From an uncultured Chloroflexia bacterium (lineage in GTDB: Bacteria > Chloroflexota > Limnocylindria > Limnocylindrales > CSP1-4), in assembly GCA_963748625.1 (NCBI GenBank), contig CAVVJT010000004.1, positions 480,001 through 544,000 of the forward strand: a stretch of DNA of 64,000 nt. Reading direction: 5' to 3'. Each line of letters starts with the position of its first letter. Position 1 is the stretch's first letter. A model generated the notes under the pieces. That model ran no database searches. It was given only the letters and a program-made list of their open reading frames with translations, and was not told the origin of the DNA. The translations under genes and the position numbers were made by a program. Positions 1 to 64,000 of the stretch are shown piece after piece.

Positions 1-2948
1 ACGTGCCGGACGCAGGAATCGTCCTCCACGGCCGGAAACGTCGTGAGGTCGCGGTGGGCCGGCGTGTAGATGTGCAGGTTCGAGAACGCGATGAGGCGCT
101 CGTCGCGGCTGCGGTAGTGCCAGCGCAGCGGGTCCGACCGGACGAGCGAGTCGGCCACGTCGAGCAGCGAGGCGAACCCGGCGATCAGCGCATCGCCCTC
201 GCCCTCTAGGGGCTCGCCCGCCGTCTCGCGGTCAACCGTGGTCTGCGAGGCGAAGAAGGTGGTCGGCGGAAGCTGGAGGCCGTCGCCCGCCACCACGGCC
301 CGCTTGCCGCGCATCAGCGACGGGATCGCGTCGGCGGGCAAGATCTGTGACGCCTCGTCGAAGATGACGAGATCGAAATACTGCTTGTCGCCCGGCAGGA
401 TCTGGCTCACGAGCAGCGGGCTCATCGCCCAGCACGGCTTCACCGCGGTGAGCACGTCGGGCGCGCGCGTGAACAGCTCACGCACGGAGAGGTGGCGGCT
501 CTTCTTGCGGGCCTCGGCGGCGAGGACGAGGTCCTGCTCGGGGTAGGCGTCGCGGGCGCGCACCGCCCGCTCGGCCCAGGCGCGTTTGACGCGGGTCGTG
601 GTCACGCTGATGTGCTCACGGTCGAGCTGCCGGTACGACGCCGCCTCCGCATCGAGGCGCTCGGCGTCGATCCCGCCCACGGCCGGGTCACGCGCGATCA
701 CCCGCTCCACGACAGCCGCGGCCCACGCACGGTCGAGGGCCTTGCGGGCCGCATCGGCGGCGAGGGGGGTGGCCGCGACCTCACGAACCACCTCGTCCAG
801 CCCGGCGGCGGCGAGCGTCGCCTGGCGGGCGCGCATCTCGGGCAGCTTGCGCAACGTGGGCAGGTCCGCCTCAAGGGCTGCCGCCCACGCGGCGAGCTCG
901 TCGAGCGTGGCCTCCGGGCCCGGCGCCTGCACCACCGCGCCCAGGTTCGCGACCAGCCCCGACACCCGGTCCCATGCTGCTTCAAGCTCTAGGGCTCCGG
1001 CTACGCGGGGCGTGGGGCGGGCAGGGTCGATGGCGGCCCATCGGGCAGCCAGGTTGGCAGCGTCGGCCAGGAGCGCCGCAGCCCGCGCGGGCGTCACCGA
1101 CGCCTCGAGGACAAGGGACTTCGACTCGGCGAGGGCCGACTTGTAGGCGCCGTTGAAGAGGCCTGCGAGCAGCGCGGCCAGGCCACCCTTGCGGGCGGGT
1201 TCCAGCGCAGCCGAGAGCGCGGCGGCACGGGCGAAGGCCGCGTCGTCGAGCAGCGCCGCCTGCCGCTCGCGCGCGGCGAGCACCCCCGCCAGGGCCCCAG
1301 TCGCCGCCACGGTTGCGGGCATCGGGATACCGGCCGCAGCCGCGGCCGCCGACGCCTTCGCCCGCAGCGTCGGCAGGGCGTCCCGCGCGAGGTCCAGCGT
1401 CGCGTCGGACAGACCCTCGACAGCCGCGGCGTCCACGGGACCGGCCCATGCCCAGGGGTTCGCCTCACGCCTGAGCCGCGTGCCACCGAGCGCCATGTAC
1501 CCCCGCAGCTCCTCCTGGAGCTCCGCCAGCCGCGCGTCCGAGATGGCGTCAACGGCAGCCGGCGCAAGGCGCGTCGCGAGAACCGGGGCCTGGGCGTCCG
1601 ACGCGCGACCCAACGCGGCATACAGGCTGACACCCCACGGCGCGCGGACCTCGTTGCTCGCACGATCGTGGGTGACGAGGAGCTCACGCCGGGACGCCAG
1701 GGTCGCCTGCAGGCTGGTGGCGTCCGCAGGCATCGCGCTCCGGGCGGCCGCCAGCGCCTGGTCGAGGTTCTCGGCGAGGCGCCGCCGGGAGGACACGCCG
1801 CCGTGGAGGTCGAGCACGAGGTCGGACAGGCCGATCCGGTCGAGCCGGCCGATGACGGCGTCGATGGCGGCGCGCTTCTCCGCGACGAAGAGGACGCGCA
1901 GGCCCTTGGCGGCGCACGACGCGATGAGGTTGGAGATGGTCTGGCTCTTGCCGGTCCCAGGCGGCCCCTGGATGACCGCGTCAGACCCGCGGATGATGCT
2001 CTCGATCGCCGCCTGCTGGCTGCCGTCCGCGTCGAGCACGAGGAACTCCGCCGACGGCATGAGGCCGTCGAGGCTGCGCGGGTCCACGGTCTGCTTGCGC
2101 CCGCGCACGAGCTGCTGGGCGGCGGCATCACCCGCGATCGCGGCGACCATGTCGTGGGCGACGAGGGCGTCAGCATGGCCGGCGAGGTCCACGACCATCG
2201 GCAGCTTGAGGTAGCTGAAGTTGCCGATCACGTGCCGGTCCAGGATCGCGAAGCCCGGGACTGCGGCGGCGGTCCGCGCGACGGCCGCGACGAGTTGGGC
2301 GGTGTCGGTGGCGACATCATCCTCGTCGGCGGTGATCTCGTCGCGGATCGCGTCGAGGTCCGCCTTGACCCCGAACTGGGCCTCGAGCGCGTAGAACAGG
2401 GTCGGATTGATCTCTGGCGCGGATGCGAGGGTGAGCTCGAAGTCCTCACCGGCGGCACCCGTTGGGACGAGGGCCAGGTGGTTGAGCACGACGGGTGCCT
2501 GCGGGACGGCGACCTGGCCCGCCGGCTGCGTCCAGGTGGCCATCGCCGACGCGAGGAACAGTGTCTCGACGCCACGCTCCTCGAGGTTCTCCTTCGCCTT
2601 GTCGCGGATCTTGCGGCAGCGTCGGGCGGCGTCCCTGAGGACCGCCGGGTCCGGGTAGAGCGCGCTCAGGCGGGTCCTGGAGCCCACGAGCAGGGCGGCC
2701 ACCGCAGCGGGATCCGCGATGCCGAGATCGAGCGTGCCGACGGTCAGGTCGCGGTAGTAGAGGAGGCCGTTGCGGCCGGACAGGTCGATGAGCTGGTCGG
2801 TCCACAAGCGTGCCGCCCGCTCCACGAGGGTGCCCCGTGTGGCGGCCGGGTCCGCAACCGCCGCCCCCGCGGCTGGGAGGGTCGGCGCGGTCGGCCCCGT
2901 GGTCATGGGCGCCGGCGGCTGCGGGCTCGGCTCCTGCGGTGCGGTCAT
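1..2948 (-). CDS. DUF4011-domain superfamily-1 helicase (Upf1/Dna2-like; HheA-like architecture), 3'-truncated by window edge
   Basis: Absent from the ORF track because it has no stop in the window. Read from ATG 2948: WTDQLIDLSGRNGLLYY (DUF4011 start), IQGPPGTGKSQTISNLIA..VLFVAEKRAAIDAV (Walker A, ~1970), PCWAMSPLLVSQILP..FDLVIFDEASQI (~350-440), LRWHYRSRDERLIAFSN. Walker A and the PCWAMSP block were checked as in frame with the ATG. Confidence 0.9.
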   Translation of the reverse strand, partial: MTAPQEPSPQPPAPMTTGPTAPTLPAAGAAVADPAATRGTLVERAARLWTDQLIDLSGRNGLLYYRDLTVGTLDLGIADPAAVAALLVGSRTRLSALYPDPAVLRDAARRCRKIRDKAKENLEERGVETLFLASAMATWTQPAGQVAVPQAPVVLNHLALVPTGAAGEDFELTLASAPEINPTLFYALEAQFGVKADLDAIRDEITADEDDVATDTAQLVAAVARTAAAVPGFAILDRHVIGNFSYLKLPMVVDLAGHADALVAHDMVAAIAGDAAAQQLVRGRKQTVDPRSLDGLMPSAEFLVLDADGSQQAAIESIIRGSDAVIQGPPGTGKSQTISNLIASCAAKGLRVLFVAEKRAAIDAVIGRLDRIGLSDLVLDLHGGVSSRRRLAENLDQALAAARSAMPADATSLQATLASRRELLVTHDRASNEVRAPWGVSLYAALGRASDAQAPVLATRLAPAAVDAISDARLAELQEELRGYMALGGTRLRREANPWAWAGPVDAAAVEGLSDATLDLARDALPTLRAKASAAAAAAGIPMPATVAATGALAGVLAARERQAALLDDAAFARAAALSAALEPARKGGLAALLAGLFNGAYKSALAESKSLVLEASVTPARAAALLADAANLAARWAAIDPARPTPRVAGALELEAAWDRVSGLVANLGAVVQAPGPEATLDELAAWAAALEADLPTLRKLPEMRARQATLAAAGLDEVVREVAATPLAADAARKALDRAWAAAVVERVIARDPAVGGIDAERLDAEAASYRQLDREHISVTTTRVKRAWAERAVRARDAYPEQDLVLAAEARKKSRHLSVRELFTRAPDVLTAVKPCWAMSPLLVSQILPGDKQYFDLVIFDEASQILPADAIPSLMRGKRAVVAGDGLQLPPTTFFASQTTVDRETAGEPLEGEGDALIAGFASLLDVADSLVRSDPLRWHYRSRDERLIAFSNLHIYTPAHRDLTTFPAVEDDSCVRH

Positions 2949-2961
2949 GGGGTCGCCATCC

Positions 2962-4812
2962 TCAATCGAGGCTGGCGGTGCGGACGTGGGCGTGCGCACC
3001 GATGAAGCCCACGTGGATCTTGCCCGTGGCCCCCTTCACATCGTCATGGAAGTACAGCCGCGGCGTGAGGCGGCCCCCGCTCTCCGCGATCTTGCAGTGG
3101 GCGAGCATCTCGATCTCGCCCGACGGGTCCACCGCGGTGTCCACCTTGAACACGCGGTCCGCCCGGTACTCCCGCAGCACCGTGTCGCTCTCGTACATCG
3201 CGAGGTTGCGCGTGGTGGCGGGCCAGGCGAAGGGATGGCCGGAGTTCTCGCACCACTCCCAGAACCCGCCGTGGCCGTTGGCGGCGTGGGCGTAGGCCTC
3301 GAGCGCCCGCAGCGCCCGCCACGTTGCGCGGCCCCACGCGATGTGGCTCGGGGTGTGGTCGATCTCGTCGATGAGCTCGGTGGCGCTCGGCGGAACCACG
3401 ACGTGGCAGAGGTGCTCGCGCGCGACCCGCACGGCGTCGCTTGGCTTCTCGATCGCGTCGATCGCGTCGTCGCCAACACCCTCGTCGGGGGTGGCGAGCT
3501 CCTGCTCGGCCTGCGCGCGGGCGATCCGGACAAGGTGGGCGTCCAGCTCCTCGATCACCTTGGCATACGTCGCCGGCCGGCCCGCCGCTGCTGGCAGGCG
3601 TGCAGCGACCGGCTCGAGGACCTCGCGCAGCTTGAGGCTGCTGGGCGGGAGTCCACCCACCACCAGGGCGTCGATCGTCTCGACCAGCTTGTCGGCGTCC
3701 CGCGCGGAGCTCCTGCCCTCGCGCAGCTGGCGGACGAGGTAGTTCAGCTGCTGGTACCGCTTGCGCAGGGCGGCATCACGAGCCGCTCGGTCCTTGAGGC
3801 GGGCCAGGCCGCGATGGACGGGCTCCATAACCTCCGCGAGGTGCCCGGGATCCAGCGGATCGTCGAGGCGCATGTGCCGCGGCACGAAGATCCTCTCGCC
3901 CTTGGTGACGGTGTTGAGCCATGCGAAGGCCGCCGCCTGCTCATCATCGGGCATGGTACGCAGGGCTCCGGTCGCGATCCGCAGGGCGGACTGGACGGCC
4001 GCGAGATCCTTCACGGCCTCGGCGCGCCGGAGGCGGTCCGCCGGCTCGTAGTGGTGCAGCAGGACGATCATCTCGCAGCAGTCCGCGAGCGCATCGAGGC
4101 ACTCGGCGAAGGTGGTGACGGCATCCGCGTCCGGGTGCAGGAGGTCGGTCATCCACACCGCGGCCCCCTCCGAGCGCGCACGGTGGACGTGGCTCTCGTC
4201 AAGCGGACGCCCGGACCGGGCACGCTCCGCCACATCCCGGGCGACGCTGGCGCGCAGGCGGGCGCGGGTGACGATGCCGGGCAGGACGGCATCGGGATCA
4301 CCGGGCTCGTCGATGCGCCCGGGCGGCTGCTCGAGCGCGGCGATCGCCTCCGCGCCGGTCCCGCCGAACAAGGCTTCGACCATGGAGCCGCGCTCGGAGG
4401 CCTGGATCTCGCGCATCGCCCCCTCGACGAGCGAGAGGAACGTGGAGCGGTCCATCGGCACCGACTCGCGATCGGTCCGGCGGCGCATGGGCGCCTCGTC
4501 GGGCTGGCCGTCGGGCTGGCGGTCCGGCTCCGCGGGTGTGGCCTCGGCCCCGAGAACGTCGACCGTCCCCTCGCCCTCCTCGGGCGTGAGCAAACCCAGG
4601 ACCTGGTTCTCGGGCAGCGGGACGATCGCCTGGGCGACCTCCTGGGCGACCTCGAGCACAAGCTCGGCAGCCGCGGACTGGCGGTCGAGCGCCTCCACGA
4701 TGCCGCGGGCCAGCACCTCGAGGCCGGGCCGGAGTGCCTCATCCGCGAGGGCGAGCTCCACCAGGCGCTCGAGGGCACGGCCGATCGCCACCTGGCGCTC
4801 GAGCTCGCTCAT
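2962..4812 (-). CDS. Hypothetical 616-aa protein, helical N-part, C-terminal RelE/BECR-like putative nuclease domain
   Basis: Long ORF with normal codon usage; C-terminus ESDTV..RVFKVDTAVDPSGEIEMLAHCKI..PRLYFHDD..TGKIHVGFIGAH; stop 13 nt before helicase ATG. Confidence 0.75.
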   Translation of the reverse strand: MSELERQVAIGRALERLVELALADEALRPGLEVLARGIVEALDRQSAAAELVLEVAQEVAQAIVPLPENQVLGLLTPEEGEGTVDVLGAEATPAEPDRQPDGQPDEAPMRRRTDRESVPMDRSTFLSLVEGAMREIQASERGSMVEALFGGTGAEAIAALEQPPGRIDEPGDPDAVLPGIVTRARLRASVARDVAERARSGRPLDESHVHRARSEGAAVWMTDLLHPDADAVTTFAECLDALADCCEMIVLLHHYEPADRLRRAEAVKDLAAVQSALRIATGALRTMPDDEQAAAFAWLNTVTKGERIFVPRHMRLDDPLDPGHLAEVMEPVHRGLARLKDRAARDAALRKRYQQLNYLVRQLREGRSSARDADKLVETIDALVVGGLPPSSLKLREVLEPVAARLPAAAGRPATYAKVIEELDAHLVRIARAQAEQELATPDEGVGDDAIDAIEKPSDAVRVAREHLCHVVVPPSATELIDEIDHTPSHIAWGRATWRALRALEAYAHAANGHGGFWEWCENSGHPFAWPATTRNLAMYESDTVLREYRADRVFKVDTAVDPSGEIEMLAHCKIAESGGRLTPRLYFHDDVKGATGKIHVGFIGAHAHVRTASLD

Positions 4813-4976
4813 CGGTCACCCCCTGTGTCATCGGCCGCTGGGTGCAAGTGTGCCGGGGTCGACGGATGCGTGCAGCCCCGTCCGACCGCAATGGGTTGCG
4901 CAAACTGCCTGAACGGGCAGCCGCTCACGAAGTAGAGTCCTCGGCACCCGAGCGAGCGTGAGGTGAGGAGGCGTCC

Positions 4977-6050
4977 ATGTTCTGGCCCTGCCGTGAGATC
5001 GGTCCGAACGGGGAGCTTTGCGCCCTGGATGCCGGGCACGAGGGCCAGCACATGCCGAGACCCGCGGCGGTCGCCCCGCCGCCGGTCGCCCCAGCGCCGG
5101 TCGCCCCGCCGCCATCGGTTGCCCCTCCGCCGGCGGCCCCGCCGCCGCCTGCGTACCAGGCGCCCCAGCCCCCCGCGTTCCCCGTGGCCGGTGCCGTGAC
5201 GGGCACGCCATGGAGCGGCCCGGCCCCAGCAGGCCGCGGCAAGGGTCCCATCGTGGCGATCGGCCTCGGACTCGTCGCTGTGCTCGTGATCGGTGTCGTC
5301 GGCTTCGCGATGCTGGGCGACAGCGCAGCAGGTGACGGGGATGCGTCGGCAGACCCATCCCGGCCCGCGGTGGCCCTGCCCGGGGCGTCGGCCCTGCCCG
5401 GCGCGTCGGCCCAGGCCGGGGCCAGCGAGGATCCCGGTACACCCGGCCCGGCGCCGTCCACCGCCGTCCGCCCTATCGGCCTGCCGGGGGCCACGGGCGC
5501 GCCGACCTCGACCGCCGCGCCCTCGACGCCGGCGCCTCTGTCGACCACGTCACCGGTGCTGGGCGCCACGGCGCCGCCGACGCCCGCCCCAACCCCCAAG
5601 CCCCTCGGGTTCGGCACGCTGTCCTACTCGGGCTCGGCCTGCTTCGAGGTGGACTGGAAGGATGCGAAGGGCCGCCAGATCTCCGGTGCCGAGGCACGCT
5701 ACGCGATCACCGTCAAGAACAAGACCGGCGCCCGGACCCGCAACATCTGGATCGGCGTCCAGACGACGGACCAGTTCACCACCGACCCGCTCATCTCGTC
5801 GGCAAGCTGGAGCAAGCGGCCCAAGACGCTGGCGGACCAGACGACCCTCATCATCGCCGGGCCGCGGCTCGACACTGGCTCGACCCGGCTCAAGTGGCGC
5901 GTCTTCTACCAGACCCCGATCGACGTCCACACGCAGATCTGGATCGCACAGGGCCCCAATCCCTCGAAGGGCACCATGACCCTCGAGGAGATCAAGGCTG
6001 CCTCACCATTCGTGTGGGACGTCAAGACCAACGTGAAGGTCTGCTACTGA
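4977..6050 (+). CDS. Membrane-anchored protein: N-terminal Cys2His2-like motif, Pro-rich linker, TM, beta-rich ectodomain
   Basis: RBS gaggagg upstream; CREIGPNGELCALDAGHEGQH; TM IVAIGLGLVAVLVIGVVGFAML. Confidence 0.75.
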   Translation: MFWPCREIGPNGELCALDAGHEGQHMPRPAAVAPPPVAPAPVAPPPSVAPPPAAPPPPAYQAPQPPAFPVAGAVTGTPWSGPAPAGRGKGPIVAIGLGLVAVLVIGVVGFAMLGDSAAGDGDASADPSRPAVALPGASALPGASAQAGASEDPGTPGPAPSTAVRPIGLPGATGAPTSTAAPSTPAPLSTTSPVLGATAPPTPAPTPKPLGFGTLSYSGSACFEVDWKDAKGRQISGAEARYAITVKNKTGARTRNIWIGVQTTDQFTTDPLISSASWSKRPKTLADQTTLIIAGPRLDTGSTRLKWRVFYQTPIDVHTQIWIAQGPNPSKGTMTLEEIKAASPFVWDVKTNVKVCY

Positions 6051-6081
6051 GCGTGCCGGTCCCGGAGACCTCCATCCGCGT

Positions 6082-6125
6082 TGCCACTCCGGGCATCGCC
6101 AACCCGCGATATGCCCGGAGTGGCA
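6082..6125. terminator. 15-bp perfect inverted repeat (terminator- or REP-like hairpin)
   Basis: tgccactccgggcat (6082-6096) / atgcccggagtggca (6111-6125); no U-tract. Confidence 0.5.
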
Positions 6126-6135
6126 TACGAACCGC

Positions 6136-6199
6136 CAGAGCGCGGGAGACCGCGGAGCGGCAGAGCGCGGGAGACCGCGGAGCGGCGGCGCGGGAGACC
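6136..6199 (+). repeat. 25-bp tandem direct repeat (2 copies plus a partial third)
   Basis: cagagcgcgggagaccgcggagcgg at 6136 and 6161; partial gcgcgggagacc after. Confidence 0.85.
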
Positions 6200-6216
6200 C
6201 GCCCCTGGCAAGGAGC

Positions 6217-6825
6217 ATGACAATGTCGGAGCACCCCGTCCACGCCTCCCCGGGCGACGGCCACCAGCACGTCGGGTCGTACGCCGATGCCGTCCGGGCC
6301 TACCGCGACAGCAAGGACGAGGCATTCCGCTCACGCCGCGACAGCCCGATCCCCGAGCCCCAGCGCGCATCGTTCACCGGACTCGCCTACTACCCGGTGG
6401 ATGAGGACCTGGTGTTCGAGGACCTGGTGCTGGAGCCATACCCGGACCCCGACACCGCCCACTTCGAGATCCTCACGACGGATGGCCGCACCCGGCTCGC
6501 CGAGCGGGCCGGACGCTTCCGCTTCCAGCTCGATGGTGGTGAGCGCGTGCTCACCGCCTACCGCCTGGCCGACGCCTCAGGCGCGCTGGCAGAGGACCTG
6601 TTCGTCCCGTTCCAGGACGCCACGACGGGTGTCGAGACGTACGGCGCAGGCCGGTACCTCGACGTGCAGGCCGAGGACGACGGGGCCTGGACGATCGACT
6701 TCAACATGGCGTACCACCCGCTGTGCGTGTACGACATGCGGTACTCGTGCCCGATCACGCCGGCCGAGAACCGGCTGCCAGTGCGGGTCGAGGCAGGCGA
6801 GCGCCTGGGTGACGTCGGCCACTGA
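6217..6825 (+). CDS. DUF1684 family protein
   Basis: FTGLAYYPVD, LFVPFQDATTGVETYGAGRYLD, IDFNMAYHPLCVY..YSCPITPAENRL; RBS aaggag. Confidence 0.93.
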   Translation: MTMSEHPVHASPGDGHQHVGSYADAVRAYRDSKDEAFRSRRDSPIPEPQRASFTGLAYYPVDEDLVFEDLVLEPYPDPDTAHFEILTTDGRTRLAERAGRFRFQLDGGERVLTAYRLADASGALAEDLFVPFQDATTGVETYGAGRYLDVQAEDDGAWTIDFNMAYHPLCVYDMRYSCPITPAENRLPVRVEAGERLGDVGH

Positions 6826-6837
6826 GGCCGCTGCCAC

Positions 6838-7494
6838 TCAGATCCGGGTGTGGATGAAGGTGGTGAACGGATCACCGAGTGCGTGCAGGCGGGTGATGCG
6901 GATGTCCTGGCGCGGGTTGAGGGCGCTGATGACGTAGCCCCTGCCGATGTAGATGGCGGCGTGGCGGCCGTTCCCGTAGATCACGACATCGCCGATCTGC
7001 GGGTTGCGCCGGCTGGTCAGCCCGTGCAGGCGGCCCCAGTACAGCATCCCGCGGGCGCTGTGCCCGCCGCCGATCCTCCTGCCGACGCCAGCCTTGTTGT
7101 ATGCGTAGCGGACGAGTCCGGAGCAGTCGAAGGCATTCGGGCCCACCGCACCGCTCACGTACCGGTCCCACCGCTGGCGCAGGGCGATCTTCTTGACGAT
7201 GCTGCCGCGGTCGACCGGCCTGGGGGCGACGACGGCTGAAGTGGACAGGGCCGTCGTGGCGCTGGGCGCCGGGGTCGCGCTGGGCGCGGGTGTGGCCGTG
7301 GCTGCCGGACTCGCCGACGGATCAGCGGTCGGGGCAGGCGACTCGGACGGGGCCGGAGTCTGCGACGGCGACGGCGACTCGGACGGGGCTGGAGTCGGGT
7401 CGGTTGCTGTGACAGGTGCAGCGCCGGCACCGATGCCGGCGAGCGCGATGGTGGTGGCGAGGCCAATGGCCACAATGCCGTTTGTTACCCGCAA
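6838..7494 (-). CDS. Secreted NlpC/P60 (C40) cell-wall peptidase with Pro/Ser/Thr linker
   Basis: TTG start after agagagg RBS; signal peptide; GPNAFDCSGLV, GDVVIYGNGRHAAIYIG. Confidence 0.9.
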   Translation of the reverse strand: MRVTNGIVAIGLATTIALAGIGAGAAPVTATDPTPAPSESPSPSQTPAPSESPAPTADPSASPAATATPAPSATPAPSATTALSTSAVVAPRPVDRGSIVKKIALRQRWDRYVSGAVGPNAFDCSGLVRYAYNKAGVGRRIGGGHSARGMLYWGRLHGLTSRRNPQIGDVVIYGNGRHAAIYIGRGYVISALNPRQDIRITRLHALGDPFTTFIHTRI

Positions 7495-7569
7495 GTTGTT
7501 CCTCTCTACCCGGACATGGCGAGATGACGGCCATGGCGATGGGACAGGCCGGCCCGGACAGGAGGTGGG

Positions 7570-7685
7570 AAGCACGTCCAGTCCCCCGACGGAGACGCGC
7601 AGGAACGATCGACAGCTTGGCCGACCGCACGGCAGGAAGCCCTGCCGGGCTGGCGATATGAAGCTGGAATCCCTGACGTGTGCTT
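7570..7685 (-). ncRNA. Candidate structured 5' leader of the NlpC/P60 gene (family not identified)
   Basis: Nested helices CACGUC/GACGUG, CAGGGAU/GUUCCUG, CAGCUU/AAGCUG, CGGCAGG/CCUGCCG, GUCUCC/GGGGAC, downstream of extended -10 TGGTACGGT (7707-7699). Confidence 0.45.
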
Positions 7686-7851
7686 GGTTGCGGCGCGTAC
7701 CGTACCAGCGATCCGCGGATCGTGCGAGGTCGGTGCAGACCCGGGTCACCGCGATCCGCAGATCCGGTGACCGCCAGACCTGCGGCTCCTAGTGTCCCGA
7801 TTCGCTGGTCGCTGGCGGCGTGCGGACCGCCGCTCCGGGTCCTGTCTCCGT

Positions 7852-8122
7852 CCGGGTCCTGGCGCCGTCCGGCGGCGCGCCGGACGGCCACACCGTGCGG
7901 CCGGAGCGCTCGATGCGCGGCTGGTGCGCAGGTCGTGCCCTCGGGACCCTGGCGGAGCGCACGGGCGGAGCCCGGGGCGCACATCCCGCGACGTCACCGC
8001 TCCGTGTGCGCGCCGGGCGCGCACGGCAGCAGCCGTCGTGGGCGACGCCCGGTGATGCCGCTTCCGATCAGCGGCACGGGAACGGAGGGGTATCCGCCAG
8101 CCATTGGCGGCACGCGACACTA
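7852..8122. repeat. Dispersed structured intergenic element, copy 1
   Basis: 7852-8073 aligns without gaps to 49062-49283 (30 mismatches in 222 by hand count); short distal block tggcggcacg.gacact also shared. Confidence 0.9.
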
Positions 8123-9091
8123 GTCGACCTGGATCGACTCGACGATCCCGCCCAAGGCCTCCACGTTCGCGTCGTACTCGTCTCCGGCCACGCCGACCGT
8201 CTCGAGCACCAGCGTGCCCTGGTCGCCGCGGTCGATCACCACGACGACCTGGAGGACGCCCTTCTCGTAGAACCCCTCGCCCGTGTTCTCCAGCTCCCAG
8301 ACCGACGCATTCCGGTCGCCAAACGTGCCCGACTCGCTCTGCAGGACCGTGTACACCGTGGCCGTCTCGAAGTCGCCAGCCACCTCGGAGAACGGGCGTG
8401 GGTCCTCGTAGACGAGCACTGCGACAGGGGGCAGCTCGGTCTGCGGCTCGATGACGATCGGGTCGGGATCGAACAGCATGCAGGCGAAGGCAGGGTCGTC
8501 CTCGACAGTGTGCCAACCCTGGGGGTAGGTCACCGTGATGCCTGCCAGGTCCGAACGGCACACCTGGCCTGCGGGCGCGTCCGACGGGGCCTCGGTCGGC
8601 ACCTCGAACGCCGTGGGAGTCGGGGTCGGAACGATGGGCGCGAACGTGACGATGGCGGTTGTCGGCGCCGTGGTCGGCGAGGCCCCGGGCGTCGTGGCCG
8701 GGCCATCCGTCGCCCGGGCGGATGCCACCGCGACCGCGCTGGGTGACGCCGGACCACCGCCTCGGAACGGGTTGGCAACCACGAACGCCAGGGCGACGAC
8801 CGCGACGACGGCCACGATGAGCCCGACAACGACGAGCGGGCCACGGCCCCGACCATCGGCGGGCTGCGGAGGAGGACTCCACCCCTGCGCCGGGACATGC
8901 ACCGGCGGAGGAGCAGGTTGGAGTGACACCGGAGGCGGACCCCAGCCCGGGCCGCCGACCGGAGGTGCAGGCGGTGGGGCGGCCGGTGCAGGCGCGATGG
9001 GTCCCACCGGCGCCCCGCAGACCTCGCAGAACCGCTGGCCCGCGATCGTGGCGGAGTGGCCGTTGGCACAGGCGTAGCCGGGTCCTGTCAT
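8120..9091 (-). CDS. Zinc-ribbon / Pro-rich / TM protein with PsbP-like ectodomain
   Basis: CANGH..QRFCEVCGAP; TM PLVVVGLIVAVVAVVALAFVV; GITVTYPQGW motif. Confidence 0.75.
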   Translation of the reverse strand: MTGPGYACANGHSATIAGQRFCEVCGAPVGPIAPAPAAPPPAPPVGGPGWGPPPVSLQPAPPPVHVPAQGWSPPPQPADGRGRGPLVVVGLIVAVVAVVALAFVVANPFRGGGPASPSAVAVASARATDGPATTPGASPTTAPTTAIVTFAPIVPTPTPTAFEVPTEAPSDAPAGQVCRSDLAGITVTYPQGWHTVEDDPAFACMLFDPDPIVIEPQTELPPVAVLVYEDPRPFSEVAGDFETATVYTVLQSESGTFGDRNASVWELENTGEGFYEKGVLQVVVVIDRGDQGTLVLETVGVAGDEYDANVEALGGIVESIQVD

Positions 9092-9113
9092 CTGGATCTC
9101 CAGCGGACTGGCG

Positions 9114-11414
9114 TCATGGCTCGATCACGTGGGTGCAGAGCGTCCAGTCCAAACTCTGCTCCTTGTAGACCGGCAGAACCATCTCGGCGCGTCCAAGCTC
9201 GACCGGGCTCGCGCCACCGGTGTCCGAGACGATCACGGTGATCCTCGCGTTCCGTTCCGCATCCCATGCATGCGCCGCCGACGACTGCAACGGAGCCGTG
9301 AACGGGGCCGCGTACGACTCAGCACGCCCTGGCCCCTCGCCGAAGTCCCATGCGAACCCAACCTGCTTGACCGTGGGCGGCACTCCGGACGCAATCGCCC
9401 GGTAGGTGTACTCGATGTCCACGAGCGGGCAGGCTTCGGTCACCGGCTCGAAAGTCAGCTTCACGCCCCCGCGGGTGACGCTGATGCGCACGAAGTCCAC
9501 GTAGGCCCACGTGTTGCCCTTCTTGCCGTACACGAGGAACCCAAGGGCGTTCTCACCGGGCTCGAGGTCGACCGTCTGCTGCCAGGCCCAACCCCCGAGC
9601 GGCCGGGTGCCGGTCCCCCGGAAGACCAGGATCTGCGTCGCGCCGCCATCGGCCAGCTTGGTCACCTGGACCTTCAGCTTCGCGTCGGGGGTCACGTGGC
9701 CGTCCTTCAGCTCGACCCATGTGTCATTGCCCGCCTCGTCCTTGCCCGCCACGGTCCAGAGCTCGAAGTACGGGTAGGCCCTGGTGCCGGCCTCGTTCCG
9801 CTCGAACTCGGCCCAGCGGTCTGCCACCCAGGCCTCGGTCTTGGACGCAACCCACGGAACGTAGGCGAAGCGCGTGTAGGACTTCGTGCCGGCCTGCCCG
9901 ATGGAGGTCGCGCTGTCGCCCGAGCTGTACGGGGCGAGCTTGCCCGTGGCACCGTCGTACGGGATCGAGCGCAGCCTGCCCGGGTAGTTGGGATCCGCGA
10001 CGTACAGGCGGGTGGGCGTGACCCGGTACACGATCATCGTGTGACCGCCATCACCAGGGGCTGGGCTGATCCGGATCATCTGGGGCGAGCCGCCCAGCGC
10101 GATGGCCGCCCGGAAGCCGGCGATCGTCGCGCGCGCGTCAGCCGCGTCCCACTGCGGATCGCGGATGGCGAGATAGGCGGTCGTGTCGGCAATCCCGGCG
10201 GCGTGCACGCTTCCGACATAGCGGTAGCCGTCGGAGTCGTCCTGCCAGAACGTCGGCGTCTTCGCCGGAGCGCCGTTGTTGTCGTACAGCCCGTACAGGG
10301 GCGACGCCCCCGCCCCCAGCCGCTGGCGCAGGTAGTACCAGATCTCGGTGATCGACTGGCCCTCGCACTGGCCGTCGGGCGCCACATACGAGCCATAGTT
10401 CGCGAACTGCCAGTCGTCCCGTCCCGGCCGGAAGCCCGAGTCGACGGTGGCCGGGATCCGCGTGAAGTCGACAAGCGCCCCGAAGATGTCCGAGAAGTGG
10501 GGCGCGAGGACAGTGAGCGTTCCATCGGCGGCCGCCACCGTCGTCAGGGGGGAGAGGTCGCCCGTGGCCGGATCGCGGGAGAAGGCCATCGGCAGCGTCT
10601 CAGCAGGCAGCGGGTCCGGCATGGGCATGGCAAGCACCACGCGCGCGGGTGACGCGAGATCGGCATCGCCTGTCGAGACCGAGAACAGCGGCGTCATCGG
10701 TGTGATCGCACCGCCGTAGGCGTCGGGTGCCGCGAGGCCGTCGATGGGAACGGGTGTCACGGTGAAGGTCGTATCCCCTGTGACAGCGCCCGGCCCCAGC
10801 GTGATCGAGATCCCGGGAGCCTCGACGACGCCCCCTCCCGGGCCCACCGCCACCGACGTGGGACTGCCGGGCGGGCCCAGCGCGACGTTGCCGCGCAGTG
10901 GTTCCGTGGTCTCGGGGGCTGGAACAAGCTCGTCCTCCGGGGCGGGCAGCTCGCCGGGCAGGGGCCCCGGTGTCCCCTCGGCGTCATCGCCTGGTCCCGG
11001 CGTCCGTTCTCCGGTCCAGAGCGGACCTGCGGCCTGGGGTGTGGCGACCGGCGGCGTTGGCGCGGCGGCCTGGCCCGAGGCACCGGGGCCGCCAGACGGC
11101 GTGGCCTGCGCCACGCCCTGTCCAGCGTCGCTCCCAACACCGGACCGGTCCAGCAGGAGGTACGCGCCGCCAATGCCGCCGGCGAGCAGGACGACGATGG
11201 CGAGCAGGATGGCCAGACGGCCACCCCGACCACCGGCTGGGGAGACCGGTGCCACGGCTGGTCCCGGTGCCACGGCTGGTCCCGGTGCCACGGCTGGTCC
11301 CGGTGCCGCTGCCGGCCGCTGGGGCAGGGCTTGGCCGCAGGAGCCGCAGTAGGCCGCCGACGGTCCGACGCGGCCGCCGCACCACGGACAGAACGTCCGG
11401 CCCCCGCCACCCAT
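9114..11414 (-). CDS. Zinc-ribbon / TM protein with ZU5-like HFS region, papain-like Cys-His-Asp domain and PKD-like C-terminus
   Basis: FCPWCGG..YCGSCG; TM LAILLAIVVLLAGGIGGAYLLL; LTVLAPHFS; DWQFANYGS..GQCEG, GGHTMIVY, LYVADPNYP; FAWDFGEG. Start codon inferred. Confidence 0.75.
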   Translation of the reverse strand: MGGGGRTFCPWCGGRVGPSAAYCGSCGQALPQRPAAAPGPAVAPGPAVAPGPAVAPVSPAGGRGGRLAILLAIVVLLAGGIGGAYLLLDRSGVGSDAGQGVAQATPSGGPGASGQAAAPTPPVATPQAAGPLWTGERTPGPGDDAEGTPGPLPGELPAPEDELVPAPETTEPLRGNVALGPPGSPTSVAVGPGGGVVEAPGISITLGPGAVTGDTTFTVTPVPIDGLAAPDAYGGAITPMTPLFSVSTGDADLASPARVVLAMPMPDPLPAETLPMAFSRDPATGDLSPLTTVAAADGTLTVLAPHFSDIFGALVDFTRIPATVDSGFRPGRDDWQFANYGSYVAPDGQCEGQSITEIWYYLRQRLGAGASPLYGLYDNNGAPAKTPTFWQDDSDGYRYVGSVHAAGIADTTAYLAIRDPQWDAADARATIAGFRAAIALGGSPQMIRISPAPGDGGHTMIVYRVTPTRLYVADPNYPGRLRSIPYDGATGKLAPYSSGDSATSIGQAGTKSYTRFAYVPWVASKTEAWVADRWAEFERNEAGTRAYPYFELWTVAGKDEAGNDTWVELKDGHVTPDAKLKVQVTKLADGGATQILVFRGTGTRPLGGWAWQQTVDLEPGENALGFLVYGKKGNTWAYVDFVRISVTRGGVKLTFEPVTEACPLVDIEYTYRAIASGVPPTVKQVGFAWDFGEGPGRAESYAAPFTAPLQSSAAHAWDAERNARITVIVSDTGGASPVELGRAEMVLPVYKEQSLDWTLCTHVIEP

Positions 11415-11500
11415 CGATCGCCCTCCGGTGCAACTCCCAGGCTCCGCCGACGGGCGAACCGGCGGCGTGACGAGTCTCGGCGGCTGCCACCCTTCGCGAC

Positions 11501-11516
11501 AGGGCCGGTCCGCACA
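11501..11516 (+). promoter_or_regulatory. DosR/OsdR-like box upstream of the ywiC-like operon
   Basis: AGGGCCGGTCCGCACA, 13/16 to AGGGCCGGTCGGCCCT; second half-site AGGGCCG at 11523. Confidence 0.4.
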
Positions 11517-11583
11517 TCCGTGAGGGCCGAGCGTGACGTCCCGGCAGGCAGACATGACGGCAGACCCGCGCTACGGTACGCGC

Positions 11584-12372
11584 ATGACCGCCGTCCCCCA
11601 CCCCGGGACCCGAGCCGCCACCCCCGCCCACCGGACCTGGATCCCACGCCAGCACGGTGCGTGGGCGATGCTCCTGCTGCCCGTGGTGCTCGGCGTGGCG
11701 GCCTCGGAGCCGGACCCGTGGCAGCTCGTCGTGGCCGGCGTGGCCCTCGCGGCCTACCTCGCCTCGGCCACGGTCCAGACCTGGTCCCGGTCCCGCCGCC
11801 AGCCCGCCTACCGGGCGCCGATCATCGTCTACTCCGTCACAGCGGTCGTGCTCGGCGCCCTGCTCCTCGTGGCGTTCCCGCCGCTCGCCCTGTGCGGGCT
11901 CGTGGTGGTCCCGGCCGGGATCCTCGTCTTCCGCGGCGCCCAGCCCGGCACCCGCCGCGACCTTGTCAACAGCTTCGCCCAGGTCGCCCAGTCACTCGTC
12001 CTGGTGCCGGCCACCGCGTACGTCTCGGGTGCGTTCACCACAGGTGACGTGGTTGCCTACACGCTGGTCGCGGCCGCCTACCAGGTGGGTGTCGTGCTGG
12101 TCGTCAGGAGCGTCCTGCGCGAGCGGGGCAACGCCTCGTTCCGCAGGCTGTCGGCCGGATTCCACGCCGGAGTCGTCGTGGCGGCCGCCATCGCCCTCCC
12201 GCCCGCGTACGTCCTCGTGGCCCTTGGGCTGCTCGCCCGCGCCGTCGTGCTTCCCATCGAGCAGCGGCGCCTCGCGCATGGGCCCACGCCGCTCAAGCCC
12301 GTGCATGTCGGGGTCGTGGAGATCGCGGCCTCGCTGTCGGTGGCGATCGTGTCGCTCGGGGTGCCGCTATGA
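11584..12372 (+). CDS. YwiC-like family membrane protein
   Basis: WIPRQHGAWAMLLLP signature, multiple TMs, C-terminal VGVVEI. Confidence 0.88.
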   Translation: MTAVPHPGTRAATPAHRTWIPRQHGAWAMLLLPVVLGVAASEPDPWQLVVAGVALAAYLASATVQTWSRSRRQPAYRAPIIVYSVTAVVLGALLLVAFPPLALCGLVVVPAGILVFRGAQPGTRRDLVNSFAQVAQSLVLVPATAYVSGAFTTGDVVAYTLVAAAYQVGVVLVVRSVLRERGNASFRRLSAGFHAGVVVAAAIALPPAYVLVALGLLARAVVLPIEQRRLAHGPTPLKPVHVGVVEIAASLSVAIVSLGVPL

Positions 12373-14660
12373 CGTCCGTCGACCCAGAGCCCCTCGCCGA
12401 CGTCGCCGGCACCCGCGCCCAGGCCGACGTCGCCGCCACCGTCCGTTCGCTCGTCGCCGGGGCCCGCGCCGACGGACGCCGCACCCTCTCCGAGCCCGAA
12501 GGCCTCGCACTGCTTGAGGCGGCAGGGATCGCCGTGCCCCGCTGGCTGGAGGTCGCCAACGAGCACGATGTGACCGACACGCTCCTCGAGCGGCTGTCGG
12601 GCGACCGGGTTGTCGTCAAGGTCGTCGCGCCTGCGATCGCCCACAAGACCGACGTCGGCGGTGTCGCCATCGTCCCGCGCACGCGGGCCGCCGTTGCGGA
12701 GGCCGTCGCGCGGATGCGCCATCGTCTGGACGACGCCACCGGCTTCACCGTGGCCGAGTTCGTCCGCCACGAGACCGGCCCAGCGGGTGAGCTGCTGCTC
12801 TCTCTGCGCTGGACCGACGATGCCGGCCCCGTCGTGAGCGTCGGGGCTGGCGGCATCCTCACGGAGGCGCTGTCGGCCGACCTGCGTCCCGGTCGCGAGA
12901 TCGCCGTGGTGTCCCCGTCACTGACGCGGGGCCCGGCGGCCATCGCCGCGGCCATTGCACCCGCCACCGCTGTCCGGCTCGCCACGACCTCCCAGCGCGG
13001 CCAGCCACCTGCGACGTCGGAGGCGGCCGTCGCGAGCACCGTGCAGCGCCTCCTCGCGCTCGCGCCGCTGGTCCCCGAGGACCTGCTCGAGGTCGAAGTC
13101 AACCCCGCGGCGGTCACCGCCGACGGCCTCGTCGCCCTCGACGTGCTGGTCACCATCGGCGACGGCCCCCTCCCTGTGCGTCCGCCGCGGCCCGTGGCCG
13201 CCATCGCCCGGCTCCTCGAGCCCCGCTCGATCGGCGTGGTAGGGGTGTCGTCCGGCATGAATGCCGGGCGGGTGATCCTGCGCAACATCCTGCGCGAAGG
13301 CTTCGACCCGGCACAGGTGGTGGTCGTGAAGCCCGGGATCGACATGATCGACGGGGTGCGCTGCGTGCCGGACCTCGCAGCGCTGCGGGAGAAGGTGGAC
13401 CTCCTCGTGGTCGTCCTCCCGGCAGCCCACACGCCCGGCTTCGTCGCGGAGGCCGTGGAGCGGGACCTTGCCGCGAGCCTCATCGTCATCCCGGGCGGGC
13501 TCGAGGAGAAGGAGGGCGGGGGCGAGCTCGCGGCCCGGATGCGAACCGCCCTGTGGGCGAGCCGGAGCCGGCCTGATGGCGGACCCGTGGTCAATGGCGG
13601 CAACTGCCTCGGGATCCGGTCACGACCTGGCCGCTACGACACCCTCTTCATCCCCCAGGTCAAGCTGCCGCCGGGCTCCATACCGTCGTCCATCGCGCTG
13701 GTCACCGGCAGCGGTGCCTTCGCGATCACCCGCCTCTCGCGCCTTGCCCCGCTCGACCCCCGGTACGTGATCACCATCGGCAACCAGACCGACCTCACCG
13801 CGGGCGACTTCCTGGCCCACCTCGCGGACGATGCGTCGGTCCGCACCATCGGTGTCTACGTGGAGGGATTCACCCGCCTCGACGGCCTGCGCTTCATGGA
13901 GGCCGCCGCGCGGATCACCGCGGAGGGCCGGACGGTGATCCTGTACCGGGCAGGTCGTACCGCGGCCGGAGCGAGCGCGTCGGCAGGTCACACCGCGGCG
14001 ATCGCCGGCGATGCCACCGTCACCCGCGAGCTCGCGAGGGCCGCGGGCGTGACCGTTGCCACCACGCCCGGCGACTTCGACGACCTGCTGCGCACGTTCG
14101 CGCTGCTTGACGGGCGGCCCGCGCGAGGATGGGGGCTGGGCGCCCTCTCCAACGCCGGCTCGGAGTGTGTGACCATCGCCGATCATGCTGGCAGGCTGGA
14201 GCTCCCGCGCTTCGCGCCGGCCACGGAGGCGGCCTTGGCCGGAATCCTCTCCCCAGCCGGGATCGGCGCGGTCGTGGACATCCACAACCCGCTGGACCTC
14301 ACCCCCATCGCCGACGCCGAGGTCACCACGGCGGCGGCCCGCGCCGTCCTGGAGGCCGCCGAGGTGGACGTGGGCATCCTCGGCCTCGTGCCGATGACCG
14401 ACACGCTCGAGACGCTCCCCGCCGGCCCGGGACACAACGAGGACATGGACCGGGCCGATGCGATCGCAGCACGCCTGGCCGATCTCTGGCGGACCACGAC
14501 GAAGCCGTGGGTGGTGGTCGTGGACGCGGGATCCGTCTACGCTCCATGGGTCGCGCGACTCCGCGAGCACGGACTGCCGGTCCTCGACACGGCCGACGCG
14601 GCCACCCGCGTGCTCGAGGCCTGGTGCGCGGCCACCGTGCCCCAGCCCCCGCCCAGCTGA
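12369..14660 (+). CDS. Acetate/acyl-CoA ligase (ADP-forming), fused with ATP-grasp (beta) domain first
   Basis: LSEPEG..HKTDVGGV..EVEVNP (beta), then LLEPRSIGVVGVS, GGNCLGI, SAGHTAAIAG (phospho-His), HNPLDLT; ATGA overlap with ywiC. Confidence 0.88.
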   Translation: MTSVDPEPLADVAGTRAQADVAATVRSLVAGARADGRRTLSEPEGLALLEAAGIAVPRWLEVANEHDVTDTLLERLSGDRVVVKVVAPAIAHKTDVGGVAIVPRTRAAVAEAVARMRHRLDDATGFTVAEFVRHETGPAGELLLSLRWTDDAGPVVSVGAGGILTEALSADLRPGREIAVVSPSLTRGPAAIAAAIAPATAVRLATTSQRGQPPATSEAAVASTVQRLLALAPLVPEDLLEVEVNPAAVTADGLVALDVLVTIGDGPLPVRPPRPVAAIARLLEPRSIGVVGVSSGMNAGRVILRNILREGFDPAQVVVVKPGIDMIDGVRCVPDLAALREKVDLLVVVLPAAHTPGFVAEAVERDLAASLIVIPGGLEEKEGGGELAARMRTALWASRSRPDGGPVVNGGNCLGIRSRPGRYDTLFIPQVKLPPGSIPSSIALVTGSGAFAITRLSRLAPLDPRYVITIGNQTDLTAGDFLAHLADDASVRTIGVYVEGFTRLDGLRFMEAAARITAEGRTVILYRAGRTAAGASASAGHTAAIAGDATVTRELARAAGVTVATTPGDFDDLLRTFALLDGRPARGWGLGALSNAGSECVTIADHAGRLELPRFAPATEAALAGILSPAGIGAVVDIHNPLDLTPIADAEVTTAAARAVLEAAEVDVGILGLVPMTDTLETLPAGPGHNEDMDRADAIAARLADLWRTTTKPWVVVVDAGSVYAPWVARLREHGLPVLDTADAATRVLEAWCAATVPQPPPS

Positions 14661-14698
14661 CGCCCATCCGACGCCGACACGAACGAGGTCACCAACCC

Positions 14699-15010
14699 AT
14701 GGCGCACGTCTACCTCGCCAGCCTCCGCGACGAGATCGAGGTGCCGTCCAACGGCATCCTCTCGCGAACCGTGCACGAGGACGACCGGATCACGCTGGTC
14801 CTGTTCGGCTTCGACACCGGCCAGGAGCTCTCCGAGCACACCTCGAGCCGGGCCGCGCTCATCGAGGTCCTCGACGGCACCGCCACCATCACGCTCGATG
14901 GCGAGCTCCGTGAGGCCGGTCCCGGGACCTGGATCGCGATGCCGCCGGGCATGCGCCACGCGATCCGGGCGACCACGCCCCTGGTGATGGCGCTCACTCT
15001 TCTCAAGTAG
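14699..15010 (+). CDS. Cupin domain protein
   Basis: LFGFDTGQELSEHT..EVLDG..MPPGMRHAIRA; RBS gagg. Confidence 0.9.
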   Translation: MAHVYLASLRDEIEVPSNGILSRTVHEDDRITLVLFGFDTGQELSEHTSSRAALIEVLDGTATITLDGELREAGPGTWIAMPPGMRHAIRATTPLVMALTLLK

Positions 15011-15014
15011 GCCG

Positions 15015-15350
15015 TCAGCGATCCAGGGCCGCCTGTGCCAGGACCGCGGTCCGCGCATCCCCTGTCGCACCGAGACGGGCGACGATCCGCATCCGCATCA
15101 GCATCTGCTGCATGGGCGGCCCCATGTGGCCCGCGACGACGACCTCCACGCCGTGGTCCTTGAGGAAGGTCGCGACCCGGGCATGGTGGCCACCCTCGGC
15201 GCTGACGTCGTGGAGGGCGTCCCAGCGCACGTCGTGCTCCGTCCATGCCGTGATTGCACCGTTGTGCAGGTCGGCCACGGCCACCCGCTCCGCCCGACCC
15301 CAGCCATCGCCCACCTGGCCGTCGGGGCTCACGGGCACGCACACGATCAT
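15015..15350 (-). CDS. NifB/NifX-like (Fe-Mo cofactor-binding fold) protein
   Basis: MIVCVPV..GWGRAERVAVA..HHARVATFLKDHGVEVVVAGHMGPPM; RBS ggagg. Confidence 0.8.
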   Translation of the reverse strand: MIVCVPVSPDGQVGDGWGRAERVAVADLHNGAITAWTEHDVRWDALHDVSAEGGHHARVATFLKDHGVEVVVAGHMGPPMQQMLMRMRIVARLGATGDARTAVLAQAALDR

Positions 15351-15453
15351 CAACCGGCCTCCTGCAAATCGAGCTTTTGTCACCGGCCACGAGCGTAGAA
15401 CGTCCGACCCTGTCGCGTGGTCCCGGCCTTCGAACGCCATCCGGCCCCTATGC

Positions 15454-15469
15454 AGGGCCGGTCGGGCCT
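15454..15469. promoter_or_regulatory. DosR/OsdR-like box between the NifX-like gene and nifJ
   Basis: AGGGCCGGTCGGGCCT, 15/16 to AGGGCCGGTCGGCCCT. Confidence 0.55.
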
Positions 15470-15618
15470 GCACTAGGGGTCCCTCCGGCCGCGTCGGGTT
15501 GTTCCCTGGGGGCGACAATGGCGGGGAACAGCGCGGACGCCTGGCGTTCGTGCGCGTCCCGAACCGCCACCCCCACGGAGGGGTGGCCCGGCTTGGCCCG
15601 AAAGGAAGCAGCACGCCG

Positions 15619-18600
15619 ATGGATCAGCACTGGGAGTGCCTCGACGGCAACGAGGCCGCAGCGCGCGTCGCGTACGCGTACAGCGAGGTCATCTCGATCT
15701 ACCCGATCACGCCGGCCTCGCCGATGGCCGAGTATTGCGACGACTGGTCGGCCGCGAGCAAGCCGAACCTGTTCGGCACCGTACCGTCCGTGGTCGAGAT
15801 GCAGTCCGAGGCAGGCGCCGCGGGCGCCGTCCACGGATCGTTGCAGAAGGGTGCCTTCACGACGACGTTCACCGCGTCGCAGGGCCTCCTCCTGATGATC
15901 CCGAACATGTTCAAGATCGCGGGCGAGCTCACGCCGGCGGTCATCCACGTCGCGGCACGCACGCTCGCGACCCATGCCCTCTCGATCTTCGGCGACCACA
16001 GCGACGTCATGCACGCCCGGGCAACCGGCTGGGCGATGCTCGCCGCCGGGTCGGTCCAGGAGTCCCACGACTTCGCCGCGGTCGCCCATGCGGCCACGCT
16101 GCGCGCCCGCGTTCCGTTCCTCCACTTCTTCGACGGCTTCCGGACCAGCCACGAGGTCAACAAGATCTCGACGCTGCCGGCGTCCACGCTGAAGGCCCTG
16201 ATCCGCGAGGACGACATCCTCGCCTTCCGCAACCGCGGCCTCACGTCCGAGGCGCCCGTGGTCCGCGGCACCGCCCAGAACCCCGATGTCTTCTTCCAGG
16301 CCCGTGAGGCCTGCAACCTGTACCACGACGCCGTCCCGGGCATCGTGCAGGAGGTCTTCGACGAGTTCGCCGAGCTCACCGGCCGCAAGTACGCGCTGGT
16401 GGAGTACCAGGGCGCGCCCGACGCCGACCGCGTGGTCGTCGTCATGGGCTCCGGCGTCGGCGCCGTCGAGGAGTCGGTCGAGACGATGACGGCCGCCGGC
16501 GAGAAGGTCGGCATGATCGTCATCCGGCTCTTCCAGCCGTTCCCCGCCGCACAGCTCATCGCGGCCCTGCCGAAGACCACCAAGGCGATCGCGGTCCTCG
16601 ATCGGACCAAGGAGCCGGGCGCCGTCGGCGAGCCGATGTACCAGGCCGTCGTCACCGCGCTGACGGAGGCGATGGACGCCGACGACGCGCCGTTCGCGGC
16701 GATGCCGAAGATCACCGGCGGCCGCTACGGCCTCTCCTCGAAGGAGTTCACGCCGGCGATGGTCAAGCCGGTGTTCGACGAGCTCCTGGCCGCCAGGCCG
16801 AAGCGCCACTTCACCGTCGGCATCTACGACGACGTGACACACCTCTCACTGCCGATCAGCTCCACGTTCCGCTTCCCCCGCCCGCAGGGCGAGGTCCAGG
16901 CGCTGTTCTACGGCCTCGGCTCGGACGGCACCGTCGGCGCGAACAAGAGCTCGGTCAAGATCATCGGCGAGGACACCGACCTCTTCGCCCAGGGCTACTT
17001 CGTCTACGACAGCAAGAAGTCGGGCTCGGTCACGTCCTCACATCTGCGCTTCGGCCCCAAGCCGATCCGGTCCACGTACCTGATCGACGAGGCGGACTTC
17101 GTCGCCTGCCACCAGTTCGGGCTGCTGCAGAGCGTCAAGGTCCTCGACCACGCGAAGCGCGGCGCCACGTTCCTCCTCAACAGCCCCTACGGGCCCGATG
17201 AGGTCTGGGAGGCGCTGCCCCCCGAGATCCAGCAGAAGCTTGTCGAGAAGCAGATCGACTTCTGGGTGATCGACGCGATGGCGGTCGCCGCCGAGACCGG
17301 CATGGGCAACCGCATCAACACGATCATGCAGCCGGCGTTCTTCCACCTCTCGGGTGTGCTGCCCGCCGAGGAGGCGATCCCGGCGATCAAGAAGTTCGTC
17401 AAGAAGACCTACGGCAAGCGCGGCGACGCCGTCGTCGAGCGCAACAACGCCGCCATCGACGCCTCGATCGCGCGGCTCCGGAAGGTGGAGCTGCGGCCGG
17501 TGGGCGAGGGCGTCGCCCTGCGTGCGATCGTCCCGGATCATGCGCCGGACTTCGTGCAGACCGTCACCGCCCGCCTGATGGCCGGCGATGGCGACCTGCT
17601 CCCGGTGAGCGCGCTGCCGGTCGATGGCACCTTCCCGACCGGGACCACCAAGTGGGAGAAGCGGGCCATCGCCCCGTCGATCCCCGTGTGGGACGAGGCG
17701 ATCTGCATCGACTGTGGCAAGTGCGCCATGGTCTGCCCGCATGCCTCGATCCGCATGAAGGTCTACCCGGACGCGCAGGTGGTGGACGGGCTGCCCTCCA
17801 AGGAGTTCAAGTCCCGCGACCTGCCCGGGCACAAGATCACGATCCAGGTCTCGCCCGACGACTGCACCGGGTGCGGCGTGTGCGTGGACGTCTGCCCCGC
17901 CAAGAGCAAGACCGACGTCGGCCACAAGGCCATCAACATGGTCCCGTACCTCGACCACCGCGATGTCGAGCGCGAGCGCTGGGCGGCCTTCGAGACCGTC
18001 CCGCAGCTCGACCGGAGCGCCCTCCCGCACGACACCGTCAAGGGCGCAGCAAGCCTCGAGCCCCTGTTCGAGTACAGCGGCGCGTGTGCGGGCTGCGGCG
18101 AGACGCCATACATCCGCCTGGTCACCCAGCTCTTCGGCGACCGCATGGTCGTGGCCAACGCCACCGGGTGCTCCAGCATCTACGGCGCCAACCTGCCGAC
18201 CACCCCGTACACGACCAACGCCGCGGGCCGCGGGCCGGCCTGGGCGAACAGCCTCTTCGAGGACAACGCCGAGTTCGGACTCGGGATGCGGCTCGCGCTC
18301 GACGCGCAGACGTCGTACGCCCGGGTCCTCCTCGACCGCCTCGCCGACACCGTCGGCAAGGACCTCGCCGACGGGATCCTCGCCAACGAGCAGGAGACCG
18401 AGCCCGCGATCGAGGCCCAGAAGGCCCTCGTCGCCCGGCTCCGGGAGAAGCTCGCCGGCGTGGACAGTGAGGACGCCCGCCAGCTCCTCGCGCTTTCCAC
18501 GGACCTCGTCAAGCAGGGCGTCTGGATCTTCGGCGGTGACGGCTGGGCCTACGACATCGGCTACGGCGGTCTGGACCAGGTCCTCTCGTCCGGGCGCAAC

Positions 18601-19248
18601 GTCAACATCCTCGTCCTCGACACCGAGGTCTACTCCAACACCGGCGGCCAGGCCTCAAAGGCCACCCCGCGCGGCGCGGTCGCGAAGTTCGCGGCGGCCG
18701 GCAAGCCGACCGGCAAGAAGGATCTCGGCGCCGTCGCACGGGCGTACGGCAACGTGTTCGTCGCCCAGATCAGCCTCGGCGCCAACGACGCTCAGACGAT
18801 CAAGGCCCTCCTCGAGGCCGAGGCGTGGCCGGGGCCGAGTCTCGTGATCGCCTACGCGACCTGCATCGCGCACGGCATCGACATGAGCCGCTCGATGAGC
18901 CACCAGAAGGACGCGGTGAAGTCCGGCTACTGGCCGCTCTACCGCTTCCAGCCCACGGAGGTGGAGTCCGGACAGCCGTTCAAGCTGGACTCGGCCAAAC
19001 CCAGCATCCCGATCAAGGACTTCGTGTCGACCGAGACGCGGTTCGCGATCCTCGAGCGGACGAACCCGGAGAAGGCGGCCGAGCTGGCCGAGCTCATCCA
19101 GGCCGACGCCGACGAGAAGTGGCGCTACTACGAGCAGCTGGCCGGCATGCACCGCGCCGTGCCGCACCTGCATGCGGCCGAGTCGGAGGCTGTCGAGGCG
19201 GCAACGGCCGGCGCGAACGGCAACGGCACGCAGGGAGGTGAGGCATGA
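15619..19248 (+). CDS. nifJ: Pyruvate:ferredoxin (flavodoxin) oxidoreductase
   Basis: DGNEAAA, YPITPAS, EMQSEAGAAG, two CxxCxxCxxxCP ferredoxin motifs, GACAGCGETPY, GGDGWAYDIG. Confidence 0.97.
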   Translation: MDQHWECLDGNEAAARVAYAYSEVISIYPITPASPMAEYCDDWSAASKPNLFGTVPSVVEMQSEAGAAGAVHGSLQKGAFTTTFTASQGLLLMIPNMFKIAGELTPAVIHVAARTLATHALSIFGDHSDVMHARATGWAMLAAGSVQESHDFAAVAHAATLRARVPFLHFFDGFRTSHEVNKISTLPASTLKALIREDDILAFRNRGLTSEAPVVRGTAQNPDVFFQAREACNLYHDAVPGIVQEVFDEFAELTGRKYALVEYQGAPDADRVVVVMGSGVGAVEESVETMTAAGEKVGMIVIRLFQPFPAAQLIAALPKTTKAIAVLDRTKEPGAVGEPMYQAVVTALTEAMDADDAPFAAMPKITGGRYGLSSKEFTPAMVKPVFDELLAARPKRHFTVGIYDDVTHLSLPISSTFRFPRPQGEVQALFYGLGSDGTVGANKSSVKIIGEDTDLFAQGYFVYDSKKSGSVTSSHLRFGPKPIRSTYLIDEADFVACHQFGLLQSVKVLDHAKRGATFLLNSPYGPDEVWEALPPEIQQKLVEKQIDFWVIDAMAVAAETGMGNRINTIMQPAFFHLSGVLPAEEAIPAIKKFVKKTYGKRGDAVVERNNAAIDASIARLRKVELRPVGEGVALRAIVPDHAPDFVQTVTARLMAGDGDLLPVSALPVDGTFPTGTTKWEKRAIAPSIPVWDEAICIDCGKCAMVCPHASIRMKVYPDAQVVDGLPSKEFKSRDLPGHKITIQVSPDDCTGCGVCVDVCPAKSKTDVGHKAINMVPYLDHRDVERERWAAFETVPQLDRSALPHDTVKGAASLEPLFEYSGACAGCGETPYIRLVTQLFGDRMVVANATGCSSIYGANLPTTPYTTNAAGRGPAWANSLFEDNAEFGLGMRLALDAQTSYARVLLDRLADTVGKDLADGILANEQETEPAIEAQKALVARLREKLAGVDSEDARQLLALSTDLVKQGVWIFGGDGWAYDIGYGGLDQVLSSGRNVNILVLDTEVYSNTGGQASKATPRGAVAKFAAAGKPTGKKDLGAVARAYGNVFVAQISLGANDAQTIKALLEAEAWPGPSLVIAYATCIAHGIDMSRSMSHQKDAVKSGYWPLYRFQPTEVESGQPFKLDSAKPSIPIKDFVSTETRFAILERTNPEKAAELAELIQADADEKWRYYEQLAGMHRAVPHLHAAESEAVEAATAGANGNGTQGGEA

Positions 19249-20270
19249 CCCCGGACCTGCGGACCCGCTACCTGGGCCTGGAGCTCAGCTCCCCCATCGT
19301 GGCCTCCGCCCAACCGCACACGAATGATCCGGCGTACGCCCAGCGGCTCGAGGCCGCCGGGGCGGGCGCGATCGTGCTCCCGTCGCTCTTCGAGGAGGAG
19401 ATCCTCAACGAGGAGCTGGAGATGGACCGTTCCCTCAACCAGGGGACGAACCAGTTCGGCGAGGCGCTCGACTACTTCCCGAACATCGAGAACTTCAGCA
19501 ATGCCGGCGACCGCTACCTCGCCCGCCTCGAGCGGACGAGGAAGGCGGTAACCATCCCGGTGTTCGCCAGCCTCAACGCGGCGACCACCGGCGGCTGGAT
19601 CCGCTACGCGAAGCTGATGCAGGACGCCGGGGCCGACGGCCTCGAGCTCAACCTGTACCACCTCGTGGCGGATCCGCAGGTGACGGCGCAGCACCGCGAG
19701 GAGATGGATCTCGAGCTCATCGCGGCCGTCCGATCGGCGGTCACGATCCCGCTCGCGGTCAAGCTCTCGCCGTACTACTCGGCGCTCGCGTCGTTCGCGG
19801 CGAGGACCGTCACTGCCGGCGCCGACGGGCTCGTCCTGTTCAACCGGTTCTACCAGCCCGACCTGGACCTCGAGACGTTCGACGTCATCAACAAGGTAGC
19901 GCTGTCGCACCCCTCGGAGCTGCGCCAGCCGCTCCGGTGGATCGCGATCCTGCGGCCGCAGCTGGGCTCCTTCGTGGGCCTCGCGGCGACCTCGGGCGTG
20001 CACAGTGGCGAGGATGTGCTCAAGGCGCTGCTGGTGGGTGCGGACGTCGCGATGACCGCCTCGGCCGTCCTGCGGCACGGGCCGGAGCACATCGCCACGC
20101 TCCTGCGTGACATCACCGCCTGGATGACCGAACGGGAGTACGAGTCCGTGGCCCAGCTGCGCGGCTCCGCCAGCGCGGCCACCGTCGCCGACCCGACGGC
20201 ATTCGAGCGGGCCAACTACCTGGCCACCCTGCACTCCTGGTCGACGCCGAACGATCTCGCAACCGCATAG
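19245..20270 (+). CDS. Dihydroorotate dehydrogenase-like flavoprotein (PFOR-associated)
   Basis: DLRTRYLGLELSSPIVASA, SLFEEEI, VKLSPY, LFNRFYQPD, FERANY; ATGA overlap with nifJ. Confidence 0.92.
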   Translation: MTPDLRTRYLGLELSSPIVASAQPHTNDPAYAQRLEAAGAGAIVLPSLFEEEILNEELEMDRSLNQGTNQFGEALDYFPNIENFSNAGDRYLARLERTRKAVTIPVFASLNAATTGGWIRYAKLMQDAGADGLELNLYHLVADPQVTAQHREEMDLELIAAVRSAVTIPLAVKLSPYYSALASFAARTVTAGADGLVLFNRFYQPDLDLETFDVINKVALSHPSELRQPLRWIAILRPQLGSFVGLAATSGVHSGEDVLKALLVGADVAMTASAVLRHGPEHIATLLRDITAWMTEREYESVAQLRGSASAATVADPTAFERANYLATLHSWSTPNDLATA

Positions 20271-20288
20271 ACCTGCGCACCAACGCAT

Positions 20289-20323
20289 ACGGGCGTCGGC
20301 TCCGGCCGGCGCCCGTCTCGTTT
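20289..20323 (+). terminator. Probable intrinsic terminator
   Basis: acgggcgtcggc/gccggcgcccgt hairpin followed by ctcgttt, between convergent genes. Confidence 0.55.
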
Positions 20324-20331
20324 GCCCTCCG

Positions 20332-22119
20332 TCAGGTCGGCGCGGGCGTCGGGTCCGGGGTCGGCTCGGGCGTGGGCTCGGGCGTGGGCTCCGGGGTCGG
20401 TTCGGGTGTGGGCTCTGACGTCGGCGCCGACGAGGGCGTGGGCTGCGCGGTCGGCTTGGGCTTCGGCGTGGGCTTGGGTGTGGGGCGCGGTGTGGCCACC
20501 GGCCTCGGATAGGTCGAGCGGGCCGGCTTCGGCGTCCCAGGCAGCAGGGCGGCGATGTCCTTGCGGACCTGGGTGATCCAGACGGCCGTCATGAAGGAGG
20601 GGTAGGCCGGCGGGACGATGCGCAGGTGCTTGACCTTCGCGTCCGCCGCCTTGCCGAACAGCTCGATGAGCGAGGGGATGCTCTCGCGCGGCAGGTCGGT
20701 CCAGGCCGTGCCGCGCGCGGCGCCGAACAGCGCGGGAGCGTTGAGGATCACCGACGGCCCGAGCTGCTCGCGGATCGCCATGAGCAGCACCTGCTGGCGC
20801 TCCATGCGCCCGTAGTCGGAATCCATGTGCCGGCTGCGCGCGTAGGCGAGCGCCTTGTGGCCGTCGAAGTGCTGCTTCCCGGCCTTGATCCTGAGGTTGA
20901 TGGAGCCGTGGCCAGGATCAGGGTAGTGGTCGTCCACCACCGCCTCTGGGACGTCGATGTCCACGCCGCCCATCGCGTCCACCACGCGGATGACCCCCAC
21001 GAGGTCCACGATCAGCACGGCGTCGATCGGGCGGCCCGTGATCTCGGTGACCACGGAGCGCACGGCCCCGATGCCCTTGACGGCGCCCTTGCCAGGCCAC
21101 AGGCCCGGATTGCGGGCGGTGGCCTCCACGTACATCTCGTTGAGGAGGCCCGGCTGGCACCCGCAGGCCGACGCCTCGCGGGCGGGGCCCTTGGGATATG
21201 GCGCGTTCTGCAGGTTCCGGGGCAGGCCCACCATGGCCGTCTTGCCCGTCTCGACGTCCACCTCAACGAGGAGCATCACGTCGTTGCGCCGGGACCACCG
21301 GCTGTTGCCTGCATCGGAGCCGATCAGCAGGAGGTCGAACCGGCCGTCATCACCCCACGGGACGGCACCCGGCCGATCCCACGGCACCTTGGCGTCGAAG
21401 TCCGGGAGGCTGCCATTGCCGCCGTCCTCGGGGAACGGGGCGATCTCGAGGCTCGGCTCCGGCGTGGGTGTGGGAGGTGGCGGCGTGGCGCCGGGGGCAA
21501 GGGTGGGTCCGGGTGTCGGCGCAGGCGTGAGCGCCGGGGTGGGCTCGGGGGTTGGCTCAGCGGTCGCCCCCTCGTCCCCCGTGGTGGATGTCATTGCGAA
21601 GGTCTCGTCGAGGAACTCGGAGGTCGCGAGGATCACCGAACCTGCGAACGCATGCGGGATCAGCACCGCCGCCGCGACGATCACAAGGCTCGCGCCCACC
21701 GCCAGGCGCCCGGCATGGGCGCGTGCGAGTGCCCCGACTGCCGCAGTGGTCCGCCATGCGGCGAACACGATGTTCAGGACGAAGAGGGTCGTCAGGGCGC
21801 CGGGGGTGATGAGCACCGCGGCGACGCCGTAGACACCCGCCGAGAGGACCCACAGGCCGATCACCGCGAGCACGACGACGGTTGGCACCAGGAAGAAGAG
21901 TGCGGCGCGCCTGGCCCCCACCACCAGGTGGCCGGTGCCCGGCAGGATGAGGCTGGCAACCGTGGCCACGATGGCGCGCACGCCTCGCCGCCGCCCGGTC
22001 TCTGCCGGCGTCGCTGTGTCGGCCGGCACCGGCGTGTCGGCCGGCACCGGCGTGTCTGCCGGCACCGGGTTGTCGGTCATTCCCGTGGTGCCCAGACCGT
22101 GTCCGGGTTCGTCGTTCAT
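20332..22119 (-). CDS. LytR-CpsA-Psr (LCP) family protein
   Basis: [52 protein letters not shown]; N-terminal TMs; PEPT-repeat tail. Confidence 0.92.
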
Positions 22120-22160
22120 GCGGCGGTGCCCCTCCCTCTTCCGGCGAATCCTTGCACGGA

Positions 22161-23081
22161 TCACAGGATTGGGACGGGCTCCTCGCGAGCGGGCGCAGAC
22201 CGTGCCACCTGGACGCCCTGGGCAACGAGTCCCGCCAGCACCAACACCACGCCAAGCGCCGCGAGTGGCGCCAGTGCCTCGCCAAGCACCAGCACCCCGA
22301 GCATCGTCGCCACCACCGGATCGACCAGCATCAGCGTGGCCGCCGGACCGGGGAGCAGGCCGTGGATACCACGTGTCAGCAAGACGTTCGCCAGGGCCAT
22401 GGTGGCGATGCCCAGGTACAGCACCAGCGCGAGGCCCTCGGGCGTCACCGCCCATCCAAGCGGCTGGCCTGCGAGCAGGGGCAGCAGGAGCACCCCACCG
22501 AGCACGAAGCTGCCGGTGGTGATCTCCATGGCGGTGGCCCCGCGTTCGAGCTGCAGCTTCGCGGATACCGAGTACAGCGCCGCGCACAACCCCGCGCCGA
22601 GCGCCATCAGGAGACCTACGCCAACCTCGGATCCGATCTCCGAGGCGCCGCTCCCGGCCGACCGGAAGACCAGGCCCACCACGCACAGGGCCGTCGCGGC
22701 GAGCCAGCCGCGCGTCGGACGGTGCCCCAGCACCGCCCAGCCGAGCAGGCCGGCAAAGACCGGCTCCGAGCCCATCGCCATGAGGGTCCCCAACGCCACC
22801 CCCGCCCGGTCCACCCCGCCGAAGAAGAGCGGCTGGAAGACTGCGGCTCCCAGCGCGGACACCAGCATGGCCCGCGTGCGCCAGAGGCGGAACAGGCTGC
22901 GGGGCGAGCGGCCAAGCAGGGGCATCGCGACCAGCAGGGAGAGCGCACCCACGATGATGCGCAGCACGCCCACGGCGACCGGCGTGCTGCCCTCGGGGCC
23001 GAGCGCCTGAGCGGTTCCCGCCGTGCCGAAGAGCACGCCCGCGAGGATCACCAGCAGGGTGGCCGAACGCGGGCTGGGCAT
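22161..23081 (-). CDS. EamA/DMT family transporter
   Basis: [13 protein letters not shown], ~10 TMs, [12 protein letters not shown]; -10 TAGCCT 7 nt before ATG. Confidence 0.9.
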
Positions 23082-23110
23082 GCCGACGAGGCTACCGGCA
23101 ACCGGAAGCG

Positions 23111-24385
23111 TCACGAGGGGCGGTCGTGCACCCCGAATCCGATCCGATGCGTCCGGCCGCCGCTTGGGGTCTCAGCATCGGGGATGTCGGCCGGCACCAT
23201 CAGGTCCAGCTCCCCCGGGTCGATGTGGTCGTCGGCGACGGCCCGTGCGGCCATGTTCGCGTACGCCTGCTCGAACAGCGTACGCACGTAGCGGGCGTTG
23301 CCGAAGTCCTCGATCTCCCGGGCGGCGCCGAGGACCACGAGGACGCGCTCCCGGACTGCAGGATCGGTGCGGACCTTGGCCTGGCCCGCCATCGACCCGA
23401 AGATCTCGGCGAGCTCGTCGGTGGAGTAGTTGGGGAACTCGATGTAGCGGGTGAACCGGCTGCGCAGGCCAGGGTTCGAGCGGATGAACGCCCACATCGG
23501 CTCGCCGTAACCGGCCACGATCACGGCGAGGTTGTCCCGGTGGTCCTCCATCATCTTGACCAGCGTCGCGACCGCCTCCCCGCCGAAGTCCTGGCTGTCG
23601 CCGGTGGACAGGGCGTAGGCCTCGTCGATGAACAGGACGCCGCCGATCGCGGAGCGCACCACCTCCTGGACCTTGAGCGCCGTCTGGCCGACGTATCCCG
23701 CGACGAGGTCCGCGCGCGAGGCCTCCACGAGGTGGCCCTTGGTGACGAGGCCCAGCGCCCCGTAGATCCGGCCGACGATCCTTGCCACCGTGGTCTTGCC
23801 CGTCCCGGGATCGCCGGTGAAGACCAGGTGGGCGGAACCCGTGACCTCCGGCAGGCCCTGCGCCCGACGCTCGGCGTTGAGGCGCTGGACCGCGACCAGC
23901 TTGCGGATCTCCTTCTTCACCGACCCGAGGCCCACGAGCGCATCGAGCTCAGCGAGCAGCTCGGCCACGGTGACGGCATTGACGACGGCAGCAGCAGCAG
24001 GGCTGAGCTCCTTGTCGGTGGCCGGCGTTCGGTCCCCGGTGCCCGCCGCCTTCACGTCCGACGACGCCACGGCGCTCGACGTGCCGCCGACGGGGCCCGT
24101 CGAGCGAAGCCACGCCAGGATCTGCCTGGCCTCGTCCGCCGCAGCCTCCACCGACGTGCAGCCGTCGATCGCCTTCTGCGCGGTCGCGGTCACGGTGGGC
24201 GTCATCGCTGCATCGCCAACCGGCTCCAGCCAGGTCCGGACGGCGTCGGGCGTGAGCCCGTCGGGCGCCTTCGCGCCAAGTGCACGCACGATGCCCATCA
24301 GCACGTGCCGCGGCTCCACTTCGGCGTGGGACCACGCCTTCGCGGTGGCGAGCGCCTCGTCGAGGACCTGGTCGCGCAAGGCCAT
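23111..24385 (-). CDS. CbxX/CfxQ/SpoVK/EccA-type AAA+ ATPase with ClpN-like N-terminus
   Basis: LDALVGLGSVK, HLVFTGDPGTGKTTVAR, GGVLFIDEAY, NPGLRSRF; N-term ALATAKAWSHAEVEPRHVLMGIV; C-term RIGF. Confidence 0.9.
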   Translation of the reverse strand: MALRDQVLDEALATAKAWSHAEVEPRHVLMGIVRALGAKAPDGLTPDAVRTWLEPVGDAAMTPTVTATAQKAIDGCTSVEAAADEARQILAWLRSTGPVGGTSSAVASSDVKAAGTGDRTPATDKELSPAAAAVVNAVTVAELLAELDALVGLGSVKKEIRKLVAVQRLNAERRAQGLPEVTGSAHLVFTGDPGTGKTTVARIVGRIYGALGLVTKGHLVEASRADLVAGYVGQTALKVQEVVRSAIGGVLFIDEAYALSTGDSQDFGGEAVATLVKMMEDHRDNLAVIVAGYGEPMWAFIRSNPGLRSRFTRYIEFPNYSTDELAEIFGSMAGQAKVRTDPAVRERVLVVLGAAREIEDFGNARYVRTLFEQAYANMAARAVADDHIDPGELDLMVPADIPDAETPSGGRTHRIGFGVHDRPS

Positions 24386-24856
24386 CTAGCCGGCGCCTCC
24401 GGGGTCCGGATCCGTGTAGCGCAGGCCTCCGAACTTGTCGTGCACCGTGTCGTCCAGGTCGTCCGCGGTCACCGCGATGGCCACGACCGCCTGGACGAGC
24501 TCATCAGGATCGAGGTAGTCCGCGAGGAGCGTGTGGTCGAACGCGACGAAGCACTCGGATCCGTCCTCGTTGTCCACGACGGTCACTGTCCCGAACAGGA
24601 ACTTCTGACCCTCGGTGGCAGCCCAGCGATAGAACTCGGGTGTGGGCTTGAGGCTGCGCACCAGCGGCGCCCAGAGCCGCACGATCGAGGATGGGTCGCC
24701 CTTGGGATCCTTGCCCCACTCGCGCACCTCGATGGTCACCCGCGTGCTGCCGCGCTCGAGCGCGAAGCCGTCCTTGGCGAGCATCACGTTGTCAAAGGCG
24801 CCCGCGAGGATCCGCTGGACCTTCTGCTGTGCCGCGTCAACCGTTGCCATGGGCAT
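24386..24856 (-). CDS. YbjN / T3SS-chaperone-fold (TY-Chap-like) protein
   Basis: GSTRVTIEV..IVRLWAPLV..FLFG..HTLLADYLDPDEL..AVTADDLDD..FGG; its stop abuts the AAA ATG. Confidence 0.8.
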   Translation of the reverse strand: MPMATVDAAQQKVQRILAGAFDNVMLAKDGFALERGSTRVTIEVREWGKDPKGDPSSIVRLWAPLVRSLKPTPEFYRWAATEGQKFLFGTVTVVDNEDGSECFVAFDHTLLADYLDPDELVQAVVAIAVTADDLDDTVHDKFGGLRYTDPDPGGAG

Positions 24857-24938
24857 CCCTCCGAGTCGCGCTCTACGTGCGCAGCGTCATGGTGCCCCCT
24901 GCGCGTGCCACCTGCATGGCACACCGGCATGCGGAAGA

Positions 24939-25802
24939 TCAGGTCACGAGCTCTCCGAACGCACCGTCGGACGCGAGCAGCAGGTCGAGCCCGTCGAGGA
25001 GGCGGGTCGCGGCGTCCGGCAGCGTGCCGTCCATGGATGCCGCGGCCGCGAGCACCGCACGCACGTCGTCGTCGAAAGCGGTGGGACGCACGGGGCAGCG
25101 CTGGGCGACGGCGTCCAGGAGGCGCTTCTCGCCCGGATGCGGCACCCGGTTCACGGCGAACAGGATGTCGAAGCAGCTCGCGAGCAGACCTGCCACCCGG
25201 TGGCTGGCGGCGACCGGGTCGGCACGGCCGGATGCCTTGGCGACCTGGACCTCCCACGCCGACGGGAACCCGCGCAGGGCCGCCCGGTTGTGGGCCACGA
25301 TCGCGACCCGGAGGGGCTCCGGGTACGGGACGCAGGCCCTCGCCTGCAGGCCGGCCAGCCAGCCATCCGGGTCGTGGAGCGCGGTCGCACCCAGGATCGT
25401 GTGCCAGAAGCAGGTGCTGTAGCCGAGGGATGGCTCGTGGCGCACCAGCACGCGGTCGAGCTGGTCCTCCATCCAGGCGGCGTCGAAGTAGGTGGCGTCC
25501 ACGACGATCCCGCTCGCCGGATCGGGCCATTCGTCGGCGGCACCCCAGAAGGCGTGGTCCACCGGCAGTGGCAGCGCGGCTCCCGCCTCGAGCATCACGC
25601 GCTCCCGGACCTCCCGCGCGATCGTGCCGCGGGTGTAGACCTCGATGTCCACGTCGGAGCCCGCATCGCTCGCGATACCACCGGCTCCACGCGACCCGCC
25701 TAGCGCGACGGCGACCACCTCGGACACGCTCGCGAAGGTGCTGGCGACGCGTGCGGCAAGCTCGGCGGCGGGATCGGGTGCGGCTGCACGGGAAGGGGGC
25801 AT
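24939..25802 (-). CDS. Nucleotidyltransferase with DUF4037 C-terminal domain
   Basis: VALGGSRGAG..SDVDIEVY; FDILFAVNRVPHPGEKRL. Confidence 0.85.
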   Translation of the reverse strand: MPPSRAAAPDPAAELAARVASTFASVSEVVAVALGGSRGAGGIASDAGSDVDIEVYTRGTIAREVRERVMLEAGAALPLPVDHAFWGAADEWPDPASGIVVDATYFDAAWMEDQLDRVLVRHEPSLGYSTCFWHTILGATALHDPDGWLAGLQARACVPYPEPLRVAIVAHNRAALRGFPSAWEVQVAKASGRADPVAASHRVAGLLASCFDILFAVNRVPHPGEKRLLDAVAQRCPVRPTAFDDDVRAVLAAAASMDGTLPDAATRLLDGLDLLLASDGAFGELVT

Positions 25803-25905
25803 GGCCGCGGGAGTGTAGCCTCCGGCGGCGCGAAACGGCGCTCCGGCGGGCGGGCGGCGCTCGTACGATGCCAACACACATCTGAACCCGATCTTGGAGC
25901 CGCTC

Positions 25906-27216
25906 ATGACCACGCCGCAGGCGACGACGCTGCGTGGCGAAGCCCGCCTCGCCGACGGCCCCGCCGAACCCGCCGTCATCACCCTCGGACCCGACACGCT
26001 CTGGCTCATCGCCGGATCGCGACCGCCCATCACGGCTGCCTACCGGGACATCACCCACGTCGGCGTGGACCAGGGGACCGTCCGCCTCCATCTCGGCTCG
26101 GGTCCGCTCGCGGAGCGCTGGCACCTCGAGCGGTTCGGCCAGCAGACGGGTGCCCTGGTCAAGGGCCTGCGGAACGGGCGCCTGCTCCAACGCCTGGGTG
26201 ACGGCCTGGTCGAGGTGGCGCCCGACACCGAGATCGACCTCGTCGAATACGAGGCACCCGGCGAGACCGGCATCGCCCAGCTGCTCTACCACGATCGCGG
26301 TGTGGTCCTCGCCCCCGTCGACGACCGGCACAGCTGGCGGCGGATCCGGCGTGCGGACATCGGCGCGGTCGAGATGGAGTCCGCCGTGGGCGGCATCCGG
26401 GTCACCGGCACCGGGCGATCCCTGCTCGGCTCGCCGGCGCTCCGCCTCGTCCGCCTCGGCGCCGTTGCCAAGGCCCACGCCGATCGCTGGGCGGCCCTGC
26501 GCGACGGTGCGGCCCAGGACGCGGGGTCGATCGTGGGTGCCCTGCTCCCCGACGCGGACTTCGGCGCCCGACGCCTGGGCTCCACCCTCCTCGTCGACGG
26601 ACGGCCCGCCACGCCGGCGCAGCTTGGCGAGGCCTGGGTGCCGCTCGAGCGGGCGGTCCTCGGACATGCCCCGTTCGACGAGTCCTACGAGGCGCTGCGT
26701 GCAGCGGCAGGCGGCGCTGCGGCCCCGCGCTGGCTGGCAGCCGCCCCTGAGCGGCCGGGCGCCCCGGACACGCCAAAGCTGTGGTTCTTCATCGGCCTGC
26801 CGGGTAACCTGGTCGCGATGGAGCTGGTGAGCGAGGGAGCACACGCCACCTACCTGTTCCGGGTCGTGCCGCGCGCGACGTTCGCCGGGTCGCTGCCCTC
26901 GGGTGCGCTCGAGGCCGCGGTGGCCGACGTGTCCGAGGCGCTGATCGACGCGCGCTTCCTGCGTGAACCGATGGCCCTGCCCGCCGCACGCCTTGCCGAG
27001 GCCGAGTTCCTGCGCTACCGCCTGGCGCTCGCCGCCCTGCCGACGCTCGCCGCGGCGCGGGCGCGGTTCGTCGCCCGTCTCGTGCATTCCGACACGGCCT
27101 CGTGGCAGGCGGCGCTGAACGACGTGATCGCATGGCACGGCGCCGCCCGCGACGACGTGGCGGAGTGGCCCGGTCGAACCGCCCAGGAAGGCCAGATCGC
27201 CGGCTTCGGCGGCTGA
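25906..27216 (+). CDS. Hypothetical protein, probable tandem PH-like N-terminal domains
   Basis: Two similar beta-rich blocks (..YRDITHV..LERFG; ..RADIGAV..LVRLG); C-part ATYLFRV..FLREP..RFVARLVH. Confidence 0.7.
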   Translation: MTTPQATTLRGEARLADGPAEPAVITLGPDTLWLIAGSRPPITAAYRDITHVGVDQGTVRLHLGSGPLAERWHLERFGQQTGALVKGLRNGRLLQRLGDGLVEVAPDTEIDLVEYEAPGETGIAQLLYHDRGVVLAPVDDRHSWRRIRRADIGAVEMESAVGGIRVTGTGRSLLGSPALRLVRLGAVAKAHADRWAALRDGAAQDAGSIVGALLPDADFGARRLGSTLLVDGRPATPAQLGEAWVPLERAVLGHAPFDESYEALRAAAGGAAAPRWLAAAPERPGAPDTPKLWFFIGLPGNLVAMELVSEGAHATYLFRVVPRATFAGSLPSGALEAAVADVSEALIDARFLREPMALPAARLAEAEFLRYRLALAALPTLAAARARFVARLVHSDTASWQAALNDVIAWHGAARDDVAEWPGRTAQEGQIAGFGG

Positions 27217-27231
27217 GGCAGGGAGCGCACG

Positions 27232-27723
27232 ATGCCCACGTTCAAGCACCCGTGTCCTCACTGCGGGACCTACGTCCATCGTGACGTGGTGGCCTGTCCC
27301 AAGTGCGGGACCCGCGATCCGTTCGCGCCGGCGCGCTGCGGCGGCTGCGGCGCGGTGGTCGAGGATCCGTCCTACGTGGCATGTCCTCGCTGCGGGAAGC
27401 CGGTGGGTGCCGCGGCGGTCGCGGCAGCCGAAGCCGAGGCCCGTGCGAAGGCCGAGGCCCAGGAGGGCCAGGCTGGAGGGGCCGCACTGGCACCCGGGTC
27501 GACACCGGAGGCGAATGGCGCGATCCCCGGCTGGGGGCAGCCGCCCGTCGCGCCGGCACCGGCGCCCGTGGCACCGTCCCCCGTGGTCGCGCCGGCCGAA
27601 CCCGAGCCGGTCGAGCCAGCACCGACAGCGCCTCTCGCAGCCGTCTGCGTCGCGTGCGGGTCCGCGCTGGCGCCGGGCGCCAACTTCTGCCGCGACTGCG
27701 GGACGCCGCTCAGCGCCCGATAG
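27232..27723 (+). CDS. Double zinc-ribbon (DZR) protein
   Basis: Six CxxC motifs with an Ala/Pro linker; RBS gggag. Confidence 0.85.
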   Translation: MPTFKHPCPHCGTYVHRDVVACPKCGTRDPFAPARCGGCGAVVEDPSYVACPRCGKPVGAAAVAAAEAEARAKAEAQEGQAGGAALAPGSTPEANGAIPGWGQPPVAPAPAPVAPSPVVAPAEPEPVEPAPTAPLAAVCVACGSALAPGANFCRDCGTPLSAR

Positions 27724-27838
27724 CCCGCTGTCGCCGTGCTACCGGGGATCCGCGGAGAGCGCGTGCCTGGCTGGAAGTCGCGGCGCTGGCCTGCCTCTTC
27801 GCAAGGCTCCGCGTGGAGGCTGCCTGACCTGAGCCGTA

Positions 27839-28199
27839 TCAGCTCGGGCAGGGTGGGCCAGGCGGACCCTCGACCGCGGTTGCGTTGAGGCGTGCCGCCC
27901 ACAACCTCGTCGCCGATCTGCACGAACCAGCGCGGCAGTCGGGTGACCTCCTCGGTCAGCACCAGGGCCCCGTCGGCGGCCCGTCGCACGTCGAGATGCC
28001 AGGGCAGACCGGGCATGCCAGCAGCGCCAGGAGTGAGCGCCGCCCCTTCGTTGCACTGCACGCTCACCTCCGGCGCTCCGGTCACCTGGAACACGAGGTC
28101 CGGTCCGCCGCGGTTCTCAGCGTGGAGCGTCCCCGGCTGCGAAGGCATGGAGCAGCCGCCCAGCAGGATCGCTGCAAGCAGGACCGACCGGACGCGCAC
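27839..28199 (-). CDS. Small putative lipoprotein with apparent frameshift near 27890
   Basis: VRVRSVLLAAILLGGC lipobox; a plausible C-terminus LNATAVEGPPGPPCPS* lies in another frame. Confidence 0.5.
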
Positions 28200-28285
28200 C
28201 AGCCGACTACCCCTGCGCGACCACCTGGCGGCCACCGGCATGCATTGCCAGGGTGTAGCTCCAAGCGCGGTACATGCACAGGCCC

Positions 28286-28909
28286 TCAGAACGCCTTCGT
28301 GCCGCAATTGCCGCAGAACCGCATGCCCGCCGCGAGGTCATTGCCGCACTGGGCGCACTTGTTCTGGCCGGTGGGGGTGCCGCAGTTCGCGCAGAACTTC
28401 TCCGAGCCGACCGGCTTCTCGCAGTTCGTGCACACCGTCTGCCGGGCCGACAGGTCGCCCGAGAAGACCGTCTCACCCTGCATCGCCTGGCGCATCTGGT
28501 TGATCTCGACGCTGGAGCGCTCGGCCTCCATCTCGGCGGCAAGGTTCGGGGCGCAGTTGACACACAGCCCGCGGGCGCTGTTCCAGCAGGTCTCGTCCAC
28601 CCAGCGGTTGTCACGAGGGCAGCGCTGGAAGTAGCCCATCAGCTCGGCCGAGGCCTTCTGGAGGGCCTCATCGCGTGCGCCGCGGTCCGTGAAGTCCTTC
28701 ACCCGGTCAGCGGCGCTCGACGCGCTGTTGAGGAAGCCGCCGAGCAGGCTCGACGCGCCCGACAGCAGGGTGTTCGCGGTGCCCATGCCCGACCGGATGA
28801 ACTCGCTGCGGTAGCCGGACCCGCAGATGTCGCACTTGAACTCGAACTGGTAGCCGTTCTCGTCCGACAGGTCGCTGTAGTTGTTGGTGAACGGCGTGAA
28901 GCCGGCCAT
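28286..28909 (-). CDS. Zinc-ribbon domain protein (DZR C-terminus)
   Basis: FTNNYSDLS..GYQFEFKCDICG; multiple CxxC; FCGNCG end. Confidence 0.88.
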   Translation of the reverse strand: MAGFTPFTNNYSDLSDENGYQFEFKCDICGSGYRSEFIRSGMGTANTLLSGASSLLGGFLNSASSAADRVKDFTDRGARDEALQKASAELMGYFQRCPRDNRWVDETCWNSARGLCVNCAPNLAAEMEAERSSVEINQMRQAMQGETVFSGDLSARQTVCTNCEKPVGSEKFCANCGTPTGQNKCAQCGNDLAAGMRFCGNCGTKAF

Positions 28910-29018
28910 CGCACCCTCTCCTGGTCAATCGGCCCGCAGCCTTCGCCGCGACGGACGTCGATGCCGTGAGGATACGGAAGGCCCGGCCCACGGCGCGGGC
29001 CGTTGCGGCACCTCCATG

Positions 29019-29034
29019 AGGACCGGTCGGCCCT
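29019..29034. promoter_or_regulatory. DosR/OsdR-like box upstream of the zinc-ribbon gene
   Basis: AGGACCGGTCGGCCCT, 15/16 to AGGGCCGGTCGGCCCT, ~110 nt upstream of ATG 28909. Confidence 0.5.
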
Positions 29035-29043
29035 TTGCGCCCC

Positions 29044-30000
29044 TCAGGTGGCCCGGATGGCCTCCAGGACGGGTGCGAACCGCTCCAGCATGGATGACGT
29101 GAGCGCCGGAAGCCTGCTCGGGTCATCGGGGGCGCCCACGTGAAACGTCATGTGGCGGAGACCCGCCGCAGCGAACCCGTGCACCGTGGCGGCGACCTCC
29201 TCGGGGCTGCCGCCGAGACAGCCCGGCCGCTCGACGGCGGTCCCATCGGGTTCGAGGGTCACCCTCCCCCACCCCGTGAGCACCAGCGTCGCCGGGTCGC
29301 GCCCGGCGGACTCGCAGGCGCGGCGGGCGATGTCGGCCAGGCGGGCCATGTCCTCGGGGCCGGTGAGCGCCAGGTTGACGTTGATCGCGTCACCGAAGGC
29401 CGCCGCGATACGCGCCGTCCGATCGCCCAGGCCCGCGACCCAGACCGGCGGACCGTCGGGCCGCGGGCCGCGCGGGATGATCTCGGCATCGTCGGTGTGG
29501 TAATGCTCGCCCTCGAAGGTGACCGATCGCTCGCGGAGCATGCGCACCACGATCTCCACCGCTTCGGCGTAGCGGGCGATCGGGCGGTCCGCCGGGTAGC
29601 CGAAGGTGCGCCACGAGGGGTCGCGCTCGGGCACTCCCGAGCCGAGGCCCAGCACCAGCCGTCCACCGCTGACCTCGTCGAGCGTCATCGCCATCTTGGC
29701 CAGGAGCGCCGGGTTCCGGAAGCCCGTGCAGGCGATGTACGGCCCGATGCCGATGGTTGTGGTGGCTTCGGCGGCCGCGGTCAGGACCGTCCAGCACTCC
29801 CAGAAGCCGATCCGCTCACCGTCGGGCAGCTCCCGGCGCAGGTGGTCGGGCGCCCAGAGCGTGTCGATGCCCATCGCCTCCGCCTCGCGCGCGAGGGCGC
29901 GCATCTGCGGCCAGGTCGCATACGTGCGGTCCCGGAGCGGCCAGGTGGGCAGGTTGAGGCCGATCTGGAGGGGCGGGGCGGGGTCGTCGGCTCCGTTCAT
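29044..30000 (-). CDS. LLM-class flavin-dependent oxidoreductase
   Basis: AEAMGIDTLWAPDH, RNPALLAKMAMTLDEVSGGRLVLGLG. Confidence 0.92.
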   Translation of the reverse strand: MNGADDPAPPLQIGLNLPTWPLRDRTYATWPQMRALAREAEAMGIDTLWAPDHLRRELPDGERIGFWECWTVLTAAAEATTTIGIGPYIACTGFRNPALLAKMAMTLDEVSGGRLVLGLGSGVPERDPSWRTFGYPADRPIARYAEAVEIVVRMLRERSVTFEGEHYHTDDAEIIPRGPRPDGPPVWVAGLGDRTARIAAAFGDAINVNLALTGPEDMARLADIARRACESAGRDPATLVLTGWGRVTLEPDGTAVERPGCLGGSPEEVAATVHGFAAAGLRHMTFHVGAPDDPSRLPALTSSMLERFAPVLEAIRAT

Positions 30001-30055
30001 GCGTGGATGATGGCACGCGGCGACCGGATTCCATCCCTGCGCAGCCGATCTCGCG

Positions 30056-30637
30056 TCACGCGCCCCCACCATCGCCCGCGCCGGTGTCGACGGGCGCATC
30101 CGCTACGTCTCCCGCGCGCGGCACCCCCCACGCGGCGAACCCGACGCGGAAGACCGCCATGAGCAGGAGCAGCGCCGCAAGCACCAGGAAGAGCGCAGCA
30201 GCAAGGAAGTAGAGTGCCGCCTCCTGCTCCGGGAGCACGCCGAGGATCACGAGCCCCAGTGCCACCGTCGCAGGGATCCAGCTGACGACCCCGCCGGCCA
30301 GCTCGCCCTTCCAGCGCCGCCGGATCGGCGCCTCGGCGATGAACGCCCGCCGCTCCCGCGATACCCGCGTGACCACCTCGTCACCGGCGTAGAACACCAG
30401 CAGGGCGATCACGCTGCAGACAAGCCAGAACACGTGGCCGGTGATGCCGAAGAGGCTGACGACGACGGGCGCGAGCGAGATGATCATCACGGCAATCGCG
30501 ACCCAGACGACCATCCCGATCATCAAGAGGTCGTACATGTCGCTCGGGCCGCTGCTCCGCAGGGCGATGAGGGCACCGAACCCGACGAACACGCCGGCGA
30601 TCTCGGCCAGCGAGAGGAACAGCTCCGTGTCCGGCAT
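30056..30637 (-). CDS. Hypothetical membrane protein
   Basis: MPDTELFLSLAEIAGVFVGFGALI; ~5 TMs; RBS ggagg. Confidence 0.75.
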   Translation of the reverse strand: MPDTELFLSLAEIAGVFVGFGALIALRSSGPSDMYDLLMIGMVVWVAIAVMIISLAPVVVSLFGITGHVFWLVCSVIALLVFYAGDEVVTRVSRERRAFIAEAPIRRRWKGELAGGVVSWIPATVALGLVILGVLPEQEAALYFLAAALFLVLAALLLLMAVFRVGFAAWGVPRAGDVADAPVDTGAGDGGGA

Positions 30638-30809
30638 GTCCTGTGACCTCCGCGCGAGGCAGGCAGCAAGACGGGGCGCAGCCCGCTCGGTCGGTCCGGC
30701 GCGCCGGGTCCCGCCGCCCGTCAGCGTGCGCGTACCCACCTGCACGCGCCAGATGCAGACGGCCCGGTGTCGCGCGGGACCGCGCCACCCCGCATGTGAT
30801 CGGTGGGGA

Positions 30810-31625
30810 TCAGGTGGGCGCGGCAAGGTCCCGGCGCGGGAAGCGCCACAGCCCATAGACCGTGGCCACCGCCAGGATCGCGACCAGGACCATCGAGTCG
30901 CGTAGGTCGCCCCGCCCGCCGAGGATCTCGATCGGCTGCAGGTAGTGGAACGGCGACCAGGGCTGGAGGAAGGCGGCATCGGGCCACATCGTGCCCAGCA
31001 CGTCGAACAGGTAGCCCGCCAGGAGCACGGCCAGCCCGATGCCGAGCGGTGCGCTCACCCGGTCGAACGACGCCGACGCGGCCAAGGTCACGCCACCGAG
31101 CGCCCCGAGGAGCGCGACCGTGTTGAGCGCCAGCAGCGGCAGCCGGCCCAGGTCGAGATCGGCGGTCACGCCGTACGCGGCGGCGCCCAGGAGGGTCCCG
31201 GCAGTCGCCGCAAGCGTGGTGACCAGCGCGAATCCCAGCACCGAGACGAGCATCGAGAGGTAGAGGGCGCGGCGCGAGACCGGCCGCGAGAGCAGGACCT
31301 CGAGCGTGCCCCGCTGCCGCTCGCCGGCGATCGCCAATGCCCCGAACCCGATCGGCAGCAGGACCTGGAGGCCGATCCCGATGGGGTGGATCCACCCGAG
31401 CGACACGGCGCCGCCGAGGCTGAACGGGTCCGCCCCGAGAAGGCTGAGGAACTGCTTGGGGATGATCTCGGCGTCCAGAAGCGCGGCCATCTGGCGCCCG
31501 AAGGTGGCGAACACCACCGGCATCAGGAAGGCCCAGACGACGAGGGCGAGGCTCACGATCGCGAGCCGGGAGCGCTGGGCGCGCCAGGTCCGGCGCAGCA
31601 GCGGGGTGCTGATGAGCGGGCTCAC
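30810..31625 (-). CDS. ABC-2 type transporter permease
   Basis: IAGERQRGTLEVLLSRPVSR; C-terminal FPRRDL. Confidence 0.9.
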   Translation of the reverse strand: MSPLISTPLLRRTWRAQRSRLAIVSLALVVWAFLMPVVFATFGRQMAALLDAEIIPKQFLSLLGADPFSLGGAVSLGWIHPIGIGLQVLLPIGFGALAIAGERQRGTLEVLLSRPVSRRALYLSMLVSVLGFALVTTLAATAGTLLGAAAYGVTADLDLGRLPLLALNTVALLGALGGVTLAASASFDRVSAPLGIGLAVLLAGYLFDVLGTMWPDAAFLQPWSPFHYLQPIEILGGRGDLRDSMVLVAILAVATVYGLWRFPRRDLAAPT

Positions 31626-32599
31626 GACGCGGACCTGCCTGAAGCAGCGAGGGCTCCAGCTTCAGCATCAGCGTCGGCCTCGGCGGCGGCCTCGCCCTGG
31701 TACAGCTCCAGGAACGCATCCTCCAGGCGCGTGGGCTCGATGACCAGGTCCAGCACCTCGGCTCCTGCGATCGCCGCCAGGAACGGGCGCGGATCGCCCT
31801 CCAGCTCGCACTCGAGGCGCCCGGCGACAGCAACCACGCCGGTCACGCCCGCCACGCCGTCGAGCGCGGGAGCCTCGCCGCCCAGCCGCATCACCACCCG
31901 ACGCCGTCGACGTTCCAGCAGCGCGCCGACGTCGTCCACCTCGACCAGGCGCCCGGCGCGCACGATCGCCACGCGGTCGCACACCCGCTCCACCTCGGAC
32001 AGCACGTGCGACGAGAAGAACACCGTCCGGCCGGCTGCCCGCAGGTCGCCCAGGATGTCGTAGAAGGCGCGCTGCATCAGCGGGTCCAGGCCCTCGGATG
32101 GCTCGTCGAGGATCGCGAGCTCCGGGTCGTGCTGGAGGGCCTGCACGATGCCGATCTTCTGGCGCATGCCGCGCGAGTAGTCGCGGATGGGCCGGCGCAG
32201 GGTCCGATCCGGGAGCTCGAGCGCGTCGCACAGGGCTGCCCGTCGGACGGGCGCCTTCCCCGAGAGCGCCGCGAGGTCGTCGAGATGCCGGATCGCGGTC
32301 AGGTTGTCGTCGAGCGCGATGCCGCCAGGCAGGTAGCCGATCCGTCCCCGGATGGCCACCGACGACTTGACGATGTCGAGCCCGAGGACCGTGGCCGAGC
32401 CTGCCGTCGGGTGGAGGTGGCCCAGCAGCAGCCGGATGAACGTGCTCTTGCCGGCGCCGTTGGGGCCCAGGAAGCCGAAGATCTCGCCCGCACGCACCTC
32501 GAGCGTGAGGTCGCTCAGGGCGTGGACGGAGCCGTAGTGCTTGGTGAGCCCGCGGGCGGCGATGGCAGGCGCGTTCGTGGAAGGGGTGTCGGCGGTCAC
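31622..32599 (-). CDS. ABC transporter ATP-binding protein
   Basis: GPNGAGKST, YSRGMRQK, ILDEPSEGLD, SSH. Confidence 0.95.
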   Translation of the reverse strand: MTADTPSTNAPAIAARGLTKHYGSVHALSDLTLEVRAGEIFGFLGPNGAGKSTFIRLLLGHLHPTAGSATVLGLDIVKSSVAIRGRIGYLPGGIALDDNLTAIRHLDDLAALSGKAPVRRAALCDALELPDRTLRRPIRDYSRGMRQKIGIVQALQHDPELAILDEPSEGLDPLMQRAFYDILGDLRAAGRTVFFSSHVLSEVERVCDRVAIVRAGRLVEVDDVGALLERRRRRVVMRLGGEAPALDGVAGVTGVVAVAGRLECELEGDPRPFLAAIAGAEVLDLVIEPTRLEDAFLELYQGEAAAEADADAEAGALAASGRSAS

Positions 32600-32601
32600 G
32601 G

Positions 32602-33141
32602 TCAGACGAATGCCCCCACGATCCAGCCGACCATGCGGGCGACCAGCACGATGCCCAGCCAGGCGAGACCCACGAACACCGCAACAAGGCCCAGCACGAA
32701 CGCCCACTGGCCGCTCGTGTCCTCGCCCGGATCGAGCGCGTACCTGTGGAACAGCTCCAGGTTCATGCGGTTGCCCTTGAACCCGAAGTCAAGGATGTCG
32801 CCCAGGAACGGGATCAGGCCGATCACGAAGTCCACGAACGTGTTGAGGATCATCCGGACCATGACGATGCCCGGCACCTTGAAGCGGGCCGCCTCGAGGA
32901 CGATCCACGCGCCCACGGCGGCTGCGACCAGGTCGCCGACGACCGGGATCAGGCCGATGATCGGGTCAAGGCCGACGCGGCTGTTGGTGCCCGGCACGGT
33001 CACCAGGTCGTCGAGGACGTGCGCGACGGCGGCGATCCTGCGCTCGGCGGCGAGCACCGCGGCGGTGCGCCGGGGAGTGCGGGGGCCAAGGCCGGGATCG
33101 GGACCCTGGGCCTGTCGACCGCGGGCGCGGGGCGATTGCAT
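32602..33141 (-). CDS. DUF4112 family membrane protein
   Basis: LDDLVTVPGT..GLDPIIGLIPVVGD..IPFLGDILDFGFKGNRMN. Confidence 0.9.
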   Translation of the reverse strand: MQSPRARGRQAQGPDPGLGPRTPRRTAAVLAAERRIAAVAHVLDDLVTVPGTNSRVGLDPIIGLIPVVGDLVAAAVGAWIVLEAARFKVPGIVMVRMILNTFVDFVIGLIPFLGDILDFGFKGNRMNLELFHRYALDPGEDTSGQWAFVLGLVAVFVGLAWLGIVLVARMVGWIVGAFV

Positions 33142-33198
33142 GGGGGGATCATCGCCTGAGTCGCACGGACGTGCCGCCTGAGAGTAGATTCCACGGCG

Positions 33199-33840
33199 AT
33201 GCTGTACCGCGCCGACCCCTGGCTCCATGTGATCGCCGGCTGCATGTCGTCGGGCAAGACCGACGAGCTGCTGCGCCTGCTCCGCCGTGCGGAGATCGCC
33301 AAGCGGCGGATCCTGCTCGTGCGCCCGGACGTGGACGACCGCACGCCCGGCGAGTACGCGGAGAGCCGCAGCAAGGCGCGCTTTCCGTCGGTGCTGGTCC
33401 CCAAGAGTGAGCCCGTGGGCATCCTGTCCCTGGCCCGGGAGCGGGACGTGGACCTCGTGGGCATCGAGGAGGCGCAGTTCTTCGACGCATCGCTCTCGAG
33501 CGTGGCGGACACGCTTCGCCAGAGCGGGCGGCACGTCATCGCCAGCGGCCTCAACACGGACTTCGCGGGGCGCCCGTTCGGCGCGATGCCCACGATGCTC
33601 GCGATGGCCGATCAGATCACGATGCTCACCGCGATCTGCGTGGTGTGCGGTGAGACGGCAACGCGCACCCAGCGCCTGGTCGGCGGCCGGCCGGCTGCCC
33701 TTGACGACCCGCTCATCGTGATCGGCGGCTTCGACGGCCGCGCAGTTGAAACGTACGAGGCCCGATGCCTGCGCCACCACGAGATCGCGCCAGCCCGATC
33801 GGCCCGCGGCGTGGTTGCCGAGGAGTCCTCTCTGGCCTGA
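33199..33840 (+). CDS. tdk: Thymidine kinase
   Basis: GCMSSGKTDELLR, IEEAQFFD, GLNTDFAGRPFG, CVVCG..YEARCLRH. Confidence 0.95.
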   Translation: MLYRADPWLHVIAGCMSSGKTDELLRLLRRAEIAKRRILLVRPDVDDRTPGEYAESRSKARFPSVLVPKSEPVGILSLARERDVDLVGIEEAQFFDASLSSVADTLRQSGRHVIASGLNTDFAGRPFGAMPTMLAMADQITMLTAICVVCGETATRTQRLVGGRPAALDDPLIVIGGFDGRAVETYEARCLRHHEIAPARSARGVVAEESSLA

Positions 33841-33985
33841 TCCCAGCTCGCCGCGGTGGCCCACCCCGCGGCGCCCGCCCAGCGGGCACTGCGCGCAGAG
33901 TTCTGCACACCCCGCCCGCCCTGCGGCACGATTGGCCCGATTCCGGTCCTTCGGAGCCTCCTCTACCCGCCTGGCGGCACATCTT

Positions 33986-34175
33986 CGCGGGATCCTGCAC
34001 GCAGCGCCCGCCACGCGGCAGGCGGGCCGGGGTCGAGCGCGGGATCCTGCACGCAGAGCCCGCCACGCGGCAGGCGGGCCGGGGTCGAGCGTGGCCGGGG
34101 TCCAGGCCGGTGGCGCAGCCAACCCTGGCCGACGCCGGCAGCCGAGGTCGAGCGTGGCGGGGTCGAGCGTGGCCG
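33986..34175 (+). repeat. 52-bp tandem duplication plus degenerate ggtcgagcgtggc units
   Basis: cgcgggatcctgcacgcag(c/a)gcccgccacgcggcaggcgggccggggtcgag at 33986 and 34038; further ggtcgagcgtggc at ~34083, 34146, 34161. Confidence 0.85.
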
Positions 34176-34193
34176 GCCCCGGCCGGCCAACAA

Positions 34194-34282
34194 CTGTCCA
34201 CAATTCGGGGCCGGGTCCCGCGAATCGTGGACAACTCCCCGCCCCAGCCGGCGAATCTCGTGGATAAGCCCGTTGTGGACCC
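34194..34282. promoter_or_regulatory. Cluster of four DnaA-box-like 9-mers
   Basis: CTGTCCACA 34194 (+); TTGTCCACG 34226-34234 (-); TTATCCACG 34259-34267 (-); GGGTCCACA 34274-34282 (-). Confidence 0.55.
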
Positions 34283-34334
34283 CTGGGCTGCGCCCATATG
34301 GTTCGTCTTGCCCGAAGGGGCCGCTAGCACTGAC

Positions 34335-34482
34335 ACCGGACCGGGGAGCAATCGCCGGAACGGGTCACCGGACCCGCTACCACGTATGGCCGCAAGGCTG
34401 AATGAGGTGGCAGTGGACTGGAGCCGCGGCGACAGGGCCGAGCTTGCTCGGCCGTGTGGCAGGCGAGTTGGTGCGGTACGGT
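34335..34482 (+). ncRNA. Candidate four-way-junction structured RNA (family not identified)
   Basis: Closing ACCGGACCG/CGGUACGGU and UCGCC/GGCGA; hairpins CGGGUC/GACCCG, CCAC..GUA-UGGCC-GCAA-GGCU-GAA..GUGG, GGCCGAGC/GCUCGGCC. Confidence 0.5.
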
Positions 34483-34537
34483 TCCTTCGGGCGCTTTCGT
34501 GTGCGCCGAAACCGCGAAACCCGCAGCTCCCGGAGCC

Positions 34538-35005
34538 ATGGCCAAGCTCTCGTCTGGACTCCTGCTCTACCGTCACGTCGGCGACGAGATCCAGGTCCTG
34601 ATCGCCCACCCGGGCGGACCGATCTGGTCACGCCGCGACCTCGGCGCGTGGTCCCTGCCCAAGGGCGCCATCGACGCCGGCGAGGTGCCGCTCGAGGCGG
34701 CGCGACGCGAGTTCCACGAGGAGACCGGCCACGAGGCGCCCGACGGCGAGGTGCTCGACCTGGGTGTGGTCAGGATGCGCTCGGGCAAGGTGGTGCACGG
34801 CTTCGCGATCGAGGGCGACCTTGACCCAGCCCAGTTGAGGAGCATGCGGGTCGACGTGGAGTGGCCGCCCCGGACCGGCCGCCTGCTCAACGTCCCCGAG
34901 ATCGACCGGGTGCTCTGGGCCAACCCCGCCGAGGCGCGCCGCCGGCTCAATCCCGCCCAGGCCTCGTTCGTGGATCGCCTCCTCGAGACCCTCGGGCGGC
35001 CATAG
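34538..35005 (+). CDS. NUDIX hydrolase
   Basis: AHPGGP.W..WSLPKG..AARREFHEETG; EWPPRTG..PEIDR. Confidence 0.92.
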   Translation: MAKLSSGLLLYRHVGDEIQVLIAHPGGPIWSRRDLGAWSLPKGAIDAGEVPLEAARREFHEETGHEAPDGEVLDLGVVRMRSGKVVHGFAIEGDLDPAQLRSMRVDVEWPPRTGRLLNVPEIDRVLWANPAEARRRLNPAQASFVDRLLETLGRP

Positions 35006-35059
35006 GGTTCCAGGTCCGCGGCCAGCACGATCGCGCGAAGCACCGCACACTCTGCCCCG

Positions 35060-37882
35060 ATGACGTACGACGGCCGCCCCCTCGAACCAGCGCCCTCGCC
35101 AGCTCGCGGCCGCCGCAAGGCCCGCCGGGGCATCGGGCTTGCCGCCGTCATGGGCCTGCTCCTGTTCGGAGCCATGGCCCTGCTCGGCCTGACCGGCGCG
35201 GTGTTCGCCGTCACCACGTACACCTCGCTCACCCAGGGCCTCCCCGAGCCATCCAGTCTCGAGCGGATCGAGCTGCCCGAGCAGTCCGTCGTCTACGACC
35301 GGACCGGCACCGTGGAGCTCGCGCGCTTCGGCGAGTTCAACCGCAAGGTCGTCACGTTCGACCAGATCCCCGCGGTGCTCTCGGATGCCACCACGGCCAT
35401 CGAGGACCGCACGTTCTGGGAGAACGCCGGGTTCGACCCGGTCGCCATCGCGGCCGCCGGCCTGGACGCCATCCGCGGCCGCCCGCGCGGCGCCTCCACG
35501 ATCACCCAGCAGCTCGTCCGCCAGCGGCTGCTCACCACCGACGGGGTCGCCCAGACCGAGCTCACCGCAACCCGCAAGCTCAAGGAGATCGTCCAGTCGA
35601 TCCGCGTCACCCAGGCCTTCCCGGGCCCTGAGGGCAAGGAGCGGATCATCGCGGCCTACCTGAATCAGAACTACTACGGCAACGAGTCGTACGGCGTGGC
35701 CGCCGCCGCCCAGGCCTACTTCGGCGTCGAGCTCAAGGACCTCACCCTCGCCCAGGCCGCGATCCTGGCCGCGCTGCCCAAGGCGCCCTCGTCCTACGAC
35801 CTGGTCCAGAACGCCATCCTCGAATGCATCGACCCGGCCGCGGACGAGGAGACCTGTGAGACCCAGCTGGTCGTCCCGGCGGACACCACGATCGTCGCGC
35901 GGCGCAACCAGGTGCTCGCCGCGATGGCGCAGGGCAACACGCCGCTGACCGGTGACACGTTCACCCAGGCCGATTTCGACGCGGCCATGGCGGAGAACGT
36001 GGTGCTCGCCCCGCAGCGCACGAACCTCTGGAAGCTGCCGCAGTTCGTGTGGCAGGTGCGGCGCGAGCTGACCACCCGCCTGTGCGGCGAGGAGGTCGAG
36101 ACCTGCACCATCCTCGAGCGGGGCGGCCTCGCGATCACGAGCACCATCGACCTGCGCCTCCAGCGCCTGGCCGAGAAGTGGGTCAAGGCGGCGGCCATCG
36201 TCCCGCACGCCAAGGATCCTGAAGCGGCCGCCAAGGCACTCGGGCTCAAGTACCAGGACTGGATGCGGAACCTGGAGGACAAGAAACTCCGCAACGGTGC
36301 CTTGATCTCGATGGACTACGTCACCGGCGAGGTGCTCGCCTACCAGGGCTCCGCCGACCCGACGGCCACCAGGGCGACCAAGCGCTTCCAGCCCCGCTAT
36401 GACGTCCTCGCCGACGGCTGGCTCCAGCCCGGGTCCGCCTTCAAGCCGATCGTGTACGCCGCCGGCATCGACAACAAGACGATCACCGCGGGCACGATGT
36501 TCATGGACGTCGTCACGGACTTCGGTGGCGGCTACATCCCGACCGACGCGGACAACCTCGAGCGCGGTCCCGTGCGCGTGCGCGACGCCCTGCGCTTCTC
36601 GCTCAACATCCCGGCCGTCAAGGCGACCGAGGTGATCGGCAACGACACCATCGAGACCACCGCCGAGGCGATGGGCATCCGCTTCCGCGGCGGCGAGACC
36701 GATGCCGGCCTCACGCTGGGCCTTGGCGTGGAAGAGGTCCACCCCAAGGACCTGGTGCGCGCCTACGGCACGCTCGCCAACAAGGGCATCCTGGTCCCGC
36801 AGACCGTGATCATCAAGGTGGAGAGCAATGACGGGGCGGTCCTGATCGACGCGAGCACCAACCCCGACAAGGGCCAGCGGGCGCTCGACAACCAGACGGC
36901 GGGGATCGTCACCGACATCCTGGCCGGCAACACGGACCCCGACGAGAACCCGTACTGGGGCAAGTTCAGGGTCATGTCCGGCGGTGAGCGCAGGCCCGCC
37001 ACCCTCAAGACCGGCACCAACAACGACGCCAAGGACCTCAACGCCTACGGCTACATCGCAGCCCCGACCGAGCAGGGCCGCGCCGACGGCGAGTACGCCC
37101 TGGTCGTGGGCGCCTGGAACGGCAATTCCGACAACTCGTTCCTGAGCACCGCTGCCGACCCGCTGTTCTCGATCGACGTGACGACCTACGTCTGGGCGGG
37201 CTTCCTCAAGGATGCGACCAAGGGCTGGGCGATCAACGACTTCTCGCTCCCGGGCTCGCTGTCGGAGCGGGCGGTCGACCCGTGGACCGGCCTCGCGGCC
37301 GTCGGCGGCAAGCGCGTCAGCGAGTGGTTCCGGCCCGGCACCGAGCCCGCCGAGAACCTGCCCGCGGACCAGCGCTGCGGCACAGCCGTGCTGGGCACCG
37401 CCGGCTTCGAGGACGAGTACCCGGCGTGGATGGCCGCGAACGACGGCTGGATGCGGCGCGCCGCGAAGGGCCCCGGTGTCCGCGGAGGCCCCCAGCGCAC
37501 CGCCACGTCCTACTTCTACAACTTCGGCTTCAATCCGTACGGCAAGTCCTGGGGTCCCCTGATGGGCACGGGCGCCGGGTGCGCCGCGCCGTCCGAGAGC
37601 CCGTCGGTGGACCCGTGCGCCTCGTTTGATCCGCTCGCGTCGGTGGATCCGTCGGCCTCGCCGGTGGTCTGCCCGTCGCCCTCCGGGTCGCCGTCCGAGT
37701 CGCCGTCCGCATCCCCGTCCGAGGCACCAACGCCAGAGCCGACCATCGAGCCGACGCTGGAGCCGACCCTGCCGCCAACACCAGCGCCCACGCCGGAGCC
37801 GACGCTGCCCCCGACACCAGGTCCCACGCCGGAGCCGACGCCCGCACCGACTCCGCCCGTCGACCCCTCCGTGACCCCCTGA
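35060..37882 (+). CDS. Class A penicillin-binding protein (transglycosylase/transpeptidase)
   Basis: EDRTFW, GASTITQQL, RKLKE, YLNQNYYG; SAFK, SLN, KTGT; Pro/Thr tail. Confidence 0.95.
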   Translation: MTYDGRPLEPAPSPARGRRKARRGIGLAAVMGLLLFGAMALLGLTGAVFAVTTYTSLTQGLPEPSSLERIELPEQSVVYDRTGTVELARFGEFNRKVVTFDQIPAVLSDATTAIEDRTFWENAGFDPVAIAAAGLDAIRGRPRGASTITQQLVRQRLLTTDGVAQTELTATRKLKEIVQSIRVTQAFPGPEGKERIIAAYLNQNYYGNESYGVAAAAQAYFGVELKDLTLAQAAILAALPKAPSSYDLVQNAILECIDPAADEETCETQLVVPADTTIVARRNQVLAAMAQGNTPLTGDTFTQADFDAAMAENVVLAPQRTNLWKLPQFVWQVRRELTTRLCGEEVETCTILERGGLAITSTIDLRLQRLAEKWVKAAAIVPHAKDPEAAAKALGLKYQDWMRNLEDKKLRNGALISMDYVTGEVLAYQGSADPTATRATKRFQPRYDVLADGWLQPGSAFKPIVYAAGIDNKTITAGTMFMDVVTDFGGGYIPTDADNLERGPVRVRDALRFSLNIPAVKATEVIGNDTIETTAEAMGIRFRGGETDAGLTLGLGVEEVHPKDLVRAYGTLANKGILVPQTVIIKVESNDGAVLIDASTNPDKGQRALDNQTAGIVTDILAGNTDPDENPYWGKFRVMSGGERRPATLKTGTNNDAKDLNAYGYIAAPTEQGRADGEYALVVGAWNGNSDNSFLSTAADPLFSIDVTTYVWAGFLKDATKGWAINDFSLPGSLSERAVDPWTGLAAVGGKRVSEWFRPGTEPAENLPADQRCGTAVLGTAGFEDEYPAWMAANDGWMRRAAKGPGVRGGPQRTATSYFYNFGFNPYGKSWGPLMGTGAGCAAPSESPSVDPCASFDPLASVDPSASPVVCPSPSGSPSESPSASPSEAPTPEPTIEPTLEPTLPPTPAPTPEPTLPPTPGPTPEPTPAPTPPVDPSVTP

Positions 37883-37911
37883 CCAGATCCAACCGGGTCC
37901 ATTCCGCGAAG
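37883..37911 (+). promoter_or_regulatory. SigK-like ECF promoter
   Basis: ccagATCC-N16-CGAAg; same geometry as at 46511. Confidence 0.5.
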
Positions 37912-37922
37912 GGATGTTGACA

Positions 37923-39491
37923 ATGCATGACCTTGCCCCTCCCTCTGGTATCGAGCCGGTCGCACCCGGCGTCCCCACACGCGGCCAGGCAGCGCTCGCG
38001 GGTGCCGTCGCGGCCGGCGCGGCCCTGGCGGTCGGCGAGCTGGTTGCGGCGCTGCTTCCCGGCGCGCCAAGCCCCCTTGCCGCCGTGGGAGCCGTCGTCA
38101 TCGACGCCGCCCCGCCCGGGACCAAGGAGGTCGTGGTCGGCCTCTTCGGCACCGCCGACAAGCCCGCGCTGGCCATCGCGATCACTCTCGTCGTCCTCCT
38201 CATCGGCGCCGGGATCGGCATCGTGGCGCGGCGCAGCACACCCCTTGCCGCGGCAGGCGTCTTCGGCCTCGTCGCGGTGGGCGCCCTGGCTTCAATGCAA
38301 GATCCCACCGCGACCCTGACCACCGTGGTCCTGTCGGCGGCGCTCCAGGCCGGCATCGGCTTCCAGGCCCTCGTGGTGCTGCTGGGCTGGGCGGCGCCCG
38401 CGGGCGGACCCACCAGCGCGTCCCGTCGCCGCTTCCTCGCGGGGACCGGGGCGCTCGGCCTCGCTGCCGTGGCCGGCGGTGTGCTCGGACGGTGGCTCAC
38501 CGAGGGACGGGCTGAGGGTGCCGGAACTGCGGCCGTGACGATCCCAGGCTCCGTCGAGCCAGCGCCGAGCGTGGGCCCTGACGCCGCCTTCGCCCTCGCG
38601 GGCATCACACCCATCGTGACCCCGAACGACGACTTCTACCGCATCGACACCGCCCTCGTCGTGCCCACGGTCGATGTGGCCGAGTGGCGACTGCGCGTGC
38701 ACGGACTGGTGGACCAGGAGGTCTCCCTCTCCTTCGACGAGCTCGTGGCCCTTCCCCTCGTGGACCAGTTCGTGACCATCGCCTGCGTCAGCAACGAGGT
38801 CGGCGGCGACCTCATCGGCAACGCCAAGTGGACGGGCGTCCGCCTCACGGACGTGCTCGACATGGCCGGCGTCAAGCCCGAGGCCACCCAGGTGGTGCCG
38901 CGCTCGGTGGACGGCTGGGCCGCGGGCTTCCCCACAGCCTGGGTCACGGACCCCGGCCTCCCGCGCGACGCGCTGATCGCGGTCAAGATGAACGACGTCC
39001 CGCTCCCGGTGGCGCATGGCTTCCCCGCCCGCCTCATCGTCCCGGGCCTGTACGGCTACGTCTCCGCGACCAAGTGGCTCTCCGAGATCGAGCTGACCAC
39101 GTGGGAGGCCTTCGACTCCTACTGGGTCCCGCGAGGTTGGGCCAAGGAGGCGCCGATCCTGACCCAGTCCCGCATCGACACCCCGCGCAACGGGGCCACG
39201 TTCAAGGCGGGCACGGTCCCCCTGGGCGGTGTCGCATGGGCGCCCGACCGCGGCATCACCGGGGTGGAGGTCCGCGTGGACGATGGCCCGTGGCAGCCGG
39301 CCCGCCTCGCCGAGGCCATCGGCCCGCAGACCTGGGTCCAGTGGCGGTTCGACGCCACCCTCGATCCAGGGGCCCACAACCTCTACGTCCGTGCGACCGA
39401 CGGGACCGGCACCGTCCAGGAGGAGCGGCGGACCGCGCCGGCACCCGATGGAGCCCGCGGCTACCACGGGATCCTGGTGCAGGTCTCGTGA
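37923..39491 (+). CDS. Membrane-bound molybdopterin-dependent oxidoreductase (sulfite oxidase family)
   Basis: N-terminal TMs, internal SRRRFL, FYRIDTAL, IACVSNEVGGDLIGNAKWTGV, HGFPARLIVPGLYGYVSATKW; alternative TTG start at 37917. Confidence 0.93.
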   Translation: MHDLAPPSGIEPVAPGVPTRGQAALAGAVAAGAALAVGELVAALLPGAPSPLAAVGAVVIDAAPPGTKEVVVGLFGTADKPALAIAITLVVLLIGAGIGIVARRSTPLAAAGVFGLVAVGALASMQDPTATLTTVVLSAALQAGIGFQALVVLLGWAAPAGGPTSASRRRFLAGTGALGLAAVAGGVLGRWLTEGRAEGAGTAAVTIPGSVEPAPSVGPDAAFALAGITPIVTPNDDFYRIDTALVVPTVDVAEWRLRVHGLVDQEVSLSFDELVALPLVDQFVTIACVSNEVGGDLIGNAKWTGVRLTDVLDMAGVKPEATQVVPRSVDGWAAGFPTAWVTDPGLPRDALIAVKMNDVPLPVAHGFPARLIVPGLYGYVSATKWLSEIELTTWEAFDSYWVPRGWAKEAPILTQSRIDTPRNGATFKAGTVPLGGVAWAPDRGITGVEVRVDDGPWQPARLAEAIGPQTWVQWRFDATLDPGAHNLYVRATDGTGTVQEERRTAPAPDGARGYHGILVQVS

Positions 39492-39570
39492 GCGCAGCGG
39501 CCTCAGGGAGTCCTGTGGTCCCCGTGAGTGGGGCCGTCCCCGGCCGGGCTGCGGTACCCTCGGTCCCCTG

Positions 39571-40143
39571 ATGCCTCGACGACGCTTCCTCTTCGACATT
39601 CCCGACCGCTTCATCACCGGCACCGTCGGCCAGCCCGGCAACCGAGTCTTCTTCCTGCAGGCCAGGTCCGGCAACCGGATCGTGTCCGTCGCCCTGGAGA
39701 AGGTGCAGGTCGCGGCGCTGGTTGACCGCCTGGGTGACCTCCTCGATGAGCTGGTCCGGCGGGAGGTGGACGGATCCGAAGAGGTGCCGGGGGCCGTCGG
39801 CGACACGGGCTCGCTCGACGAGCCGGTGATCGAGGCGTTCCGGGCCGGCACGCTCTCGCTCGGCTGGGATCTCACCGACAACCTCGTGGTGCTCGAGGCG
39901 CGTGCATTCGACGAGGACGACGATGAGCCCGAGGCTGACGAGGAGCCGGTCGAGGACGACGACGAGGACGAGGACGGCCCGGACTTCCTGCGCGTGCGGC
40001 TCACCCCGGCCTACGCCCGCGAGTTCATCGCGCGGGCGCTGCGCGTGGTCGCCTCGGGCCGCCCGCCGTGTCCCCTGTGCGGCCAGCCGCTCGACCCGCA
40101 GGGCCATCTCTGCCCCAGGCGCAACGGGCACCTCCTGAACTAG
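39571..40143 (+). CDS. DUF3090 family protein
   Basis: GTVGQPGNRVFFLQA, LEKVQV, GRPPCPLCGQPLDPQGHLCPRRNGH. Confidence 0.92.
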   Translation: MPRRRFLFDIPDRFITGTVGQPGNRVFFLQARSGNRIVSVALEKVQVAALVDRLGDLLDELVRREVDGSEEVPGAVGDTGSLDEPVIEAFRAGTLSLGWDLTDNLVVLEARAFDEDDDEPEADEEPVEDDDEDEDGPDFLRVRLTPAYAREFIARALRVVASGRPPCPLCGQPLDPQGHLCPRRNGHLLN

Positions 40144-40164
40144 CCCCCGGAGGGCAGCGCGTCC

Positions 40165-41181
40165 GTGTCCGAACCCGTGCCCGTGCCCCGGTCCTCAGGC
40201 GAGGCCGACCGCCGCCCCGACATCGAGGGCGACGCGCGCGATCCGTCTGCGGCGCCCGACCCCCGCGAGCACCCCGCCGATCCCCTGCGATTCCGGGCCG
40301 ACATCGAGGCCGAGATCGCCGCAGAAGTGGACGAGGGCGAGGCGGTGGTCGCCGCGGACGACGAGGACACCTGGACCGACGACGACCTCGGCGAGGGCGA
40401 CGGCGTCGATGGCGACGACGACGGTGACGGGGCCACGTCCATCGCCGACCTTGGCCTGCCGATGCCCGTACTCCCCGAGCATGCGGCTCTGGAGCTCCTG
40501 CGCAGCGGCGAGCTCGAGATCGTCGGCCGCCTGTGGGCGTCCACCAACAACGCCATGCTGGGCACCGTCCGCCTGGGCGACCTCGTGGCCACCTGCATCT
40601 ACAAGCCGGTCGCCGGCGAGCGGCCCCTGGCGGACTTCCCCGACGGCACGCTGGCCCGGCGCGAGGTGGCGGCGTTCGAGGTGTCCCGCTTCGCCGGCTT
40701 CGGCATCGTCCCGCCGACGATCCTGCGCGACGGACCCTACGGCGAGGGCATGCTCCAGCTCTGGATCCGTGCCGACGACGCGGCTGATCCGGTCGAGATG
40801 GTCATCGGCGAGGACGCGCGCCTGCGATCCGTCGCGGTGTTCGACGCCGCGGTCAACAACACCGACCGCAAGGCGGGCCACCTGGTGGTCGTGCCGGGTG
40901 GCCACGTGTACGGCGTGGACCACGGGGTGACGTTCTCGCCCGTGCCGAAGCTGCGCACGGTGCTCTGGGCCTGGCGCGGAGAGACATTCAGCGCCGAGGA
41001 GCTGGAGCGGCTCGGCACCATCCGTGATGGGCTGGCGGGGGACCTTGGCGGCACGCTGCGGGCGCTCCTCGACCCGATCGAGGTCAATGCGACGGCACGC
41101 CGGATCGACCGCCTGCTCGAGGCGGGCACGTTCCCCCACCCCGACCCGCGTCGGCCCGCCCTGCCCTGGCCACCAGTCTGA
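40165..41181 (+). CDS. SCO1664 family protein (PI3/4-kinase-like fold) with acidic N-extension
   Basis: YKPVAGERPLADFPDGTLARREVAA, NNTDRKAGH, GVDHGVTF, KLRTVLW, PWPPV; start uncertain. Confidence 0.9.
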   Translation: MSEPVPVPRSSGEADRRPDIEGDARDPSAAPDPREHPADPLRFRADIEAEIAAEVDEGEAVVAADDEDTWTDDDLGEGDGVDGDDDGDGATSIADLGLPMPVLPEHAALELLRSGELEIVGRLWASTNNAMLGTVRLGDLVATCIYKPVAGERPLADFPDGTLARREVAAFEVSRFAGFGIVPPTILRDGPYGEGMLQLWIRADDAADPVEMVIGEDARLRSVAVFDAAVNNTDRKAGHLVVVPGGHVYGVDHGVTFSPVPKLRTVLWAWRGETFSAEELERLGTIRDGLAGDLGGTLRALLDPIEVNATARRIDRLLEAGTFPHPDPRRPALPWPPV

Positions 41182-41208
41182 CCTCGCGGCGTGCCGATCC
41201 GGGCGCTG

Positions 41209-41910
41209 CTAGGCCATGACCACCCGCCCGATCAGGACTCCGGAAAGCGCGGCCGCTCCCGCGATCCCCATCGTCTGGAGCGCGGTGCGGTAGACCGGCT
41301 CATGACCGATCCGCCCACGGGCGACCCCGAGCAGCGCCATGAGCACCCCCGTCACCACCAGCGAGACGAACCTCGCCGTCTCGATCGGAAAGAGCGCAAA
41401 AGGGATGACCGGGACACTCGCGGCGAACAGGTCCGCCACGAACATCCAGATCGCGTGGCTCCAGGGTGCGGAGCCCGCGCCGGGGGCCACGCCCAGGTCG
41501 AACGCCGAGACATACGCGAGGTGCGCCTCGGGATTGCGGGCAAAGGCGGCGATGACGCCCGCTGCCTCAGCCTCGGTGAAACCCGCCGCGGCGAGCTGCA
41601 CGCCGACGTGTGCCTGGGCGGCGGCCGGGTCGGCGGCGATCGAGTCGCGCGCCTTCGTCACGAGACCTGTCGACCTGCTGTGCTCCGAGTGCACGTCAAG
41701 ATAGGTGCCGGCCATCATCGACACGGCGCCCGAGATGGCGCCCGCGGCGCCGGCGAGCAGGACGATCCGGCTGTCGTTCGTGCTTGCCGCGACACCGAAG
41801 ACGAGTCCCGCCACTGAGACCGCGCCGTCCTCCATCCCGAAGGTGACGTCGCCAATGGACTCTTCCAGGGACGCGCGGATCCGCGAGAGGGTCCCGTCTG
41901 ACTGCGCCAC
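41209..41910 (-). CDS. VIT1/CCC1 family Fe/Mn transporter
   Basis: DVTFGMEDGAVS, AGAISGAVSMMAGTYL. Confidence 0.92.
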   Translation of the reverse strand: MAQSDGTLSRIRASLEESIGDVTFGMEDGAVSVAGLVFGVAASTNDSRIVLLAGAAGAISGAVSMMAGTYLDVHSEHSRSTGLVTKARDSIAADPAAAQAHVGVQLAAAGFTEAEAAGVIAAFARNPEAHLAYVSAFDLGVAPGAGSAPWSHAIWMFVADLFAASVPVIPFALFPIETARFVSLVVTGVLMALLGVARGRIGHEPVYRTALQTMGIAGAAALSGVLIGRVVMA

Positions 41911-41974
41911 TGCTCAGGCTCCTTCCTGCTCGCCCACGACGGCCGAGTGTACCGGCCCGCCGACCCGCGTCTGG

Positions 41975-42438
41975 TCAGCCCCGAGCGAGGCGCATGATGC
42001 GGTCCGCGTGCGCAGGATGCACATCGGCGAGGGCCGCGCCGCCCTCGAACGTCACTGCGTCATCCGTGTAGGGCGGCGCCATGAACGTCGAGACCAGCGT
42101 CCAGGCGCCGAAGGACTCGCACGCCTGCCACGTGTCAGCCTCCACGATCACCTGGGGTCGCTCGCCGGCCTGCAGGTCCGGGCCCAGCACGGGCTCCGTG
42201 AGCGTCCCGTCCGGCGCGACCAGCAGGAACCGTGCCGGGGTCACCCGCGTGCCACGCCCAGATCTCCATGTGGGTCAGCCGGTGCAGATCCGGATGCCTC
42301 TGGCGCCGCCATCAGGTAGTGGATCGCCGACGATTGCCCGTCGTTCCACGTCTGGCCAGCCACGGCCGCCCTCGGGCTCGAGCGGCACGAGGCCGAGGAG
42401 CTCGGTGATGCGCTCGGGGGTGAGATCTGGTCAGCCAT
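41975..42438 (-). pseudogene. Cupin_5 (DUF985) gene broken by about four single-base frameshifts
   Basis: Segments ERITELLGLVPLEPEGG / QTWNDGQSSAIHYLM / LHRLTHMEIWAWHAGD / PARFLLV..ERPQVIV..WTLVSTFMAP lie in successive different frames. Confidence 0.75.
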
Positions 42439-42707
42439 CGATCGATGCTACCGCCGACCCGGGCGCGACCGGCCACGGCGTCGCGCGACGGGCATGCCGG
42501 CGTGGCGTTCGTCGCCGAGAGGGACGGCGCGGCGCGCGATCCCCCAGTCGGGCGTGGATTGCCCTCGTGGCCTCGTGGCTCACATGCCAACTCGACATTC
42601 GGGGCGCTGAGCTCCTCGTGCAACGCGGCGAGACGCCCCAATGCTGGGGGACCGGGCACGAGCGCCGGGCGCACACGCCGAGTCCCGCGTTCGGGCACGA
42701 TGGGCGC

Positions 42708-44328
42708 ATGCGACGCTGGAACGGCTGGGGCGATGAGGCGGAGACCGCACACCTGGGCGACGGGCCGCGCGCGTGGCTGGAGCGTCGGGTCGGGCCCGGC
42801 ACCCCGCCGACCGACGCGACGCTCGCCGACGTGGTGGCCGATGTGCCACCCTCACGCCTCGACGCCGCCGGCGCCCCGGACGACGCCCGCCTCGACCTCG
42901 ACCCGGAGGCCCGCGTCCGCCATGCACGCGGCCAGTCCTTTCCAGATCTGATCGCCCTGCGCTCCGGACGCCTGGGCGCCGTGCCCGACGCGGTCGCCCG
43001 CCCGCAGTCGGCAGAGGGGGTCAGGTCCGTCATCGATCTCGCACGGGAGCGCGGCGCCCGCCTCGTCCCGTACGGCGGCGGCACCAGCGTGGTCGGCGGC
43101 ATCACCGTCCGCCCGATGCCCGACCCCGTGATCTCGGTGGACCTCTCGGACCTCGCCGGCGTCTCCGCCCTCGACGAGCGCAGCGGCCTCGTCACATGCG
43201 GCTCCGGCACCACTGGTCCCGCCCTCGCGGCACACCTGGCGCCATTCGGGCTCACCGTCGGCCACGAGCCCCAGTCATTCGAGCTGGCCACGGTGGGCGG
43301 CTGGGTGGCGGCGCGGGGCTCCGGGCTGCGCTCCTTCGGTCTCGGGCGGATCGAGGGTCTGTACGCGGGCGGCGGCCTCGAGGCACCGGCTGGGACGATG
43401 CGGATGCCGCCGTTCCCGGCATCGGCCGCCGGCCCTGACCTGCGCCAGATCGTGCTGGGCTCGGAGGGCCGACTCGGGATCCTGACCGATGTCGTGCTGC
43501 GCACCTCCCCGCTGCCCGAGGTGGACCGGTTCGAGGCCTGGGCGCTGCCGGGCTGGGATGCGGCGATGGACGCGGCCCGGAGCATCGCCCGCGAGCGCGT
43601 CCCGCTCACGACCCTCCGCGTGTCCACCCCGGCCGAGACGGCCACCCTGCTCGCCTTCGCCGACAAGGGCGACCCAGACCGATGCGCTGCGCGCGCTGCT
43701 GCGCCTCAAGCGCCAGCCCAGGCGCTGGTCGCTCCTGCTCACGGGCGCGTCGGGGCGCAAGCGCGTGGCCAAGGCCGCCCGCGACGAGGCTGCGTCGATC
43801 ATCCGCAGGCACGGCGGCACCGGCGTGCCCGGCATCGCGAGCGCCTGGTCGCGCACCCGCTTCCGCTCGCCCTACCTGCGCACCACCCTCTGGACGAAGG
43901 GCTACGCGTCCGACACGCTCGAGACGGCCACAGACTGGACCCGGGTGCCCGGTCTCCTGGCGCGCCTGGAGGCCGCCGTTTCCCATGCGCTGATCCCGGC
44001 CACCGGGGAGCGGGTGCACGTGTTCACGCACCTGTCGCACCTCTACCCCACCGGCTCGAGCCTGTACCTCACCTTCATCTTCCGGCTCGCCGCCGACCCG
44101 GACGCCACCCTGGAGCGCTGGCAGACGATCAAGGCGGCGGCCTCGGCCGTGATCGCGGCCGAGCAGGCGACCATCACCCATCACCACGGTGTGGGCCACG
44201 ATCACGCGCCGTACCTGGCAGCCGAGAAGGGGCCGCTCGGGATGGCCGCGCTCGAGGCGGTCGCCCGGACGTTCGACCCCGACGGGATCATGAACCCGGG
44301 CGTGCTCCTCACGGACGAAGGCCGGTGA
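42708..44328 (+). CDS. FAD-binding oxidoreductase (alkylglycerone-phosphate synthase-like), frameshift at ~43668
   Basis: MRRWNGWG, PYGGGTSVVGG, GHEPQSFELATVGGW, GSEGRLGI; after gacaagggcg the second frame gives DTLETA, HLSHLY, ITHHHGVG, DPDGIMNPG. Confidence 0.88.
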
Positions 44329-44350
44329 CCGCCGCACCGGGTGGCCGACG

Positions 44351-45913
44351 GTGACCGCCGACCGGATCCTGGCCCTCGACGTTGGGACCCAGAGCGTCCG
44401 GGCCATGGTCGTCGACGCGGCCGGCAACCTCCTCGCCAGGACCAAGGTCCCCATCGAGGCCTACGTCCCGGGCGAGCCGGGTGTGTGCGAGCAGGACCCG
44501 CAGGTGTACTGGGACGCGCTCGCCGAGGCCTGCCGCCGCCTCTGGGAGCACCCGGAGGCCCGACGGGACGCCCTGGCCGGCGTCGCCCTGACCACGCAGC
44601 GGGGCACGGTGGTGATCACCGACGAAGCCGGCCGGCCGCTGCGCAGGGCCATGGTCTGGCTGGACCGCCGCCGCGTCGAGGGCCTGCCGCGGATGGGCGG
44701 CAAGTGGGGTCTCGCGTTCCGGGCGCTCGGCGTCACCGAGACGGTCGCCACGTTCCGCGCCGAAGCCGAGGCCAACCTGCTCGCCCGGGACGAGCCGGCC
44801 ACGTGGGCCCGGACGAGGCACTTCCTGTTCCTGTCGGGCTACCTCGTCCACGGTCTGACGGGCCGCTTCGTGGACTCGGTGGCGTCGCAGGTGGGCTACG
44901 TCCCGTTCGACTACAAGGCACAGGCGTGGGCGAAGGGCGGCGACTGGAAGTGGGAGGCGATCCCGGTCGATCCGGCCTGGCTGCCCGAGCTGGTGCCGCC
45001 GGGGCAGGTCCTGGGCACGATCACCAAGCACGCAGCGGCGATGACGGGCATCCCCGAGGGGCTGCCGCTCCTGGCGACGGCCGGCGACAAGGCGTGCGAG
45101 GTGCTGGGCTCCGGTGCGCTGGACCCCCATGTCGGCGCGGTGTCGCTGGGCACGACCGCCTCGTTCAACACGACACACGAGCGGTACGTCGAGGTCATCC
45201 CGATGGTCCCGCCATACCCGGCCGCGGTGCCCGGCCGCTACAGCCTCGAGGTGAACGTCTACCGCGGCTACTGGATGATCGAGTGGTTCAAGCGCGAGTT
45301 CGGGAGCTCCGAGGTAGCCCGGGCGCGGGAGCTGGGCGTGGACGCGGAGTCCCTCTTCGACGAGCTGGTCGCAGCGACGCCACCCGGCTCGATGGGCCTC
45401 GTGCTGCAGCCGTACTGGTCGCCCGGCGTGCGCATCCCCGGCCCCGAGGCGAAGGGTGCCGTCATCGGCTGGGGTGACGTCCACACCCGCGCCCACCTGT
45501 ACCGCGCCATCCTCGAGGGCCTTGCGTATGCGCTGCGCGACGGCGCCGAGCGCACGGTGCGACGCACGAAGGTGCCCGTGACTGAGGTTCGCGTGTCAGG
45601 CGGCGGGTCGCAGAGTCCGGCGGCCGTCCAGCTCACCGCCGACATCTTCGGCCTGCCCGCATCGCGCCCGCACACGCACGAGACCTCCGGGCTGGGTGCG
45701 GCCATCGATGCCGCCGTCGGACTGGGGCTGCATCCGACGTTCGAAGCGGCCGTCACAGCCATGACGCGCGTGGCCGAGACGCGCGATCCCGACTCGGCGA
45801 ACCATGCGATCTACGAGGACCTCTACCGCAACGTCTACCTGCGGATGTACGAGCGGTTGCGCCCGCTGTACGAGGAGATCCGTCGGATCACGGGCTACCC
45901 GCCGGAGGTTTGA
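44351..45913 (+). CDS. FGGY-family carbohydrate kinase
   Basis: ILALDVGTQSVRA, TTQRGT, GDKACE, RAILEG, SGGGSQS. Confidence 0.93.
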   Translation: MTADRILALDVGTQSVRAMVVDAAGNLLARTKVPIEAYVPGEPGVCEQDPQVYWDALAEACRRLWEHPEARRDALAGVALTTQRGTVVITDEAGRPLRRAMVWLDRRRVEGLPRMGGKWGLAFRALGVTETVATFRAEAEANLLARDEPATWARTRHFLFLSGYLVHGLTGRFVDSVASQVGYVPFDYKAQAWAKGGDWKWEAIPVDPAWLPELVPPGQVLGTITKHAAAMTGIPEGLPLLATAGDKACEVLGSGALDPHVGAVSLGTTASFNTTHERYVEVIPMVPPYPAAVPGRYSLEVNVYRGYWMIEWFKREFGSSEVARARELGVDAESLFDELVAATPPGSMGLVLQPYWSPGVRIPGPEAKGAVIGWGDVHTRAHLYRAILEGLAYALRDGAERTVRRTKVPVTEVRVSGGGSQSPAAVQLTADIFGLPASRPHTHETSGLGAAIDAAVGLGLHPTFEAAVTAMTRVAETRDPDSANHAIYEDLYRNVYLRMYERLRPLYEEIRRITGYPPEV

Positions 45914-45992
45914 GACGACTGCCCCCGACACCTGCACGGTGGCCCGGTGGTGGAATCGCAACACGACCCGAACAGGCTGCTAACCGGGTGTG

Positions 45993-46021
45993 GTTGACAG
46001 GATCTGCGCTGGGGCTGATGA
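45993..46021 (+). promoter_or_regulatory. Sigma70-type promoter
   Basis: TTGACA-17 nt-GATGAT. Confidence 0.55.
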
Positions 46022-46197
46022 TTCCGGCATCGCCCGATGACACGCGGCCGCCAGGTCGACGCTCAACACGCGCAACCGCCGCCGCGCCGGGTCCATCAAG
46101 TTCGCCACTCCGGCCTCCGTTCAGATTCGGGCCGTTGGAGTGGCAGGGATCGCCCGTCCCAACCCGACGGACGCCCGGAAAGGAAACCGCACCACTC

Positions 46198-46386
46198 ATG
46201 TTGTCCCGCGCCACCACGAATGCCGTGGCGCATCGCGCATCCTCCATGCGCCGCATGCGCCGCCGTACCACCACGGCGACCCGGCTCTACTGCGCCACCA
46301 ACGGCTGCACCACCTACCTTGTCGTCGATGACTTCGGCCAGGTCGCCTACTGCGAGATCTGCGGCTACACCCGCAAGCTCGCCTGA
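46198..46386 (+). CDS. Small Arg-rich zinc-ribbon protein (62 aa)
   Basis: MRRMRRR..YCATNGC..YCEICGY; ggaaagga upstream; own promoter and terminator. Confidence 0.65.
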   Translation: MLSRATTNAVAHRASSMRRMRRRTTTATRLYCATNGCTTYLVVDDFGQVAYCEICGYTRKLA

Positions 46387-46465
46387 GCGACTGCCAACCA
46401 CATCCGCGACAACCAACCAGACTCGGCTCCGCGGCCGGAGCGTCCCGCCTCTCGCCCGAGCCTCC

Positions 46466-46500
46466 AGCGGCCGGTCCCTCCGGGGGCCGGCCGCTTCTTC
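46466..46500 (+). terminator. Probable intrinsic terminator
   Basis: agcggccggtccc/ggggccggccgct hairpin followed by tcttc. Confidence 0.6.
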
Positions 46501-46510
46501 GTGCTGTCCT

Positions 46511-46538
46511 CCAATCCGCCGCGCGCCGGACCCCGAAG
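46511..46538 (+). promoter_or_regulatory. SigK-like ECF promoter
   Basis: ccaATCC-N16-CGAAg upstream of the DUF4397 gene. Confidence 0.5.
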
Positions 46539-46618
46539 TAGAGGGCAGGAGTCGACACCCACCCATCGGTCACCCGAGCGACCGGACAGCCCCCGTCACG
46601 TCCCATGGAGACTGCCTG

Positions 46619-47437
46619 ATGCGCACCTCTCGCCTCGCCGGACTCGTTGCTGCCGGAGCCCTTGCCCTCGTCACCGCGATCCCTGTCTCGGCCGCGGACA
46701 CCACCATGGTCCGGGTCCTCCATGCCTCGCCGGATGCTCCGGCCGTCGACATCTGGGTCGACGGGGACCTCACCCTCGAAGACGTGCCCTTCAAGACCCT
46801 CAGCAACTACCTGAAGCTCCCGGCCGGCGAGCACCAGATCGTCGTCGTCGTGGCCGGCACCACCGAGCCCGCGGTCATCGACGCAAGCCCGACGTTCGAG
46901 GCCGGCAAGAAGTACACGGTTGCTGCAACGGGCTTCGTCGCCGACATCAAGCCTGAGGTCTTCGTCGACAACGGCAAGGCCATTGACGGCTCCTCCAAGC
47001 TCCGCGTTGTCCACCTCTCGCCCGATGCACCCGCTGTTGACGTCGCCGTCAAGGGCCAGACCCCGGACCAGGCTCCGGTCCAGGATCTCGTGTTCCCCGA
47101 GGCCACCGGCTACCTCAAGCTCGCTCCGGCCACCTATGACTTCGAGGTCCGCCTCGCGGGCACGGAGACCGTCGCCCTCCAGCTCGACGGCGTCAAGCTC
47201 GAGAGCGGCAAGAACTACTCGGTCTTCGCCGTCGGCAGCGCGTCCGCGGAAGCCCCTGATGGACAGGAGCTGACCGTGGTGGTTGGCGTCGACGGTGTTG
47301 CTGCGCCGGCCACGGACACCATCGGCACGGAGACCGCCCCCGCCGGCAACGGCCTGGCGCTGGTCGCCCTCGTGGTCGCCGCGATCGCCGGCCTCGCCCT
47401 GTCAGTCCGCTTCGCACCGGCGCGCGCCCGCCGCTGA
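46619..47437 (+). CDS. Secreted DUF4397 protein with sortase-like C-terminal signal
   Basis: Signal peptide; two VRV.H.SPDAPAVD repeats; APATDT + TM + RARR. Confidence 0.9.
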   Translation: MRTSRLAGLVAAGALALVTAIPVSAADTTMVRVLHASPDAPAVDIWVDGDLTLEDVPFKTLSNYLKLPAGEHQIVVVVAGTTEPAVIDASPTFEAGKKYTVAATGFVADIKPEVFVDNGKAIDGSSKLRVVHLSPDAPAVDVAVKGQTPDQAPVQDLVFPEATGYLKLAPATYDFEVRLAGTETVALQLDGVKLESGKNYSVFAVGSASAEAPDGQELTVVVGVDGVAAPATDTIGTETAPAGNGLALVALVVAAIAGLALSVRFAPARARR

Positions 47438-47457
47438 TCTCCAGCTCCCTCCTCGCT

Positions 47458-47493
47458 CCGAACGCCCCGGGTCGCCCGACCCGGGGCGTTCGG
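47458..47493. terminator. 17-bp inverted repeat hairpin
   Basis: ccgaacgccccgggtcg/cgacccggggcgttcgg. Confidence 0.7.
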
Positions 47494-47641
47494 CTGTCCG
47501 GCGTCCTCCGGTCGCGGGGTAACCGGGTGTCGCTCGCACGTCGGCCCGCGACGCGCGACGGCCTCCCGCGGGCCACCACGGCGCGGCATCATCGTCGCCA
47601 CACGAGCCGGCCGGCGTGCAGGCCGGAGAGGAGACCACGCG

Positions 47642-49003
47642 ATGAGCCCGCGCACCCTTGACCGCGCCCGCCTGGAGCGGCTGATGGCCGACGAGATGGC
47701 CGCCTTCGAAGCCGGCAACCCACGCTCCCGCGAGCTGTACCAGCGCGCGCAGGACTCGCTGCTCGACGGCGTCCCGATGAACTGGATGATCAAGTGGGCG
47801 GGTGCCTATCCCCTGTTCGTCGAGGAGGCGTGGGGCGCCCGGTTCCGCGACGTGGACGGCCACGAGTACGTCGACTTCTGCCTGGGCGACACGGGTGCGA
47901 TGGCGGGGCATGGCCCTGAGGCCACGCGCCTTGCCGTCGAGGCCCAGATGCGCAAGGGCATCACCCACATGCTGCCCACCGAGGACGCGATCGTCGCCGC
48001 CGATGAGCTGCGCCGCAGGTTCGGCGTCCGCTACTGGCAGTTCACGCTCACGGCCACGGACGCCAACCGGTTCGTGATCCGGCTCGCCCGCCACATCACT
48101 GGCCGCTCCAAGGTCCTCGTCCACAACCACTGCTACCACGGGTCGGTGGACGAGACATTCGCCGTCATCGACACCGACGGCGGTGTCATCGCGCGGCCCG
48201 GCAACATCGGCAAGCCCGTGGCGCTCGCCGAGACCACGCGGGTCGTGGAGATCAACGATCTCGAAGGCCTCGAGCGCGAGCTCAGCAAGGGCGATGTCGC
48301 AGTCTGCCTCTTCGAGCCTGCCCTCACCAACGTGGGCATCGTGCTGCCGGATCCCGGCTACCACGAGGCCGTCCGAGCGCTGACCCGCAAGTACGGGACA
48401 CTCCTCGTCAACGACGAGACCCACACGATCTGCGCGGGTCCCGGCGGCTACACCGGCGCCTACGACCTCCAGCCCGACATCGTGACGATCGGCAAGACCA
48501 TCGGCGGCGGCATCCCCTCGGCGGCGTACGGCTTCACGGACGAGGTCGCGGCGCGGGTGTCGGCATCGATCGAGCGGGAGGACTGCGACGTCGGCGGCAT
48601 CGGCGGGACCCTCGCCGGGAATGCGCTCTCGCTCGCGGCCGTGCGCGCGACGCTCACCCAGGTGCTCACGGACGAGGCATTCGAGCGGATGATCCCGCTC
48701 GCCGAGCGCTTCGAGGCCGGCGTGAACGACGTCCTGGCCCGCCACGACGTCCCCTGGCACGTCACCCGCCTGGGCTGCCGCGCGGAGTACCACTTCCTCC
48801 CGGACAAGCCGCGCAACGGCTCCGACCTGCACGATGCGATGGACCCCGAGCTGGAGCGGTTCCTGCACCTGTGGGCGATGAACCGGGGCATCCTCATGAC
48901 GCCGTTCCACAACATGGCCCTGATGTCGCCCGCGACCACCGAGGCCGACGTGGACCGCCACACCGAGGTGTTCGAGGCAGCCGTGAGGGCGCTCTTCGAC
49001 TGA
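47642..49003 (+). CDS. Class III PLP aminotransferase (glutamate-1-semialdehyde aminomutase-like)
   Basis: GVPMNW, DVDGHEYVDFCLGD, YHG, DETHT, GKTIGGGIP, GGTLAGN. Confidence 0.92.
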   Translation: MSPRTLDRARLERLMADEMAAFEAGNPRSRELYQRAQDSLLDGVPMNWMIKWAGAYPLFVEEAWGARFRDVDGHEYVDFCLGDTGAMAGHGPEATRLAVEAQMRKGITHMLPTEDAIVAADELRRRFGVRYWQFTLTATDANRFVIRLARHITGRSKVLVHNHCYHGSVDETFAVIDTDGGVIARPGNIGKPVALAETTRVVEINDLEGLERELSKGDVAVCLFEPALTNVGIVLPDPGYHEAVRALTRKYGTLLVNDETHTICAGPGGYTGAYDLQPDIVTIGKTIGGGIPSAAYGFTDEVAARVSASIEREDCDVGGIGGTLAGNALSLAAVRATLTQVLTDEAFERMIPLAERFEAGVNDVLARHDVPWHVTRLGCRAEYHFLPDKPRNGSDLHDAMDPELERFLHLWAMNRGILMTPFHNMALMSPATTEADVDRHTEVFEAAVRALFD

Positions 49004-49061
49004 TCGTCACCGGGCGCCGGGGGCCCGCTGGGTCACCGTGCCGGCACACGAGCCGCCGTTC

Positions 49062-49372
49062 CCGGGTCCTGTCGCCCTCCGGCTGCGCGCCAGACGGTCA
49101 CACGGTGCAGCCGGAGCGCTCGATGCGCGGCTCGTGCGCAGGTCGTGCCGTCGGGACCTTGCCGGAGCGCACGGGCGGCGCGCCAGGCGCACAACAAGCG
49201 ACGTCACCGCTCCGTGTGCGCGGCTGTTGCGCACGGCAGCGGTCGCCGTGGGAGACGCCCGGTGCTACCGCTCGCGATCAGCGCCATCAACCTAGTTGGT
49301 GACGGACTCCTCGTTGTCACCAACGTCGCGGGAGGCCGGTGCCAGGCATGGCGGCACGAGACACTCGTGCCG
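49062..49372. repeat. Dispersed structured intergenic element, copy 2
   Basis: About 86% identical to 7852-8073 over 222 nt; ends with hairpin cggcacgag-aca-ctcgtgccg. Confidence 0.9.
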
Positions 49373-49417
49373 TATCGCCACAGATCTGTGTCGCCACGCC
49401 CGGCGTGGCCCCAAGGG

Positions 49418-50320
49418 TCAGCGGAGGTCGTCGCCTGACCCTGGCACCGGCCACTCGACGCCCATCTCGGCCATGAACGCCGCGGTCTCCGGGTCGAGCA
49501 GCAGCTCGTCGAGACCGCGTGGATCGTCCATCGCGCCGACCTGCTCTTCGGACATCCTGATCACGGTCAGCCGATACCCCACGGCGCGACTGCGGATCTC
49601 GGTCAGGCGGGCCTGGCGCACGAGCGCCGCCTCGGCGATGCATGCCGCATCCACGAGGGCAGCGACGACGGCCGCGAGCACGTCGAGCGCCGGCGCATCG
49701 AGCGGCATCTCGCCGGTCTCGAGCACCAGCTCCACCGCCACCGGCGTGGACCACGCGCCCCTCTGCCCGCGGAGCTCCGCGCGGACACCAGCGATCAAGG
49801 CAGCGCGCGCTGCCACGTCTGCTTGCGTCATCGATCCGGGGCGCGAGGGCGGGATGGTCTCGAACGCGAGCTCGATCCGACGGTTCTGCCAGCTCTCATC
49901 ACCTGCGGCGTCGGCAGCATCTCCGGCGTGGCTCGTGTCGGCATGGGGATCTCGGTCCGCCGGGTCGGACTCGGCGATCGCCTGGATGCGGCTCCAGATC
50001 GACGCGGGCATGCCCTGGCGCCAGACCGTTGCGAGCGCCCGCCGGAGGCGGGGGTTGACCGCGGCCTCGGCCTCCACCGCATCGATCACGCGGGCGCCGT
50101 GCCGGGCAAGGTAGTCCTCGAGCGGGCCCGCGGCGAGGCCGGCCAGGTTGGCATCAGGCGTGCGACGGACCAGCGTGAGCAGGACCGGCCACGCGACGTC
50201 CGGCCGGCCTTCGACCAGGGCCTCGACCACATTCCACGCCCAGTGGTTCTCGCCGGCCCAGCCATCCAGCTGGGCGAGGTAGCCGTCGATCACCAGGCTG
50301 GCGAGCGTGTCGTTGGTCAC
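49418..50320 (-). CDS. DUF6869-like N-domain fused to a possible degenerate RusA-like domain
   Basis: AWPVLLTLV..LAAGPLEDYLARHG..RLRRALATVW; C-part PVAVELVL..LDVLAAVVAALVDAACI; GTGA overlap with GNAT. Confidence 0.6.
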   Translation of the reverse strand: MTNDTLASLVIDGYLAQLDGWAGENHWAWNVVEALVEGRPDVAWPVLLTLVRRTPDANLAGLAAGPLEDYLARHGARVIDAVEAEAAVNPRLRRALATVWRQGMPASIWSRIQAIAESDPADRDPHADTSHAGDAADAAGDESWQNRRIELAFETIPPSRPGSMTQADVAARAALIAGVRAELRGQRGAWSTPVAVELVLETGEMPLDAPALDVLAAVVAALVDAACIAEAALVRQARLTEIRSRAVGYRLTVIRMSEEQVGAMDDPRGLDELLLDPETAAFMAEMGVEWPVPGSGDDLR

Positions 50321-50871
50321 AGGTTCGTCGCCTCCTGGTCGGCTGGCACCACGTCGTCGAAGAGGCCTGGCGGCCGCCACCACCAGCGGCGCTCCTGGAT
50401 CGGCTTGCCGGCGATCTCCTCCACCAGCTCGTCGCCCGGTTCGAAGCCGCGGGCCACATAGAAGGGTTCGCCGAGGACGTTGCCGATCAGCACATCGGCG
50501 GCGAGGTCGCGGTCCGGATTGCGAGCCAGCACTGCTTCGAGAAGGGCGCTGCCCAGACCTCGGCCACGCGCGTCCGGCAGGGTGTAGATCGCCACGAGCT
50601 GGACATGGTCCCCGTGGTCGACCGTCTCGGCAAAGGCCGCCGCTGGCCCGTCGTCGGCGAAGGCTGCCACCAGCACGTCGTGGCGCTCGAGGCGGACGGC
50701 GATCCGCTCCGGGGCATACGCCGTGGCCAGGAACCGCTCGATCGCGTCGGCGTCGATCAGGGCCGCGTACGTCGCCCGCCACGCGGCGGCTGCGATCGCA
50801 CGGATCGCCTCCACGTCGTCCGGTGCGGCGGGCCGGACGATCACGCGTGTCGGAGCGCCTGGAGTGGTCAC
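50317..50871 (-). CDS. GNAT N-acetyltransferase
   Basis: VRPAAPDD..AWRATY, IYTLPDARGRGLGSALL, FYVARGF. Confidence 0.9.
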   Translation of the reverse strand: MTTPGAPTRVIVRPAAPDDVEAIRAIAAAAWRATYAALIDADAIERFLATAYAPERIAVRLERHDVLVAAFADDGPAAAFAETVDHGDHVQLVAIYTLPDARGRGLGSALLEAVLARNPDRDLAADVLIGNVLGEPFYVARGFEPGDELVEEIAGKPIQERRWWWRPPGLFDDVVPADQEATNL

Positions 50872-50969
50872 GCCGGGAGTCTACGAGGCATGCCCGCGAC
50901 GCGCCGCACCCGATCGCACGCAGCACCCGTGCCATACAGGTGGCACGCACCGCCCATACGATGGCCGCG

Positions 50970-53900
50970 ATGCAGACCATCGACGGCAAGCCGGTTTTCG
51001 CGGCCACGGACCTCGTGGGCTACCTCGCGTGCGAGCACCGCCTTGCGCTCGAGCGTGCCGCGCTGGCGAAGCTCGTCAAGAAGCCCGTCCGCAACGATCC
51101 GAACATCGAGATCGTGGCCAAGCGCGGCATCGAGCACGAGCACCGCTACCTCGAGTCGCTGCGCGCCGCAGGCAAGCGGATCGTCGAGATTGCGATGGAC
51201 GGGTCGAAGGTGGCGCCGCTCGAGATCGCCGGCACCGAGGGCGAGGCGCTCCCGCCGGACCCGGGTGTCGAGTTGCGCGCTGCGCAGGCTGAGACCATCG
51301 CCGCAATGGGCGCGGGCGCGGATGTTGTCTACCAGGCCACCTTCTTCAACGGGACCTGGCGCGGCCACGCGGACTTCCTGGTCAAGGTCGACCATCGCAC
51401 CGGCGAGCCGGACTCGGCGTTCGGGCCCTGGCACTACGAGGTCGCCGATACCAAGCTTGCCCGCCACGTGAAGGCGTCGGCCATCCTGCAGATCTGCTCG
51501 TACGTGGAGCAGCTGACCGCGATCCAGGGCATCCAGCCGGAGTTCCTCCACGTGGCACTGGGCGGCAGCGCCCGGACCACGGAGCGGCTGCGCGTGAACG
51601 ACTTCATGGCGTACTACCGGCGGGTCAAGGCGGACTTCGAGGCCGCGGTGGGGCTGCGCGGGCCGGGCATTCCGGTGGTCTATCCGCCGGTCGGGACGTA
51701 CCCGGAGCCCGTGGACCACTGCGACGTCTGCCGCTGGGCGCCGGACTGCCGGGCGAAGCGGCGCGCGGACGATCATCTCTCGCTCGTGGCCGGGGCCAGC
51801 CGCCGGCAGCGGGACGCGCTCGTCGCGCGCGACGTGCCGACGCGGCGCGGGCTCGCCGTTCTCCCACTCCCCATGGAGCCCGCGCTCGAGGGCGTGAGCG
51901 CAGAAGCCCTCCATCGCGTCCGCGAGCAGGCCCGCCTCCAGGTGGAGTCAGTTGGCCTCAAGGTGCCCAAGTTCGAACTGCTGCCGCTCGACCGGGACGG
52001 CGACGGCGCCCTCGTCCCGGAACGCGGCCTCCTCGGGCTGCCGGAGCCGAGCCCGGGTGACCTGTACCTCGACTTGGAGGGCGATCCATACGCGCTCGAT
52101 GACGGCGTCGACTACCTGTTCGGCATCCTGGAGCCCGCCGTGGCCGAGGACGACGAACGGTGGATGGACGCCTCGACCGAGGGGATGGACCTGCCGCATG
52201 TGCCCAAATTCCACGCGTTCTGGAGCCTGGACGCGGACGGCAAGGTCACGCCGGGCGGCGAGCGCGCGGCCTTCGAGCAGGCGATCGACCTGATCATGGC
52301 CCGCCGGGAGGTGGATCCGAACCTGCACGTCTACCACTACGCGCCCTACGAGCCCACGGCGCTGGGGCGCATCGCCCAGCGGTACGGCACCCGCGAGGAG
52401 GAGGTGGACCGCCTGCTGCGCGCGGACGTGCTGGTGGACCTGTACCGCGTGGTGCGCCAGGGCATCCGGGTTGGCGTGGAGAGCTACTCGATCAAGAAGC
52501 TCGAGCCGCTGTACGGCCTCGTCCGCGAGATCGACCTCAAGGACGCGGGCTCGTCCATCGTGGAGTTCGAGCGCTGGCTGGAACTCGGCGGCCAGGAGGC
52601 CGTGACGGACGGGCCGAGGATCCTCGCCCAGATCGCCGACTACAACCGTGATGACGTCGTCTCCACGCTCCGCCTCAGGGACTGGCTGGAGCTGCGTCGC
52701 GCGGAGCTCGCCGCGCAGGAGGGGCTCACGCTCCCCCGCCCCGTCCCGGACCCCGAGCACGGCTCCGAGGAGTCGCTCGCCGAGCGGACGGCCGTCCAGG
52801 AGCTGGTGGTCCGCCTGACCGAGGGCACCTCGGACGACCCGGCCGTCCGCTCCGAGCACCCCGACGAGGCCGCGCGCTGGCTGCTCGCGCAGCTGCTCGA
52901 ATGGCACCGCCGCGAGGACAAGGCGAGCTGGTGGCGCTTCTTCGACCTCATGGAGATGAACGAGGAGCAGCTGCTCGAGGCGCGCGAACCGCTCACGGGC
53001 CTCGTCTTCACCGGTGAGGCCGAGATCAAGCCGGGCGGCAACGGGACGTGGACGTTCAGGTACCCGGAGCAGGAGCACGGACTTGACGCCGGCACCGAGG
53101 GCTGGGACCCGCTGACCCGCAAGGACACGCGCCTCGCCGCTGGCAAGGTCAGCGAGATCGACGAGGCCGCGCGGACCCTCAAGCTGTACCGGACGAAGAG
53201 CCAGGCCCTGCTCCCGCTGCCGGCGTCGCTCGTGCCCAACGGGATCATCCCCACGGGTGGTCTCGCGAAGAGCCTCCAGCGGACCGGTGCGTGGGTCGCG
53301 GACCATGGCGCTGGCGCGGCGGACCCCGCGCTCGCGGCGGCACGCGCGCTGCTCCTGCGGCGACCCCCGGCGTCGGGTTTTGGCCCGGGCACCAGCCTGC
53401 GGCGCGACGGCGAGGCGACGATCGACGCGGCGGTGCGGCTCGCGCTCGAGCTCGATGGGGACGTGCTCGCCATCCAGGGCCCGCCCGGGTCCGGCAAGAC
53501 GTTCACGGGCGCGCACATGATCGTGGCCCTTGCGCGGGCAGGGAAGAAGGTCGGCGTGACCGCCAACAGTCACAAGGTCATCGGCAATCTGCTCGACAAC
53601 GTCGCGGCGGTGGACGCGAAGACACGGGACGCGGGCACAGCGCCGGTGCGCATCGGCCAGAAGCCCAAGGACGGCCAGCGGCCGGCAAGCGAGGCCGCCG
53701 CCGCCGTTGCAACGACGCCTGATGTCGCCGCCCGCCTGGCCGGCGATGAGCTCGATGTCGTGGGGGCCGTGGCCTGGACCTGGTGCGCCGAGTCCATGGC
53801 CGGCCCGGAACCGGTGCTCGATGTCCTCGTCGTGGACGAGGCGGGCCAGATGAGCCTTGCGAATGTGCTCGCCTGCGCGCCCGCCGCCCGCTCGATCGTG

Positions 53901-54710
53901 CTTCTCGGCGATCCACAACAGTTGGACCAGCCCACGCGGGGGACGCATCCGCCGGGCGCCGGCCGGAGCGCCCTCGGGCACCTGCTCGCCGACCCGGCGG
54001 GCCTCGGGCCGGACCGGGCGACCATCGCACCGCACGAGGGCCTGTTCCTGGACCGGACGTGGCGGCTCCACCCGGAGATCTGCGACTACACGTCCGCGGC
54101 CTTCTACGAGGGGCGGCTGGACACCGTCGATGGCCTTGAGAACCAGCTCGTCACGGGCGGCGCCGCGCTGTCTGGGACGGGCATCCGGCTCGTCACCGTG
54201 GACCACGAGGGGAACGACACCTCGTCCAAGGAGGAGGCGGCGCGCATCGTGGAGCTCGTCCGCGAGGTGCTCGGGACGGATGCCGCCTGGCGCGATATGG
54301 AGGGCGGCAGCCGGCTCTTGCGAGCCCAGGACGTGATCATCGTGGCGCCGTACAACAACCACGTCGCCGAGATCGAGCGCGCGCTGGCTGCGGCAGGGCT
54401 CGCCGGCGTGGCGGTAGGGACGGTCGACAAGTTCCAGGGCCAGGAGCGGCCGGTCAGCATCTACGCGATGGGGACCTCGTCGCCGGAGCTCGCGCCGCGC
54501 GGCCTCGAGTTCCTCTACTCGGGCAACCGCCTCAACGTCGCCACGTCACGGGCGAGGGCGGTTGCAGCCGTCGTGTGCTCGCCGTCGCTGCTCCGCGTCG
54601 CCTGCCACACGCCGCGCCAGATGCGCCTCGCCAACGGCCTGTGCCTGGCGGTCGAGGCGGCAGAGCGGACTCCGGGACGGATCCCGGAGGGGATATCGTC
54701 GGGGGCGTGA
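50970..54710 (+). CDS. TM0106-family RecB-like nuclease / RNase H-like / SF1 helicase fusion
   Basis: ACEHR, GHADFL..YEVADTKL, CDVCRW..C, DLEGDP, SYSIKKLE, YNRDD, QGPPGSGKT, DEAGQ, GDPQQL, TVDKFQGQE, RLNVATSRA. Confidence 0.93.
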   Translation: MQTIDGKPVFAATDLVGYLACEHRLALERAALAKLVKKPVRNDPNIEIVAKRGIEHEHRYLESLRAAGKRIVEIAMDGSKVAPLEIAGTEGEALPPDPGVELRAAQAETIAAMGAGADVVYQATFFNGTWRGHADFLVKVDHRTGEPDSAFGPWHYEVADTKLARHVKASAILQICSYVEQLTAIQGIQPEFLHVALGGSARTTERLRVNDFMAYYRRVKADFEAAVGLRGPGIPVVYPPVGTYPEPVDHCDVCRWAPDCRAKRRADDHLSLVAGASRRQRDALVARDVPTRRGLAVLPLPMEPALEGVSAEALHRVREQARLQVESVGLKVPKFELLPLDRDGDGALVPERGLLGLPEPSPGDLYLDLEGDPYALDDGVDYLFGILEPAVAEDDERWMDASTEGMDLPHVPKFHAFWSLDADGKVTPGGERAAFEQAIDLIMARREVDPNLHVYHYAPYEPTALGRIAQRYGTREEEVDRLLRADVLVDLYRVVRQGIRVGVESYSIKKLEPLYGLVREIDLKDAGSSIVEFERWLELGGQEAVTDGPRILAQIADYNRDDVVSTLRLRDWLELRRAELAAQEGLTLPRPVPDPEHGSEESLAERTAVQELVVRLTEGTSDDPAVRSEHPDEAARWLLAQLLEWHRREDKASWWRFFDLMEMNEEQLLEAREPLTGLVFTGEAEIKPGGNGTWTFRYPEQEHGLDAGTEGWDPLTRKDTRLAAGKVSEIDEAARTLKLYRTKSQALLPLPASLVPNGIIPTGGLAKSLQRTGAWVADHGAGAADPALAAARALLLRRPPASGFGPGTSLRRDGEATIDAAVRLALELDGDVLAIQGPPGSGKTFTGAHMIVALARAGKKVGVTANSHKVIGNLLDNVAAVDAKTRDAGTAPVRIGQKPKDGQRPASEAAAAVATTPDVAARLAGDELDVVGAVAWTWCAESMAGPEPVLDVLVVDEAGQMSLANVLACAPAARSIVLLGDPQQLDQPTRGTHPPGAGRSALGHLLADPAGLGPDRATIAPHEGLFLDRTWRLHPEICDYTSAAFYEGRLDTVDGLENQLVTGGAALSGTGIRLVTVDHEGNDTSSKEEAARIVELVREVLGTDAAWRDMEGGSRLLRAQDVIIVAPYNNHVAEIERALAAAGLAGVAVGTVDKFQGQERPVSIYAMGTSSPELAPRGLEFLYSGNRLNVATSRARAVAAVVCSPSLLRVACHTPRQMRLANGLCLAVEAAERTPGRIPEGISSGA

Positions 54711-56077
54711 CCCATCCCGCCGCACTGCGGCCACTGGACCTGAGCCCCGCCGACCTCGCCTCCGGGCGGAAACGCGCCCGCGCGACCCTCGTGACCGGCG
54801 TCGCCCTCGGGAGCACTGGCCACATCGCCGCGGTCACGGTCGCCACGCTCGTCGCGGAGGACCTTCTCGGGTCCACGACGTTCGCGGGCGCCCCGGGCGC
54901 GACCGTGGTCCTGGGTGCGGCCCTTGGCGCGGTACTGCTGTCGGCCCTGATGTCCCAGCGCGGCCGACGGATGGGCCTGACCCTGGGTTACGCGGTTGGC
55001 GTCGGCGGGGCGCTCCTGGCGACGCTCGCCGTCTTCGGCCGCTCGTTCCCGCTCCTGCTGCTGGGGACGCTGTTCATCGGCTTCGGCAACTCCTCGAACC
55101 AGCTCTCACGCTACGCGTCGTCGGACATGTCGCCCGCGGCCAAGCGGGCGTCCGCCATCGGCCTCGTGGTCTGGGCGTCCACCGTGGGCTCGGTCATCGG
55201 CCCGTGGCTGGTGCCGATCGCGGGCGCCATGGCGATGCAGGCGGGCCTGCCGATGCTTGCCGGACCCTATCTCGTCCCCGTGCTGTTCGTGGGGACGGCG
55301 GCCGTCGCCACGTTCGTGTTCCTGCGCCCCGACCCGTACGAGCTCGCCGACGAGGATTCGGTCACCCCCGAGGACCTTGTCGTCTCGAAGGATCCCGTCC
55401 GCGAGATCCTCCGCCGGCCCGGCGTGGGGGCCGCGATCGTCGCCCTGATCGCGGGCCAGTTCGTGATGACGCTGATCATGACGATGACCCCGCTCCACAT
55501 GACCCAGCACGGCCACGACCTGGGTGCCGTGGGCCTCGTCCTCTCCGGCCACACCCTGGGGATGTTCGCCCTGTCCCCCATCTCCGGCCGGCTCACCGAG
55601 CGGTTCGGCTCGGTGAGGACGATCCTGGCCGGGTCGGTCGTATTGGGCGTGTCGGCGGTGATGGCGGCGATGGCCCCGCCCGACGGTGGCGTGATGCTGT
55701 TCGTCGCCCTGTTCCTCCTGGGCTACGGCTGGAACCTCGGCTTCGTGGCGGGCTCCACCATGCTCTCCGAGCGCCTGGAGATCCACGAGCGCACGCGCAT
55801 CCAGGGCCTCGCCGATGCCCTGATCTGGTCGGCCGCCGCGGCCGCGAGCCTCGGATCCGGGATCGTCATGGCGGTCGCGGGCTACACGGCCCTCGCGATC
55901 CTGGGCATGGGCGCGGTCGTCGTGATGGCCGCGGTGATGAGGAACTACCGGCGCGAGGCCACGCGCGACCTCCAGCACGGCCATGGGGATGCCGGCGAAC
56001 GCCTGGATCTCGAGGGCTCGGACGGCGTGATGCCGCACATCCACCCGGAGCCCGAGCCGCCCCCGGACATCGTCTGA
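54707..56077 (+). CDS. MFS transporter
   Basis: ~12 TMs, MSQRGRRMGL, GRLTERFG; GTGA overlap with the upstream gene. Confidence 0.92.
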   Translation: MTHPAALRPLDLSPADLASGRKRARATLVTGVALGSTGHIAAVTVATLVAEDLLGSTTFAGAPGATVVLGAALGAVLLSALMSQRGRRMGLTLGYAVGVGGALLATLAVFGRSFPLLLLGTLFIGFGNSSNQLSRYASSDMSPAAKRASAIGLVVWASTVGSVIGPWLVPIAGAMAMQAGLPMLAGPYLVPVLFVGTAAVATFVFLRPDPYELADEDSVTPEDLVVSKDPVREILRRPGVGAAIVALIAGQFVMTLIMTMTPLHMTQHGHDLGAVGLVLSGHTLGMFALSPISGRLTERFGSVRTILAGSVVLGVSAVMAAMAPPDGGVMLFVALFLLGYGWNLGFVAGSTMLSERLEIHERTRIQGLADALIWSAAAAASLGSGIVMAVAGYTALAILGMGAVVVMAAVMRNYRREATRDLQHGHGDAGERLDLEGSDGVMPHIHPEPEPPPDIV

Positions 56078-56090
56078 GCGGAACCCCCGA

Positions 56091-57374
56091 TCAGGCGCCC
56101 AGCTCGTCCGCCACCCAGGCCGCGAGCACCCGCGCACAGGTCTCGACCTCGGCGAGCGGCACGCGCTCGTCCGATGCATGTGCCAGGCGCACGTCGCCCG
56201 GGCCGTAGATCACGCACGGCGTGGCGCCGGGCCCGATGAACAGGCGCATGTCGGCCCCGTACGGCACCCCCAGGACGGCGGGTGCGCGTCCCGTGACCGC
56301 AGTCGCCATCCTGCCCAGGCGCACCGGCAGCGGGTGGTTGGCGGCAACGCGGGACGAGGCGAACTCGGCCCCGTAGACCTCCACCGTCGCCGGGTGGTCC
56401 CGCAGGAACGGGTCCGCCGCGCAGGCAGCCTCGATGCAGGCCCGCAGCTCGGCGGCAGCTTCGGCGGGATCCTGGCCCAGCCGGACGCCGTACCGTCCGT
56501 CCGCAACGACCTTGTCCATCACGGTGGACGCCCACTCCCCGCCCGCCACCTTGCCCACGATCGTGGGGTACGGCAGCCCGATGGCGGTCATGAGCGGGTC
56601 CTTCTCCGCGGCATTGCGGAGGGCCTCGTCGGCCTCGAGCGCGCGGACGAGCGTGTGGAGGTTGTCGAGTGCGGACACGCCCTCGGTCCTGCGGCTCGCG
56701 TGCGCGGCCCTGCCGGGGACCGTGAGCCGGAAGGTGATGGCACCCGCGTGGGCCACGACCATGTCGAGATTGGACGGCTCGGTGATCACGCACATGTCAC
56801 CGACCGCGCCCGCCCGTATAGCCGCAAGCGACCCCTGGCCGCCGTCCTCCTCGGACGGCACGAGCGCCACGACAAGCTCGCCGCGGAGACGCGTGAGCGC
56901 GCCACACGCACCCAACGCCCGTACCGCGCCCAGGATCGAGGCCACACCGCCCTTCATGTCGCAGGCCCCGCGACCGTACATTGCGCCGTCACGGATCTCA
57001 GCGCCCCACGGGTCCGCCGTCCAGGTATCCGGGTCGCCGATCGGGACCACGTCGATGTGGCCCGACAGCACGATCCGCGCCATTCCACGGACGCCCGCGC
57101 GGCCGATGACCACCGGCAGGGCGGACCGCTCCACTTCCTCGCCCGGCCAGTCGGGGTCGTCGCGGACGGCGGCGGGATCGGGATGGAAGATCTCCACCTC
57201 AAGGCCGAGGGCCTCGAGGTGGTCGGCGAGCTTGACGGCGATCGCGCCCTCGTTGCCCGTGATGCTCGGGATGCGGATGAGCGCGGCGAGGTCCTCGGCG
57301 AGAGCGACAGGGTCGACGGCATCGGCGGCGATCGCCGCGCCCACCGGGAGCTTGGGCCTGCGGACCGGGCTCAT
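56091..57374 (-). CDS. M20 (ArgE/DapE-family) deacylase
   Basis: SGHIDVVP, GRGACDMKGG, SEEDGG, TEP, YGPG..AHASDE. Confidence 0.92.
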   Translation of the reverse strand: MSPVRRPKLPVGAAIAADAVDPVALAEDLAALIRIPSITGNEGAIAVKLADHLEALGLEVEIFHPDPAAVRDDPDWPGEEVERSALPVVIGRAGVRGMARIVLSGHIDVVPIGDPDTWTADPWGAEIRDGAMYGRGACDMKGGVASILGAVRALGACGALTRLRGELVVALVPSEEDGGQGSLAAIRAGAVGDMCVITEPSNLDMVVAHAGAITFRLTVPGRAAHASRRTEGVSALDNLHTLVRALEADEALRNAAEKDPLMTAIGLPYPTIVGKVAGGEWASTVMDKVVADGRYGVRLGQDPAEAAAELRACIEAACAADPFLRDHPATVEVYGAEFASSRVAANHPLPVRLGRMATAVTGRAPAVLGVPYGADMRLFIGPGATPCVIYGPGDVRLAHASDERVPLAEVETCARVLAAWVADELGA

Positions 57375-58243
57375 GCGCGCAGCACCGGGCGCGTCAGGCA
57401 GGTGACCCCGCCCGAACCGTTCTCGCCCACCTCGCGCAGCGGGATCGCGTGGACCTCAACTCCCGCCGCCTCCATGCCCCGCCGTGTCGCGGGGTTGCCC
57501 TCGGCGACGATGACGACGCCGGGCCGGACCGCGAGGACGTTGCAGCCAAGCGTGGGGTACTCCTCCTCGGGGACATCCACGAGGCGCAAGCCGAGGTCGG
57601 TGACGAGCTCGAACAGCCCCGCAGGCAGCAGCGGGCGGAACACGACGGCCACGTCGTCCGCAACCGGCGAGATCACCGAGAGCAGGTGCACCAGCTCCGC
57701 AGGGCCCTTCCAGTACGGGACATCGAAGATGCGGGCGTCGCCGCCGGCGATCCGGGCCAGCTGCCGGGCACCGTCGTCGTTGGTGCGCAGTGTCCGCCCG
57801 ATGCACAGCAAGTCCGGGCGCAGCCAGAACGTGTCGCCACCCTCGACCGTGCCGCGGCCTTCGATCCGGCCCAGCGTCGGGATGCCGTGCGCCTGGGTCC
57901 ATGCCTCCAGCACGTCGGGCTCCCCGCGGCGGTTCGGCTTGCCGGGCGCGAGGGGGATGGCGCCGCCGTCCGCGATCACCATCGGGTCGAAGACGTAGAC
58001 GAGGTCCGGATCGGCCGTCTCCGCGTCCAGGACGTGGACCGTCGTGCCCAGCCGCTCCAGCGTCTCCACGAGGCCCGCATGCTCGCGGCGGGCACCCTCG
58101 AGGTCCACTGGCCGCAGGAAGCCCACCTCCGGGCGCTCGAAGGCGGCCCCGAACGCCGGACCGGGCGCCTTGACGAGGACCTCGCGCAGCGGGGCCGTCA
58201 TGGACTGGGCGCCCCAGGCGCGGGTGCTCGTCGTCTCGGTCAT
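57371..58243 (-). CDS. Amidinotransferase/dimethylarginine dimethylaminohydrolase family protein
   Basis: YVFDP, RRGE, VEGGD, RTN, HL, GGVTCLTRP. Confidence 0.9.
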   Translation of the reverse strand: MTETTSTRAWGAQSMTAPLREVLVKAPGPAFGAAFERPEVGFLRPVDLEGARREHAGLVETLERLGTTVHVLDAETADPDLVYVFDPMVIADGGAIPLAPGKPNRRGEPDVLEAWTQAHGIPTLGRIEGRGTVEGGDTFWLRPDLLCIGRTLRTNDDGARQLARIAGGDARIFDVPYWKGPAELVHLLSVISPVADDVAVVFRPLLPAGLFELVTDLGLRLVDVPEEEYPTLGCNVLAVRPGVVIVAEGNPATRRGMEAAGVEVHAIPLREVGENGSGGVTCLTRPVLRA

Positions 58244-58330
58244 GGCGCGAGGATACGGCGCCGGTCGACAGATCGCCGGGCATGGCGCACGATCTGGGGC
58301 AGCCCGCCCCGCTCCGCAGGAGGCCCCGTG

Positions 58331-59569
58331 ATGCCCCGACCCTCCATCACCACGCAGCCGTCACCGCGCAGGCTCGCCGGCCTCGTGACCGCGGCGATCA
58401 TGCTGGCCGGACTCCTGCCCGCCACCGCGTCGGCCGCGATCGCCCCCATGCCCATCACGGATGGCTCGACCGCCGCCGCGCCCACGAACATGACGGTGAT
58501 CCTGTCCAAGGTCACCGACGCGAACTCACCGGTCCTCGCGATCGGCGCCGGCGACGGGTCAGGCCGCCTGTTCATCGTGGAAAAGGGTGGTCGGATCCGC
58601 ATCCACAAGAACGGCAACCTCCTGGCCACGCCGTTCCTGGACATCTCGGGCTCCGTGTCGCGGGGCGGCGAGCAGGGCCTGCTCGGCCTCGCCTTCCACC
58701 CTTCCTTCGCCACCAACCGCAAGTTCTACGTGAACTTCACGAACGCCGGCGGCGATACCGTGATCCGCGAGTACAAGGCCTCGTCCAGCAACCCTGACCG
58801 CGTCGCGTCCGGCTCCGGGCGCACCATCCTCAAGATCGATCAGCCGTACGCGAACCACAACGGCGGCATGCTCGCCTTCGGGCGCGACGGCTACCTCTAC
58901 ATCGGCACGGGCGACGGCGGCAGTGCGGGTGACCCGGGCAACCGGGCCCAGAACGTGAAGCGCCTGCTGGGCAAGATGCTCCGGATCGACGTCAACGGCA
59001 CCACTGCCACCAAGGCCTACCGGATCCCCCGCTCGAACCCGTACGTGGGCCGGACCGGCCGCGACGAGATCTGGCAGCGGGGGCTGCGCAACCCGTGGCG
59101 GTTCTCATTCGACCGGGCGAACGGCAACCTGTGGATCGGCGACGTCGGCCAGGGCACCTGGGAGGAGGTGGACCGCGCGGTCCGCACCTCGAGCGGCCCG
59201 GGCAAGGGCGTGAACTGGGGCTGGCGCGTCATGGAGGGCCGTCACTGCTACAACCCGTCGAGTGGGTGCACCACCAGCGGCAAGAAGAAGCCGCTCACGG
59301 AGTACAAGCACGCGAGCGGGCGGTGCTCCATCAGCGGCGGCTATGTCTACCGCGGGTCTGCGATCCCCGCACTCCGCGGCTACTACCTCTACGCCGACTA
59401 CTGCACGGGCGAGGTGTGGGCGGTGGCCTCCGGGGCATCGGCGCCGGCCGCCGGCATCCGTCTCCTCGACACGGAGCACATGATCAGCGGCTTCGGGCAG
59501 GACGACAGAGGCGAGCTCTACGTGTGCGACATCTCCAGCGGCGCCGTCTACAAGGTCGTGGCGCGGTAG
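58331..59569 (+). CDS. Secreted PQQ-dependent glucose/sorbosone dehydrogenase family protein
   Basis: GEQGLLGLAFHP, NHNGG, GDGG, GLRNPWRFSFD. Confidence 0.92.
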   Translation: MPRPSITTQPSPRRLAGLVTAAIMLAGLLPATASAAIAPMPITDGSTAAAPTNMTVILSKVTDANSPVLAIGAGDGSGRLFIVEKGGRIRIHKNGNLLATPFLDISGSVSRGGEQGLLGLAFHPSFATNRKFYVNFTNAGGDTVIREYKASSSNPDRVASGSGRTILKIDQPYANHNGGMLAFGRDGYLYIGTGDGGSAGDPGNRAQNVKRLLGKMLRIDVNGTTATKAYRIPRSNPYVGRTGRDEIWQRGLRNPWRFSFDRANGNLWIGDVGQGTWEEVDRAVRTSSGPGKGVNWGWRVMEGRHCYNPSSGCTTSGKKKPLTEYKHASGRCSISGGYVYRGSAIPALRGYYLYADYCTGEVWAVASGASAPAAGIRLLDTEHMISGFGQDDRGELYVCDISSGAVYKVVAR

Positions 59570-59573
59570 AGCG

Positions 59574-60833
59574 TCAGCGGGCGGCGATCGCCCCAAGCTC
59601 GGCGAGGAGGCGGTCCACCTCGTCGTCCGTGTTGTAGTGGGTCAGGCCGATCCGTAGCACGCCCTCAGGCTCCAGGCCCAGGGACTCGGTCACGCCCTTC
59701 GCGTAGAAGTTGCCGGCCCAGGTGGCGATCCCCCGCCGGCCGAGCTCCGCCGACACGTCGCCCGCGGTGTGGCCGGCGATCGTGACCGCTGCCGTCGGCG
59801 TGCGCTCGTCCATGCGCGCCCGGTCGGTGATGCCCCAGACGCGCCCACCCGGGATCGCCTCGAGGCCGTCCAGCAGCCGCGCGAGCAGCGGCATCTCGTA
59901 CGCGCGGATCGCGGCCATGCCCGCGTGCATGGCGAGGCGGCGTCCTTCCATGCCCGGGAAGCCAGCGGCGTGGTCGGCGCCGTAGGTCCGGCCCACCTCG
60001 GCGATGTACTCCACAGCCGCGAGCGCGCCCGCCCAACTCTCGAAGTTGCCGGTGCCGGTCTCGTAGCGATCGTCGGCCACGCGCAGCTTGTACGTGGGCA
60101 GCGCGTCGAGCGCATCCCGGCGCCCGTAGAGCACGCCCACGTGCGGCCCGAAGAACTTGTAGGCCGAACAGGCGAGGAAGTCGGTCTCCACGGCCTGGAC
60201 GTCGATCGGCAGGTGCGGCGCGGCGTGGACCGCGTCCACGTAGGTCATCGCACCGGCCTCGTGGGCGCGCCGGACCAGCTCGGCCACCGGGTTGATGGTG
60301 CCGACGGCGTTCGATGCCCAGCCGAAGGCGACGAGCTTCGGGCGCTCGTGGAGGATGCGGTCGAAGCCCTCGATGTCCAGCGTGACATCGTCCGGACGGA
60401 TGCCCACCGTGTGGACGGTGACGCCCCGGTCTGCGGCGGCGCTGCGCCACGGGCCGACGTTCGCCTCGTGGTCGAGCGACGTCACCACCACGCTGTCGCC
60501 GGGCTCCAGTGAGGCCATGACCGATCGTGCGAAGTGCATCGTGAGCGACGTCATGTTCGCGCCGAACTTGATCTCAGCCGGATCCGCGGCATTGAGGAAG
60601 TCGGCGAGGCCGGCGTGTGCTTCCTCGACGACGGCGTCGCTCCGCTGTGAGGTGAGGAAGTCGCCGCCGTGGTTGGCGTTCGACGTCCGGTAGTAGGCGC
60701 TGATCGCCTCGACGACGGTATCGGTCACCTGGGTGCCGCCGGGGCCGTCGAACAGGGCCACGGGCCGTCCGTCCTGCTCGATGGCGAGACCGGGGAAGCG
60801 GGTGCGGAGCGCCGCGACATCAAGCTGGGGCAT
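59574..60833 (-). CDS. Cysteine desulfurase-like class V aminotransferase
   Basis: FDGPGGTQV, LDHEANVGPW, ASNAVGT, DAVH, CSAYKFFGPHVG, ETGT. Confidence 0.92.
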   Translation of the reverse strand: MPQLDVAALRTRFPGLAIEQDGRPVALFDGPGGTQVTDTVVEAISAYYRTSNANHGGDFLTSQRSDAVVEEAHAGLADFLNAADPAEIKFGANMTSLTMHFARSVMASLEPGDSVVVTSLDHEANVGPWRSAAADRGVTVHTVGIRPDDVTLDIEGFDRILHERPKLVAFGWASNAVGTINPVAELVRRAHEAGAMTYVDAVHAAPHLPIDVQAVETDFLACSAYKFFGPHVGVLYGRRDALDALPTYKLRVADDRYETGTGNFESWAGALAAVEYIAEVGRTYGADHAAGFPGMEGRRLAMHAGMAAIRAYEMPLLARLLDGLEAIPGGRVWGITDRARMDERTPTAAVTIAGHTAGDVSAELGRRGIATWAGNFYAKGVTESLGLEPEGVLRIGLTHYNTDDEVDRLLAELGAIAAR

Positions 60834-61042
60834 GGGATCCTCGTGCTGGCTTCGCGACCGATGCTAGCGCGGCCCGGGTGACGACGGAGACCCGGCCGAC
60901 ACGACCACTCCGTTGTCGTGACGGGCGCCATCGGTCGGGCCCGGGCGGCCGACATGCAGACGCCCCGATGGCGGGACGACCATCGGGGCGCGACTGCGGA
61001 ATGCGGAGGCGGTGCCGGGCAACGAGGCGCCCGAGCGCGGGA

Positions 61043-61615
61043 TCAGGCGGATGCGGCCACGGCGCCGGACTCGGCGGCCACGGCGACAGCCTCCTCGACG
61101 GCGATGTCGAGCTCAAGCTTGATCTCCTTGCCGACGAGCCACCCGCCGGACTCGAGAGCGACGTTCCACGTCAGCCCGAAGTCCTCGCGGTTGATCTTCG
61201 CCTCAGCGTGGAGGCCCACCCGGCGGTTGCCGCTCATGCCGGTGTAGACGCCCAGGACCTCAGCGTCGAAGGTGACCGGGCGGGTGGTGCCGCGGATGGT
61301 GAGGTCGCCGGTGACCTTGTAGTCGCTGCCACCCTTCGGCTCGACGCGCGTGGAGACGAAGGTCGCGGTCGGGAAGCTGTCGACGTCGAAGAAGTCGGCC
61401 GAGCGCAGGTGCCCGTCGCGCTGCTCCACGCCGGTGTTGAGCGATGCGATGTCGATCGTGAAGGTGCCCTTGGCGGTTGTCGGATCCTGCGGGTCAGCCT
61501 CGATGGAGCCGTCGACCGAGGCGAACTTGCCGCGGACGTTGGTGACCATCATGTGCTTGGCGGAGAAGAGGACGTCGGTGTGGGTGGGGTCGATTGTCCA
61601 GGTGCTCGTGGCCAT
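61043..61615 (-). CDS. YceI family protein
   Basis: WTIDPTH..HMMVTNVRGKF, RDGHLRSADFFD, GDLTIRG, INREDFGLTWN. Confidence 0.95.
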   Translation of the reverse strand: MATSTWTIDPTHTDVLFSAKHMMVTNVRGKFASVDGSIEADPQDPTTAKGTFTIDIASLNTGVEQRDGHLRSADFFDVDSFPTATFVSTRVEPKGGSDYKVTGDLTIRGTTRPVTFDAEVLGVYTGMSGNRRVGLHAEAKINREDFGLTWNVALESGGWLVGKEIKLELDIAVEEAVAVAAESGAVAASA

Positions 61616-61672
61616 GGTGCGTGTGGTTCCTCCGGTGCCGCCGGCCGGGTTCACCGGGGCGGCGTGGCGATG

Positions 61673-61719
61673 TAGTTGCTGGCGCAACTATATGGGGTGA
61701 GTAGTTGCGTTGTCAACAA
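61673..61719. promoter_or_regulatory. Two MarR-type operator palindromes
   Basis: TAGTTG-N6-CAACTA (61673-61690) and TAGTTG-N6-CAACAA (61702-61719) between divergent yceI and marR. Confidence 0.75.
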
Positions 61720-61746
61720 CACTCCGGATCGGGTACGATGCCCGGC

Positions 61747-62310
61747 ATGACGACCGTGCATGCTGCCGGCCCTGCGCCCCTGACCGCGAATGACCCGCGC
61801 CTGCCCACCTGGCGGGACTTCCTTCACGCCCATGCCCGGCTGCTGCGCCGCATGGACGAGGAGCTGCAGGCCAACCACGGCCTCTCCATGGCTGAGTACG
61901 ACGCCCTGCTGCAGCTGGCCAACGCGCCCGGCAGGCGCCTCCGGATGTCGGCGCTGGCCGATCGTGTGCTGCTGTCGCGCTCGGGGATCACCCGCCTCGT
62001 GGACCGCCTGGTCGCGTCGGGGATGGTCGAACGGACCACCTGCAGCACCGATGCCCGTGGGGCGGAGGCAGCCCTGACCCCATCCGGCCTGGATCGTCTC
62101 CGGGCCGCGTCGCGAACCCACCTCAACGGTGTCGATACGTGGTTCCTCGGCGTGATCGACGAGGCTGACCGCGTCGCGGTACAACGCGCCCTGGACGCGG
62201 TTCTCGACCACCTCGACGACCATGGAGCTCCGACGGTCGGCGCACCGGTCTGCGCGTCCGAGGCCACGCCGGCGGCTGCGACGCTGGTCACGACCCGGGA
62301 TCGCGCCTGA
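61747..62310 (+). CDS. MarR family transcriptional regulator
   Basis: HGLSMAEYDALLQL, LRMSALADRVLLSRSGITRLVDRL, DARG..LT..G. Confidence 0.93.
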   Translation: MTTVHAAGPAPLTANDPRLPTWRDFLHAHARLLRRMDEELQANHGLSMAEYDALLQLANAPGRRLRMSALADRVLLSRSGITRLVDRLVASGMVERTTCSTDARGAEAALTPSGLDRLRAASRTHLNGVDTWFLGVIDEADRVAVQRALDAVLDHLDDHGAPTVGAPVCASEATPAAATLVTTRDRA

Positions 62311-63050
62311 CGGGCGGCAGCGTCGGGCGGGTCCTCGCCGGGACGAGCGGCTTCGCCTATCCAGGATGGGCGCCCCGCTTCTATCCGGCAGGCCTGCGCT
62401 CCCGCGACCTGCTCCCCCACTACGCCGCGCGCCTGCCCGCCTGCGAGCTGAACAACACGTTCTACGCGCGTCCGAAGCCGAGCACGATCGCCGGCTGGAC
62501 GGGCGCGGTTCCCGAGTCCTTCCGGTTCGTGGTCAAGGCGCAGCGGGGAGCGTCGGTGCGGGCGCTGTACGCGGATGCCGCGGAGTCGGTGGGTTGGCTG
62601 ACCGAGCCGCTGCCGGCATTCGGGGAGCGCCTGGGTGCGGTTCTCTTCCGCGTGGGCAATGAGATCCCGCGCGACCAGGGCCGCCTGGACCGCATGCTGG
62701 CCGCGTGGCCGCGATCGATCCCGCTGGTGCTCGAGGCGCAGCATCCGTCCTGGATCCGCGATGAGACGTTCTGGGCGCTCCGGGACGCGGGCGCCATCTG
62801 GTGCACCACCGACCTCGACGACCAGGTCGACGTGCCCGACATCCGCCGGACGGGCCCATTCCTCTACCTGCGCCTACGCCGGTCGGCGTATTCGGACGCA
62901 GAGCTCGACCACTGGGCTCGCAGGCTGGTGCCGTTCCTCGAGGACGCCATGGATGCCTTCGTGCTGTTCCGCCACGATGAGGACGGCACCAGCGCGCTGC
63001 ACGCCGAGGAGTTCGCGGCGCGAGTCGAACGGGTGCGCGCCGGGGGCTGA
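62307..63050 (+). CDS. DUF72 family protein (start codon unclear)
   Basis: In-frame GTSGFAYPGW..FYP..ELNNTFY upstream of the tracked ORF at 62529; YLRLR. Confidence 0.85.
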   Translation: MTGGSVGRVLAGTSGFAYPGWAPRFYPAGLRSRDLLPHYAARLPACELNNTFYARPKPSTIAGWTGAVPESFRFVVKAQRGASVRALYADAAESVGWLTEPLPAFGERLGAVLFRVGNEIPRDQGRLDRMLAAWPRSIPLVLEAQHPSWIRDETFWALRDAGAIWCTTDLDDQVDVPDIRRTGPFLYLRLRRSAYSDAELDHWARRLVPFLEDAMDAFVLFRHDEDGTSALHAEEFAARVERVRAGG

Positions 63051-63097
63051 CCAGGCTCGCGGGGGCTGGTGCAACTCAGGGGTACCCTACCCGCACC

Positions 63098-64000
63098 ATG
63101 TCCCTACGCCACCCCGCCCTCGCGGCCCTGCTCGGAATCATCGTGCTCACCGGCGGCTGCGCGTCGCCCGCCCCGAGCCAGGCGCCCGAACCGGAGGCCT
63201 CCACGTCCACGGTCGTCACACCCCGACCTCCGTCGCCCACGGCTGGCGCGCGGACTCCTGCCCCGGGCGCCCAGCGGCCGGACCTGGCCGCGGCAGCGGC
63301 AGGGATCGAGGAGATCGCCAGCGGCCTTGACCAGCCGCTATGGGTCACCGTCTCGGGCGCCGGTGACGGCCGCCTGTACATCGCCGAGCAGCCCGGCCGC
63401 ATCCGCGTGCTCGAGCCGGGGGGCGGGCTGGCGGCGGAGCCCTTCCTCGACATCACGGACAGGGTCGGGAGCGGTGGCGAGCGAGGCCTGCTCGGGTTTG
63501 CATTCCCACCGGACTTCGGGCCGTCGAACGCCGTCGCCTACGTCCATTACAGCAACCGCGACGGGGACACCACCCTGTCGGCGTTCTCCCTGGACCCGCA
63601 TGCCATCATGCAACTCGACCCGGCAACCGAGAAGGTCCTGCTCACGGTGGAGCAGCCCTACGCCAACCACAACGGCGGCTGGGTGGGCTTCGATGCCGAC
63701 GGCATGCTCCTGCTCGCGTTGGGAGACGGCGGCGCCGGCGGCGATCCCGAGAACCGGGCGTCGAACACGGGCGAGCTGCTGGGCAAGATGCTCCGGCTGG
63801 ACGTCTCGGGCGCGTCGGGTGGCAAGGCGTACTCGATCCCTGCCGACAATCCCTTCGCCGACGGTCAGGGCGGTCGTCCCGAGATCCTGCACCTGGGCCT
63901 GCGCAACCCCTTCCGCGCCTCGGTGGACCCGGTGACCGGCGACCTGTGGATCGGCGACGTCGGCCAGAACGAGTGGGAGGAGGTCGATGTCGCCCCCGCA
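63098..64000 (+). CDS. Lipoprotein PQQ-dependent glucose/sorbosone dehydrogenase family protein, truncated by window edge
   Basis: Absent from the ORF track. MSLRHPALAALLGIIVLTGGC lipobox; GERGLLG, QPYANHNGG, GLRNPFR. Confidence 0.9.
   Translation, partial: MSLRHPALAALLGIIVLTGGCASPAPSQAPEPEASTSTVVTPRPPSPTAGARTPAPGAQRPDLAAAAAGIEEIASGLDQPLWVTVSGAGDGRLYIAEQPGRIRVLEPGGGLAAEPFLDITDRVGSGGERGLLGFAFPPDFGPSNAVAYVHYSNRDGDTTLSAFSLDPHAIMQLDPATEKVLLTVEQPYANHNGGWVGFDADGMLLLALGDGGAGGDPENRASNTGELLGKMLRLDVSGASGGKAYSIPADNPFADGQGGRPEILHLGLRNPFRASVDPVTGDLWIGDVGQNEWEEVDVAPA

Follow-up and report, generated by a model that had tools for sequence, protein, structure and literature searches.

The window, the 64,000-nt stretch of Chloroflexota DNA that was analysed, encodes a protein (P0001) that is probably a membrane-anchored surface protein in which a ZU5/MAIN-type domain cuts itself between F307 and S308. 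Because this putative self-cutting domain lies directly in front of a papain-fold domain that is probably a peptidase, the enzyme would then stay on the cell by non-covalent contacts alone, from which it could be shed. The cut itself, predicted from sequence, structure models and analogy, is likely. Microbial HFS self-cutting domains are already known from ZU5 (Zhang et al., 2012) and MAIN (Brogan and Rudner, 2026); P0001 differs in a predicted N-terminal anchor combined with a fixed, papain-like predicted cargo of no named family, located where a propeptide normally ends.

P0001 is encoded by one open frame (window:9114-11414:-) that begins with ATG at 11414, with GGAGGG 7 nt upstream; in the alignment, homolog P0004 has the same start point. 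The features are as follows:

9114..11414, minus strand: CDS of P0001, predicted type II membrane protein, 766 aa
11334..11390, minus strand: cytoplasmic zinc ribbon CxxC-CxxC, aa 9-27 (Pfam PF13240 Zn_Ribbon_1, E=0.0032, below cut-off)
11151..11213, minus strand: predicted single transmembrane helix/signal anchor, aa 68-88 (hydropathy 2.5)
10887..11150, minus strand: Pro/Gly/Ala-rich stalk, aa 89-176 (sequence)
10461..10886, minus strand: ZU5/GAIN-B (MAIN-like) beta-sandwich, aa 177-318 (VIA, profile match)
10491..10499, minus strand: H306-F307-S308, predicted cut F307/S308 (DSSP, GPR110 register, S/T/C interchange)
9780..10451, minus strand: papain-fold Cys-His-Asp domain of no named family, aa 322-545 (model pLDDT 95.3)
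10365..10367, minus strand: Cys350, predicted nucleophile (232/233 rows; helix starts at model residue 181)
10041..10043, minus strand: His458, predicted general base (233/233 rows; DSSP)
9993..9995, minus strand: Asp474, within the DPN motif and third residue of the triad (246/246 rows)
9471..9773, minus strand: Ig/FnIII-like beta-sandwich, ~aa 548-648 (DSSP; Ig-type VIA rows, model 380-586)
9150..9467, minus strand: PKD-like domain, ~aa 650-755 (4xed match)

From the N-terminus, the zinc ribbon is followed by the TM, the Pro-rich stalk, the ZU5/GAIN-fold and papain-fold domains, and the Ig and PKD-like domains, and the AlphaFold model (pLDDT 94.5, pTM 0.87) has four domains in a compact arrangement. 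A single-sequence PDB search with P0001 returned noise only, an Rfam scan of window positions 4000-16000 gave no match, and a scan for promoters and terminators found none.

The sequence-only reading had proposed LTVLAP-HFS at 10499-10491 as a self-cleavage site; the motif lies exactly there, and as a predicted ZU5/GAIN-type site it is backed by both structure prediction and conservation. The AlphaFold model matches ankyrin ZU5, GAIN and FIIND domains: the top five VIA rows are all ZU5/GAIN (Z 10.6-11.7, rmsd 2.5-3.3, 118-137 aligned), with ankyrin-B best (6m3q; Z 11.7, rmsd 3.3, 129 aligned) and CD97 GAIN at Z 11.2 (rmsd 2.8, 123 aligned), and the next rows are BAI3 (Z 9.7), CELSR1, GPR110, GPR126, CARD8 (Z 9.5), NLRP1 and UNC5b. 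A profile search matched ankyrin-3 at E=2.7e-4; the Pfam ZU5 model (PF00791) gave nothing against P0001 at E<=1, and an Atlas structure search on homolog P0002 labels the part that aligns as PF00791 ZU5. HFS sits in the loop that leads into the last strand, strands 299-304 and 309-316 flanking P305-S308 (DSSP, model). When aligned to GPR110 (8hc0, whose chain ends at 566), to GPR126 or to the rat NLRP1 FIIND, the match always stops at model residue 138, which is F307; read from the aligned-range ends alone, F307 equals GPR110 residue 566, and GPR110 is cut at H565-L566/T567, its NTF being 1-566 (PMC5075789).

Among 246 aligned sequences, the motif reads HFS in 209, HFT in 10, HFC in 9 and RFS in 5, with 6 other forms and 7 gaps (HF[S/T/C] in 228/246). 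F307 ranks first in conservation among residues 184-321, H306 third and S308 fifth. Replacements at position 308 are Thr (11), Cys (9), Ala (2) and Pro (1) in these 246 sequences, and Cys makes up 5/17 substitution clades there versus 5/302 in eight further columns where Ser predominates (Fisher p=5e-5, the clades being only roughly independent). His306 has changed in 4 clades to Arg, an accepted general base in GAIN (PMC10328401). The restriction of exchange to Ser, Thr and Cys, the very rare Ala and the His/Arg pattern indicate selection on chemistry, and by these sequence comparisons the HFS and triad motifs are not chance. Cleavage is not obligatory, because some members that keep the triad have lost the motif (HFA, NFA, YLT, SFP); in the same genome, paralog L001 has MFP in place of HFS and an intact triad. 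The ZU5 domains of ankyrin and UNC5 have the same fold and are not known to cleave. In the MAIN study, “nearly all” tested domains cleaved; in those with HFS, the chain breaks after F and before S, and the pieces stay associated (bioRxiv 10.64898/2026.05.12.724683). From the earlier proposal of an enzyme released by self-cleavage, the predicted cut is thus retained and immediate release is not, since GAIN/MAIN pieces stay bound and release needs force or unfolding.

Downstream of the site, the Cys, His and Asp that had been picked out are C350 (10367-10365), H458 (10043-10041) and D474 (9995-9993), and the triad is intact in 238/246 aligned sequences. In the model, Cys350 is the first residue of the central helix, His458 the first of a strand, and Asp474 follows the next strand (DSSP). 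By entry title, VIA rows for the isolated domain are almost entirely papain-clan, including SpeB (Z 9.1, rmsd 4.0, 166 aligned), staphopain C (Z 8.9) and interpain A (Z 8.7); the top values are only Z 8-9 and lie within 1 Z of each other. A papain-like fold with Cys-His-Asp, as first suggested, is upheld, and the solved folds of SpeB/interpain and staphopain are closer to it than C39/C58; the H and DP are in register with C39 ComA in a weak match (E about 1). Foldseek with the isolated domain gave no match at E<=1e-3, and there was no Pfam, NCBIfam or PDB-profile family match (including C10, C39, C47, C58 and Tox-PL). On sequence and model, the domain is likely an active peptidase. Peptidoglycan is considered an unlikely substrate for the whole family, since Dehalococcoidia, a group not known to have it, are among the frequent carriers. 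When ZU5 (aa 177-318) and the papain domain (aa 322-545) were modelled as a complex, the scores were 0.18 and 0.22, where the mark is 0.32, and the result is taken neither way.

Between the papain and PKD domains there is a second, Ig-like beta-sandwich that the sequence-only reading did not include; this Ig/FnIII-like domain is conserved across the family, with L-x-x-G-x-N and YVDF-x-R kept. The PKD-like tail proposed there is borne out by structure (model 477-582 versus PKD 4xed: VIA Z 9.3, rmsd 2.5, 95 aligned) and by Pfam PKD in homologs, but not by any Pfam match on P0001 itself. Among 32 selected homologs, the tail varies between PKD, VWA, Big_2, CARDB and PASTA (Pfam).

Searches at E<=1e-3 gave 215 homologs of P0001 and 1187 cluster representatives, and some of these representatives may share just a single domain with it; the family occurs mostly in uncultured Chloroflexota, with a patchy distribution. 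Papain domains with >150 aa upstream are preceded by ZU5 in 248/248 cases, a count inflated because the query that found most homologs contained both domains, and the gap between ZU5 and papain domain is 2-5 residues in 222/238. A papain-only genome search returned 11 matches, all with adjacent ZU5, and distant relatives of the papain domain without ZU5 also exist (L089-L091). Stand-alone short papain forms were considered and rejected: among 62 proteins of 118-417 aa, those with an intact domain start look like fragments, because they either have ZU5 sequence ahead of it or start at the domain boundary or within it. Across 81 loci there are no conserved neighbours beyond lineage-level synteny. 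Kelch-like repeat proteins were seen near 6 related loci. A plasmid tblastn with the ZU5 domain yielded spurious SDR matches only. No title or abstract describing a ZU5-papain family was found; the supplements of Zhang et al. (2012) and of the MAIN paper could list it.

The closest parallel is with MAIN proteins (prototype Bacillus subtilis YfkN), compared here by description: both have a GAIN-B-like sandwich with HFS in the turn before the last strand, and both are cell-surface proteins with enzyme and adhesion domains for which shedding is proposed. MAIN proteins are “virtually all” built as signal peptide, cargo, MAIN and C-terminal anchor; they occur mostly in Bacillota, and their cargo is freely shuffled (bioRxiv 10.64898/2026.05.12.724683). 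The P0001 family has a predicted N-terminal anchor (TM or lipid) instead, and its fixed cargo, a papain-fold enzyme, follows the cut and would leave with the last strand. The main text of the MAIN paper does not mention peptidase, papain, ZU5, lipoprotein or Chloroflex. Zhang et al. (2012) describe ZU5 in surface proteins of bacteria that also contain enzymes and adhesins, and list it with the papain-like toxins Tox-PL-2, Tox-PL3 and Tox-NLPC/P60 (PMC3482391); in those autopeptidases, as predicted for P0001, ZU5 is N-terminal to the released cargo, but they are large SpvB/RHS toxins with C-terminal tips, whereas P0001 has the papain fold fused directly to ZU5, no RHS and no Pfam match to Tox-PL. 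The eukaryotic GAIN/GPS (CD97, GPR110, BAI3) and FIIND (NLRP1, CARD8) domains resemble P0001 in fold (Z 8.3-11.2) and cut-site register, and FIIND also in polarity, with the effector C-terminal to the cut; unlike them, P0001 is bacterial and extracellular, and lacks 7TM, GAIN-A helices and UPA-CARD. With SpeB/streptopain, interpain A, staphopain (Z 8.7-9.1) and C39 (Z 6.8), P0001 has the core fold and Cys-His-Asp order in common, but identity is 8-14%, rmsd about 4 A, there is no HMM match, and ZU5 stands where these proteases have propeptides. RsgI anti-sigma factors (SEAL domain) share type II topology, an extracellular self-cleaving domain (predicted in P0001) and a membrane-held N-terminal piece (PMC10328401); their fold and chemistry (Asn-Pro) differ, and P0001 has no anti-sigma domain or linked sigma factor.

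We propose that P0001 would be exported with its N-terminus inside and anchored by the predicted TM, as many homologs would be by lipid. On folding, H306 would activate S308 for an N-to-O acyl shift and hydrolysis, following GAIN/MAIN chemistry. The products would be a membrane fragment of ~29 kDa and a second fragment of ~50 kDa whose first residue is S308. As in MAIN/GAIN, strand 309-316 would stay in the sandwich and hold the enzyme non-covalently. In the weakest step of the scheme, the PKD/Ig tail may bind a surface or substrate, and pulling or unfolding may free the peptidase onto extracellular protein.

The zinc ribbon (9-27), hydrophobic segment (68-88) and Pro/Gly/Ala stalk noticed in the sequence-only reading are all found in P0001, with arginines flanking the predicted TM on its N-terminal side. 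That reading also suggested inward signalling through the zinc ribbon; in an RsgI-like receptor, loss of the outer piece would lead to intramembrane proteolysis of the membrane piece and free the ribbon as a signal. The N-terminal fragment would indeed stay in the membrane, as in RsgI (PMC10328401), and zinc ribbon plus TM head 36 homologs, while others have GYF_2 or DUF2510 N-termini. However, in the 183 homologs with an assignable anchor, always N-terminal (a C-terminal hydrophobic segment occurs in 2/232), heuristic classes give zinc ribbon plus TM for 36/183 against a lipobox for 91/183, the latter being predicted lipoproteins without a cytoplasmic part. In addition, no sigma factor, regulator or other neighbour recurs in 81 loci, and the zinc-ribbon-TM module of P0001 also heads 5 other, unrelated proteins in the same genome. 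With predicted lipoproteins making up about half of the anchored homologs, and no gene conserved nearby, inward signalling as a family function is unsupported, and the receptor model is very unlikely. The family as a whole does not conserve the zinc ribbon, which is an interchangeable N-terminal module and no core part of the proposed mechanism.

The ZU5 domain could instead be a self-cleaving prodomain, with the enzyme inactive while bound and switched on after removal by force or degradation, as in NLRP1/CARD8. Alignments to mature SpeB (chain from 146) and staphopain C (from 1) begin at residue 319-321, directly after the last ZU5 strand, so that ZU5 sits in the chain where a propeptide would be; the fixed linker length, near-obligate ZU5-papain pairing, compact and confident four-domain model (pTM 0.87) and FIIND-like polarity, with a C-terminal effector freed from ZU5 (PMC11760013), agree with this. 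Paralogs with a broken motif and intact triad, and distant enzyme relatives without ZU5, argue against it, and we consider it possible but unlikely. Somewhat less probable still is an HFS domain that is a mere structural spacer, or whose cleavage is incidental, with the enzyme acting while covalently tethered: the motif is lost in ~5/239 non-gap members and in L001, and F307 is a core residue whose conservation would be expected for folding anyway, but the S/T/C-only exchange with very rare Ala, the His/Arg pattern and the cleavage of tested MAIN HFS domains favour self-cutting. We also doubt that the papain-fold domain is an acyltransferase (transglutaminase/transpeptidase) that cross-links or modifies surface proteins. 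In Foldseek, animal transglutaminases head the rows for the whole model (E about 1e-8), with a TM of just 0.16; multi-domain Ig and transglutaminase rows dominate that search and are read only as a shared domain order (sandwich, core, two barrels). For the isolated domain, Phytophthora GP42 transglutaminase (VIA Z 7.6) and phytochelatin synthase (Z 6.5) rank below proteases, the H...DP motif is C39-like, and P0001 has no Pfam transglutaminase match. Least probable is that the protein acts as a contact-dependent polymorphic toxin and uses its papain domain against neighbouring cells. In RHS/SpvB systems, the toxins that ZU5 releases do include papain-like ones (PMC3482391), the CTD of the Bacteroides T6SS effector BtaeB matches the isolated domain (VIA Z 8.3) and the family is patchily distributed. 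However, the enzyme domain is constant and internal, with no variable C-terminal cassette, P0001 and 32 selected homologs lack RHS or SpvB (Pfam), and no small downstream (immunity) gene recurs in the 81 loci (ORFs of at least 90 aa, E<=1e-12).

With a self-cut, non-covalently held and sheddable surface peptidase as the preferred reading, the P0001 family offers a compact test of opposite polarity, since the 2026 demonstration of GAIN-like self-cleavage in microbes was limited to proteins with a C-terminal anchor. The enzyme would provide a built-in readout, and self-cutting, association of the pieces and the effect on enzyme activity are addressable together in a single ~370-residue ZU5-peptidase unit, and natural Ser, Thr, Cys and dead nucleophile variants are on hand for comparison. 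The 1187 cluster representatives (E<=1e-3) also mark a large papain-fold family without a Pfam or NCBIfam model. It is conceivable, though unlikely, that these proteins are mechanically gated proteases in which an inverted GAIN-like safety pin replaces the propeptide, and pulling on the PKD/Ig tail detaches and activates the enzyme. If true, this would be a widespread prokaryotic counterpart of NLRP1/CARD8 logic in which the freed effector is an enzyme.

The minus-strand frame 9114–11414 of the window encodes a 766-residue protein (P0001) in which H306-F307-S308 lies at 10499–10491, C350 at 10367, H458 at 10043 and D474 at 9995; frame translation and alignment bear out the sequence-only reading, which had placed the HFS motif and the Cys, His and Asp at these positions. 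Pfam recognizes the zinc ribbon alone, sub-threshold, and NCBIfam gave no match. The gene is genuine and one member of a large family: 215 homologous proteins at E ≤ 1e-3 were found among 7997 candidates scored (the best 120 inspected by row), as were 1187 cluster representatives (50% clusters) at the same threshold (479 at 1e-30; the best 150 of the 1187 inspected by row).

The AlphaFold2 model of residues 170–766, built with 145 sequences (pLDDT 94.5, pTM 0.87), matches over residues ~180–318 the ZU5 domain of ankyrins (Z 11.7, 11.6, and 10.6) and the GAIN domain of CD97 (11.2 and 11.0), followed by BAI3 (9.7), CARD8 (9.5), CELSR1 (9.4), GPR110 (8.7), GPR126 (8.4), the ZU5-containing FIIND of NLRP1 (8.3), and UNC5b (8.3). 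Ankyrin-3 was also recovered by sequence with a ZU5-only profile (E = 2.7e-4), and in an Atlas structure search the aligned part of homolog P0002 is named PF00791, with feature scores <0.9. The modelled loop P305–S308 joins the last two strands of the HFS domain, and structural alignments to GPR110, GPR126 and rat NLRP1 stop at F307 (model residue 138), as read from the range ends only; the GPR110 structure chain terminates at 566, and the GPR110 cut has been mapped immediately behind that residue (PMC5075789). The predicted fold indicates that the HFS domain belongs to the MAIN/ZU5 autoproteolytic superfamily; Zhang et al. (2012; PMC3482391) group ZU5, GPS, and Nup98 in one superfamily.

Among 246 aligned sequences the motif is HFS in 209, HFT in 10, HFC in nine, RFS in five, another triplet in six, and a gap in seven. 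A tree was made from the 233 rows with >80% of the core, leaving out 13. In it, Cys takes the place of S308 in 5/17 substitution clades versus 5/302 at the eight other Ser-majority columns (p = 5e-5), and Cys plus Thr in 14/17 versus 130/302 (p = 0.002), the clades being only approximately independent. This excess argues that S308 is under selection as a nucleophile rather than as a small residue. The RFS variants agree with the acceptance of Arg in place of His in GAIN (PMC10328401). A few family members that lack the motif yet keep the triad, including a paralog with MFP, count against cleavage. So does the existence of ZU5 domains without self-cleavage. From the ZU5/GAIN fold, the cut register and the S/T/C exchange, we infer the cutting itself at F307|S308, as the sequence-only reading had proposed, and regard it as likely.

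C350, H458, and D474 are intact in 238/246 rows, and six of the misses end before the Cys. In the model C350 starts the central helix, H458 starts a strand, and D474 follows the next strand, which is the papain layout. The isolated enzyme-domain model (pLDDT 95.3) matched SpeB (Z 9.1, rmsd 4.0, 166 aligned), staphopain C (8.9), interpain A (8.7), BtaeB (8.3), GP42 transglutaminase (7.6), IdeS (7.0), and C39 domains (6.8); judged by entry title, almost the whole list of 50 belongs to the papain clan, with no clear leader. Foldseek with the isolated domain returned no match at E ≤ 1e-3, H458 and the Asp-Pro are in weak register with C39 ComA (E about 1), and the Atlas neighbors of P0002 (unnamed clusters, DUF8321/8322, Peptidase_C39_2, and Mac-1) all fall below the naming bar. 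The triad layout and the papain-clan matches, none dominant, thus make the predicted assignment to the papain clan secure, within no named family. ZU5-free proteins of other Chloroflexota (L089, L090, and L091) carry a distantly related papain-like core without a Pfam name; they share F-x-P...N-Y-G, G-H-C-E-G, G-H-A, and D-N-N with the P0001 family (hhalign probability 96%), and by sequence appear to extend it to a wider unnamed papain-like family.

ZU5 lies directly ahead of the papain domain in all 248 proteins with an intact papain start and >150 residues upstream (300 examined), with a gap of 2–5 residues in 222/238. Most of the 300 came from a two-domain query; a papain-only genome search, serving as the unbiased check, found an adjacent ZU5 in 11/11 matches. 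By heuristic classes, the N-termini of 238 two-domain homologs comprise lipobox (91), N-terminal hydrophobic (37), zinc ribbon plus TM (36), internal TM (19), and truncated or unclear (55); a C-terminal hydrophobic segment occurs in only 2/232. Tails among 32 selected homologs include PKD, VWA, Big_2, CARDB, and PASTA, and no neighboring gene recurs across 81 loci beyond lineage synteny. The anchor classes, variable tails and lack of a recurring neighbor point to a constant unit of anchor, ZU5, peptidase, and Ig with an optional cytoplasmic part, which makes the earlier suggestion of inward signaling through the zinc ribbon unlikely. A zinc ribbon and TM of the P0001 pattern heads six proteins in the window's genome.

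Scanning a single genome from each species gave 382 stretches coding for a relative, of which the 78 best fall largely in Chloroflexota (Limnocylindrales, Dehalococcoidia, and Anaerolineae), alongside Actinomycetota, Myxococcales, Thermotogae, Bipolaricaulota, Verrucomicrobiota, and Clostridiaceae, and a partial archaeal member is present. The gene is accessory: it turned up in 6/121 genomes of the order and 0/8 of its own genus, and phylum-wide in 4/401 genomes including the window's own (strong matches), with weak matches in three further. When 18 genomes of the genus were searched at the DNA level, none of the matches listed covers the whole gene, and one genome has a 204-base match (69%) within it. 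The window's genome holds two paralogs: a lipoprotein (L001:6752–8797, minus strand; G000:C10) with an intact Cys/His/Asp triad and MFP replacing HFS, which by sequence would be a natural non-cleavable control, and a protein (L002:~7330–9318, plus strand; G000:C10) with a zinc-ribbon-like N-terminus, TM, HFS, and triad. At L009:6964–8974, a tandem second copy has its ZU5 divided over two frames, as also seen at G090; it may be a pseudogene disrupted by a frameshift, or may reflect faulty assembly.

Near the gene, the window contains:
4977–6050, plus strand: protein with a Cys-rich N-terminus, Pro-rich part, TM, and extracellular part; no assigned family
6838–7749, minus strand: secreted NlpC/P60 protein (Pfam E = 8e-12)
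7789–8123: non-coding repeat of ~335 bp with terminal inverted repeats CTAGTGTC...GACACTAG
8120–9091, minus strand: gene 23 bp downstream of 9114–11414, on the same strand

The first two make the region a surface-protein cluster. The 8120–9091 product has a zinc-ribbon-like N-terminus, TM, Pro/Thr stalk, and small extracellular domain without a Pfam match; the gene is probably co-transcribed with 9114–11414, and was not found beside P0001 homologs at the 81 loci. The repeat overlaps its stop codon, has about 20 copies (80–97% identity) in the window's genome, left only 43-base traces in 1/18 same-genus genomes among the matches listed, and has no Rfam match; it resembles a MITE or REP-like element.

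Topic searches, read by title and abstract, returned no paper on the ZU5–papain family. Zhang et al. (2012) report ZU5 in N-terminal position in toxins of the SpvB/RHS type, some of which carry papain-like tips, and also in further, enzyme-bearing surface proteins. Brogan and Rudner (2026; bioRxiv 10.64898/2026.05.12.724683) showed microbial HFS MAIN domains to be cut between F and S, the pieces remaining together and being releasable, with cargo N-terminal and anchor C-terminal almost always. P0001 is alike in predicted working and fold superfamily, but its family departs from the MAIN domain order, with the anchor N-terminal, and its cargo is a papain-clan enzyme that falls in no named family; in NLRP1/CARD8 the effector is C-terminal to the cut (PMC11760013). 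A lipoprotein with the fourth ZU5-like domain of the window's genome (L081:6045–7892, minus strand; G000:C3) ends that domain in HLS; the domain behind it is unrelated, for the most part helical, and without a Pfam match. The inverted ZU5 module thus carries other cargo too. Other Chloroflexota ZU5 domains occur at L104 and L106: HFS within a 4421-aa DUF11-repeat adhesin, and HFT immediately ahead of an SpvB-type domain.

Sequence, conservation, and predicted folds together make most likely a mechanism in which P0001, on folding, would cut its own chain at F307|S308, leaving ~29 kDa (computed mass) in the membrane and a ~50 kDa piece (last strand, peptidase, Ig, and PKD) held by one strand. 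Alignments to SpeB and staphopain, whose structure chains we take, from their numbering, to be mature forms, begin at residues 319–321, right behind the last ZU5 strand; a bolder reading is therefore that ZU5 may stand in for the propeptide of a papain-like enzyme. The enzyme domain is very likely catalytically active, and probably hydrolyzes protein rather than transferring acyl groups. It would act at the cell surface and be shed once freed by tension on the tail or by unfolding of the sandwich, and such shedding may well be the purpose of cleavage.
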